Part shown: positions 1 to 64,000 of the stretch, piece by piece
How positions within the stretch are numbered: position 1 is the first letter of the stretch
Layout: each line of letters begins with the position of its first letter
Assembly: GCF_963921235.1 (NCBI RefSeq)
Contig: NC_086097.1
Span: 61,320,001-61,384,000 of the forward strand
DNA length: 64,000 bases
Reading direction: 5' to 3'
Source: Mobula hypostoma
Taxonomy: Eukaryota
Program-made: the position numbers and the translations under genes
The notes under the pieces: generated by a model
What the model was told of the DNA's origin: nothing
Seen by the model: only the letters and a program-made list of their open reading frames with translations
Database searches by the model: none

Positions 1-72
1 CTTCCAGATGATGTGAGTGACATTCCTGATGGTTTTGCTGAACCATGCATCCAATACTGTTTCCCTCCTTCA

Positions 73-1605
73 TTCAAAGTTCAAAGTAAATTTACTTTCA
101 AAGCACATATATGTCACCATATACAACTCTGAGATTTGTTTTCTTGTAGGCATACTCAATAAATCCATAATAGAATAAATGGAAGACCATACTAACTTGG
201 GTATTCAACTAGTGTACAAAAGACAACAAGCTCCATATATAAAAAGAAAGAAATAATAATAATAAATACATAAACAATAAATATCAAGAACATGAAATGA
301 AGAATCCTTGAAAGTGAGTCCACAGTTATGGGAGCATTTCCATAATGGGGAAAGTGAAGTTGAGTGATGTTATTCTCTATGGGTCAAGAGCTTAATGGTT
401 AACTGTTCCTGAACCTGGTGGTATGAGGCCTAAAACTCCAGTATCCACCTCCTGATGGCAGCAGTGAGAACAGAGCAAGACCTGGATGGTGGGAGTCATT
501 GATAATGGATGCTGTTTTCCTGTGCCAATGCTTCATGTAGATGTTCTAAGTGGTGAGGAGGACTCTGCCCATGATGAATTTAGATTAGATTAGATTATGA
601 GGACACGCAGTCCTCTTTTATTGTCATTTAGTAATGCATGCGTTAAGAAATTATACAATATTCCTCCGGTGTGAAATCACAGAAACACAGGACAGACTGA
701 AAAACTGACAAAAACCACATAATTATAACATATAGTTACAACCGTGCAAGCAATACTGTAACTTGATAAGGAACAGGCCGTGAGCACGGTAAAAAAGTTC
801 AAAGTCTTTCGAAAGTCCTACATCTCACGCAGACAGGAGAAGGAAGAAAACTCTCCCTGCTATGCCCGACCACAGTTCAACTCTGAGTCATCCGAAAACT
901 TCGAGCTCCGACCAGCCCTCCGACACTGAGCACCGAGCACCATCACTGCCGAATGCCTTGACCCCAACCCCGGTCGCCAGCAGCAGGCAAAGCCAAGGAT
1001 TTTGGGGCCTTCCCTCTGGAGATTCTCGATCACACAGTAGCAGCGACAGCAAACTGGACACTTCAAAAGTTACTCTAGATGTTCCTCCGTGCTCTCACGG
1101 CTGTCTCCATCAAATCAGGATTGTGCACGGCATCCTACTTACAAATACAATATCATTTCACCGGAGAGGCTACGCGCACTGCATCACACCGCCATCTTCT
1201 CCCTCCCTCTGGGCTATACCACTACTTCTGTGGGATGGGATTTTCTGTTAAATGGCATTGGTGTTTCTTTACCAGGCTGTGATACAGCCAGTCAATATAC
1301 TCTCTACCACACTTTAGTTTATCAAAAATTTAGATGTCATGCTGAATCTTTGCAAACTCCTAAGGAAGTAGTGGTACTGCCATGCTTTCTTTGTAATTAC
1401 ACTTACATGCTGCACCCAGTTCAGGTCCTCCAAACTGATAATGCCAAGGAATTTAAAGTTGCTGGCTCTCTCCACCTCTGGTCCTTTGACAAGGACTGGC
1501 TCATGGACCTCTGGTTTCCTCCTTCTGTGGTCAATAATCTCCTCTTTGGTCTTGCTTACAATGAGTAAGAGGCTGTTGCTGTGGCAACATTCATCCAGAT
1601 TCTAT
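73..1605 (-). mobile_element. Rex1/Babar-type LINE 3' fragment, interrupted by an insertion at 580-1208
   Basis: The minus strand resembles the C-terminal 'AASIIxDxHHPGxxLFSLLPSG' motif seen in ORFs 44257..44490 and 19252..19569. It has a (TTTGAAC)n-like tail at 73-90. The host sequence resumes after 1208. Confidence 0.75.
580..1208 (-). mobile_element. Non-autonomous retroposon (Rex1-associated SINE-like), copy 1
   Basis: Highly similar to 49861-50541. It has an (AATCT)n 3' tail and a 5' end reading GGAGAAGATGGCG on the minus strand, and no credible ORF. Confidence 0.75.
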
Positions 1606-1838
1606 ATTCCCATGCAGATTCCAGAGTTCTCTGTTTTGTTTCACCTGGCTGCTTGGTCCTGAGTGCAGCGTTCTGGATATTTTTAAAATTATCAGATAAA
1701 GGTTAATGTGACCTGATAGAAAAATATTGGGGCCTGTTTGAATTCATCAGGAAATGTCCCTGGGTTTCCCAAAATTCTGCTCGATTATATGGGATAGATC
1801 ATATTTTTAAAGGCGGTAGTCCATTTCGTATTCCCTCT

Positions 1839-2014
1839 AGAGATAGTAAGAGATTTGAAAGCTTTCTCCTCTTTCAGTTAGTCCTGACGAAGGGTCCCAG
1901 CCCGAAACTTCGACTGTACCTCTTTCTATAGATGATGCCTGGCTTGCTGCATTAACCAGCATTTTTTTTGTGTGTGCTGCTTGAATTTCCAGTATCTGCA
2001 GATTTCCTCGTGTC
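1839..2014 (+). mobile_element. Solo Penelope-like terminal repeat (pLTR)
   Basis: Matches the reverse complement of 60280-60445, the 3' end of the Penelope element in this window. Confidence 0.8.
1880..1915 (+). ncRNA. Minimal type I hammerhead ribozyme motif (helix III mutated)
   Basis: AGTC-CTGACGA-A-GGGT-CCCA-GCCC-GAAA-CTTC-GACT. The core CUGANGA and GAAA are present, helix I is AGTC/GACT and helix II is GGGT/GCCC. Confidence 0.7.
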
Positions 2015-2509
2015 TGTGCCAATAAAACCAAGCTCTGTTGGTTTAGGACATTGGTTTTCAATGCAGATCTACGAAAAATTACTACTGTGACCTGTGATAA
2101 CTGAAGGAAAGCTTCATTTTACTTTCCCAATATTTTTAAATTTTATATTTTATTGCTTTGGTGTTATTTTATAGTATGTGGTTCAGAAAAGTATTACTTC
2201 CTGAATTTATGATGTATGAAGCTCTGAAAACCAGAATGCAATAATGAATGATATACTGTCAATAGATCCAACCTATATTTACAAGATCAGAGAATAAATT
2301 ATTATTTTAACATTTGAGTAGATGTAGCAATTTATTTTTCTTTTTAGCTTTGCCTTCATTCTGTTGATTGGGCTCTGCACAACATTTGGTTTCAAGTATA
2401 AATTGCTGGAAGTAGTCAAGAGATCATGTAGTATGTATGGAAAGAGAAAGAGAGTTATATTTTTCATGTTGAGGACCAAAACATGCAGCAGTGTTATTTG
2501 TGTGATGAA

Positions 2510-3330
2510 CTCTACTTTATCAAGCCATACATCAGGAATGTCTCTGGGAGATTACGTCTACACAGAGTGCATGGAGCTGCAGCTCCTTACAAAGCATGTT
2601 AGGGGACTAGAGCTGTAGCTGGATGACCTTTGGCTCATTTGGGAGAATGAGGAGGTTGATAGATAGGAACTACAGGAAGGTAATTACCCATAAGTTGCAG
2701 GAGGCAGGTACCTGGGTGATTGTCAGGAGAATCAGGAATAAATATACCACTTTAGATATTGTTTGGGGAGGGGGGAATTGAGACCTACCAGGAGAAGCCA
2801 CAGCAACTGGGTCAGTGGCACTGAGTCTGGCTCTGTGGCTCAGAATGGAAGTGGGGAAAGTGGGGTGCAGTAGTGATAGGGGATTCGATAGTTAAGGGAG
2901 CAGACAGAAAGACCTGTGGATGAGAAAGAGTCACCCGGACGGTATATTCTTTAGAAGAATGATGGGGAATCTCACTGAAACCTATTAAATACTGAAATGG
3001 CCAGATAGAGTGGGTATGAAGAGGATGGTTTCTCTAGTGGGAGAGTCTAGGACCAGAGGCCACAGCCCGAAAATAGAGGGACATCTATTTAGAACAGAGA
3101 CAAGAAGGGTAGTGAACCTTTGGAATTTGTTGCCACAGAATGCAGTAGAAGACAAGTTATTGGGTATATTTAAAGCTAATCTTGATAGATTCTTGATTAA
3201 TAAGGGTGTCAAAATTTATGTGGAGAAAGCAAGAGAATGGGGTTGAGAGGGGTAATAAATCAGTCATGGTGGAATGGCGGAGCAGGCTGAATGGGCCAAA
3301 TAATTCTGTTCCTATTTTTATGGTCTTATG
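2510..3330 (+). mobile_element. Internally deleted CR1 LINE: ORF1 N-terminal part fused to the ORF2 3' end and 3'UTR
   Basis: 2510-2950 resembles ORF1 at 47182-48141 (DYVYTECMELQLL; VVIGDSIVKG). From about 2951 the sequence is the ORF2 C-terminus (SRTRGHS..RVVNLWN) and tail. Confidence 0.75.
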
Positions 3331-4138
3331 GACTCTTGAATATCATTAAAGCCTACAGACATTTTGAAATTTTTTAAAAAAGATACAAATAAAAGTGAGC
3401 CCATCAGCATCTGTGGACAGAGAAGAATTGCATCATAAGATGGTTGTTCACTTTAATGTTGAACACCCATAAACAATAAAATAATTTTTAGAACAAATGC
3501 TTCCATTCAATACTTTTATCTGACATTTTTGTTACTAGCAAGACTATTCAACCAATCACATTAAACCTTCACTGAGGCTCAGAGATTCTATTTCTGTAAA
3601 TTGTATTAAGTGATGTATGGAAACTGACATAAAGATAGGGAAATACAATAGGGATTAAAAAAAGATATAAAAGGAAAGCAAAATACTTTTTAAAGATATC
3701 ACAATATTTTCTTCTTAGATAATGAATTCCACACTTTTAAAAGCATCCTTTCATTTCAGAGATGATCTTGAGCTCTAATTATCATTTATCATGCTAGCAA
3801 AAGCTCAATTATCCCCGAATGCATCAACCCTACCATTTAGAGATTTGTTTGAGATTTTATCAGCATCAGTACATTCTATAAAGAAACCGGTTATTTCTGA
3901 GAGCAACATCTAGATTTCTGCATTAATGTGGAGACCAAATATTCCCATCTAACTTATTGCTTGAAAATTCTGATAACCTCACCATTATTGTTACTGAAAG
4001 ATCAAACCTGCATGTTAACGTATTGCTAATTTCATTTGGGTGCAACCATCTGCTCTGCCAGCTAACATGTTTTCTCCATTAAAGTGTAGGGAGCAGAATG
4101 GGGTAGGTGGGTAGATGAGTAGTTCAGTCCAAGTAAAT

Positions 4139-4139
4139 G

Positions 4140-4186
<47 letters not shown>
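4139..4186. repeat. Compound (TA)n(GA)n microsatellite
   Basis: Seen directly in the sequence. Confidence 0.95.
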
Positions 4187-4220
4187 GTAATTTCTAGAAA
4201 AGATATGGAGAAATAAGAGA

Positions 4221-4400
4221 ATACAAATGCTAGAATCTGGAGTGGTATATATAAAAAAAAACTGCTGAAAGAACTTAGTGGGTCAAACAGTATTTGTAAA
4301 GGCAAATGGAAGCATGGTATCCAGCTAATATTTTGACCATTTCTTTACTTCCACAGATGCTGCTTGACCTGCAGATTTCTTCCGGCAGTTTATTGCTGCT
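4221..4400. mobile_element. Old head-to-head Penelope pLTR remnants
   Basis: AACTGCTGAAAGAACTTAGTGGGTCAAACAGTATTTGT is roughly inverted relative to ACAGATGCTGCTTGACCTGCAGATTTCTTCCGGCAGTT. Both resemble pLTR ends elsewhere in the window. Confidence 0.5.
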
Positions 4401-5940
4401 TCGCAAAAATAAAGCCATGTGCAGATGAGGATTTTTACTATTCAGTAAGTTGTAAAGAGCGGTGAGACTAAAAGGATGAGATGAGTAGCTTCAAAGTATT
4501 TTTTTTAAATAGGATATATCGTGAAAATGAAAAAAATTGCAAGATTATGGCATAGGAGCAGATGGTTTAATTGATTGTTCTTAAAGCACAGCCACAATGG
4601 CCAGAATAGCTGCCTTCTGCAAAATATAATTCTATAATTCTACAGTTTGAACAATTTTTCTCTTATACTGCAGCTTCTAACTGAGTTCCAATTGCTTGGT
4701 TCAAAGAAATACATGAACTTTTCAAATGTTGTTGCTTTATATTTCAAGCAACAGAATCAGTTTGAGTCAAGGGAAAGAACACAATAACTGAACACAACAC
4801 TCAACTGGAGTGATCAGAAGAGCCACAAATCCCCCTGCAATCAGGCATAACAGGATTATTCTGGAGAGCTGCAGGCAGAAGTGAACACTACCTTTTCGAT
4901 GGAGAGATAATTATATCCTTCTTTGCCTTTAGCATGGTTTATGAGTAAGTCTGAGATTTTGAGCATTGCCAGAAAGTGCCATCATTTGGGCATTTATTTT
5001 CCCAGCAGGCTGCATTCTTTTGATTGACCTGCTTATTGGCTGGTGATCATTGCCATCATTTCCAACAAACTCATGTGTGCTCAGCATCAGAATTCCATTT
5101 CATCATGGCTGGGATGGAGAGTGGCATATATTTTTTCACTTAATCTATTGTTTTTTAAACATTTCTTTTAAGTGTTATTCAGAGCAACAGTGTTAAGATT
5201 CCGCGCACCAAATCTGCGGCCTTTCCTCTTTCTTTCAAAACAAGTAGAAGTGCATTGATGGAACCTGTCCTAAAGAAGAGCTTTTCCAAAGTAAGGATTA
5301 GCTTTGACTAATTAACATGAAAATTAAGTAACTAAGTGTATCTTTATTCCCATTTGTTTATTAACTTTTATTGTAGTTTAAGATTTGTTTTGCTAAATAA
5401 AGTGTTCCAATAAAAGTGGCTTCTTTCTCTCATTCATTGAGAGAGGATCTACATTTTTAACCTACTTTTCATTGGGAGTGCAAGAAAACCTCAGGTCCTA
5501 CATTGTCCCCATTTCCCATAGTTTCACAATGCTATTCACTTCCTTTTAACATGTCTTAAGGAGCCTCACAGCTCCAGAGGCCTTGCAGGTAATCCATCTG
5601 GAGTTCTCCATGTGACTAGACAGGTTTCCTTCAGGTGAGTTTACCCTGGGAGACATAAGATGCTCAAGGGGTCAAATGGCCTTTTCCTATGCCTTAAGGA
5701 ATTCTGAGAAGCTGCAGTGGGACCTGTTGAAGATTTATTCAAGAAGGCATACTCCATGCTGGCCCTTGATTAGACATTATGCAGGTTACCCCTTCTACAA
5801 TCCAGAACACATAACTACATTCTTCTTTGTATTTATTCTAAAGTGACTTCACTTTGCAGGGAAACAATGGTATTTACAGAGATAATACCTGACATTTCCT
5901 CATATAACTACCAGGGACTCTGAGTCTTTTTCTGCTGATA

Positions 5941-8096
5941 CAGTGCCTATAAAAAATATTCACCCCACTTGGAAGTTTTCATGTTTTATTGCTTACAATA
6001 TTGAATCTGTCACAACCACGGATTCGGCAGCACAGTAGATACGGCAACTGTGCTTGTGAATTTGCTCATGTCAGATAATTATTATTTAATCATGATAGTA
6101 TTTAACTCCATACTTGTTGTCGAAGTGCATGTTGAGACTTGGACAGAGCACAGCAACACTTCACTGCCTGTTTGCGTTCTGCCTTCCCTGAGAAATTAGA
6201 CCTTTGCTGAGAAATTAGACCTTTGAGTCAACTGACTCTGCAGACTAGTGGAATTTGTTTAATGTTTAGATTTTCCTTTCAACCGCAGTGTAGGCTTCAT
6301 TTCCTATTTAAGGGTTTTAGTTAATGGCCGTATTTGGCCTAACGTTTATTGCTTATTTTCCCTTTAACACTTTGCTTTAAAGTTTGTGAACTATTCCTGC
6401 TTCAGTGTCTCTCACTCTGCACTTGGGCCTTATCTGAACCGGGTAACAGCAAATCTTGACCACACAAAGATGGACCCAGCAGAGAGAGAGCAGGTGACCT
6501 TTGGCTGTGAAATCCATTGGTCAGATAGGAGACGAGCAAACAGGCAGTGAAGCATTGCTGTGCACTGTCCAAGTCTCAACAAGCACTACGACAACAAGTA
6601 TGGAGTTAAGTACTATCACAATTAAATAGTAATTAGCTGACACGTGCAAATTCACAAGCGCAATTGCTGTATCTACTGTGCTGCCGAATCCGTGGTTGTG
6701 ACAGAATCACAGTGGATTTAATTTGGTTTGTTTTGACACTGACCAACAGAAAAAGATGCTTTTGTGTCAAAGTGAAAACATATCTCTAGGAAGTGATCTG
6801 AATGAATTACAAATACAAAAAAAAAATTGATTGCACAAGTATTCACTCCATCAAGTCAGTACTTAGCAGATGTACCTTTGGCAGCAATTGCAGCCTTGAG
6901 TCTGTGTGGATAGGTCTCTATCAGATTTACACATCTGGACACTGTAAATTTTCCCCATTCTTCTTTACGAAACTGCTCAAGGTCTGTCACATTGCATGAG
7001 GATTGTGAGTGAACAGACCTTTAAAAGTCCAGTCACAAATTATCAATTGGATTGAGATCAGGACTCTGACTTGGCTACTCCAGAACATTAATTTTATTGT
7101 TTTTAAGCCATTTCTGTGTCGCTTTGGCTTTATGATTGAGGTCACTGTCTTTCTGGAAAACAAACCTTTTCCCAAGTCACAAGGCTTACACCAAACATAG
7201 CTTTTAGTCTGATGGCCTAAAATCACAATTTTGGTTTTATCATACCATCAAACCTTCTTCCAGCTGACTTTAAAGTCTCCCGCATGCCTTCTGGCAAACT
7301 CTAGCCGATATATAATGTGAGTTCTTTTCAACAGATGCTTTCTCTTTGCCACTCTCCCGTAAAGCTGCAACTGGTGAAGCACCTGGGTAACAGTTGTTGT
7401 ATGCAAAGTCTTTCCCATGTCAGACATTCAAGTTTGTAACTCCTCCAGAGCTGTCATCGGTCCCTTAGTGGCCTCCCTCACTAGTCCTCTACTTGCACGG
7501 TCACTCAGTTTTTGAGGACGGCCTGCTCTAGGCAGATTTACAGCTGTGCCATATTCTTTCCATTTCTTCATGACTGACTTAACTGTACTGCAAGGGATAT
7601 TCAATCACTTGGAAATTTTCTTGTATCCATCTCCTGACTTGTGTTTTTCAATAACTTTGGAGTGTTCTTTTGTCTTCATAGTTTTTGCCAGGATACTGAC
7701 TCTCGAGCAGCTGGGCTTACCAAATACAGGTGTACTGTTACTACAATCATTTGAATCACCTTGACTGCACACAGGTCTCCAAAAACAGATCTCCATTTAA
7801 CTAACTATGTGACTTCTAAAACCAATTGGCTGCACCAGTGATGATTTGCTGTGTCATATTAAAGGAGTTGAGTAATTATGCAATCAGTTATTTTGTGTTT
7901 TATATTTGTAGTTCATTTAGATCCCTTGTTGAGATTTGTTTTCATTTTGACACAGAAGTGCTGATGTGTTGACACATCTGTTGATCAGTGTCAAAAATGC
8001 CAAATTAATTCCACTGAGATTCAATGTTGTAAAACTATAAAACATGAAAACTTCCTGGGGCGGGGGGGGGTGGATGAATAATTTTTATAGGCACTG
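5941..8096 (-). mobile_element. Tc1/mariner DNA transposon, decayed and internally deleted
   Basis: TIRs CAGTGCCTATAAAAA...TTTTTATAGGCACTG are flanked by TA at 5939-5940 and 8097-8098, with long (>100 bp) inverted repeats. Transposase N-terminal remnant MKTKEHSK..KHKSGDGYKKISK is in ORF 7605..7796. Confidence 0.92.
6008..6703. mobile_element. Fold-back element with 168-bp TIRs and 5-bp TSD, apparently Gypsy LTR-derived
   Basis: TGTCAC...GTGACA termini with GAATC at 6003-6007 and 6704-6708. 6008-6175 is the inverted copy of 6536-6703. Confidence 0.88.
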
Positions 8097-8726
8097 TATG
8101 GACATCTTGAAGTCTCTGTTTGTGAATTGCAACAAATTTCAGGTTTGCAACCTGTCTTTGGACTTGGTTTAGACAATTATGCCAGTTTAGACATAACACA
8201 GGGAGGTCTCCAATGAACTTAAATAAGTGAGGGACCACCTCCTAGGAGCAAAGGTAAGTGATGGAGTATTTAGATTCTTTTTGTCTTTTTATTTCTAATA
8301 TTTTAAAATATTTCCATGTTGAGTAGTAATATAGTTTAAGTGATGTTAGATGACATTGAACATCATTCAATGACAATTCATATTTTTGAAATGCTGGTGG
8401 AAGTAAAAGCAAGGATATTAGTTTGATCACTTTTCAGAGTTTTTTTTTCAACTAGTTTGCAGTTGGTGTCTATTCCACCACTCATTTCAATGATGGGATT
8501 ATCTTTGACACAGAGAGTCTTGACATTATAAGTTAAGCTGGTTTCTCTCTGCAAATTCCTACCAAATCTTCATTCACAGGTGGTTAGCAAATCCAGAAGA
8601 CTTATAACTATTGCACCGATTGCAATAGTAAACAGAGGTGACTCCACTGAAAAATACTGAGCCCTCCTTCATCTTATACTCCAACTGCAAACAGTGTAAA
8701 AGAAATGAACAAAATAAATGAGATGT

Positions 8727-9165
8727 TTTATTCTAGACCATAAAACCAAAAGACATAGGAGATGAATTAGGCCATTCAGCGCATCAAGTCTGCTCCAACA
8801 TGGCTGATTTATTATCCCTTTCAACCCCATTGTCTTGCCTTCTCCCCTCAACCTTTGACTCCCTTACTAATAAAGAACCTATGCTTTAAATATATCCAAT
8901 GACTTGGCCCCCACAACATTCTGTGGCAATGAAGTCCACAGATTCACCACGCTCTGGCTAAAGAAATTTCTCCTCATTTCTGTTCTAAAAAGACTTCTTT
9001 CTGTTCCGAGTCCTAGACCCTCTGCTATAGAAACATCTCCTCCACATCCACTCTATATAGGCCATTCAATATTCAATAGATTTCAATCTCTGTTCATGCT
9101 CCTAAGTTCCAGCAAGTACAGGCCCATAGCAATGAAACACGCTTTATACATTAATCCTTTCATTC
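8727..9165 (-). mobile_element. CR1 LINE 3' fragment
   Basis: The minus strand gives the RNFFSQSVVNLW motif and a CR1-type 3'UTR and tail. Confidence 0.8.
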
Positions 9166-10317
9166 CGAATTTCAACAATGACTTAAAATGTACAATAACA
9201 ATGAACAAGGAATAACACAAGGAAAACTGAATTCAAACTTTGAACTCAACTGACAGCCATTTCACTTATCCATTTGTTGGATGAGAGGCAGGATTTCTAT
9301 TTCTACAGTTTTAAAGATTGCTCGTCACTCTAATTCGTCTCTGATCTTTTACATGGTAGTTTTAACTATTGTTTCCATTTCAAATGGGAAATTATTCTTT
9401 TAAGCTTCTGACTTATTAATAATTAAACATTTAATCTTTTCATATTACACATGGGAAGTAAAATATGCAGTTGTAAAACCATGCCACTGCCAGTGCCTGC
9501 CTCATTACTCTCTGAACTGCATTGTTTGAAGTCCACAAGGTTTATTTAAATGTGGCATTCAGAGGTTCATATCAGAGTTAGATGGCTTCTGCACAGGATG
9601 CGCTGCTATGGTATTCATTAAGGTGTTTAATGCAAATGGCGATATGATGTCAGCTTCATCATTTCATGCACTATTCTCGCTGTAAGTTATATTAACAATG
9701 TTATACCTTATACAATATGCTGTCATTAAGTCTGGGGATGTGTGATTACAAATTATAACAAAGGACTTCCCTGAAACCAAAATCTAAGTTTATATACTGT
9801 ATGTTGAATTTAATTCCCTCAAGAAATTACTTCAAAATGCCATTTATATTCAAATATACAGAAGAAGTTTCTTTAATTTATTATTATACTACATCCACAT
9901 ATATGTCCCAATTTTTTTCCCTTCAGGATTCCAGACTGTCACAAATTTTCACTTGATGACATCACTGCATCTTTGACACCAGCTGCTGTTGGGAAAAATT
10001 GATGTGAAGTATTTGATGTCAAATGCAGGCCTCAGAACTGGCCAGAAAATTTGGGACAATGTGTTAATGTTATTCTTAACACATGATGAAAACATCAATG
10101 TCCACCAATCATTTATAGAAACTAGTAAAAGGAGTCGTTACGGAATTTAAAGCTTTGATAGGAAATATTTGTCTGGAGTAAGAGTGCAATATGTAAACTG
10201 ATTGCCTTTTTACTACAAGTAATTTAATGTCTATCAGACATTGCTATAGTTATGAATGGTGTTATACAATTCCTTGTCCACAATTGTATTTAAAGACTTG
10301 CAGGTAATTACAGCTGG

Positions 10318-11424
10318 CTAATTGTGATAATCGTTAACTTGAGGAATTAGAACATAGAACATAGAATAGTACAGCACATTACAGGCCCTTCGGCCCACAA
10401 TGTTGTGCTGATCCTCAAACCCTGCCTCCCATATAAAGCCCACCTTAAATTCCTCCATATACCTGTCTAGTAGTCTCTTAAACTTCACAAGTGTATCTGC
10501 CTCCACCACTGACTCAGGCAGTGCATTCCACGCATCAACCACTCTCTGAGTAAAAAACCTTCCTCTAATATCCCCCTTGAACTTTCCAACCATTACCTTA
10601 AAGCCATGTCCTCTTGTATTGAGCAGTGGTGCCCTGGGGAAGAGGTACTGGCTATACACTCTATCTATTCCTCTTATTATCTTGTACACCTCTATCATGT
10701 CTCCTCTCATCCTCCTTCTCTCCAAAGAGTAAAGCCCTAACTCCCTTAATCTCTGATCATAATGCATACTCTCTAAACCAGGCAGCATCCTGGTAAATCT
10801 CCTCTGTACCCTTTCCAATGCTTCCACAACCTTCCTATAGTGAGGCAACCAGAACTGGAAACAGTACTCCAAGTGTGGCCTAACCAGAGTTTTATAGAGC
10901 TGCATCATTATATCACGACTCTTAAACTCTATCCCTCGATTTATGAAAGCTAACACCCCATAAGCTTTCTTAACTACCCTATCTACCTGTGAGGCAACTT
11001 TCAGGGATCTGTGGACATGTACCCCCAGATCCCCCTGCTCCTCCACACTACCAAGTGTCCTGCCATTTACTTTGTACTCTGTCTTGGAGTTTATCCTTCC
11101 AAAGTGTACCACCTCACACTTCTCCGGGTTGAACTCCATCTGCCACTTCTCACCCCGCTTCTGCATCCTATCAATGTCTCTCTGCAATCTTCGACAATCC
11201 TCTACACTATCTACAACACCACCAACCTTTGTGTCATCTGCAAACTTACCAACCCACCCTTCTACCCCCACATCCAGGTTATTAATAAAAACTACGAAAA
11301 GTAGAGGTCCCAGAAGAGATCCTTGTGGGACACCACTAGTCACAATCCTCCAACCTGAATGTACTCCCTCCACCACAACCCTCTGCCTTCTGCAGGCAAG
11401 CCAATTCTGAATCCACCTGGCCAA
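10318..11424 (-). pseudogene. CR1 ORF2 reverse transcriptase, C-terminal fragment
   Basis: SGVPQGSLLGP, KFADDTK and YKTLVRPHLEYC motifs. Separated from the upstream ORF by a frameshift. Confidence 0.9.
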
Positions 11425-13178
11425 ACTTCCCCGGATCCCATGCCTTTTTGAATAAGCCTACCGTGTGGAACCTTGTCAACTGCCTTACTAAAATCCATAT
11501 AGATCACATCCACTGCACTACCCTCATCTATATGCCTGGTCACCTCCTCAAAGAACTCAATCAGACTTGTTAGATATGATCTGCCCTTCACAAAGCCATG
11601 CTGACTGTCCCTGATCAGACCATGATTCACTAAATGTCTATAGATTCTATCTCTAAGAATCTTTTCCAACAGTTTTCCCACCACAGACGTAAGGCTCACT
11701 GGTCTATAATTACCTGAACTATCCCTACTAACTTTTTTGAACAAGGAGATAACATTCACCTCCCTCCAATCTTCCGGTACCATTCCCGTGAACAACAAGG
11801 ACATAAAGATCCTAGCCAGAGGCTCGACAATCTCTTCCCTCGCCTCGTGGAGCAGCCTGGGGAATATTCCATCAGGCCCCTGGGACTTATCCGTCCTAAT
11901 GTATTTTAACAACTCCAACACCTGCTCTCCCTTAATATCAACATGCTCCAGAACATCAATCTCACTCATATTGTCCTCACCATCATCAAGTTCCCTCTCA
12001 TTGGTGAATACCGAAAAAAGTATTCATTGAGGACCTCGCTCACTTCCACAGCCTCCAGGCACATCTTCCCACCTTTATCTCTAATCGGTCCTACCTTCAC
12101 TCCTGATATCCTTTTGTTCTTCACATAATTGAAGAATGCTTTGGGGTTTTCCTTTACCCTACTCACCAAGGCCTTCTCATGCCCCCTTCTTGCTCTACTC
12201 AGCCCCTTCTTAAGCTCCTTTCTTGCTTCCCTATGTTCCTCAATAGACCCATCTGATCCTTGCTTCCTAAACCTTATGTATGCTGCCTTCTTCCACCTGA
12301 CTAGATTTAACACCTCACTTGTCACCCATGGTTCCTTCACCCTACCATTCTTTATCTTCCTCATCAGGACAAATTTATCCCTAACATCCTGCAAGAGATC
12401 TCTAAACATCGACCACAGGTCCATAGTACATTTCCCTGCGAAAACATCATCTCAATTCACACCCGCAAGTTCTAGCCTTATAGCCTCATAACTTGCCCTT
12501 CCCCAATTAAAAAATTTCCTGTCCGCCCTGATTCTATCCTTTTCCAAGATAATGCTAAAGACCAGGGAGCGGTGGTCACTGTCCCCCAGATGCTCACCCA
12601 CTGAGAGATCTGTGACCTAACCTGGTTCATTACCTAGTACTGGATCTAGTATGGCATTCCCCCTGGTCGGCCTGTCCACATAGTGTGACAGGAATCCATC
12701 CTGGACACACTTAACAAACTCTGCCCCATCTAAACTCTTGGAACTAATCAGGTGCCAATCGATATTTGGGAAGTTAAAGTCACCCATGATGACAACCCTG
12801 TTATTTTTGCACCTTTCCAAAATCTGCCTCCCAATCTGCTCCTCTGTATCTCTGCTGCTACCAGGGGGCCTATAGAATACCCCCAATAGAGTAACTGCTC
12901 CCTTCCTGTTCCTGACTTCCGCCCATACTGACTCAAAAGAGGATCTTACTACATTACCCACCCTTTCTGTAGCTATAATAGTATCCCTGACCAGTAATGC
13001 CACCCCTCCTCCCCTTTTCCACCCTCTCTATCCCTTTTAAAGCACTGAAATCCAGGAATATTGAGAATCCATTCCTGCCCTAGTGCCAACCAAGTCTCTG
13101 TAATGGCCACTACATCATAATTCCATGTATGTATCTAAGCTCTCAGTTCATCACCTTTGTTCCTGATGCTTCTTGCTT
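10346..13178 (-). mobile_element. CR1 LINE, 5'-truncated, ORF2 broken by stops and frameshifts
   Basis: ORFs 12617..13003 (APE: YRPP, GDFN), 11966..12424, 11340..11969 (YRPVSL, QHGF, DFSKAVD) and 10318..11424 (GVPQGS, FADD). It has a (TTCTATG)n tail. Confidence 0.95.
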
Positions 13179-13324
13179 TAGATGAAAAAAAAAAGAAAAT
13201 ATATATCCCCTACAATCTCAGGGTAACCGGATGGGAAGAAGTCAGAAAAATATCAAAACAGTCTTTCAAATTTTGTAATGATTAATGACTAACAGACAAA
13301 TTACTTTGGAGTAGTTTTAGAATA

Positions 13325-14270
13325 GCAGGCATCGATCATACCAGTGCCCAAGAAGAACATGGAAATCTCTTTCAATGACTACTGTCCAGTATGCACTTCC
13401 ATCCACACTGATGAAGTGCTTCAACAAGTTGGTCATGAAGCATATCAGCTCCTGCCATGAAGTAAACTGGATCCTCTCCAATGTGCTCACCCTCATAATA
13501 GGTCAATGTAAGATATCATTGCCTTGACTCTTCACTCATTCCTGGAACAACTTGACAATGAAGATACATGTACCAGGATGTCCTTCATTGACTACACCTC
13601 AGCATTTTTATCCCCTCAAAGCTCATTACTGCGTTCCAAGATCTGGGCCTTAGTATATTCTTACGCAACTGACTCTTTGATTTCCTCACTGGCAGAACCT
13701 AATTGGTATGGATCTCCTCCAAGCTCACCATCAGCTCAAGTACATCACAGGGCCGTGAGCTCAGCTCCCTGCCCTACTCACTTAATATTTACAAATGTAT
13801 GATTAAGTACAGTTACAAGGCCATATTTAACTTTATTGATGACACCACTGTTGATGGCCTAAACAAAGGTAAATAAGAATCAGAATATAGGAGGGAGATT
13901 GAAAATTAAATGGTGCCACAACAACCTTTCACTCAACAGCAGCAAAACTGAAGTGATATCTATTGACTGCAGGAGGAAGAATTTGGAGGTCCATGAGCCA
14001 GACATCTCATTAGGGGAACAAAAGTGGAGAGGGTCAATTGCTTCAAAAGCCTTGGTGTTCACATATCAGAGCATTTGTATTGGAACCAGTTCGTAAGTGT
14101 TATCACAAAGAATGCATGACAACACCTCTACTTTTTTAGAAGTTCACATAGATTTGACATGTCATCTAAAGCTTTGACAAACTTCTATAGCTGGACAGTG
14201 AAGTGTATGCAGACTAGTCGCATCATTGCCTGGTATGGAAGCACCAATGCCCAGGAATTGAAAAGTCCAT
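13325..14270 (+). mobile_element. Rex1/Babar-type LINE RT fragment
   Basis: LEQLDNEDTCTRMSFIDYTSAF and KWCHNNLSLNSSKT motifs. Confidence 0.75.
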
Positions 14271-14404
14271 AAGCCAGACAAATATGAAGGCACAATTTTT
14301 CTTGAGTCCCTCAGCATTGAAAGCATCACTCACTCAGGTTAAACCTGGACAACAAGATGCCTTTCACGGGGTAGGTAGCATCTGATGGCAATATCCTATA
14401 ACAG

Positions 14405-16245
14405 TGCCTCTGGATGTGGAAGGAGGATTTGCCTAGTGTAGACTGGGAACATAGGCTATATGGCGGGAAGGCTGAGGAACTGTGGAAGACTTTCAGAGAG
14501 ATTTTTTACAGTGCTCAACAAAAGTATATTCCAGTTAAAGGCAAGGTCAGTAATGGTGGGGAGAGCCAGCCTTGGATAACTTAGGAAATAAAGAAGACAC
14601 CAAACTAAAAGCATCTGCATACAAAGTTACCAAGATTAGTTGGAAACTGGAAGATTGGGAAAACTTTAAAAAGCAACAAAGAATCACTAAGCAACCAATA
14701 AAGAAAGGGAAGCTAGATTATGTAAAGAAATCTCGCACAAAATATAAAAATAGATAGTAAAAGCTTTTATAATTATATGAAGTGGGAAAGGGTGGCTAAA
14801 GTGAATGTAAGTCACTTGGAGGATGAGAAGGAGGAATTGATATTGGGTAATGAGGAAATGGTGGAGGCTTTGAATGACTATTTTGTGTTGGTCTTCACAG
14901 TGGAGGACACGTCTAACATGCCATGGGAGATGAGGACCTCGATACATTAGCTAACGCTAAAGAGATAATGCTGAGCATACTTATGGGCCTGAAGATGGAT
15001 AGTCCCCTGGTCCTGATGGAATGCATCCCAAGGTACTGAAAGAAATGGCAGAAATTATAATAGAGGTTTTGGTGATAATTTACCAAAATTGTCTGGACTC
15101 TGGGCAGGTCCTGGCTGATTGGAGACTGCGAATGTCATGCCACTGTTCAGAAAAGGATGTAGGCAAAAGGCAGGGAACTATAGACCAGTTAGTTTAAAAC
15201 CTATAGTAAGGCAAATGCTTGAAGCTATCATTAAAGAAGAAATGGTGAGGCATCTGGAAAGAAGTGGATCCATCAGGCAGATGCAACATGAATTCAGCAA
15301 AGACATGTCCTGTTTAACAAACTTACTGGAGTTCTTTGAGGATATAATGAGCACAATGGATAGAGGGGAACAGATAGACATTACTTACTTGGATTTCCAG
15401 AAAGCATTTGATAAAGTGCTGCAGAAAAGACATCCATAAGATAAGGATACATGGAGTTGGGGGTGATGTATTAGTATGGATAGTGATTGGTTAACTAATA
15501 GAAATTAGGGAGATGGGATACATGGGTGTTTCTCAGGTTGGCAGTCAATGGTGAGCGGTATGCCACAGTGGTCGATACTGGGCCCACAACTGTTCTTGAT
15601 ATACATTAACAATTTTGAAAAGGGGATCGAGTGTAGTGTACCTAAGTTTGTTGTTGATACTAAATTGAGTGGAAAAGCAAATTGTGCATAAGATATGGAG
15701 AGTCTGCAGAGAGATATAGATAGGTTAAGTGAGTGGGCAAAGGTCTGGCAGATGGAATACAGCATTGGTAAATGCAAAATCATCCGCTTCGGAAGGAGAA
15801 ATGAAAGAACAGTTTATTATTTAAATGGTAAAAAATTGCAGCATGCTACTGTGCAGGGGCACTTGGGAGCGCTTGTGCATGAAAAGGATAGATAGATAGA
15901 GGCAGAAAAGTTGTTTCCACTGGTAGATGAAATTAGAACTAGGGGACATAGCCTCAAGATTCGGGGGAATAGATTTGGGACGGAGATGAGGAGGAACTGC
16001 TTTTCCCAGAGAGTAGTGAATCTGTGGAATTCTCTGCCCAATGTAGCAGTGGAGGCTACCTCAGTAAGTATATTTAAGACAAGGTTGGATAGATTTTTGC
16101 ATAGTAGGGGAATTAAGGGTTATGGGGAAAAGGCAGGTAGGTGGAGATGAGTCCGTGGCCAGATCAGCCATGATCTTATTGGATGGTGGAGCAGGCTCGA
16201 CGGGCCAATTGGCCTACTCCTGCTCCTATTTCTTATGGTCTTATG
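14405..16245 (+). mobile_element. CR1 LINE, decayed, with an internal deletion near 15885
   Basis: ORFs 15119..15439 (GNYRPVSL, DFQKAFDKV), 15695..15895 and 15911..16150 (RTRGHSLK..RVVNLWNSLP). It has a TCTTATGG tail. Confidence 0.9.
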
Positions 16246-16679
16246 TTTTGGGCACTGGAATCCAGGCCTGGTGTGGGATTGCTGTATTGAGACAGTGTGT
16301 TGATTGATAATGGTGAACTAGTGCCAATGGTTTCCTGTTGCTTTGAGATCATGTGCTCCTATTAACACACAACTCCCTCTTGGTAAGCGTACATTGCTGG
16401 ATGAATCGTGGGTTCACCCATCCTGTCAGAAATTGTAGAGGAAGCTTGACCTAAAAGCAGAGCATCAATTTAACAGTAAAAAAGTTTTAATAATAAGCTG
16501 CAAAATAACACGCCACAAGGGATCACAAAATAAGAGGGAACAGATACTTAACACAACTAGGTGAAAAGGGAACTGAAAGCTAGGAGCAACTGGTTCAGAC
16601 TGACTTCTTTGATCAGAGAACGAGGATTGCGGATGAGAACTGGGTTTAAATAGGCTGCAGGTGATCTGTTGGAAACAAA

Positions 16680-17575
16680 GTTCAAATTTCAAAGTACATT
16701 TATTATCAAAGTATGTTTACAACATACAACCTTGAGATTTGTCACCTTACAGGCAGCTACATAACAAAGATAGCTAACAGAAACCATTAAAAATGACTGT
16801 CAAACTCCCAATGTGCAGAAAAAAACGATGCAAACTATAATAATAAGCGAATACAATTCAGAAGTGAACTTCATGCAAGTGAATCTACAGCCACAAAGCC
16901 AGTCACAGCTGATTCAGCAGCCCATTGGTTGCAGCCACAGCGACAGATCAGCACAGAGATGAGTAAACCTTGCAGGGTAGTGAGCTGAACACCAGCCTGT
17001 CCCTCACTTCCAGCCCCAACATCGTGACCTTTACAATTTGGCCTGAACCTTAAATCGGACAAATAGAGGGTCATTTCCCACTCCTGGACCCAGGCCCTGC
17101 TGCTTCAATACGTTCACAGACCCGGGACCCACAACCTCGATTTGGCCCCTACCTGGGCTTTACAATTCAGCCCAATGCTTAAATCAGTCAAAACTCGGCT
17201 TGTTCCTCAATCTGGGCCCAAGACCAGCTGCCTTGACTCTGCTTCACCTGATTCTGCCACAACGAATCACCTCCGAGTCTGCTCCAGCAGCTAAACATTG
17301 GTTCATGCACACTCTTGGGCCTGGGCTCCGCCACCTTGAACTGGTCCATACATGCCACGCCACAACTGTCCTACAGTGTTGGGAGTTTGGTTCACATCAC
17401 AAAAAATGCCAGGTTGTACAGGCGGTTCAAAAGCTCAACTCTGAAATGGAAGTTACAGGCTATTCATTGGAGTTAGCATGTTTGAGAAAAAAGTGTGATT
17501 ACTAAGGTAGTTAATAGTTGTGTTTGTTGCTGGCAAGTCATTGCTGTGCCTCACCAGCTCCATCTTAAACCAGAA
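16680..17575 (-). mobile_element. Non-autonomous Rex1-associated element
   Basis: Shares the TTCAAAG tail and 3' segment with 73-300, 44000-44200, 53488-53760 and (inverted) 35087-35422. Ends in CCATCTTAAACC, i.e. AAGATGG at its 5' end. Confidence 0.6.
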
Positions 17576-18564
17576 TCAGAGTAGCAGGTACTCCAGTTAG
17601 CTGGGTGGAGACTCGGGGTGCCTGCATGTGCAGGCCCGACATATCCCACTGGTCTTTGTTAGAAATGTACTACTTATCATTGGGTAGGTTGGAATGAAGC
17701 AAGTGAATAATGGTGGAATGATATTAAAGGAGAATTATCATCTGAGCCAATGGTAGTGGGCAATTTTAGAAGAATAAAGAAGGTCATAGTGTCAAAACCA
17801 AAAGATTGCACCAACTAAGGACATTTTATTCAAAATTTTGTAACATGCTTGAATAATGAAAATATTACAAAATACCAGACAATTCCTTTAGGCATAGTGC
17901 AGTTTTCAGTAATAGCATTAACTTTATTTGGCATATCCTTGGAAGATTTTCATAAGATCAGTAAAGAAATAGTGAAGCAAACACGTTTAATCATAGCTTA
18001 TCATCCTCAGACGTTGTTAGAAATATTTTTCAGTTCTGCATTCTGACAATGTTAAGTCTCACTGGGACACTGAAGAAAAACAGATTTGATAGTATTATAA
18101 TATGAGGAGAAATTGCCGCTATGTGTCATAGATTAGCTGATTTTTCACAGAGACAAAGCCATGATGTGCTCTTAGGACTCTCAGATAGGCTCTGCAAGCT
18201 CTTCTTCCCACACAATCTTTTGCAAAAACAAGGAAACAGCATGAATGAATACTTTCTTGGAAATACTCATACATTTCATGAATGTTCAGTAAAAACGAAT
18301 TAAATATTAGCATTATCTGTATCAACTGGCATTATTCTGGACATAAACAGATAAAAAGTACAACCAAATTGCTCATATTCTTTGTTCAGTTGAGATATAT
18401 AGAACAATAGAATCACAGAAACATATAGCATAGAAAAAGGCCTTTCAGCCCATTCATCCATGCTGACTATTTCTACACTAATTCAATTTGCCTGTATTAT
18501 CCCTCCAAGCCTTTCCTGTCTAAGTACTTGTCTAAATGCCTTTTAAAGGCTGTAATTGTAGTGA

Positions 18565-20360
18565 CCTCTGTACCTCCCTTTGCAACTGGATCCTTGATAT
18601 CTTCATCAGGAGACCACAGAGCATCCGGATCAGAAGTAATAACTCCTCCTTGTAGAGGTAATTAATAGTGTTATTCCTCTGCAACTCAGTTCGCCACTCC
18701 CACATGGGAGGAGTTCACATACAGGGGATCAATAAAGTTCAGTTAAGTATCATGCATGCTGGTATCCTGATGTGCCCTGCACTATTCCACAATAATGAAC
18801 ACAACACTCCTCACTGAGAATCAATGCAAGTGCACCCCAAGGTGAGCAGCTTAGTCCACTGCTCAGCTCTCTTGATACTCATGACTGTATGGCAAGGCAT
18901 AACTTGAACACTATCTATAAATTTGCCGATGATGCAACTGCTGTTGGCAGAACTTCAGATGGTAACGAGGGCTTGTACAAAAGTGAGATAGACTAGTTGG
19001 TTGAATGGTGTCACAACTATTGCCTTATACTCGATTGTGGACTTCCGGAAGGAGAAGAGGGGAATTGAGGAGGCTGTACACCAGTCCTCCTCGAAGGGTC
19101 CGAGGTGGAAAGGGTGGGCAGTTTCAAGTTCCTGGCGGCATCTCAGAGAATCTATCCTGGGCCCATTATATTGATGCAATCATGAAGAAGGCACGCCAGT
19201 GGCTATATGGTGTTAAGAGTTTGAGTAGATTTAGTATGGCACCAAAGACTCTTGCAAATTTCTACAAACGTGCCATGGAGAACATTATCACTAGTTTATT
19301 ACCGCCTTGTATGGAAGCACCAGATCACAGGATCGGAAATAGCTGGCGAGATTTGTAAGTGCAACCAGATCCATCAATGCCTCCCAAGCACTGAGAACAT
19401 CTTTAATAGGCCAAGCTTCTTGAAGGCGGCATCCATCATTAAGGATCCTCACCATCCAGGACATAGCCTCTTCTCATTGCTACCATTGGAGAGGAGGTGC
19501 AGGAGCCTGAAGGAGCCTCAACATTTTAGGAACAGTTTCTTCTTCTCTGCCATCAGATTTCTGAAATGACCGTGAATCTATGAACACTGCCTCACTAGTT
19601 TGTTCTCTTTTTGCCCTAGTTATTTATATTTCTCATTGAAACTTATAGTATACTTTATGTACTGAACTGCACTGCTACAACAAAACAACAAATTTGGCAA
19701 CATATATCAATGATAACCCTGATTCTGATTCCACTGCCTCCTTGAGAAGTCTGTTCAATAGAAACACCACTTTGACAAACGTCCATAGATGCACTGTGAA
19801 GAGTATCCTAACTGGTTGTATTTCAGCCTGGTGTAGAAACACCAATGCCCAAGACTGGAAAAGCCTATAAAAAATGCTGGACACAGTCCAATTCATCACC
19901 GGAAAAGCACTGGCCACGACTGAACACCTCTATAAGGAGCACTGCCACAAGAGAGCAGCATTTGTCATCAAAGACCTCCACCATCCAGGCTGTGCTACTA
20001 CCACCAGGCAGGAGGTGGGGAGGCCTTTGATCCCACACCACAGGTTTCAGATAATTTATTACCCTACAACCATCAGGCTCCAGAACTGTCGCGGATAGCC
20101 TCATTCACAACTACACTGACCTGATTCTACAACCTCTAAGTTCACTCTCAAGGACTCATTACATCTTATGTTCTCAGCATTATTTTTATAGTCGCAGTTG
20201 CCTACTTATGCACATTGGTGATTGGCAGTCTTTGTTTACGGATAGTTCTTCCAAAAATTCTATTGTTTCTTTTTTCTGTCAGTCCCTGAAAGAAAATTAA
20301 TCTCAAGGGAGTATAAATTAACATATACATACTTTGATAGTAAACTTACTTTGAACTTTG
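18565..20360 (+). mobile_element. Two tandem Rex1/Babar-type LINE 3' fragments
   Basis: KFADD-like coding sequence at about 18920. AASIIKDPHHPGHSLFSLLP (19252..19569) and AAFVIKDLHHPG (19874..20098). Tails at about 19730 and 20355. Confidence 0.8.
18651..18806 (+). mobile_element. Short (156 bp) solo LTR
   Basis: TGTAG...CAACA termini, internal AATAAA, and a 5-bp TSD CTCCT (18646-18650, 18807-18811). It splits a colinear Rex1 sequence. Confidence 0.75.
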
Positions 20361-20789
20361 GACTTTTAACTGCCTGTGGTAAAACCTACTGTCCAGCTCA
20401 CCTTTATGTTTCCCCATCTCACCTTAAAACCTATGCCTTTTATTTCTAGACTCCCTTACCTTAGCCGGTCGTGGCTGATGGGTAGTGGTTTGGGGTAGTG
20501 CATGGGGAATACTGACTATCCTTTATTGTCCTTCATAATTTTATAAACTTTTATAATATCACTCCTCCTCAGCTTCCTATGAGACAGTGACAAAAACTTC
20601 AGACTCTTCAATCTCTCCTTGTAACTAAAGCTCTGCATTCTAGACAACATCCAGGTGAATATCTTCTGCATTCAGAACTGTCCAGAATATTATCCATTTT
20701 ATTCCCCTTGGTTCAGTCCATTCCCATGTACATCCACGGAACTTCACATGCTCTTGCTCTTCTCAATAACTTTCAATTCCCTGCCCTGA

Positions 20790-21870
20790 ATGCCTCACTT
20801 TTGTCATAGATGTGCATTTTCTATACATGACTGTTCCCCATCAAGAAAACCGTTAAAGCTCTCCAGATCTTTCTTGGAACTAGTTTCCCTCCGTCACCAC
20901 CATATGGCAGAATTGGTCCTTGAACTCAACAATTTCTCTTATGGCTCCTCCTACATTTTCCAAACTCAAGGTGCAGCCATGGGCACCTGCATGGGCCCCA
21001 GCTATATCTGCCTTTTTACTGGCTACATGGAGCAGTCTATATTCCAAGCCTTCCCTGTTAATGCTCCCCAACTTTTTCTGCGCTACATTGATAACTGCAA
21101 TGGGACAGCTTCATGCACCCATGCTCTCATCAATTTAATCAACTTTGTAACATCTTCCACCCTGTCCTCAAATTCACTTGATCCAATCCTGACACCTCTC
21201 TTCACTCGCTTGATTCTTCTGTCACCATCTCTCGAGACAAGCTGTTTACCTATATCTTTTACAAACCTACTAACTCCCATAGCTACCTTTTTACATCCTG
21301 ACTCCTGTAAAAATGCCATTTCCTTCTCTCTTTTCCTTCAACTCCACCTCTTCTGTTCCCAGGATGAGGCTTTCCTTTCCAGGACATCAGAGATGTCCTC
21401 TTTCTTCAAAGAACAGGGATTTCCTTCTTCCAACATTGATGCTGCCCTCACCTGCATCTCTTCCATTTCCTGAACATCTGCCCTCACTCCATCTTCCTGG
21501 CAGCTTAACAGGGATAGAATTTCTTTTATCTTCCCCTGTCACCCTGTGAGTCTCCACATCGAGCACTTCATTCTGTTCAAAGCCACCTTACCACCACTCT
21601 CTGGTTTCCACAGGGATGGCTCTCTCCATGATTTCCTTGTCCATTTGTTCATCCACACTAGTCACCCTCCTGGCAAGTGAAAAAAGTGCTGCATCTGCCC
21701 ATTCACCTCCTCGCTCACCTCCATTCAGGGCTCCGAACAGCCCTTCCAGGTGAGGCCACACTTCACCTGCAAATCTATTGGGGTCGTCCTCTGTATCCCG
21801 TGCTTCTGATGCAGCCTCTTCTACATTGGTGAGAATGCTTTGTTGAGCCCATCTGCTGCATGCACAAAAA
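20790..21870 (+). mobile_element. Penelope-like element fragment (RT plus GIY-YIG endonuclease remnants)
   Basis: ORF 20790..21473 (GAAMGTCMGP, FLRYIDNC) parallels ORF 60752..61795. About 21760-21835 reads HFTCKSIGVVLCIPCF*CSLFYIGE, a GIY-YIG-type motif. Confidence 0.85.
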
Positions 21871-21884
21871 GCAGTATTTGCATA

Positions 21885-22645
21885 GACTGTCTTCTAAATA
21901 GAGAGAAAATTCAAAAATATGAGGTGCTAGGGACTTGGGAGTGTCATGCAGAATTCCCTAAAGGTTAATTTGTAGGTTGAACTGGTGGTGAGGATGGCAA
22001 ATGCAATGTTAGTATTCATTTCGAAAGGACAAAGATCTAAATGCAAGGGTGATTTGTTGAGGTTTTATCAGACGCTGGTGAGGCCTCACATGGAGAATTG
22101 TGAGCAGTTTTGGGCCTCTTAAATAAGGAAGGATGTGCAGACATTGGAGAGGTTTTAAATGATGCTCATAAAAATTATCCTGGGATTGAAGGTTTACGAT
22201 ATGATGGGTGTTTGATGGCCCTAGTTCTGTACTCACTGGAATTTAGAAGATATCATTGAAACCTATCGAATAGAATAAAAAAAGGCCTCAATAGATTGGA
22301 TATGGAAAGGATGTTTCCTATGGTGGGGAATTCTAGGACTAGAAGGCACTGCCTCAGAATTGAGGGAAGTCCATTTAGAACAAAAATGAGGAGGAATTTC
22401 TTTAGCCAGAGAGTGAGGAGTCTGTGAAATTCATTGCCACAGGCAGCTATGGAGGTCAAGTCATTTGGTATATTTAAGGCAGAGGTTGATAGATTCTTAA
22501 TCAGTCAGAGCATGAAGCATTATTGGGATAAGGCAGGAGCTTGGGGTTGAGAGGAAAATTGGATCAGCCATAATGAAATGGCTGAGAAGATTCGATGGCC
22601 CAAATGCCCTAATTCAGCTCCTATAGCTTATGATATTGTGGTCTA
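21885..22645 (+). mobile_element. CR1 LINE 3' fragment
   Basis: Decayed KANAMLxFIS / LVRPHxE / RRNFFSQRV coding sequence and CR1 3'UTR. Confidence 0.85.
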
Positions 22646-23994
22646 AACAATGCAATACATGATAAATCTGAAATTCTCCACCAAGTGTGGCCTTTCATTG
22701 AAAAGCATATCACACATTTATTTTCACTATTCCATCCATTTGTGGTCACCAATTTTAGGGAGTTCTGAAATAATAGACACGCTTCAATAGAATGACATTA
22801 GTAAATCAAACTAATTTTGATTTATTCTAAAAACTCAATGTAAAATAATATCTAATATAATTTTTTAACAAATAACATCCTCGAACACAAAAGTCCAGGT
22901 TATACTTCGTGATATCTCAAGTGGAATTGGTCCTGCTCAGCCACCTGGATTCCACTCCAGCTCTGTGGGGGAAAAAAACATTCAATGAAAAGAAAGGAGA
23001 GTAACAGCCCAGATAGTTAATAGGTATCCCAAGCTAAGAAAGTATTCAGCCACAACTGAGCAGCAAGATAAGATAAGCAATGCCTGATAAAGGACTGCAT
23101 TCTATTTACTATCACTTGAGATCTTTAATCTCAGATCACTAAGATATAGTTCTGAGAATGTCTTTATTCTGAACTTTATGAATCTCTGGAATTCTCTTTC
23201 CTCTAGGGAGTGAAAGTTTTGTCTATTGGAATATTCAAGATCAGTGAAAATGGTTGAGAAAAAAAAAACTAGAGTCATGGGGATAGAATGAAAAGGCAGA
23301 TCTGGCCCAAAGTTTCAGCCATGTTGCTGTTGAATGATGGAGAGGGTTACCAGGCAACATGACCTACTCCTGGTCTTCGTTAGTTCTTAATAAGTGTCAT
23401 GTATTACTGAAGCTCTGATTCAGGTGTTTCTTTGAGTGTCTGACTCATAAAATATGATGGAAGTTATGAACCTTCACAATTTCTAGCCCATTGCTTTTCT
23501 TTGTGGGAGATTCCACAACTTAAAATCTTTGAATTACAGTCAAGGGAATCTTTTCAACTGTAGTTGCACAGTAAAATATCTTGTATACTACACTCCTGTA
23601 AGATTTATCTGCCTCTCTATAAAAGCCACAATATATTTTATGGAATGCATTCTTAAAAAATGGTGTATTAAGATATCATCAAAGTAAATGAGGCCTGCAC
23701 CAGATCGACACAGTACTAGAAATTCATTGATGTATTAAGCAGAAATATCATTTTGAATAAAGGAAAGCCTCCATTATTAACAAGTCCCTGAGGAAGGTAC
23801 TCAGTTGAGAAAACCAATCAAACAGACAGTGAAAAGCATTTGATAATGGTTACCTTCAATAATATACTGCATAGTTTCAATAAAAGTAACACAAATAATT
23901 TCAGCAGTATAGATCATGATTTTGACATACCATATAAATCAGGTTTACCATATAAATCTTCATATGCAGTATAATAAGAATTACATTTTTCTTT

Positions 23995-24500
23995 TCAGGA
24001 TATTGATATCATTGTTAAGGTCACTGATTGCCCTTGAAAAGGTAGTGAGTAGCCTTCTTGAAAGACTACAGTCTTCTGATGAGGGTAATCCCACAAAACT
24101 GTCATTTAAAGATTGAGGCCTAGTCATCTTGAAAAAAAACCTTTATATTTCCAAATCAGGATGGTATCTGGAAATATAGATCTAATTTTTTCAAGATCTG
24201 TGGATTGGGGTGTTCCCGTGGGCCTGTACGATATTGCCTTTCTTTGTAGTAGTTTATTTGTTTGGTAATTGCTCTCAGAACACGCCGCACAGTGCATTTT
24301 GCAGATGGTATGTTTAGGCACATCATTTATGGAGAATGTAAATGTTCAGAGTGCTCTATAAGATAAGTACTAATCGAACAGGTTGCTTTATCTTCACGTT
24401 ACTAAGCTTCTTCAGTTTTTCGGACCTGAACTCCTATAATCATACAAGCAAGTAGAGATTTTTCCACAAAACTCTTGAGTGGAAGTTTTTGGGGATTTGA
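23995..24500 (-). mobile_element. Old, highly diverged CR1/L2-type LINE 3' fragment
   Basis: ATTGCCCTTGAAAAGGTAGTGAGTAGCCTTCTTGAA resembles a LINE 3' end I recall as common in chondrichthyans. Strongly decayed. Confidence 0.4.
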
Positions 24501-26679
24501 ATCATTTGTTGTAGGACACCTAGTACCTGATCTGTTTTTACAGGTAGTGTTTATTCCATTGGGAGTTTACTCTCCTTTAACCTGGTACATTAATACCTTT
24601 GACTTTGCTACTATTATGTATCATGGATATGGTATATGGACTTTATTCCAAGAAGCATTTACAGTGTTCAGTGTCTTCCTGACAGATCCCAACAAGTTTC
24701 ATACATGTCAGCTGTAATGATTTGGACTCACCTGTAAATGTGCACAGAAGTATATGTTCTAAACTGTTGCTAAATTTTTACCCGGCAATTTCTCAAATTC
24801 ACTTAATTTTGGTACTCCTCCTGTTATGCTGTGGATTCCACCTACTGAACTTGCATGATTGTAGAGGTAGCACTTGTTCAGGACTCCTGTCAGTTCAAAA
24901 GAATGAATTAACTATACAAGAGAAGGCTAGTTTCAGATCATTTGTACTTGCTTATTTAAATTAAATGTGCTTTCAAGTGGTTATAAGTATTGTATTTGTT
25001 TTCAGTGTTGCTCCAGCTGCTTCAGCCACTTAAATACGTTAGAATTTCAAAGAGGAAGGAATGTTGAGAAAAATCCTCCATTTCCTTTCAAAGTCAGCAA
25101 ACAAATGTTATTATTAACTTAATACCATGTAATAGTAAAATGGCTTTTTGGTACAAAAATTCATCAAATAGATCAAACTCTTGAAAGCACGACACTCCAG
25201 AAGCTAATTTAGATTACGAGTTTAGAGTCTTGACAAAAAGACAACCACATAATCTATCGACATAGAAGGGGTTTACTTTGTCAAGCCACATGCTGCTGGC
25301 ACAGTCACAATAACAAGTAGTGTATATTGAAAGCCCGTAATTTTTCTGAAGTGCTCGATGAATGTGAGCCTTTTCAGGCAACATGCTGAGGTAGTATTGA
25401 TATGTTTTTACAATACTTTTATTTCCAACAAAGCCAGAACCGGGACAGAATTGTTTTGAATTGTGTTTTCAAGAAAGGACTCTCTTTTCCCTTTAGATGA
25501 TTTTAATAACATGGGACAGGCTTAGACGACCTATCTAAATAAAGTAAACATTTTTAGAATGATTTAAATAACAAATGCATGGAAAGAAAAAAAATATATA
25601 TATAGTGTCTCAAAAGATGTATTAAATAGGTGATTCATAAGGAGCCATCACATCATTTGTATATTGACTCAGCCCCAGCATAAAATGTTCTTGTCAATAA
25701 GGTCCAAAGAGTTATGAACAACAGACTAGATTTACCTGTTTAAATGTATACAGAAGGTTTTCTTCTACTTGATGAAACATTGCACTGCAATGGGGGAAAA
25801 CAGATTAATTACCAAGGATATGAAAAGGCTGAGATTGTGGTATGGGCACAGGTAATATTGGTCCTTCAGACAAGGGAAGGGATCAAGCCCACAGAAAGGG
25901 GCACCTTGGCATTATGAGTCGAGGATGCAAACATTTGATGGGAAATGTTAAGGGAGAAATGCAGCCTTGTTATGGTTGTGAGTATCTAAACAAATTCCAC
26001 AACAATAATGTAAAGACTGAAACCAAGACTAAGTGGAAAAATATTGGACAGAGGTACTTGGTCTGGATTTGAGCATTGTTCTGACAAGTGAAAAGTGTCT
26101 GCTTGATCCTGAAAAACACTGAAACTAAAGGACTCATTGTTTCTGTGAAACTTTCCTTAGAGACTCATGGTAACACATGACCAGATGAATTAGTATGAGT
26201 ATGCAAATTCATACTTTTCTGGCTTGGGAGGTGGGATCATATGTAAGGAGAATTAGAATAATATTTTATGTGCTACATAATCACACAGCAAATATTCAAA
26301 TGTGTTCAGTGAATTGGTTTTTGACTGCATTTCTTTTCTCATCGCAAAGCACTTACGCTACGTGAAAGAATTTTAAACATCTGCAATTTCCCTCCAAGTT
26401 GTACACCATCATTCATCATCATTGTGACTGAATCCTGGAATTCCCTCACCAACATCAATAACACAAGACAATACCATAACAGACAACACAATAACAACCA
26501 AAAATGAACAGACAATAGTGCAGAGGTCTTGACATCCTATTGGCAAGTCATAGTTCTGCAGTAAACAACATTTGATGAATTTTCTATAACAACACATATT
26601 GTAATGCAACAGGCAATATGTTGCAGACAGAAAAAGGTTCTTTTGTGTCTTCTTGGTGCCATATTGCTTTATCATAGTT

Positions 26680-27343
26680 GTGTATTTATTATTTAAGTAA
26701 TATTTGAGTAATTTTGTAAATACATTGTTTGACTATGTATTCCTTGTTTGTTTAAGTAATTTGGTTACATGTTAAAGTACATGAAAGGCATACACAGGCA
26801 ACCAGAAACGACCCCACACTGTCTTAGGTATACATGGAAACCCAAAATGGCTGTAATATCCTACAGAAATTCCAGTTCCCTCACTTTTACCAGAGCTGGG
26901 ATGAACTTGCCCTTGACAGCGGTTGTCGTATGTGTTGGTTTGAGATTTGTTGTACCATCCAAGCTGAAAGCTGAAGTGTTGGAGGAGCTAAATACATAAT
27001 CAAATTGAGAGCACTGGTTTGAAACTTTGTCTGGTGACGTGGGATAGATCAGTCGACTGAGCATCTTGTCATGCATTGTTCAGGATGCAAATACATCCAC
27101 AACAAAGTGTCCAAAGCTGTCCAAGAAACTTCCTGCAGTCACAGAGTCTACTCTTACAACCACCATAGATGAGGCCCCAGAACCTGGGATTTTTCACAGC
27201 TACTAGTCTCACCTGTCAAGCAGCGAGACCCCTCCTACCCTCTCAGGAAAGGTGTTATCCCACATTTAAATCTTTTGGCCTAAATGGGACAATTTAAAAT
27301 TTACTATGATGTGGATGTCTATAGTGTAGTTGTATTATATAGT

Positions 27344-27345
<2 letters not shown>
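26680..27345 (+). mobile_element. Gypsy LTR retrotransposon remnant (integrase zinc-binding region)
   Basis: GLRFVVPSKLKAEVLEEL is followed by decayed FVW*RGIDQ..HCSGC (H2C2 domain) and an ERCYP-type integrase C-terminus. Confidence 0.7.

Positions 27346-27380
<35 letters not shown>
27346..27380. repeat. (TC)n microsatellite followed by poly-C
   Basis: Seen directly in the sequence. Confidence 0.95.
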
Positions 27381-27384
<4 letters not shown>

Positions 27385-27929
27385 CCCCCCCCCCACCACT
27401 CCACACTCAGCAGTGTCCACCTGTGACTGACGTCATAGTAGTCCCACCTCACTCAGGCGCTCTTAAAGAAACAGTTCCAGTAAATGACCGCAGGCTCGTA
27501 ACACAATGCCTCCAATGCCCACTTCAGAAGAGAACCCTGAGGATTCAATACCTTCTGAATATTGTTTAAATAGTTCCTTCTTTTCTCATCTCACTCTTAG
27601 TACCTGATCCCTGTGACCTCCTCACCAGCACCACCCATTTTTCAGTGGCATCCCTTCAAGGAGAGAAATTGTCTCTTGATCTATACTATTAAGTTCTGTA
27701 GCAATATTCAATTTTAATTGGAATATCCCCCATTCTACCCAGTTCTAGAGAGCATTGGCCCAAACTACACAATGATTCCTCTCAGGATAATCCCTCACAT
27801 TCCATTTAATTAATCTGGTGAGCTTTTTTAATGTTTCCTCTATTATAAGTCTCTTCTTCTTTCATCGGGAGACCAGCATTGAACAGAACGTAGAACAGTC
27901 CTGCAAATATACAATATACAATATCCCAA

Positions 27930-30900
27930 CTATCAGAATCAGCTTTAATATCTCTGGCATATATCATGACATTTATTATTTTTTAGCAGCAGTACATTGC
28001 AATACATAATAATAAAATTTATAAAGTAAATTAAGAAGTATATACTTCAAAAAAATTAAATTGAATAAGCAATCCAAAAAGGGAGTAGTGTTCAATGTTG
28101 AGTGTGCATCTTCAAGCTCCTGTTTCTCCCCCTAGATGGTAGCAATGAGAAGAGGGCGTGTCCTAAATGATGGTGGTCCATAATGATAGACGTCACGTTT
28201 TTAAGGCATCGCCTTTCGAAGGTGTCCTGAATAAGGTGGAGGATCATGCCATGATGCAGCTGGCTGAGTTTACAACTTTATGAAGCTTTTTCCAATCCTG
28301 TGCAGTGGCCCCTGCATACCGGATGGTGATGCAACCAGTTAGAATGCTCTCTCTGTAAAATTTGTGAGTGTCTTTGGAGACATCCTCAAAATCTTAATGA
28401 AATATAGCCGTGGTTGTGCCTTTGTTGTAATTGCACTGATATGTTGGGCCCAGGATAGATCCTCAGAGATGTGGACACCCAGGAACTTGGAACTACTCAC
28501 CCTTTCCAATTCTAATACTTCAATGAGGACTGGTGTATGTTCCCATAACTTCCCCTTTCTGAAGCCCACAATAAATTCCTTGGCCTTACTGACATTCAGT
28601 GAAAGGTTGTTGCAGCAATACCACTCAGCAAGTTGCTCTGTCTTGCACCTGTATGCCTCCTTGTCATCATCTGAAATTCTGCCAAAAATAGTTGTATCAT
28701 TGGCGAATTTATCATTGGCTAAGCTCAAATCCTTGAGGGTCACCAATGCTGATTGTTAGTGAGAAAAGATGTTATTTCCAATCCGCACAAACTGTGGTCT
28801 TCCAGTGGTGAAGTCAAGGATTCAGTTGCAGAGGAGGGTACAGAGCTCCAGGTTTTGGAGATTGTTGATTAGAATGGAAGGGATGATGATGTTGAACACT
28901 GAGCTGTAATCAATAAACAGCAGCCTGACATAGGTATTATTATTATGGAGATGATCCAAGGCCAAGTGGAGAGCCAATGAGATTGTGTCCACTATAAACC
29001 TATTGTGCTGGTAGGCAAATTGCAGTGTGTCCAGGTCCTTGCTTAGGTAGGAGTTGATTCTAGCCATGACCAACCTCTCAAAGCACATCATCACCACAGA
29101 TGTGGGTGCCAGTGGGTTAGGTAGATCACCCTGCTCTTCTTGGACACTGCTATGACTGGTGCCCTTTTGAAGCAGGTGGGAACCTCCGATTGCAACAATG
29201 AGAGACTGAAGACGTTCTTGAGCACTCCAGCTAGTTGCTGGCATGGGTTTTCGGAGCCCTACCTGGTACACCATCAGGCCCTGAAACATAGTCATAGTCA
29301 TAGTCATACTTTATTAATCCTGGGGGAAATGGGTTTTCGTTACAGTTGCTCCATAAATAATAAATAGTAATAGAATCATAAATAGTTAAATAGTAATATG
29401 TAAATTATACCAGTAAATTATGAAATAAGTCCAGGACCAGCCTATTGGCTCAGGATGTCTGACCCTCCAAGGGAAGAGTTGTAAAGTTTGATAGCCACAG
29501 GCAGGAATGACTTCCTATGACGCTCTGTGTTGCATCTTGGTGGAATGAGTCTCTGTCTGAATGTACTCCTGTGCCCATCCAGTACATTATGTAGTGGATG
29601 GGAGACATTGTCCAAGATGGCATGCAACTTAGACAGCATCCTCTTTTCAGACACCACCATGAGAGAGTCCAGTTCCATCCCCACACCATCACTGGCCTTA
29701 CGAATGAGTTTGTTGATTCTATTGGTGTCTGCCACCCTCAGCCTGTTGCCCAGCACACAACAGCAGACATGATAGCACTGGCCACCACAGACTCATAGAA
29801 CATCCTCAGCATCGTCCGGCAGATGTTAAAGGACCTCAGTCTCTTCAGGAAATAGAGACAGCTCTGACCCTTCTTGTAGACAGCCTCAGTGTTCTTTGAA
29901 CAGTTCAGTTTATTGTCAATTCGTATCCCCAGGTATTTGTAATCCTCTACCATGTCCACACTGACCCCCTGGATGGAAACAGGGGTCACGGGTACCTCAG
30001 CTCTCCTCAGGTCTACCACCAGCTCCTTAGTCTTTTTCACATTAAGCTGCAGATAATTCTGCTCACACCATGTGACAAAGTTTCCTACCGTAGCCCTGTA
30101 CTCAGCCTCATCTCCATTGCTGATGCATCCAACTATGGCAGAGTCATCAGAAAACTTCTGAAGAAGACAAGACTCTGTGCTGTAGTTGAAGTCTGAGGTG
30201 TAAATGGTGAAGAGAAAGGGAGACAAGACAGTCCCCTGTGGAGCCCCAGTGCTGCTGATCACTCTGTCGGACACATAGTGTTGCAAGCACACGTACTGTG
30301 GTCTGCCAGTCAGGTAATCAAGAATCCATGATACCAGGGAAGCATCCACCTGCATCACTGTCAGCTTCTCCCCCAGCAGAGAAGAGCGGATGATGTTGAA
30401 TGCACTGGAGAAGTCAAAAAACATGACCCTCACAGTGCTCGCTGGCTTGTCCAGGTGGGCGTAGACACGGTTCAGCAGGTAAACGATGGCATCCTCAACT
30501 CCTAGTCTGGGCTCTTGCAAGGGTTTACTCTCTTGAAAGATTTTTTGATGCCGGCTTCTAAGTCAGTAATCACAGGGACACCAGATGATGCAGGGATTTG
30601 CACAGGTGTAGTTTTATTCTCCCTTTCAAAGCATACATAAGAGGCATTGAGCTGAGTGAAGCTTCACAGGCATTCATGATGTTAGGTTTCACTTTGTACA
30701 AAGTAATGGGCTGCAAACTCTGCCAGATCTGACGTGCATCTGATTTTGTCTCTAAGTTCAATCAGGATTGTTTTTTCACCATTGAAATAGCCTACTGTAG
30801 GTCCAACCTGATCTTTTTGTATAGTTCTGGATCACTGGTCTTGAATGTCACAGATCTAGACCTCAGCAAGACTACGAATCATCTGGTTCATCCATAGCTT

Positions 30901-31503
30901 TTGGTTTGGGTATGTCCAGTATGTTCTCACAGGTACACACTCATCCACACATGTTTTATTGAAGTTAGTGACAACTGTGGCATAGTCATTCAGACTCGAA
31001 GATGAAGGCATGAATATTGTCCAGTCCACTGACTCAAAGCAGTCCTGTAAGTGTCTCTCTGTCTCCCTTGACCATACCTTCTTGGTCCTCACCACTGGAG
31101 CTGCAGTCTTTAATCTCTGCCTATATGGTGGGCGTAAAAGTACAGCCAGGTGATTGGACTTTCCAAAGTGTGGGAGTGGGATGGCACACATTCTTGATGG
31201 CTCTATCACAGTGGTCAAGTGTGTTGGCTCCTCTGGTTACACAAGCGACATGGTGGTACTTGTTCTGAGATTTCATTAAATTGGCCTGGCTGAAATCTCA
31301 AATAATGATATGGAAGGCACCAGAGAGCTTAGCTTCTTCAGTGCCTCCCTGGTGGCGCCCCGAGGTGGAATATACACTACTACGAGGATAATGGTGGAAT
31401 ACTCCCTTGGATATTTGACCACTAGATGTTCCAGAACGGGTGAACAGGACTGCGACAGAACGGTCGCATGTGTGCACCATGTTGAACTAATTATAAAGCA
31501 TAC
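27930..31503 (-). mobile_element. Decayed Rex1/Babar-type LINE (EN-RT-3' end), interrupted by a younger LINE
   Basis: ORFs 28339..28746 (KFANDTT), 28822..29307 (QFAYQHNR, LLFIDYSSVFN) and 30856..31218 (HFGKSNH). 31310-31500 on the minus strand gives APE-like ILVVVYIPP. Confidence 0.85.
29288..30515 (-). mobile_element. Younger Rex1/Babar LINE, 5'-truncated
   Basis: ORF 29738..30520 (FFDFSSAFN, GAPQGTVLSP, KFSDDS) plus 29442..29756, with an (ACTATG)n tail. The host LINE is colinear on both sides. Confidence 0.92.
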
Positions 31504-31529
31504 TCCTCCTCATCCAACTTTAAAAGATA

Positions 31530-32020
31530 TCTAGGATCTCTAAGAAGATTTGGTATTTTCTGTTAAAATTTTCTATAGATGTGCAATGGAGAGCATTCAG
31601 AGCAGCTGCATCACCGTGGAGACCCCATTGCACAGGATTGCATGAGGCTGCTGTAGGTTATAGACTCAGCCGGCTCCATCATGAGGACAAACCGTCAGGG
31701 ACATCTTCAAGAGGCAGCATCATCACTAAGGATCCAAGCCATCTGGGACATGTCTTCTCATTATAGCCATTGGAGGAGGTACAGGAGACTGAAGACCAGC
31801 TTCTGCCCCTCTTCCCTCAGTATTTTGAATGGTCCATGAACTCATAAGCCCTAGTTCATTAATCTTTTTTGTACTATTTATTCATTTTTGTGGTTTATAG
31901 ATTTTGTATCTTTCATTTACTGCTACAGCAATGCGACGAGTTTCACATTACGAGTCTGTGATAGTAAATCTAATTCTGAATTTCACATCACGTGTCTGTG
32001 ATAGCAAATCTAATTCTGAT
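31530..32020 (+). mobile_element. Rex1-type LINE 3' fragment with a 40-bp tandem duplication in the tail
   Basis: SIITKDPSHLGHVFSL. TTTCACAT..GTCTGTGATAG.AAATCTAATTCTGA occurs twice (about 31941-32020). Confidence 0.7.
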
Positions 32021-32837
32021 TCTTTAATCTGGTACTTAAACCCTCTTACAATGTTAACCAATCTACCTAATCACTTGCTGAACCTGCCGAGTAACTGTCA
32101 ATGTTAACCGATCTACCTAATCACTTGCTGTAACAATCAGTGATATTTGTAAAAGGATATTCATCTTCATATCAATACCAAAATATTTCAGTTTCTCAGT
32201 TTAAACAAAAATTCTCTGCTTTTCTATTCCTTAGACCAATGTGGATAACCTTGTGTTTTTCCACATTATATGTCTTGTCCATTCTGCAGACCACCTCACA
32301 ATCCACACAGGTAACAAACTTCATATCAGCAAAACTGTATGTATTCTATCTGGCCCCAATGTCCAAATCAACAGTAATTATAAAAAACTGGACAAAACAC
32401 CAATCATTTATGCTTACCCTCTTAATTTTTGTCTTTGTCAGAAAATTAGCCCCGCCCATGCTCTAATTTTGTTTACCAATGTCTTGTGCAACATTTAATT
32501 GAAGGCTTTTCAAAAATCCAAATACATCCAATCCATTGATCCCCTTAGTCTATTCTTGTAGATGCAGCTTTGAAAAAGTTTAACATATAACTTAAATATA
32601 GTTTTTCTTCCATAAATCTATTTTGACACTTATCACATTATTATTTTCTATGTGATTCCAGTATTTTCTCTAATAAAAGCTTAGGAATTTGATTTTACAC
32701 TCTTCTTAGTATACATTTGCTCTGAGGTCAAGTCAGCTCAGCAACGAAGCTACTGAACTGGATGTTTTTGTCTTAAGAACACATAATGATTAAATAACTC
32801 CTTTAAAATATGTTTAAACTCAACTTGCCTATTTTAT

Positions 32838-32859
32838 ACACACACACACACACACACAC
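32838..32859. repeat. (CA)n microsatellite
   Basis: Seen directly in the sequence. Confidence 0.95.
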
Positions 32860-32959
32860 TGCAGATGACTGGAGACTCAGGAAACAGCATTCGTACATGG
32901 GAAATGGTCAAAATGATCTTTCTTTGACAACCTTGAGCTATCAAAGCAAAATATCAAAC

Positions 32960-33690
32960 TGATGGTGGGGGCGGAGGGGCTGGTGGGAGTGATAGGGGGA
33001 GGGTTAATAATTATGGGAGTTTTGAGGAAAATAGGAGTGATCCAGGAGGTACAGCATGCGGGCCTTGCTGTAGGGGAAAGAATAGTGAGGACTACTAACT
33101 TGTAAGTAGGGATGTGGACTGTGCTAACATGGCAACAGGGAACCACAGACAAAAACAAAGAAATGGAATGAAGCAATGATGATACCTAAGTTTCAGGAAC
33201 TTCACTAAGTATGTTATAGCGTGCACCTATTGCTGCAATAAAAAAATTGGATTTACTATTAAACCTGTGGACTTATTTTGCAATCACAACCTAGTCTGTT
33301 ATTTAACTAAGTTTTCCTGTTGCTACTATTCTGTTATGAAAATATAGCTTTACTGGTAGCCTCATCAACTGAGAAGGTAAAAACTGTAGCAAATTCATGC
33401 ATTCATGCTCAGTCATATGAGCTTTGGCTGATCTCCTGGTGCACCGCAGCTTTTCTAATAAATTGTCCATCATTCCGAACACCAGCTCCACGTGATCCTA
33501 CAGGCCTCCTCGGGGGAACAGCATCCCTGAGCATGGTGAGTGCCAATCATGCCCCGTGGTCATCAGTAGTCTTTACCGCCCTAGGCCACAGGTCACAAAG
33601 ATCGAAGGGTCGATGAACTGCAGTTATCGGTCTACCTAAAGGGCGCCAGCAACAAAGATTTACTAAAGTAAAAATATCCCGGGGGAAGAC
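32960..33690 (+). promoter_or_regulatory. Candidate host promoter/first exon ending in ATG|GTGAGT
   Basis: Repeat-free and locally CpG-enriched. GC box at 32967-32980, ARE-like TGCTCAGTCAT at 33406-33416, CACGTG at 33489-33494, ATG at 33533-33535 followed by a consensus splice donor. Confidence 0.35.
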
Positions 33691-35052
33691 TTAAATCACA
33701 CAAGATCCATTACTTTCAGTGTGATGTACTTTTTGTTGAACTGTCCGTTAATTTCATCCTCTTGATCTAGTTTCCACCATTGAGTGAATAAACTAAACAC
33801 TAATGATGTCAATACCTGCAAATAAACAATGGGGAAATGTTACCTGTCTAATGGTGAATTATGACAAAGTACAGTAGCTGGTCCAGTCCCCTGACTGTGA
33901 GGACTTGAACAAGAACTCTCTACAAATGTGATGAAACATGCCCCACCATGTGTCCTATATTATTTATGTATAAAAATGGGCACAAATTTTGTCTAATCCA
34001 GCTTCTAGAATGAAGAATTTACAATGTTTAATTTGTGCGGTTAAAAAAAGAGTAAATATCTTAGTGGCCCTGGTTGTTGATCTTAAAATTTCCCAAAACA
34101 ATTCCCAAAACCCAGAGTGAGAAAGTCATAGTTTTTACTTCTACTTCAAAGATTTGAGCACAAAATCTAGACTAATGTTCTGCTGCTGTACCTAGTAAAT
34201 ACTGAATCGGAATCAGTATCAGCCTTATTATCGCTGGCATATGTCATAAAATTTATTGTTTTGCAGCAACAGTACAATGCAATACATAATCATGATATGA
34301 AAGAGACCACATTACAATGTATATATTAAAAAATATAAAATAAATAAGCAATAAGTACCAGTTCTTCCAGTATAATCCGACGCAGTGGGTACTCAGATAC
34401 AGCGAGTATTCCAGGTCCAATCAAAGGTGTATTTTTCATTTTGTATGTCCTTTTTATGATCACAAGTCACTGCTGGATACTAAGAATATCAAATACCACA
34501 GGATTATCCCATCAGCGAGTTGCTTGCTATCGATGGAAATGGACTTATTGCATTGAGTTGTTTTGCAATTGCTGGACTTGTCATGCACTGTTAGATGGTA
34601 CGTAGTGTGAGTGATTATTCTGGACATTTTTATTGTGATTACAAGGCCCTATTGGTCATTGGTAACATAGAATACTGCTAGTCTGGTTCACTGGTTCATT
34701 GGCGAGACTGATGGCCAGGGAGCTGCATTACCTCAGCTTTGGCAAGGACTAGGCCAAGGCTGCGGGGTCGCCTATTGCAGACAACCAGGGGAGGAGACAC
34801 TGAAGCAGTGTGGAAGAACCTCTATGAGGCGCACAGGAACTGATACTTGGGTTGGTGGCTGGCCCTTCCCATTGGTGCTGCCCTCCAGTGCTGGCTCATT
34901 GGAAGAACAAGCTGAACCAGAACAATTTGCCCTCAATTTGACAGTAATACCACTCAGGCATTTGGGCTTTATTATTATGCTTTTTTTCTTTGTGACTATA
35001 TCATAGCCATATGTACTCTTTTTGAAATTGTAACCATATGTATTATTTTAAG

Positions 35053-36300
35053 TACAAGGCATTCTGCAGATGCTGCTCGGAAAGTTCAGGGTGTCAGGGA
35101 CGTGCCAGCTCATGCGCTGCTCTGCAGGGTTTACTCATCTCTGTGCTAAACTGAGGCTGTGGCCTGCAACTAATGGGCTGCTGAATCGACTGCAGTAATG
35201 ACTGGCTTCGTGGCTGTGAACATCAGTTCGGAATGTTATTTGCTTACTTTTATTGTTTGTATGATTTGTCTTTTTTCTGCACATTGGGTATTTGCCAGTT
35301 TTCCTTGTGTAATGGGTTCCATTGTGTTTCTTTGTTTTGTAGCTGCCTGTAAGGAGACAAATCTGAAGGGTGTATATTTTATACATATTTTGATTATAAA
35401 TATACTTTGAACGTTGAACTTTGGAAATCCAGAGCAACACACAAAAGATGATGGAAGAACTCAGTAGGTCAGACATCATCTATGGAAATGAATAAACAGT
35501 CGATGATTTGGGCTGGGACACTCACCCCACCTTTTTATTCTGGTGTCTTCCCCTCCAGTCCGTACTGAAGAAAGGTCTCTGCCCAAAGCATTAACTATTT
35601 ATTTGCAAGTTGAGTCTGTGGCATGGAAGCAAATGTGATGTTAGCATTCATTTCAAGAGGACAATAATATAAAAGCAAGGATGTAATGCTGAGACTTTAT
35701 AAAGCACCGGTAAGGCTTTAGTTGGGTGTATTGTGAGCAGTTTTGGGCTGAAACTGGAGAGGGTTCAAAGTTGGTTCACAAAATGATTCCAGGATTGAAT
35801 AGCTTGACATGTGAAGAGCATTTAATGGCTCTGGGCCTGGACTCACTAAAATTCAGAAGAATGAGGTGGCGGGGGGACTGCATTGAAACCTGTCAAATGG
35901 TGAAAGGCCTTGATAGAGTGAATGTGGAGAGGATGTTTCCTATGATGGGGAGTCTAAGACCAGAGGACAGAGACTCAGATTGAGAGACGTCCTTTTAGAA
36001 TGGAGATGAGGAGGAATTTCTTTAGCCAGAGACTGATGAAGCTATGGAATTCTTTTCCACGGACAGAAATGGAGGCCCATTCTTTATATATTTAAGGCAA
36101 AGGTTGATAGATTCTTGATTGGTCAGGGCTCGAATAGATACGAGAAGAAGGCAGGGGATTGGATCAGCCATGATGAAATGGTGGAGCAGACCTAATGGGC
36201 CGAATGGCCTATTCTGCTCCTATATCTTATGGTCTTATTCACTTCCACAGATGTGCCTGAACTGCTGAGTTTTTCCTGCATTTTGTGTGTGTGTTGTGCT
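35053..36300. mobile_element. Head-to-head Penelope pLTR pair with nested insertions (Rex1-associated element 35087-35422; CR1 3' fragment about 35605-36235)
   Basis: The minus-oriented pLTR (35053-35086 plus 35424-35520) abuts the plus-oriented pLTR (35525-35604 plus 36236-36300). Both contain degenerate hammerhead-like sequence. Confidence 0.65.
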
Positions 36301-36449
36301 GCTTGTGCTATGTGCTATGTGCAGTGTGCTGTGTGCTATTAGTAATATGTTTTGTACCTTGGATCCAGAGAAATGCTGTTTCATTTGGACATATTTGTGT
36401 ATGGTTGAATGATAATTAAAACAGAACTTGAACAAGAGACCAAGAAAAA

Positions 36450-36740
36450 ATAATGAGGTAATGTTCATGAGGTAGCTGTCCATTCAGAAATCTGATGGCA
36501 GATGGGAAGATGTTATTTCCTGAAATGTTGACATGTGTGTCTTCAGGCTCATTCTTGATGGTAGCAATGAGAAGAGGGCATGGCCTGGGTAATGGGGGTC
36601 TAAATGATGGATGCCACCTTTTTGTGACATCGTCTTTCGAAGGTGTCCTCAATGCTGAGGAGGCTAGTGCCCGTGATGCAGCTGGCTGAGTTGGCAACTT
36701 CCTGTAGTTTTTTTCTGATCCTATGCAGTGACCCCTCGAG
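36450..36740 (-). mobile_element. Rex1-type LINE 3' fragment
   Basis: Similar to 28100-28320 and 58600-58920. Confidence 0.7.
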
Positions 36741-36899
36741 ACTAATTTAAAGCTCATCTGACATCCTGGGTGACTGTGACAGAACTCACAGCATGATACT
36801 GAAGAAGACCAAGAATATTATCCATATTACCATGGTTAAAATTCACCTTTCAATCAACAGCAATAAAAGATATAAAATACCTGATCATTGTCACATTGA

Positions 36900-37965
36900 T
36901 GTGTGAAGAAAATGATTTAAAACAAAATGAGGAAGAAATTGGATAATGAGAGTAAATTAGCAGGGATAACAAACAACCAGTAGAAGCTTTTATAAGCAAT
37001 GCTACGGTAAACATCAGCCCTTTAGAGGATGATGCTGGTGAATAAATGAGGGGAAATAAGGAAATGGCAAAGACTTTGAACACTTATCTTCCATTTATCT
37101 TCACAGGCACTGGTAATTTACATCCTTGAGCTTTTAAAGAAATAAAAAATGGACTCATTCATAACGTTCTCTAAATTATGAAAAGGACTTGGCATCTTTG
37201 AAAATTGAAAATGTATTATCACTATTCAACAAAGGAGGAAGATAGAAAACAGGAAAACAGAGACCAATTAGCATGACAAATGTTGTTGGGTAATGTTGGA
37301 ATTCCTCAGTAAGAAGCTTAGGTCTTTTTTTGGCCTCCATCACAATGAAGATGGAGTATAAAAATGGGGAAGTCTTTCTCTAACTGTAAGCAGTACTGCT
37401 GACAAAATTTCTACAAAACTACACACTGTTTAGGGTTAACAACAGGAAATCTGCAGATGCTGGAAATTCAAGCAACACACATCAAAGTTGCTGGTGAACG
37501 CAGCAGGCCAGGCAGCATCTCCAGGAAGAGGTGCAGTCAACGTTTCAGGCCGAGACCCTGATTAGGGTTCCTTATTTAAGGAGGTTACACCTGGAATGGA
37601 GAGAGTACAGCTGATTGCTAGCATGTAAGTCTGTCCTTTGAGAAAAGCTTTTAGCAGGGTTGTTTTATTTCATCGGTTTAGAAGTTTGAGAAGTGGATTA
37701 CATAGAGACAAAAATGGTGGTCCTTGATAAGATGGTTACTGAGAAGATACTTCCTCTTGTGTGTTAATTTTGAACTGCGGTCAACATTGCAGAATTACAG
37801 TTTGTTCATTTTAGATGATGAAGCAGAATTCTTCTTCTCACAGAGCTATGGATGCTGAATCATTGATTACATTCAAGGTTAACAAAGACTCATTTTCAAT
37901 CTAAAAGAGAGTCAAGGGGTGTGAAGTACAGCAATGGAATCCATGTTGTTAACTCCTGCTCCTTT
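36900..37965 (+). mobile_element. Old CR1 fragments
   Basis: Decayed similarity to CR1 ORF2 (GNKEMA, FNKGGR.K.G..RPIS). Confidence 0.5.
37438..37561 (-). mobile_element. 5'-truncated Penelope pLTR with 8-bp TSD
   Basis: Near-identical to 60280-60400. TTAGGGTT occurs at 37430-37437 and 37562-37569. Confidence 0.85.
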
Positions 37966-38302
37966 TTAGGCTGCAAATTTCCCATATTCTGACTATACTT
38001 CAGAGATACTTCATTGGCTTCTGAATGTTATGTTATTTTGAGAGGCAACTATTTTTTACTCTCACATGCTTCAGTTTGAAAAATCATTAAAATTGGGTGT
38101 CCGAGCTTTTTTTTTAAACAAAATTAAAAGAGAAAGGATATTATATTTGCATTTCTTTTAAACCCAAGAAGGAACTTTTCTGTTTCCCTGTGTATGAACA
38201 TATAAGAGAAATCTTGGGCTTCTAATCTCTCCTAGCAGTAGGAGGACTAACAAAACAATTCTTGTTAAGTAACGTAAGTAAGATTAAAACTGACATTCTG
38301 TG

Positions 38303-40855
38303 ATAGAAACATAGAAACATAGAAAATAGGTGCAGGAGTAGGCCATTTGGCCCTTCGAGCCTCCACCGCCATTTATTATGATCATGGCTGATCATCCAAC
38401 TCAGAACCCCGCCCCAGCCTTCCCTCCATACCCCCTGATCCCCGTAGCCACAAGGGCCATATCTAACTCCCTCTTAAATATAGGCAATGAACTGGCCTCA
38501 ACTGTTTCCTGTGGCAGAGAATTCCACAGATTCACCACTCTTTGTGTGAAGAAGTTTTTCCTAATCTCGGTCCTAAAAGGCCTCCCCTCTATCCTCAAAC
38601 TGTGACCCCTCGTTCTGGACTTCCCCAACATTGGGAACAATCTTCCTGCATCTAGCCTGTCCAATCCCTTTAGGATTTTATACGTTTCAATCAGATCCCC
38701 CCTCAATCGTCTAAATTCCAACGAGTACAAGCCCAGTTCATCCAGTCTTTCTTCATATGAAAGTCCTGCCATCCCAGGAATCAATCTGGTGAACCTTCTT
38801 TGTACTCCCTCTATGGCAAGGATGTCTTTCCTCAGATTAGGGGACCAAAACTGCACACAATACTCCAGGTGTGGTCTCACCAAGGCCTTGTACAACTGCA
38901 GTAGTACCTCCCTGCTCCTGTACTCGAATCCTCTCGCTATAAGTGCCAGCATACCATTCGCCTTTTTCACCGCCTGTTGTACCTGCATGCCCACTTTCAA
39001 TGACTGGTGCATAATGACACCCAGGTCTCGTTGCACCTCTCCTTTTCCTAATCGGCCACCATTCAGATAATAATCTGTTTTCCTATTTTTGCCACCAAAG
39101 TGGATAACTTCACATTTATCCACATTAAATTGCATCTGCCATGAATTTGCCCACTCACCCAACCTATCCAAGTCACCCTGCATCCTCTTAGCATCCTCCT
39201 CACAGCTAACACTGCCACCCAGCTTCGTGTCATCCGCAAACTTGGAGATGCTGCATTTAATTCCCTCATCCAAGTCATTAATATATATTGTAAACAACTG
39301 AGGTCCCAGCACTGAGCCTTGCGGTACCCCGCTAGTCACTGCCTGCCATTCTGAAAAGGTCCCGTTTATTCCCACTCTTTGCTTCCTGTCTGCTAACCAA
39401 TTCTCCACCCACACCAATACCTTACCCCCAATACCGTGTGCTTTAAGTTTGCACACTAATCTCCTGTGTGGGACCTTGTCAAAAGCCTTTTGAAAATCCA
39501 AATATACCACATCCACTGGTTCTCCCCTATCCACTCTACTAGTTACATCCTCAAAAAATTCTATGAGATTCGTCAGACATGATTTTCCTTTCACAAATCC
39601 ATGCTGACTTTGTCCGATCATTTCACTGCTTTCCAAATGTGCTGTTATCACATCCTTGATAACCGACTCCAGCAGTTTCCCCACCACCGACGTTAGGCTA
39701 ACTGGTCTATAATTCCCTAGTTTCTCTCTTTCTCCTTTTTTAAAAAGTGGGGTTACATTAGCCACCCTCCAATCCTCAGGAACTAGTCCAGAATCTAACG
39801 AGTTTTGAAAAATTATCACTAATGCATCCACTATTTCTTGGGCTACTTCCTTAAGCACTCTAGGATGCAGACCATCTGGCCCTGGGGATTTATCTGCCTT
39901 CAATCCCTTCAATTTACCTAACACCACTTCCCTACTAACATGTATTTCGCTCAGTTCCTCCATCTCACTGGACCCTCTATCCCCTACTATTTCTGGAAGA
40001 TTATTTATGTCCTCCTTAGTGAAGACAGAACCAAAGTAATTATTCAACTGGTCTGCCATGTCCTTGGCCCCATAATCAATTCACCTGTTTCTGTCTGCAG
40101 GGGACCTACATTTGTCTTTACCAGTCTTTTCCTTTTTACATATCTATAAAAGCTTTAACAGTCCGTTTTTATGTTCCCTGCCAGTTTTCTCTCATAATCT
40201 TTTTTCCCCTTCCTAATTAAGCCCTTTGTCCTCCTCTGCTGAATTCTGAATTTCTCCCAGTCCTCAGGTGAGCCACTTTCTCTGGCTAATTTGTATGCTT
40301 CTTCTTTGGAATTGATACTCTCCCTAATTTCTCTTGTCAGCCACGGGTACACTACCTTCCTTGATTTATTCTTTTGCCAAACTGGGATGAACAATTGTTG
40401 TAGTTCATCCATGCAACCTTTAAATGCTTGCCATTGCATATCCACCATCAATCCTTAAAGTGTCATTTGCCAGTCTATCTTAGCTAATTCACGTCTCATA
40501 CCTTCAAAGTTACCCCTCTTTAAGTTCAGAACCTTTGTTTCTGAATTAACTATGTCACTCTCCATCTTAATGAAGAATTCCACCATATTATGGTCACTCT
40601 TTCCCAAGGGGCCTCTCACGACAAGATCGCTAATTAACCCTTCCTTATTGCTCAAAACCCAGTCCAGAATAGCCTGCTCTCTAGTTGGTTCCTCGACATG
40701 TTGGTTCAAAAAACCATCCCGCATACATTCCAAGAAATCCTCTTCCTCAGCACCTTTACCAATTTGGTTCACCCAATCTACATGTAGATTGAAGTCACCG
40801 ATTATAACTGCTGTTCCTTTATTGCACACATTTCTAATTTCCTGTTTAATACCAT
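38303..40855 (-). mobile_element. Young CR1 LINE, 5'-truncated within the endonuclease domain
   Basis: (TTTCTATG)n tail. ORFs 40455..40829, 40155..40451 and 38401..40059. Near-identical to 44950-46600. Confidence 0.97.
38401..40059 (-). CDS. CR1 ORF2 reverse transcriptase domain (uninterrupted 552 aa; probably non-functional because 5'-truncated)
   Basis: KSPGPDG, YRPVSL, QHGF, DFQKAFD, GVPQGSVLGP and FADD are all present in one frame. Confidence 0.9.
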   Translation of the reverse strand: MADQLNNYFGSVFTKEDINNLPEIVGDRGSSEMEELSEIHVSREVVLGKLKGLKADKSPGPDGLHPRVLKEVAQEIVDALVIIFQNSLDSGLVPEDWRVANVTPLFKKGEREKLGNYRPVSLTSVVGKLLESVIKDVITAHLESSEMIGQSQHGFVKGKSCLTNLIEFFEDVTSRVDRGEPVDVVYLDFQKAFDKVPHRRLVCKLKAHGIGGKVLVWVENWLADRKQRVGINGTFSEWQAVTSGVPQGSVLGPQLFTIYINDLDEGIKCSISKFADDTKLGGSVSCEEDAKRMQGDLDRLGEWANSWQMQFNVDKCEVIHFGGKNRKTDYYLNGGRLGKGEVQRDLGVIMHQSLKVGMQVQQAVKKANGMLALIARGFEYRSREVLLQLYKALVRPHLEYCVQFWSPNLRKDILAIEGVQRRFTRLIPGMAGLSYEERLDELGLYSLEFRRLRGDLIETYKILKGLDRLDAGRLFPMLGKSRTRGHSLRIEGRPFRTEIRKNFFTQRVVNLWNSLPQETVEASSLPIFKRELDMALVATGIRGYGGKAGAGF

Positions 40856-42739
40856 GATGGGAACTGAAATTATGTCTCTATTCTCTAAAAAAAAAGTATT
40901 AAAATGTTGTCTGTATGTATTTGTGAAAAATATGCCGTAATAAATGTATTTTACAATTGAGTCATTTTTTTGTTGCATCACACAAATTTGCAGCTTTGGA
41001 AGCTGTCTTCTGTTCCATCCTGAATTATGCTCTGTAGCCAAAAAAGCATGGTGATAAGAAACAAAAAAGGCATTTTCACTTTATAGTAAAGGCAGCAGGA
41101 CGTGAGTGCCCCTTCTGCTATTTTGAAGTCTTGCCTTACATACAGCTTGTTAGGCTGTATATGTCATTAAAACTTGAAGGAACGATCGATGGATGACTTC
41201 AAATCAACTGTTGGCATCACTGAAGTTGCTGACTGCTCATTAGTGGTCACATTTCACTTCAGCGAGGTCAATACTGATGTCATGAAGAAACCAGTCTTGC
41301 TCCATTTGTCTCTCTTGTTGCAGCAGATCAGATGGACTGAGAGAAGGAAGTTGTCTCCCAGACATATTAATGACTGTGGAGCAAAATTGAACCATCATTA
41401 TCTGCTAAGCATGCCTGACTCATAAGAAAGGCTAGCTCACACAGATGTCTATCTGCTTGCAGGTTATCAGTGAGATGCCCATGATTACAAACATTTTGAA
41501 GAATGAAGTATTATAAACTCAGTTGTCCACATACTTCTTGCATAGATGTCTGTCAATAAAGGAAAAAAAGAAACAAATATTGCATTATCCTGTCAGAAGG
41601 CTTGCAACAGTTCTTCATATTGAAAACAGCCCTCTTTATTAATTTTCAGGGAAATGAATGTCATATAATAGAGCTGGTGTTAAATTTAGCAGGTCAAGTC
41701 TGACGAAGAATTGTCACCATTAAATGTAAGTAGTCAATCATTTTAGTTAATGGCTTAATGATGAAACATATGACCACAAATGATCAGGTGCAATTTGCTG
41801 ATAGACTATATCCTCAGGAAATTATTCAGTGAAGCCTGAAGGGGACAAATACTTTGATCAGAGGACTGAATTTAGAATAATGCATCAATGCATGGTATTA
41901 TCCTCCCTAACTAAAGTTCCTTATGTTTACAATCAAATATGGTTTCTTCCAGATAAAATTCACTAGCACTATTCCTCCCCAAATGATGAAAAGCCCCCAA
42001 AATTGATTTTCAGTCAGCATTTAACTCCACTGTGAATTGGATGCTCATGTTCTAGTTTCCGTATATTTTAAAAATCACATTTGTAAAATTATTACATAAA
42101 CAGGTCTTACAGTTGGAGTACTTTAATTGATCAAATTCATATTAATGAATGTTGTTCTTTGTTACGTATCAAAGTTTGTTACTCTCATGCAGCTAGTAGA
42201 TGCATGCATATCATTGGTCCCATAATGCAGGTCAGGCTGATAAAATTTCACCCTGCTGCATAGCACCCTGTAGTAGGGAAATGTGTTTGTCACATATTGT
42301 ATATTGACAGATCATGGCCCAGCTACCAGCAGGTTATTTCACAGAGGTACTACCCTGTCAAGTATATTAAACTGCAGAAAATTCAATGAAAAATCCACTG
42401 GTGCATTCTATATTGCCAGGAAAAATGCCCCTTTACACATCCCAGTGCTAACTACACACATGACTTATGATTTACATACCACTGCAGGCCTTAGTTTATC
42501 ACTGTGGCCCAATTTTGTGATTGCATGCACCAAATAAAACCGGCTTGCATTGTTTAAAGCTAGACCATGTCTCCAAAAGGGATTGTACTTAAACCAAGGT
42601 ACTGACTTATTTATTTTAAAGATGTAACTTCTTTCAGTAACACTGACTCAACCTAATACTCGGAATATCAGTTAGAAATCTTGAGTGGGAAGAGACATTC
42701 TCCGACCATAACACTGAAGAAACTTCACACTTACTGCAG

Positions 42740-43990
42740 CAGGATGAACTGCCTCAACGATTTTTACCCAGTTGATTCACAGCCAGAATCAACTCCTGCA
42801 TAAACACAGATGTGGACCTGCTGCGATTTGTCTCCTATCATGGATGCAATCTCACTGGCTTTTCATTCAGCCTTGGACCACCTGGACAACCAAGATACCC
42901 ACGTAAGGCTGCTGTTTATTGATTACGGCTCTGCGTTCAACACCACCATCCCCTCATTACAAATCAACAGGCTCCGAAGTCTGGACTTCTTATCTTGCTC
43001 TGTAACTGGATCCAAGATTTCCTCATTGGGAGACCACTGTCAGTACATATCAGAAATAGTATCTCCTCCACACTGACAATCGGCTCTGGTTCACCTCGAG
43101 GATGTGTGCTACTCTTAAAGGAGAAGCTCAAAGAACACATACCAGTCCTCATGGAGGTGTGAGCAGTTTCAAGTTCCTGGGTGTCAATGTCTTTGAAGAT
43201 CTATTCTAGGCCAAACACATTGATGCAATTATGAAGAAGGCACAACAGCAGCGATATTTCATTTGGAGTTTGAGGATTTGGTATGTCACCAAGACTCTGA
43301 CAAATGTCTGCAGATGTACCGTGGAGAGTAAACTAACTGGCTGCATCACCATCTGGTATGGAGCGGCAATCTCCTCACTGACGATCAACACCAATGCACC
43401 TAAAGGATGTGTACATGGCCCACTGCTCTACTCTCCATGACTGTAGCTAAGCGCAGCTCAAACACCACCTATAGATTTGTCGATGACACAGCTGCTGTTG
43501 GCAGAATCTCAAATGGTGATGATGAGGTATATAGGAGTAAGATTGATCTGCTGGTTGAGTGGTTTCACAATAACAATCTTGCACTCAACATCAGTAAATC
43601 CAAGGAATTAATTGTGGACTTCAGAAAGAGGAAGTCAAGGGAACACACATTAGTTCTTGTGGATGGGTCAGCAATGGAAAGGGTGATCAATTTCAAGTTC
43701 CTGAATGTCAAATTCTCTGAAGATCTCCCCTGCGCCCAACACATTGACAGAATTACAAAGAAGAGACATCAGCTATTATATTTCCTTAGGAGTTTCAGGA
43801 GATTTGCTAAGTCATCAAAGACCCTGAAAATTTTCTACAGATGTACCAAGTAGAGCATTCTAAATAGTGGCATCACAGCCTGGTAAAGTTGGGAGTGGGG
43901 TGTGCCACTGCACACGATTGGAAAAAACTGCAGAGGATTACAAACTCAGCCAGCACCATCATGGGCACTATCCTTCCCAGCATCAAGGAC
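42740..43990 (+). mobile_element. Mosaic of Rex1-type LINE fragments
   Basis: [23 protein letters not shown] (42810..43076) and RFVDDTAAVGRIS (43407..43853). Confidence 0.8.
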
Positions 43991-44004
43991 AAAGTTCAAA
44001 CAAT

Positions 44005-44949
44005 TCCGAGTTCAAAGTAAAATTTATTATGAGAGAACAAATATGTCACCACATACAACCCCGAGATTCTTTTCACCTGCAGGCATACTTAGTAATTCTA
44101 CGGAACGGTACTTTTTAAAAAGGATAAATGAATAACAAACCGTGAAAGTGCAAACATAAATAAATAACAATAAATAACGAGTATGAAACAATGAGAAAAA
44201 GAGACCTTAAAGTGAGATCAGCAGTTGTGGGAACACCAGAAATAGAATGAGAGTAGTTATCCCCTTTTGTTTAAGAGTCTGATGGTTGAAGGGTAGTAAC
44301 TGTTCTTGAACCTGGTGGTGTGAGTCCTGAGGTACTTGTACCTTCTACCTGATGGGTGCAGTGAGAAAAAAGCGTAGCCTGGGTGGTGAGGATCTTTGAT
44401 CATGGATGCTGCTTTTCTATGGCAATGTTTCATGTACCTGTATTCAATGGTTTCGAGGGCTTTACCCATCATGTACTGTGCTGAATCCACTATCTTTTGT
44501 AGGATTTTTCACTTAAGGGCATTGGTGCTCCCATATCCATCCATAATGCAGCTAGTCAGCACACTGTCCACAACACATCTATAGAAGTTTACCAAGGTTT
44601 TTATTGACGAGTTGTAACTCCACAGACTCTCGAAGAAGCAGAGGCACTGCTTTGCTTTCTTTGCAATTATATTTATATGATGGGTCCAGGACAGGTCCTT
44701 TGAGATAGTGACACCCAGGAATTTAAAATTATCTACCCTCTCCACCGCCGAGCATCCAATCAGAACTGGCTTATGGCCCTCTGTTTTTTCTTTTCTGATG
44801 TCTACAATCAGTTTCTTGGTCTTATTGACATTGAGTGAGAAGCTGTTGTTATTAGACCACTCAGCCAAATTTTCAATCTCCCTTCTGTATGCTGATTCAT
44901 CATCACCTTTGATACAGACCACAAAGTTGTGTAATCAGCAAACCAGTAT
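44005..44949 (-). mobile_element. Rex1-type LINE 3' part; continues at 48348-48675 beyond the CR1 insertion
   Basis: ORFs 44257..44490 and 44509..44922. ORF 48216..48701 (TTLEHLDSKDAYIRMLF..GTPQGFVLSP) is the upstream continuation. Confidence 0.85.
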
Positions 44950-45134
44950 ATAGAAACATAGAAACATAGAAAATAGGTGCAGGAGTAGGCCATTTGGCCC
45001 TTCGAGCCTGCACCGCCATTTATTATGATCATGGCTGATCATCCAACTCAGAAACCCGCCCCAGCCTTCCCTCCAAACCCCCTGACCCCTGTAGCCACAA
45101 GGGCCATATCTAACTCCCTCTTAAACATAGCCAA

Positions 45135-46259
45135 TCAACTGGCCTCAACTGTTTCCTGTGGCAGAGAATTCCACAGATTCACCACTCTCTGTGTGAAGAA
45201 GTTTTTCCTAATCTCGGTCCTAAGAGGCTTCCCCTCTATCCTCAAACTGTGACCCCTCGTTCTGGACTTCCCCAACATCGGGAACAATCTTCCTGCATCC
45301 AGCCTGTCCAATCCCTTTAGGATCTTATACGTTTCAATCAGATCCCCCCTCAATCTTCTAAATTCCAACGAGTACAAGCCCAGTTCATCCAGTCTTTCTT
45401 CATATGAAAGACCTGCCATCCCAGGAATCAATCTGGTGAACCTTCTTTGTACTCCCCCTATGGCAAAGATGTCTTTCCTCAGATTAGGGGACCAAAACTG
45501 CACACAATACTCCAGGTGTGGTCTCACCAAGGCCTTGTACAACTGCAGTAGTACCTCCCTGCTCCTGTACTCGAATCCTCTCGCTATAAGTGCCAGCATA
45601 CCATTCGCCTTTTTCACCGCCTGTTGTACCTGCATGCCCACTTTCAATGACTGGTGTACCCCGCTAGTCACTGCCTGCCATTCTGAAAAGGTCCCGTTTA
45701 TTCCCACTCTTTGCTTCCTGTCTGCTAACCAATTCTCCACCCACACCAATACCTTACCCCCAATACCGTGTGCTTTAAGTTTGCACACTAATCTCCTGTG
45801 TGGGACCTTGTCAAAAGCCTTTTGAAAATCCAAATATACCACATCCACTGGTTCTCCCCTATCCACTCTACTAGTTACATCCTCAAAAAATTCTATGAGA
45901 TTCGTCAGACATGATTTTCCTTTCACAAATCCATGCTGACTTTGTCCGATCATTTCACCGCTTTCCAAATGTGCTGTTATCACATCCTTGATAACTGACT
46001 CCAGCAGTTTCCCCACCACCGACGTTAGGCTAACCGGTCTATAATTCCCCAGTTTCTCTCTCCCTCCTTTTTTAAAAAGTGGGGTTACATTAGCCACCCT
46101 CCAATCCTCAGGAACTAGTCCAGAATCTAACGAGTTTTGAAAAATTATCACTAATGCATCCACTATTTCTTGGGCTACTTCCTTAAGCACTCTAGGATGC
46201 AGACCATCTGGCCCTGGGGATTTATCTGCCTTCAATTCCTTCAATTTACCTAACACCAC
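45135..46259 (-). pseudogene. CR1 ORF2 RT part lacking the catalytic core
   Basis: AVTSGV is joined directly to HQSLKVG. The PQGS..FADD segment is absent. Confidence 0.9.
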
Positions 46260-47179
46260 TTCCCTACTAACAGAACCTTTGGTTCTGAATTAATTATGTC
46301 ACTCTCCATTTTAATGAAGAATTCCACCATATTATGGTCACTCTTACCCAAGGGGCCTCTCACGACAAGATCGCTAATTAACCCTTCCTCATTGCTCAAA
46401 ACCCAGTCCAGAATAGCCTGCTCTCTAGTTGGTTCCTCGACATGTTGGTTCAAAAAACCATCCCGCATACATTCCAAGAAATCCTCTTCCTCAGCACCTT
46501 TACCAATTTGGTTCACCCAGTCTACATGTAGATTGAAGTCACCCATTATAACTGCTGTTCCTTTATTGCACACATTTCTAATTTCCTGTTTAATACCATC
46601 TCCGACCTCACTACTACTGTTAGGTGGCCTATACACAACTCCCACCAGCGTCTTCTGCTCCTTAGTGTTACGCAGCTCTACCCATATCAATTCCACATCT
46701 TCCCGGCTTATGTCCTTCCTTTCTATTGCGTTAATCTCTTCTTTAACCAGCAACGCCACCCCACCTCCCCTTCCTTCATGTCTATCCCTCCTGAATATTG
46801 AATATCCCTGAACGTTGAGCTCCCATCCCTGGTCACCCTGGAGCCATGTCTCTGTGATCCCAACTATATCATAATCATTAATAACAATCTGCACTTTCAA
46901 TTCATCCACCTTATTACGAATGCTCCTTGCATTGACACATAAAGCCTTCAGGCGCTCTTTTACAACTCTCTTAGCCCTTATACAATTATGTTGAAAAGTG
47001 GCCCTTTTTAATGCTTGCCCTGGATTTGTCGGCCTGCCACTTTTACTTTTCTCCTTTGTACTTTTTGCTTCTACGCTCACTTTACACCCCTCTGTCTCTC
47101 TGCACTGGTTCCCATCCCTCTGTTGTGAACTAACCACCTCACACCTAGCCTCTTTAATTTGATTCCCACCCCCCAACAA
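46250..47179 (-). pseudogene. CR1 ORF2 N-terminal part (APE endonuclease), frameshifted by a deletion
   Basis: VNARS, GITETW, VYRPP, MGDFN, ILD and SDH motifs. The frame ends at the deletion junction near 46270. Confidence 0.9.
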
Positions 47180-47181
47180 TT

Positions 47182-48117
47182 CTAGTTTAAAGTCACCTCA
47201 GTAGCCCCCGCTAATCTCCCTGCCAGGATATTGGTCCCCCTAGGATTCAAGTGTAACCCGTCCTTTTTGTACAGGTCACGCCTGCGCCAAAAGAGGTCCC
47301 AATGATCCAAAAACTTGAATCCCTGCCCCCTGCTCCAATCCCTCAGCCACGCATTTATCCTCCACCTCATCGCATTCCTACTCTCACTGTCGCGTGGCAC
47401 AGGCAGTAATCCCGAGATTACTACCTTTGCGGTCCTTTTTCTCAACTCCCTTCCCAGCTCCCTATATTCTCCTTTCAGGACCTCATCCCTTTTCCTACCT
47501 ATGTCATTGGTACCTATATGTACCACGACCTCTGGCTCCTCACCCTCCCACTTCAGGATATCTTGGACACGATCAGAAATATCCCGGACCCTGGCACCAG
47601 GGAGGCAAACTACCATCCGGGTCTCTGGACTGCGTCCACAGAATCGCCTATCTGACCCCCTTACTATCGAGTCCACTATCACAACTGCCCTCCTCTTCCT
47701 TGCCCTACCCTTCTGAGCTACAGGGCCAGACTCTGTGCTGGAGGCACGGCCACTGTCGCTTCCCCCGGGTAAGTTGTCCCCCACAACAGTACTCAAACAA
47801 GAGTACCTGTTGTTAAGGGGCACAGCCACCGGGGTACTCCCCATCACCTGACTTTTCCCCTTCCCCCTCCTAACCGTGACCCACTTGTCTGCCTCCCGTG
47901 GCCCCGGCATGATCACCTGCCTTCCACTCCTCTCTATCAACTCCTCACTCTCCCTGACCAGACGAAGGTCATCGAGCTGCAGCTCCAGTTCCGTAACGCG
48001 GTCCCTTAGGAGCTGTATCTCGATGCACCTGGCGCAGATGTAGACGTCCGGGAGGCTTGGAGACTCCAGGGCCTCCCACATCCGACACCGAGAACAGCAA
48101 ACTGTCCTCACAGTCAT
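47182..48117 (-). CDS. CR1 ORF1 protein: Cys zinc-finger/coiled coil plus SGNH (GDSL-type) esterase domain
   Basis: CSRC..CARC, leucine-rich LLRDRVTELELQL, and SGNH blocks VVIVDSIVRG, LPGA, HIGTND, DGLHLN. First ATG at 48117. Confidence 0.9.
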   Translation of the reverse strand: MTVRTVCCSRCRMWEALESPSLPDVYICARCIEIQLLRDRVTELELQLDDLRLVRESEELIERSGRQVIMPGPREADKWVTVRRGKGKSQVMGSTPVAVPLNNRYSCLSTVVGDNLPGGSDSGRASSTESGPVAQKGRARKRRAVVIVDSIVRGSDRRFCGRSPETRMVVCLPGARVRDISDRVQDILKWEGEEPEVVVHIGTNDIGRKRDEVLKGEYRELGRELRKRTAKVVISGLLPVPRDSESRNAMRWRINAWLRDWSRGQGFKFLDHWDLFWRRRDLYKKDGLHLNPRGTNILAGRLAGATEVTLN

Positions 48118-49042
48118 AATGCCCCTCTCCTCAAATAGCAACAGAAAATGAATGTCAAACCTTCCTCGCCTCGCCCGCTTCCGCCTAAGCCCGGTGAGGC
48201 GAAGCCCTTAAGTCTTCACTCTGCTCCCGGCTCACTCTGCCGCCCGCAAACTATGCTGCCCGCTCTATGAGGCTTTGTTCCTTTTAAATCTGCCACGCTG
48301 CACTGCCCGACGTCACACGCCTGCGCAGTCCCGCCTCTCAGAAAGCCGGTGTTGGAGCTGTGCTTAGCCACACAGTCATTGGCGTAAAGCAAGTAGAGCA
48401 GGGGACTAAGCACAAATCCCTGTGGTGTTCCTGTGCTGATAGAGATTATGGAGGAGATGTGCTTGCCAATCTGAATTGACTGGGATCTGCAAATGAGGAA
48501 ATCCAGTATCAAGTTACACAAGGGGTATTGCAGCACACATGAGAGTTTGCTGATTAGTTTTGAGGGGATGTTGGTATTAAATGCCGAGCTGTGACGGAAA
48601 AAGAGCATCCTGATGTATGCATCTTTGCTGTCCAGATGTTCCAAGGTTGTGTGAAGAGCCAGTGAGATAGCACCTTTAAATGGCAGTGTTTCTAGAGGCA
48701 ATCATCATTAAGGGCCCCACCCCTCATCGCCCGAGACATGCTCGCTTCTTATTACTCCAATCAGAGAGGAGGTATACACTATATATTCCACTGCAATGCT
48801 GCCACAAAACAACAACTTTCACAACAAACATCAGCGATAAGAAACATGATTCTGATTCTGGTTCTAGTAGTCTAGGACAGGACTTTGGACTGTACCACTG
48901 TGGAATGCAGTGTTCTGGACGTGCTGATTGATAGACACTGGCAGACTGGCAGACTGGATCATGGAAGTAGTCATCCTGAGGAGAGCCGATATTTTGTGAT
49001 TGATGGAGCCTATTCTATTTCCCAGATCAGTGCATCAGAAAT

Positions 49043-49701
49043 CCAGTAAACTATGAAATGACAGTTTATTAGAGTGCTGACACCCTCGAAGTTCCACTTA
49101 ATGCTGACAATGGCTGCATGCACCAGTGTTCTCATAGATCAGTTCCTTAAGGTTGTCGTAGCCAGGGGACGTAGTGGGGATAAGCTCCCACTACCTATTA
49201 AATGCTGTTAATGGTGTATATCTCAAATAGACTCTGACAACCAAATCTAGCTCCTGGCCTTTCTGTGTGGCTTAGCTACTAAGCCTGCTGGAACCGTTTC
49301 TACTGACAGGAGAAGGAGCAAAGACAGGTTATTGCTGCCTTAAATCCATTCACTTTGGGCAGATGGGGCTTACCCGGTAAACTATGAAATGACAGTTTAT
49401 TAGAGTACTGACACCCTCGAAGTTTCACTTAATGCTGACAATGGCTGTATGCACTAGTGTTCTCATAGGTCAGTTCCCTAAGGTTGTCATAGCCAGGGGA
49501 TGTAGTGGAGATAAGCTCCCACTGCCTATTAAATGCTGTTAATGGTGTGTATCTCAAATAGACTCTGACAACCAAATCCAGCTCCTGGACTTTCTGTGTG
49601 GTTTAGCTACTAAGCCTGGCAGAGCCATTTCTACTGCCAGGGGAAGGATCAAAGGCAACTTACTGTTGCCTTAAAACCAGTCGCTTTTCACAAATGGGGC
49701 T
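49043..49701 (+). repeat. About 331-bp tandem duplication
   Basis: CCAGTAAACTATGAAATGACAG at 49043 recurs as CCGGTAAACTATGAAATGACAG at 49374. The units end in ATGGGGCT at 49370 and 49701. Confidence 0.92.
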
Positions 49702-50760
49702 CATCCGCCATGACTGGCAGCTCATCGAGGAAAAGGAAAACTCTGATCTCAGACCCCCACTGCCTTGCAGCTATACCCACTCATGGGGAAGTCTTCAGGA
49801 GTAAACCCTGAGGAAAATCTGGAGATGGAGTCTCTAAGGCCGTCCTACATTGAGTTTTTTTTAGATTAGATTATGAGGACATGCAGTCCTCGTTTATTGT
49901 CATTTAATAATGCATGCATTAAGAAATGATGCAATGTTCCTCCAGCATGATGCCACAGAAACACAGTACAGACCAAGACTAAAAAAAACTGACAAAAACC
50001 ACATAATTATAACATATAGTTACAACAGTGCAAAGCAATACCATAATCTGATAAAGAACAGATCATGGGCACGGTAAAAAAAAGTCTCAAAGTCTCGAAA
50101 GTCCCATCATCTCACGTAGACGGTAGAAGAAAGAAAACTCTCCCTGCCATGAACCTCCAGTGCTGCAAACTTGCCGATGCAGCACCCTGGAAGCACCCGA
50201 CCACAGCTGACTCTTGAGTCTGTCCGAAAACTTCGAGCCTCCGACCAGCCCTCCGACACCGAGCACCAAGCACCATCTCTGCCGAGCGCTTCAACCCCGG
50301 CACCGGCCGCCGAGCCACTGGAAAAGCCGAGGATTCGGGGCCTTCCCCTCTGGAGATTCTCTGTCGCACAGTAGCAGCGGCAGCGAAGTGGGCATTTCAG
50401 AAGTTTCTCCAGATGTTCCTCCGTGCTTCTCACATCTGTCTTCATCAAATCAGGATTGTGCACAGCATCCTACTTGACAAATACATGTATCATTCACTGG
50501 AGAGGCCGCACGTGCTGTATTGCGTCACCATCTTCCCCTCCAGAGTTTGACGTTGTTCGGCAAATTCTGTGATGTTGCTGGTGCCAAACTGTACCAGTCT
50601 CTGCCTTTCCTTTGGATTCATCAGCTGCTTGGAGAAGGGGAACCTGCTGCATGGGCAACATCTTGCTCTCTGTTTCATACTGCCCTGGCCTGTGTATTGG
50701 CTTGCATATCTCATAGACAACTAAGACGTAATATCCATAGTTGACCCCTACCAACAGAGA
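49160..50760 (+). mobile_element. Non-coding interspersed repeat (probably RTE 5'UTR-derived), partly duplicated and split by an insertion
   Basis: Hairpin-rich sequence that continues across the 49861-50541 insertion. The RTE assignment is from recalled similarity only. Confidence 0.45.
49861..50541 (-). mobile_element. Non-autonomous retroposon, copy 2
   Basis: Similar to 580-1208. Possible TSD GAGTTT at 49852-49857 and 50543-50548. Confidence 0.8.
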
Positions 50761-52769
50761 TGTCTGATAAATCTGGCATAATTTCCATGCCAGAGGGCTC
50801 ATTGTGCACAGAACTGTACAAAAACCAGTGGACATTTCTAATAATTAAAGACCTTGTGTTTCTTGACATGGTTATCAGGCAGGCTAGCTAATGCCCATTA
50901 ACGAGCAGTTAGGTGCTGTTTTCTCAAAGACCTTTGGAGCAGAACTCATACCCTGCAGGATGCTGGTTAGGAACCTAACCTTAGATTCTTTTCATGGTTC
51001 CCACTACTTATATCTGGTGACACACATCCAAAGTGCCCTATACTCTATCTGGAGTTCCAATAAGTAAGCTGATAGCTGTGAGAGTCAGATCAGGACTTGG
51101 GAGTCTTTTCCTAGTGCTGTAGCCTTCTGCTGGCCAGGTAAAAGATGCGGCCAGTTTAAAAGAGAAAGGCAGTAGATAAGGTGACGTTGCAGTGAAGTAG
51201 AAGGTGCCTCCTTCTTTTTCTTACTTCACACATCAGAGAGATTGGAGAATGAGAGGGAGCTGAGCAGTGCAAGTGTATTTGTGGACACTGTCATCCTAAA
51301 AGATCTCCACACTGCTGTCTATTAACACTTTGCAGCAGCTCCAACAACGTTTGCATTCTCCCCTCTAAGTTGCTGAATTCTATACACTTCTACACACTTC
51401 CTGGCTCCTTGTCCCATGTGAAATGGGTAAAATGGTACATTGTTCCAGGCGACAAAGCTTTTAGTGTGCGTAAGTTGCGAGGTATGCTTGTGAATATCAG
51501 AGCATATAAGAGTGTGATGGGCCAAATGAATACTTGAGTGAAGAAGTGATTATAGAGACTGTTACATCAGTGATAGTAATGTAAGTTGTGAAGAAGCACT
51601 TGAGCTAAGTAAGCAGTAGTTGGGGATTGTATTTGCTTGTTGCCTTCACTGACTTTGACCACACATGAGATCGTTAAGCTTTGGAGTCACTGTATCAAAA
51701 ACCTGAATGCCCCTCCCTTGACCTAAATAGCAACCTCCTGCCTCTGATACTCCCTTAGAATCTGAGTAGCTTCCTTGGACTCCAGAGAATTCCATTTTTT
51801 CCTCCATATCATTTTGTTCATCTGTGCAGAGGCATGACTCACTCCAGCTTCTACAAACCCTTCAATCGGCCTCAGTAGTAACTGAATACTATGATTTTCC
51901 CTATAAAATGCATTTTAATCAGCTCTAGTTAGCTTTAGCTGTCGATGCAGACTTCTGAAAATTACAGCTCTTTAATATGCATTAAAGTGAGCAGAAGTCT
52001 GATTGGAATGAGCTGATTGCTTTAATCATAATAAACAGGCCAGATCAAGCCTTTTCAGTACAAGAATAAACTGGGATTTATTAGTTTCACAACACAATTC
52101 TGGTGTAAATTTTCCAGAACAATTGAAATTCTTCTCCATTAAGATGAAACAAATAAAGAGCGATTGAAGCAGTTCATCAGAAGCAAACCACTTTGGAAAC
52201 CACAGCAATAATCTAGGCCAATTCCCTCTACTTCCTATGGCCAGCAGGTTAAAACTTTGCCATTTGTACAACATACAGTGTAGAAAGTCACATCTGGTAG
52301 TTGGCAAGATCATCAGCAAACTTAATTGTTATGTATTTGGCTCTTTCCCACTGGGACTCCAATTTTGGGCAAAGGGTAGATCAAAATAAGATTGGTGCCA
52401 GTTTCTGGTTCATTTAAACATGTTCCTTCTAAACAACAGAACATGCATATTCAATAACATTATACTATGGCATGGACTCAATGTTGACTGTTAAGATTCC
52501 AAGTTGAAATTCTTAAAAGGTCTGACTGTGGGCAGATTTTCAGTTATAAATTACATTTCAACTACATACCCAGCTGAGCCTCAATGAAAGATTTGGAAAA
52601 TTGTGCAGAGATTTAGTGTGAGTTGAACATTAAAGGTAGAACTGGCTAACTCATTCAAATTTACCGCATTGCACTGATCTTTCTATATGATACCATTGGC
52701 TAGCCCCATTTCTAAAATTTTTTTATGAGTGGAATTTCTCCTACATTTGATTTGAGTAGTTAAGAGTGG

Positions 52770-53032
52770 ACCCGGTTGGTGGCGTAGTGGCATCAGTGCC
52801 GGACTTCAGGATGAAAGGTCCCGAGTTCGAATCCAGCTGGATCCCCTGCAAGCTTTCCATCTGTGCTGGGTTACGAGCTGGTGATCTCTTTGGAAACTCA
52901 CCCGGCAGAAGGTAATGGCAAACCACTGCTGTAACTTGCCTCGTACGCGGTTCCCCACTACGTCGGAGAGGCGTGGAGGGAAATCGTCCACTAACTGGAG
53001 AAACTCTGGATGCGACGTACCTTTCCTTTTTT
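52770..53032 (+). mobile_element. tRNA-derived SINE with RTE-like 3' part
   Basis: A box TGGCGTAGTGG (52780-52790) and B box GAGTTCGAATCC (52823-52834). GAAGGTAATGGCAAACCACT resembles RTE/BovB 3' ends. 13-bp TSD TAGTTAA(G/A)AGTGG. Confidence 0.88.
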
Positions 53033-53487
53033 TAGTTAAAAGTGGTTGTAGACAGTGTTGATTGGCTCTGTATCTATATCTGAACTCAGTTTTAAGGGTT
53101 AGTCCAACCACCCTCCTTTATTTTGGTTGAATAAGACTCACAAACTAAGCTAAACTTGTTGAGACTCTCATGCTCAGTTCCTCGCTCCATTTGTGAGTCA
53201 ACATGGGGGTTAGTTCCCCAGGATGGCAGAACTTAACACAGTAATTGCAAACGTCTTAAAAAAGACAGTAATAAGTTGTACGCAGAATCTGATCTCCCCT
53301 TTCACCGTGTTGTTTGAAATAAATAAATGTAGCAGGTAAATAGACAGTATAGACAAATTTGTTAAAGAAATTCAGAAGTATTCAGTTATTTTAAAAGACT
53401 TCCTGTATTGAATACCAGTTGATATTGTCATAGGTGTGTTACTTCTAATTGTTTGAGTTGTCAGCTTGTCCATTTGAATGACTTCAC

Positions 53488-55240
53488 TTCAAAGTTCAAA
53501 TTAAATTTATTATCAAAGAATATATATGTCACCATATGCAACCTTGAGATTCATTTTCTTATCGGCAATCACAGAAAGTATAAAAAAACACGATTGAATC
53601 AATGAAAAACCATACATAAAGACAGACCAACAACCAATGTGCAAAGGACAACACACTGTACAAATACAAAGAGAAAATAGAGACAAAGTAATAACAATAA
53701 TAATAATAATGATGAATAAGCAATAAATATCGAGAAGATGAGATGAAGAGTCCTTGAAAGTGAGTCCATGCATTGTGGGATCAGTTCAGTGTGGGGCAAG
53801 TGAAGATGAGTGAAGTTGTCCCCTCCGATTCAAGAGCCTAATGTCTGAGGAGGAATAAATGTTCCTGAACCTAGTAGTGTGGCTCCTGAAGCTCTTTCCT
53901 GATGGCAGCAGTGAGAAGAGAGTGTGGCCTGGATGCTGAGGGTCATTGGTGACGGACACTGCTTTCCTGCAACAATGCTCCATGTAGATGTGCTCAGTGG
54001 AGAGGAAGACTATACCCATGATGGACTTGGCTGCATTCAGTTCTTTTTGTAGGCTTTTCCATTCAAGGGCATTGGTGTTTCCATAATGCAACCAGTCACC
54101 ACACATCTGTAGAAGTCTGTCAAACTTTTAGATGCCATGCCAAATCTTCACAAACTTCTAAGAAAGTAGAGGCACTGCCATACGTTCTTTGTAATGGCAT
54201 TTACAAAGGATGTATGTCATCGGATAAAGCCTCTGAAATGATAATGACAAAGAATTTAAATTTGCTGACTCTCTCCACCTGTTATCTGCTGATGAGGACT
54301 GGCTCATGTATCTTCTGTTTCCTCCTCCTGTAGTCAATAATCAGCTCTTTGCTTATGCTGGCATTGCGTGAGAGGTTGTTGTTGTGGCACCATTCAGCAG
54401 ATTTTTAGTCTCCCTCCTATATGCTGATTTATTACAACCTTTGATTCAGCCAAAGGCACTGGTGTGTCAGCAAAATTATATATGGCATTGGGGCTGTGCT
54501 AAGCCACATAGTCATAGAGTAGAGGAGGGAGCTAAGCACACAACCTTGTAATACACCAGTGCTGATGGTGATTGTGGAGGAATGTTGCTGCCAATTGCAA
54601 CCGCTCCCCAAGAATAATGTCATAACCTGCCTCAATGACTATCATCCAGTAGCACTTACATTCAGTGTGATGGAGTGCTTTGAGAGATTGGTGATGAAAC
54701 ATATCAACTCCTGCCTGAGGAGAAACTTCTCAAAAATGCCTATCTTCACAACAGATCAGCAGCACATACCATTTCATTGGCTCTTCACTGAACCCCAGAA
54801 CATCTGGACACTGAAGATGCATATATCAGGATGATCTTCATTGACTACAGCTCTCTCAAAGCTGTTCAATAAGTTCCAAGACCTAGGCCTCAGTACCTCC
54901 TTGTGCAACTAGATCCTTGATTTCCTCACTTGCAGACCTCAGTCCTGCTATCAACAAGTGGGTACCTTGGACTGTCAAAGTGAGAGGTTAAATACATCAG
55001 TGAACACTCCAGCAGTTGATTAGCACAGATCTTCTGTAATTGGCTAGGTACATCTGGGCCTGACGCATTCCATGGGTTCACTCTCCTGAAGAATGCTCTC
55101 ACGTCGGCCTTAGAGACTGAAATCACAGGGACACTGGGGCCATGAAAGTTTGTGAAAGTGCTTCCATGTCTTGTCAGTCAGAGCAAGCATAAAATGGATT
55201 ATAGTCATTAGGAGTGAAACATTCTTGTCACACATGTTGC
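53488..55240 (-). mobile_element. Rex1-type LINE with an internal inverted segment (about 54596-54944)
   Basis: Minus-strand ORFs 53786..54106, 54432..54635 and 54926..55126 flank plus-strand ORF 54559..54834 ([17 protein letters not shown]). Confidence 0.8.
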
Positions 55241-55249
55241 TCCTATTTA

Positions 55250-55420
55250 CTTATTTATTAATTAATTTAGAGAAACAGCATGGAGCAGGCTGTTCTGGCC
55301 TTTTGAGCTATGCAGCCTAGCAACCCACTGATTTAACCCTAGTCTAAACATGAGACAAATTACAATGATCAATTACCTACTAACTGGTATGTCTTTGGAC
55401 TGTGGGAGGACAAACCCGTG
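55250..55420 (-). mobile_element. SINE fragment (V-SINE/HE1-like)
   Basis: TGTCTTTGGACTGTGGGAGG..AAACCCG core-like motif and an AT-rich (AAAT)n tail. Confidence 0.5.
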
Positions 55421-55761
55421 TGCACACAGTTGGTTCTATTTTGTGGGGGGTGATAGCATTCAAGCCCTGCCACTGTTGTTAAGCCTCCTTCTGTGATTCA
55501 AGTATGGTCTGGAATTGCCACTTAGCATCTGAGATGGTTTTCCAGATGTTGCGCCTGCACCTCATGTATTTTATTTTGTCACCAGAACTGGATGTCTTTG
55601 CTCTGGCCCTCAGCAGACTGCAGAATCAGAATCAGGTTTTATATCACTGGCATATGTCGTGAAATTTGTTGTCTTTATGACAGCATTACATTGTAATACA
55701 TAATAATAGAAAAAACTGTGAATTACAGTAAATCATAATTACAGTAAATTATAATTACAAT

Positions 55762-57095
55762 TATAAAGGATGAAATAGCAGCACATTTGGATAGCGGTAA
55801 CAGGATCGGTCCAAGTCAGCATGGATCTACAAAGCAGAAATCATGCTTGACTAATCTGGAATTTTTTGAGGATGTAACTATGAAAACAGTGGATGTATTG
55901 AATCTGGACTACCAGCAACCCTTTGATAAGGTCCCAAATAGGAGATTAGTGGGCAAAATTAGAGCACATGGTATTGGGTGTAGGGTACTGACATCGATAG
56001 AAAATTGGTTGGCATACAGGAAACAAAGAGTAGAGATTAATGGGTCCCTTTCAGAATGGCAGGCGGTGACTAGTGGGGTACCGCAAGTCTCGGTGCTGGG
56101 ACTGCAGCTATTTACAATATACATTATTGATTTAGATGAAGGGATTAAAAGTAAAATTAGCAAATATGCAGATGGCACAAAGTCGTTTGGCAGGGTGAAA
56201 TGTGCAGAGGATGTCATGATAATGCAGGATGACTTGGACAGATTGGGTGAGTGGGCAGATGCATGGCAGATGCAGTTTAATGTGGATAAATGTGAGGTTA
56301 TCCACTTTGGTCACAAGAACAGGAAAGCAGATTACTATCTAAATGGTGTCAAGTTAGGAAAAGGGGAAGTACAACGAGATCTAGGTATCCTTGTTCATCA
56401 GTCACTGAAAGTAAGCATGCAGGTACAGCAGGCAGTGAAGAAAGCTAATGGCATGTTGGCCTTCATAACAAGGGGACTTGAGTATAGGAGCAAAAAGGTC
56501 CTTCTGCAGTTGTACAGGGCCCTGGTGAGACCACACCTGGAGTATTGTGTACAGTTTTGGTCTCCAAATTTGAGGAAGGACATTCTTGCTATTTAGGGAG
56601 TGTGGCGTAGGTTCACGAGGTTAATTCCCGGGATGGCGGGACTGTCATATGTGGAGAGATTGGAGCGACTGGGCTTGTATACACTGAAACTTAGAAGGAT
56701 GAGAGGGGATCTGATTGAAACAGATAATATTATTAAGGGATTGGACACGCTACAAGCAGGAAACACATTCCTGATGTTGGGGAGTCCAGAACCAGAGGCC
56801 ACAATTTGAGAATAAGGGGTAGGCCATTTTAAGAATAGAGTTGAGGAAGAACTTTTTCACTCAGAGAGTTGTGGATCTGTGGAATTCTTTGCCTCAGAAG
56901 GCAGTGGAGGCCAATTTTCTGGATGCTTTCAAGAAAGAGTTAGATAGAGCTCTTAATGACAGCGGAGTCAAGGGATATGGGGAGAAAACAGGAACGGAGT
57001 ACTGATTGTGGATGATCAGCCATGATCACAGTGAATGGCGGTGCTGGCTCGAAGGGCCAAATTGCCAACTCCTGCACCTGTTGTCTATTGTCTAA
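55762..57095 (+). mobile_element. CR1 LINE, 5'-truncated
   Basis: ORF 55787..56596 (GVPQVSVLG, YADGTK) and 56600..56809, with a (TCTATTG)n tail. Confidence 0.93.
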
Positions 57096-57120
57096 GTATA
57101 TATAAACTAAATAAAATTAG

Positions 57121-57354
57121 TGTAAGGTGTTTCTTCTTTTATGTTACTGCGTAGGCTTATCAAAATGGCTTCTTTGTTATGTTAACTGATGAGAAAGTTC
57201 TCTCGCTAGCAGCTTGTTTGGGTTATAGAGCGAGTTGTATTCTGTTGCTAACCAATTGGGATAGATGTCATTCTTTCTTGTGTGTCCGTAAGCTATTGTG
57301 GTGCACGGGTTTTTGGGCAGACGGCACAATGAAGAGAGGGAGAGGGAGAGAGGG

Positions 57355-57386
<32 letters not shown>

Positions 57387-57391
57387 AGGGA

Positions 57392-57477
<86 letters not shown>

Positions 57478-57933
57478 AAGAACGTGATGCTGTGAGCTGG
57501 CTGACGGTCAGACCCCGAGCCAGAGTCCGAGGTCCAGGGTCTTCAGCGAGGAGAGGAGACGAAGAGAGACACGTGTGGAGCAATCTGGTCGACCACCGTG
57601 GATGGTCCCAGGCAGCAGGTTGAGGTGGTCAGAGGGGATTGAATTGTGAAAAGAGGATCGTTACTAGAGCTTCAACTGTTGTGCACGAAGAGATTGAACT
57701 TAGATAAGTTTGGCGCCTTTTACTTTCCTTTTATATTTTATCTATATTAAGTACATAGTTCCAGTAATATCTATAAATTGTAATCATTTAATAGTATATG
57801 GTGTATTGTCTGTTATTTGGTGGGGTGAGGTACAATCACACAGCATCCACACAAACTTAATTACCCAGTTTGGTGGGGACGAAGGCTGCTTCCCCCAGAG
57901 TTGAGAGACCCTGAGGCTTACTGGGGGGCTACA
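57121..57933 (+). mobile_element. Solo LTR containing a long (GA)n tract
   Basis: TGTAAG...GCTACA termini with flanks TTAG/TAAG (imperfect 4-bp TSD). It interrupts an AT-rich LINE tail. Orientation is inferred. Confidence 0.65.
57333..57480. repeat. (GA)n/(GAGAGG)n purine microsatellite
   Basis: Seen directly in the sequence. Confidence 0.97.
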
Positions 57934-57977
57934 TAAGTAATAGTTGAAAGTGAAGTAATAGTTAATTTAAATAAGTA

Positions 57978-58560
57978 CCATAGAACCATAGAAACTACAG
58001 CACAGAAACAGGCCCTTTGGCCCTTCTTGGCTGTGCCGAACCATTTTCTGCCTAGTCCCACTGATCTGCACACGGACCATATCCCTCCATACACCTCCCA
58101 TCCATGTATCTGTCCAATTTATTCTTAAATGTTAAAAAAGAACCCACATTTACCATCTCGTCTGGCAGCTCATTCCATACTGCCACCACTCTCTGTGTGA
58201 AGAAGTCCCCCCCTAATGTTCCCTTTAAACTTTTCCCCCCTCACCCTTAACCCATGTCCTCTGGTTTTTTTCTCCCCTTGCCTCAGTAGAAAAAGCCTGC
58301 TTGCATTCACTCTATCTATACCCATCATAATTTTATATACCTCTATCAAATCTCCCCTCATTCTTCTACGCTCCAGGGAATAAAGTCCTAACCTATTCAA
58401 CCTTTCTCTGTAACTGAGTTTCTCAAGTCCCGGCAACATCCTTGTAAACCTTCTCTGCACTCTTTCAACCTTATTTATATCTTTCCTGTAATTTGGTGAC
58501 CAAAACTGAACACAATACTCCAGATTCGGCCTCACCAATGCCTTATACAACCTCATCATG
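57978..58560 (-). mobile_element. CR1 LINE 3' fragment
   Basis: ORF 58170..58598 reads LYKALVRPNLEYCVQFWSP..RRMRGDLIEVYK. Confidence 0.92.
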
Positions 58561-58564
58561 ACAG

Positions 58565-59095
58565 GTAGTGCAAAAATAAAAATTTTTGAAAAAAACAAGG
58601 ACTGAGATAGTGTTCATTGGTTCAGTGTCTATTCAGAAACTGGAAGGCAAAGGCAAAGAAACTGTTTCTGATTGCTATATGTGTGTCTTTAGGCTTCTGT
58701 ACCTCCCTCCTAATAGTAGCAATAAGAACATGGCATGGCCTGGGTGGTGGGGTCCTTAATGATGAATGCTGCTTTTCTGAGGCATAGCTTTTTTGAAGAT
58801 ATCCTGTACACTATGGAGGCTAGTGCCCATGATGGATCCAACTAAGTTTACAACTCTCTGCAGCTTATCCTGCGCAGTAGCCCCCAACCCTTCCATACCA
58901 GATGGTGACACCGCCATTTAGATCTCTTGGTTCATCCAGGCTTTTGGTTGTGGAAGTCTCTGAATGATTTTGTGAGCACACGCTCATCCACAACAGACTT
59001 GATAAAGTCCATGACAACCGTGGCGTATTCGTTCATATCCTCTGCATCCTTGAACATGGCCCAGTCCACTGACTCGAAGCATTTCTGTAGCACTT
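58565..59095 (-). mobile_element. Rex1-type LINE fragments
   Basis: Similar to 28080-28330 and 30880-31050. Confidence 0.65.
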
Positions 59096-60376
59096 TTACT
59101 AGCATCTATTTATTCAGAACTAGCTTTGCAGCCATCTGTCAGAAGAGAGGGCAGAAATGCTCAGAGAGTTTTATTGGCATTTTTGAAACTGAAAGAAGAT
59201 GTGAGAATGATTGACATCACAACCAGCTTCCATACTAGAAGTGATGAATGAGTTGCCCTCTTGCACATCTCAGCAGCATGGATTTTGCACACATCTCTGC
59301 AGCTCCAGCCTAACATTTTATCAATCCAACTATTCCTACCCAGCCATTTCATCAAAGACCTGATTTTGCCAGTGCCATCTCATTAAGTATGAGCTGCTGA
59401 CAGCTTTCACCACAGGACAAGTTATTCTGTGGCTGTGCATCATTACACTGACATTTTATGCCCACATTCTTCCAATCCACCAGCAGTCACTTGTACTAAA
59501 TCAGTCAGTCAACTGCCCTCAGGTGTAGCAAACGGGCAACAGAAACTTAGTTTGCTGGGGCCATCATGCCTAGTGCTTAATTCTACTAAAAGGAGTCATT
59601 AGCCTGAAGGTAACAGCAGGATTTCCAAAACTCCCAGACACTTTACACATGCACACCACCTACTCAATTCTTAATGCAATTGAGATCAAATTGGATTACC
59701 ACTTCAAACTCATTTACTGCATTCTCAAGGACCCCTTTAACTGATTGACAGAGGATTAGTATAAATGGATGGTTGGCAGTTGTCGTGGACTCGATGGGCC
59801 AGAGGGCCTGTTTCTGTGAAGTGCCTGTCAATAGCTATGACTCAATGCTGACGTTCGCTAAATTTAGTAAAAAAGACAATGTAAAATGCTGTGAATTTCT
59901 GACTGAAGGACTGGAATGTGTTTTTCAGATCTGAAGACTCCGGTGGCAGCTGGAGAGAAGACTTAAAAGGTAGATTTAGATGGCCCTCTGCCATGTGCAT
60001 AATAAAATATTTCTTCCAAATCAAGAGGGACACATACTTGAGCACTTATTTTACATCATGCAATTTTACTCTTGTTTGGCTTCAAGAGATAAATTCAGCA
60101 GAGTGTTATGCAACTGGCAAATCTGAAGCCAGCGACCTTCACCGGTTTAGTCTGTATCACACAAGGGCTGGAAATAAAGCAAAAAACTACATGGAATACT
60201 CAGCAAGTCAAGCAGCTCTGAGGAGAGGGGATGCAGGTAATATCTCAGATTAATAAATCAATAATGCAATTTCTTGCGCAAACACAAGGAAATCTGCAGA
60301 TGCTAGAAATTCAAGCAACACACACAAAAATGGCTGGTGAATGCAGCAGGCCAGGCAGCATCTATAGGAAGGGATA

Positions 60377-60412
60377 CAGTCAACGTTTCAGGCCGAGACC
60401 CTTCGTCAAGAC
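60377..60412 (-). ncRNA. Minimal hammerhead ribozyme motif (C3>U variant)
   Basis: The minus strand reads GTC-TTGACGA-AGGGTCTCGGCCT-GAAA-CGTT-GACTG. Confidence 0.6.
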
Positions 60413-60751
60413 AAATTGAAAGAAGAGATAGTAAGAGATTTGAAAGTGGGAGGGGGAGGGGGAGAGGTCCAAAATGATAGGAGAAGACAGGAGGTGGAGC
60501 TAAGAGCTGGAAAGATATTTGGCAAATGGGTTACGAAGCTGGAGAAGGATTGAGAATCATGGGGCAGGGAGCCTAGGGAGAAAGGAAGGGGGAAAGCCCA
60601 GAGGATGGGCAAGGGGTATAGTGAGGGGGACAGAGGGAGAAAAAAAGAGGGAAAAAAGGGGGGAAATAATAGATAGATAGATAAATAAATATGTGTGTGT
60701 GTATATATATATATATACATAAAGGATGGGGTATGAAGGGGAGGTGAGGCA

Positions 60752-61795
60752 TTAACGGAAGTTAGAGAAGTCAATGTTCATGCTATCAGGTTGGAGGCTA
60801 CCCAGACAAAATATAAGGTGTTGTTCCTCCATCCTGAGTGTGGCTTCATCTGGACAGTAGAGGAGGCCGTGGATAGACATATCAGAATGGGAATGGGATG
60901 TAGCGTAGGGAGCGATCCCTGCGGAAAGCAGAGAGGGGGAGGAGGGAAAGATGTGCTTAGTGGTGGGATCCCGTTCGAGGTGGCAGAAGTTACGGAGAAT
61001 TATACGTTGGACCCAAAGGCTGGTGGGGTGGTAGGTGAGGACAAGGAGATCCCTATTCCCAGTGGGGTGGCGGGAGGATGGGGTGAGAGCAGATGTGCAT
61101 GAAATGGGAGAGATGCGTTTAAGAGCAGAGTTGATAGTGGAGGAAGGGAAGCCCCTTTCTTTAAAAAAGGAAGACATCTCCTTTGTCCTGGAATGAAAGG
61201 CCTCATCCTGAGAGCAGATGGGGCAGAGACGGAGGAATTGCGAGAAGGGAATGGCATTTTTGCAAGAGACAGGGTGAGAAGAGGAATAGTCCAGATAGCT
61301 GTGAGAGTCAGTAGGCTCATAGTAGACATCAGTGGATAAGCTGTCTCCAGAGATAGAGACAGAAAGATTAAGAAAGGGGAGGGAGGTGTTGGAAATGGAC
61401 CAGGTAAACTGGAGGGCAAGGTGAAAGTTGGAGGCAAAGTTAATGACATCAATGAGCTCAGCATGCGTGCAGGAAGCAGCGCCAATGCAGTCATTGATAT
61501 AGTGAAGGAAAAGTTGGGGACAGATACCAGTATAGGCTTGGAACATGGATTGTTCGACAAAGCCAACAAAAGGGCAGGCATATCTGGGACCCATATGGGT
61601 GCCCATGGCTACACATTTAGTTTGGAGGAAGCGGGAGGAGCCAAAGGAGCAATTATTAAGAGTAAGGACTAATCCTGCTTGACGGAGGAGAATGGTGGTA
61701 GAGGGGAACTGGTTAGGCCTGGAATCCAAAAAGAAGCGGAAAGCTTTGAGACCTTCCTGGTGTGGGATGGTGGTATATAGGGACTGGACATCCAT
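60752..61795 (-). pseudogene. Penelope reverse transcriptase (YIDD>YIND) fused to the GIY-YIG C-terminal tail
   Basis: MDVQSLYT, VAMGTHMGP, FLHYINDC, LPFL and EEQHLIFCLGSLQP motifs. Confidence 0.88.
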
Positions 61796-63029
61796 GGTAA
61801 AAATAAAGCCGTGGGGGCCAGGGAACTTAAAATCATTGAAAAAATTCAGAGTGTGAGAAGTGTCACGAACATAGGTGGGAAGGGATTGAACAAGGGGGGA
61901 TAAAACAGTGTCCAGGTATGCAGAAATGAGTTCGGTAAGGCAGTAGCAAGCTGAGACAATGGGTCTACCTGGAGAGGCAAGTTTGTGGATCTTGGGTAGG
62001 AGGTAGAAACGAGAAGTGCAGGGTGTGGGAACTATAAGGTTGGTAGCAGTGGATGGGAGATCCCCTGAGCGGATAAAGTCGGTGATAGTGTGGGAGACAA
62101 TGGCCTGGTGCTCCTTAGTGGAGTCATGATCGTGGGGTAATGAAGAGGAGGTATGTGCGAGTTGTCGCTGTGCCTCGGCAAGGTAAAGGTCAGTACACCA
62201 GACTACAACAGCACCCCCCTTATTGGCGGGTTTTATAGCAAGGTTAGGACTGGTGCGGAGGGAGTGGAGAGCAGAGCGTTCGGAAGGAATGAGGTTGGAA
62301 AAGGAAGAAGGTGCGGTGAAGTCGAGATGGTTGATGTCTCGTTGGTAGTTAGCAATAAAGAGATCCAGAGCAGGCAGAAGACCAGAGTGGGGTGTCCATG
62401 AAGAGAAGGAGGATTGAAGACGGGAGAAGGTGTCATCGGTGGGGGTAGGAGAGTCCTTGCTGAAGAAGTAGGCTCGAAGACGGAGCCGGCGGAAGAAGAG
62501 TTCAGCATCATGGTGAATGCGGAACTCACTGAGGTTTGGGCGAAGGGGGACAAAGGTAAGGCCCTTACTGAGGACAGAGTGCTCTGCCTCAGAGTGTTGA
62601 AGGTTGGAGGGGATGGCAAGGACCCGGCACGGATGAGAAGTGGGATCAGAAGGGGGAGAGGGAGGGTAGTGTCAGTGGAGAGGGGAGGGTTGGGGTGAGA
62701 GGAAGAAGGAGCCTCCGAGGGCCCAGGATTAGATGATAGAATGTGAGGGAGACGGGGTTGCAGAGTGGTGGTGGGGGAAGGGGAGACGGGAGTCACAACA
62801 GCAGCTCGTGAAGACCCAGCCTGGAGTTCAAGGCTGGAGTCTTGTGTGTCCTGTCCATAATTTTTATTATCAGAAAACACTATTAATCATAAAGGAAACT
62901 AAAATTTGCATGTCTACCTCACTGCCGAGCCGAATAAAGAAGGTGCTGCATAATTATGGCCTAACGCTTAGAGTGGGTTCTTGAACCAGGTCACGACCTA
63001 TCACATGTAGTTAGGGAAGCAGCTGTCAG

Positions 63030-64000
63030 AAGCAGTGTGCATGGAAGCAGAAGTGGGTAAGCACACTGGTATTCGAGTGAGATTTAAAGCAGATCCCTAC
63101 AGGCCCGCATTCCCAACGATTCTCCTTGCTAATATCCGATCACTAGAAAATTACCTGGATTACCTGCGTTCACAACTAAACCAGTGGAAGATGAGGGACT
63201 GCTGCACACTCGTCCTGATAGAAACGTAGCTCCAGGACACCACTCCAGACTTGGCCATACAGCTGGAAGGTCTAATCTCCTTTCGGACAGACAGAAATGC
63301 TATGACCTCTAAGATCTGCAGAAGTAATCTGTGAGTCTATAGCATTAAGAAATGGTGTGTGAACACTTCAGCAGTAATGGTGCACAGCTCACCACAGATA
63401 GAGACCTTAACAAAGAAATGCAGGCCCATCTACTTATTGAGGGTGTTCACAGCCAATGTGATTATTGTGTCAGTGCTGGAGAAGCTCTACAGTATGCTCT
63501 GCAAACTTGAAGCCACTTATCTTGATGGTATCTTCATTATTACTGGTGACTTCAATCACGCCAATTTAACAACAGTTTTGCCAAAGCTCTACCAATGTGT
63601 TAACTTCACAGTCGGAGGAAGAAATATACTAGACTGGGTCAATGCCAAGGATTGTGGAGTCTACAAGGCTGGCACCCTCCTCCAGACCCACCTTCCTCAC
63701 CACTTTTACTTCAAGGACTCAGACCACATATCCATTTTGCTAATATCTGCACTGGTTAAATGACTGAAACAAGTTTACAGGGATATCAGGACCTTGGCAG
63801 AAGGTGTCTCCTCACCATGGCAGGACTATTTCGAAAGCACTGACTGGAGCATATTCACGGAGATGGCTACCTACGATCATCACGTCAACATTGATGAATC
63901 TGCACGATCCGTGACTGGCTACATAGAAAAATGCATGGAAGGTGTTATCGTGATTAAACATTACACTGCCAGGACAAGCCAGAAGCCACGGCTGACTGCA
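63030..64000 (+). mobile_element. Rex1/Babar-type LINE endonuclease region, decayed (runs off the window)
   Basis: PAFPTILLANIRSLEN, LIET, CRPIYL, ITGDFNHANL, NILD and DSDH motifs. Confidence 0.85.

Follow-up and report, generated by a model that had tools for sequence, protein, structure and literature searches.

In the coronavirus IBV, ORF1b is reached from ORF1a by a −1 ribosomal frameshift on the heptamer U_UUA_AAC, and there, as in retroviral gag-pol, a structural-like ORF is joined to a polymerase ORF (PMC5009743). In this review U_UUA_AAC, G_GGA_AAC and A_AAA_AAC are listed among the most shift-prone heptamers, and a stop near the slip site is said to matter in pea enation mosaic virus. 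The arterivirus PRRSV is described there as carrying an unstructured short motif, CCCANCUCC, from 11 nt 3' of the shift site, which is bound by nsp1beta and PCBP in a protein-stimulated frameshift; to the authors of this review no natural G-quadruplex stimulator of frameshifting was known (PMC5009743). Among LINEs, the Dictyostelium elements TRE5-A and TRE3-A, which are two-ORF APE-type non-LTR elements, are stated to need a −1 frameshift for ORF2 (PMC5911963), and a frameshifting LINE therefore has a precedent. SART1 uses UAAUG coupling (PMC2699510), and initiation of L1 ORF2 is thought to be AUG-independent (PMC5009743). Chicken CR1 and zebrafish ZfL2-1 have an esterase ORF1, an APE-RT ORF2 and an octamer-repeat 3' end, and the passages cited on them describe two ORFs but do not address the translation of ORF2 (PMC11835228, PMC2734521, 10.1101/788562, PMC3905857). 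In the chicken genome CR1 outnumbers every other interspersed repeat (PMC11835228).

The window analysed here is a stretch of 64,000 nucleotides from the genome of Mobula hypostoma, in which CR1 is very abundant. It carries a copy of a CR1-type LINE, assigned to a family called A, which is dead because of two internal deletions in ORF2. The features are:

44944–48351, minus strand: the dead family A copy, about 98% identical by blastn to its sister copies L155, L156 and L158, against which the deletions measure about 587 and about 312 nt
47182–48117, minus strand: ORF1, 311 aa, ending L-N-TAG (PF13472, E 7.9e-16; esterase structure PDB 4C1B, E 2.6e-27)
47185–47191, minus strand: slippery heptamer T_TTA_AAC in the phase of ORF1 (from sequence and cross-lineage comparison)
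47182–47184, minus strand: stop of ORF1, abutting the heptamer, TAG here and TAG or TAA in all lineages examined
47165–47174, minus strand: G-box, GGGGG from 10 nt past the heptamer, followed by two bases that vary and by GG(G); a candidate stimulator
46934–47191, minus strand: −1 frame linker from the heptamer to the first endonuclease motif, 86 codons, no Met and no stop
46271–46933, minus strand: APE-type endonuclease part of ORF2, which contains the first Met and is where the first deletion cuts (PF03372, PF14529)
45090–46271, minus strand: what is left of the reverse transcriptase and the C-terminal part of ORF2; the second deletion lies at 45656–45658 (PF00078)
44944–45057, minus strand: short 3' UTR with octamer repeats at its end, without poly(A)

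The copy thus combines an esterase ORF1 and an APE-RT ORF2 with a 3' end of short repeats without poly(A), the last being a feature of CR1-clade LINEs, and its ORF2 shares 39% identity over 628 aa with a swallow RT protein in a pairwise match. ORF1 consists of a CX2CX16CX2C finger, a coiled-coil-like stretch (both read from the sequence) and an SGNH/GDSL esterase, with the match to the solved esterase ending at residue 302, short of the C-terminal tail. The nearest named homologues are from rays and sharks; P0022 and P0072, recorded under Pseudomonas aeruginosa and a frog parasite, seem to come from contaminating vertebrate DNA. At 47670–47672 (minus strand) the window copy has V-D-S in place of the esterase G-D-S of nearly all relatives. 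The copy is nested in an older LINE of another type, RT fragments of which flank it on both sides (48352–48701 and 44257–44943, minus strand), and no target-site duplication was apparent around it. A second family A copy at 38303–40855 (minus strand), 97% identical to sister copies, is 5'-truncated and its junction is missing.

An earlier note on this DNA had proposed that ORF1 and ORF2 are joined by a −1 frameshift, and its reading of the letters was accurate. The minus-strand sequence quoted for 47200 to 47165 is correct, plus-strand 47185–47191 reads TTTAAAC on the minus strand, and the heptamer lies in the X_XXY_YYZ phase of ORF1 directly before the TAG, so that ORF1 ends E-V-T-L-N-stop (ACT TTA AAC TAG). 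The ORF2 frame (46250–47197) opens after a TGA two codons upstream of the heptamer, would be entered by a −1 slip, and holds no Met before VIMGDFN, inside the endonuclease. Heptamer, stop and G-run together occur once in the window (0.03 matches expected), and in the genome the exact motif has 19,348 matches against 4 for a reversed control pattern.

For family A, an own-genome DNA search gave 1362 candidates, 40 of which were scored and the 30 best loci used. These copies are 99% alike, and the heptamer with TAG was in phase in 30/30. An in-frame 27-nt deletion splits them into 15 copies with a linker of 86 codons and 14 with one of 77, one further copy being shifted. In L155 and in the intact L156 the ORF2 frame stays open past the heptamer for 989 and 1014 codons, and codon 216 is its first Met. 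Of the 30 closest copies, 29 have TAG-A-ATG-G, and most family A copies therefore have an AUG one base past the stop, where the window reads TAG-A-ATT-G. This AUG lies in the third frame, which opens for only 8 codons. The ATT variant of the window also occurs in other genome copies, and the AUG-type base is the majority at 47178 in four public runs (not confirmed to be RNA).

Families B to F were found in the same genome by searches with divergent ORF1 proteins, and a metagenome scan gave 33 loci, of which 10 were grouped as bird-like on the basis of their protein tails; the others comprised 3 that are cut off ahead of the junction, 3 of other types and 17 without a C-terminal match. L062 (no C-terminal match) and L126 (a duplicate of L110) were dropped. 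Loci were anchored on the esterase tail minus its last four residues. In this sampling, which favours L-N families since the ORF1 queries themselves end in L-N, TTTAAAC followed by TAR had its expected position at 102 of 123 loci, which cover bird-like CR1 as well as six ray families (A 30/30, B 24/30, C 11/19, D 12/12, E 10/13, F 7/9, bird-like 8/10). The 21 loci without the exact heptamer and TAR are mostly old or decayed copies. Esterase identity between representatives of the groups is 24–71%. In L081, a locus with a distant esterase ORF1, the heptamer is absent, the stop overlaps ATGA (a stop-start) and the next frame closes after 31 codons.

The codons were compared across 11 lineages (six families and five bird-like loci) over 164 esterase columns. 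A single codon is kept in 3 of 19 invariant degenerate residues, C171, L310 (TTA) and N311 (AAC), and 16 of the 17 besides L310 and N311 use two to four codons. The third base is kept in 3 of 143 variable columns (219, 282 and 309), and column 309, whose third base directly precedes TTA, always has T there under seven amino acids. In these ORFs TTA serves for 27 of 178 Leu and AAC for 19 of 60 Asn. The three constrained positions at the end of ORF1 are exactly those that a slippery heptamer would need, in lineages that are related and recombining and not independent; because of this relatedness no P-value is attached to the invariance. The invariant T before TTA matters for re-pairing, not for a start codon. 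The heptamer is conserved in phase and beyond amino-acid need, as the proposal in the earlier note implied.

The frame downstream was compared in the same way. The endonuclease is in the −1 frame of the heptamer for the commonest form of every group, whatever the length of the linker (39, 49, 50, 53, 54, 60, 65–67, 68, 72, 77, 80, 86 or 110 codons); the linkers differ greatly in sequence as well. Per copy, the linker has 0–0.5 stops in this frame in five groups and 2.0 in C and F, which are old families; the other frames have 2.7–11. Upstream of the heptamer, families A, B, C and D and most copies of F have the −1 frame closed within 1–5 codons. A fresh sample of the first 30 genomic motif matches, which is circular for the motif and not for its context, had the esterase motif in phase in 25/30, the other 5 sharing the tail but being damaged upstream. 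The endonuclease motif was located in 22/30 and was in the −1 frame in 19 of these 22, and the linker was Met-free in 12 of the 19 in-frame loci.

Start codons are more variable. In family A there is no in-frame AUG before the endonuclease in 29/29 in-frame copies, and to this extent the description of ORF2 as AUG-less holds; it is not general, because in family E the junction reads UAAUG, its AUG being in frame with ORF2 (9–10 of 10 copies), 4/8 bird-like loci have an AUG at codon 5 (2 more have GUG), and the linkers of families B, D and F often contain a Met at a later position. Of 14 lineages or loci, 5 have an in-frame AUG within 5 nt of the stop, family A not among them, and tallies of codons 4 and 5 across CR1 families revealed no conserved start codon near the junction. 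Families A and E share 62% identity in the esterase but 90% at the start of the endonuclease (L001–L030 against L110 and L123–L134), and C and F share 38% and 74% (L051–L070 against L135–L143). From these values the ORF1 and ORF2 halves appear to have been swapped between CR1 lineages near the junction, and family A has the look of a chimera that would have taken its linker and endonuclease from a family E-like element, minus the two Met codons of E. Family A has nonetheless spread without these two codons, as copies 99% alike indicate. No amino-acid constraint was seen on the linker between A and E (4 synonymous and 17 non-synonymous changes).

The junction therefore has an in-phase X_XXY_YYZ heptamer kept beyond amino-acid need and a −1 frame open into ORF2. 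This signal is real and is deeply conserved across CR1 lineages, from rays to bird-like copies. Because the heptamer, the stop and a G-run at fixed distance are all kept over this range, a −1 slip likely makes ORF2, and we consider it probable, with a good deal of confidence, that the junction is a programmed −1 frameshift site making a predicted fusion of ORF1, endonuclease and RT. Most ribosomes would terminate at the end of ORF1, releasing ORF1p. A pause due to the stop codon and the G-box may allow tRNA-Leu and tRNA-Asn to re-pair on UUU-AAA, and the minority of ribosomes that slipped back one base would make the predicted ORF1-ORF2 fusion carrying the endonuclease-reverse transcriptase, the ratio of ORF1p to fusion being set as that of Gag to Gag-Pol.

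In its heptamer this junction is identical to IBV, and in its layout it resembles IBV and gag-pol; it differs from them in that no stem-loop or pseudoknot stem 5–9 nt downstream was found by folding and in that the overlap is only a few codons, and from gag-pol in that ORF1 is an esterase protein and not Gag. TRE5-A and TRE3-A share the two-ORF organisation but are of another lineage with another ORF1, live in an amoeba host and have an ORF2 with a zinc finger. Like SART1 and L1, CR1 has a bicistronic LINE RNA, and the family E junction even carries UAAUG, whereas across CR1 families it is the heptamer that is conserved and not the start codon.

G-runs after the stop had been mentioned in passing in the earlier note; they are indeed present, but prove to be an invariant element at fixed spacing. 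In a gap-free alignment fixed on the heptamer, all 13 lineages or loci of sufficient length have G at offsets 17–21, with 24–26 mostly G, and the GGGGG always begins after 10 nt. Among the invariant bases are third and first positions of codons whose amino acids differ between lineages, and the Gly codon of the G-box is GGG in 13/13 compared with 74 of 252 Gly codons in ORF2. Nearby candidates for a stimulator are this invariant G-box, starting at the 11th base, and the adjacent stop, both in a putative role. As the earlier note had remarked of the window, there is no clear downstream hairpin: no stable fold was found in the 90 nt downstream, with z-scores of −2.1 to +1.7 for 12 lineage sequences and 0.46 for the window region. 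A local hairpin or pseudoknot stem was rejected as stimulator, none being found by folding, and so was a long-range partner of the G-box, the best duplexes lying at differing places with none shared (17 junction matches in long G000 stretches). Local G4Hunter-type scores are in the top 0.1–12% of sequence windows and a quadruplex is part of the best fold in 6/12 sequences, which is suggestive only of a G-quadruplex at the G-box.

Because no fold was found and the distance matches that of protein-bound viral stimulators, the G-box, if it stimulates slippage, likely does so through a bound protein or contact with the ribosome and not as a hairpin. In beginning at the 11th nucleotide it is like the PRRSV motif, but it is G-rich and not C-rich, there is one productive shifted frame, and a binding protein is only putative. 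In the bird-like loci L074, L075 and L083 a small inverted repeat lies downstream of the G-box, about 30–55 nt past the heptamer (folded in L074, seen by eye in L075 and L083), which is absent in the ray families.

The main rival to a frameshift is termination-reinitiation, in which ribosomes would terminate at the end of ORF1 and begin again a short way downstream, at an AUG where one exists or at another codon, the heptamer and G-box being the signal that would hold the ribosome. The open in-frame linker fits this equally well, the UAAUG of family E and the AUG or GUG codons of the bird-like loci would serve it directly, and SART1 and L1 provide the precedents cited above. It leaves unexplained, however, why the XXXYYYZ form is invariant, first T included, and why distant relatives end in G-N and K-N (see below). 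There is also no conserved candidate for the start codon, the nearby AUG of family A is out of frame, and the calicivirus-type 18S-complementary motif UGGGA is at no common upstream distance, the TGGGA positions differing between families. We regard it as an unlikely, though serious, explanation of the junction; reinitiation could nevertheless operate where an in-frame AUG exists, alone or beside the frameshift.

Much less probable is that the motif is a DNA or RNA element apart from decoding, either an internal promoter of ORF2 or a homology box for recombination. TTTAAA followed by the G-box might be taken to resemble a core promoter, and the apparent swaps of ORF1 and ORF2 halves near the junction (A/E, C/F) would suit a recombination box. 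Such an element would leave the Met-free families without a start for ORF2 and does not predict that linkers of varied length are all in one frame with the heptamer, and a recombination box cannot keep the motif fixed between rays and bird-like copies.

That ORF1p needs a C-terminal L-N, with its codons inherited by descent and the rest due to chance, is strongly disfavoured and has very little probability. Codon invariance of this kind does occur, because C171 keeps its codon and columns 219 and 282 keep their third base, but this does not account for three adjacent invariant positions together with a five-G run at fixed spacing, codons vary at nearly all the other invariant residues, and the match to the solved esterase stops short of the tail. 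Equally improbable is splicing of an upstream start to ORF2 with the junction as branch point and 3' splice site. In families B, D, E and F a CAG precedes the G-run, and a word like CTAAT or CTAAA lies upstream. In family A, however, AG is missing at that position; moreover, fewer than 10 nt separate the putative branch point from the AG, a pyrimidine tract is absent, and none of the 15 joints listed from four runs (not confirmed RNA) is a minus-strand GT-AG joint into the junction.

The proposed frameshift also draws support from the protein tails of more distant relatives. An L-N ending occurs in 55 of 65 homologues with the catalytic motif, including named frog and hummingbird proteins, and also in named lizard and swallow proteins. 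Of the 150 top-ranking clusters from a profile search, 110 had the motif and 99 of them a short tail; these 99 short-tailed distant esterase proteins comprise 46 ending in L-N, 11 in G-N, 3 in K-N and 39 otherwise, while slip-compatible dipeptides make up 4.8% of the internal background. L-N, G-N and K-N are the dipeptides encoded by U_UUA_AAC, G_GGA_AAC and A_AAA_AAC, and it is predicted from their protein ends that the G-N and K-N relatives use the latter two heptamers. The names attached to the G-N and K-N proteins were of no use. DNA of distant relatives was found neither in viral contigs nor in plasmids, genome contigs gave six weak matches to prokaryote records, and own-genome searches with P0025 and P0087 at strict cut-offs gave no match. 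Two motif matches in viral contigs are not counted as CR1 junctions. A search for longer proteins, a weak one, found no natural ORF1-ORF2 fusion. One distant esterase group (P0164, P0193, P0218, P0230, P0238 and P0186) ends in F-F-R, G-F-R or F-L-G-R-V, tails that would likewise fit a slippery site lying one codon, or a few, ahead of the stop.

The first descriptions of full CR1 sequences (Haas 1997; Kajikawa 1997) and the work of Kapitonov and Jurka 2003 may mention an overlap of the CR1 ORFs. Those works lay outside the literature searched here, in which, including excerpts of PMC3708506 and PMC5408684, no report of a CR1 frameshift was found. New here are the invariant GGGGG 10 nt past the heptamer, the absence of a hairpin, the excess of genome matches over the control (19,348 versus 4) and the G-N and K-N relatives.

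It is tentatively suggested, as a wider proposal that may well prove too broad, that esterase-type CR1 LINEs of jawed vertebrates, and probably their G_GGA_AAC and A_AAA_AAC relatives, have relied for >400 million years on a −1 frameshift driven by the adjacent stop and a protein-bound G-box and not by an RNA fold, which would be a protein-controlled frameshift in a cellular transposon. In any event the G-box is compact and testable, and is a candidate for a new kind of frameshift stimulator. If the frameshift is true, annotations that begin ORF2 at its first Met cut off part of the endonuclease, and the junction would be a guide for studying CR1 retrotransposition in cultured cells. The reverse transcriptase of CR1 would then be born fused to the esterase protein, in the fashion of Gag-Pol.
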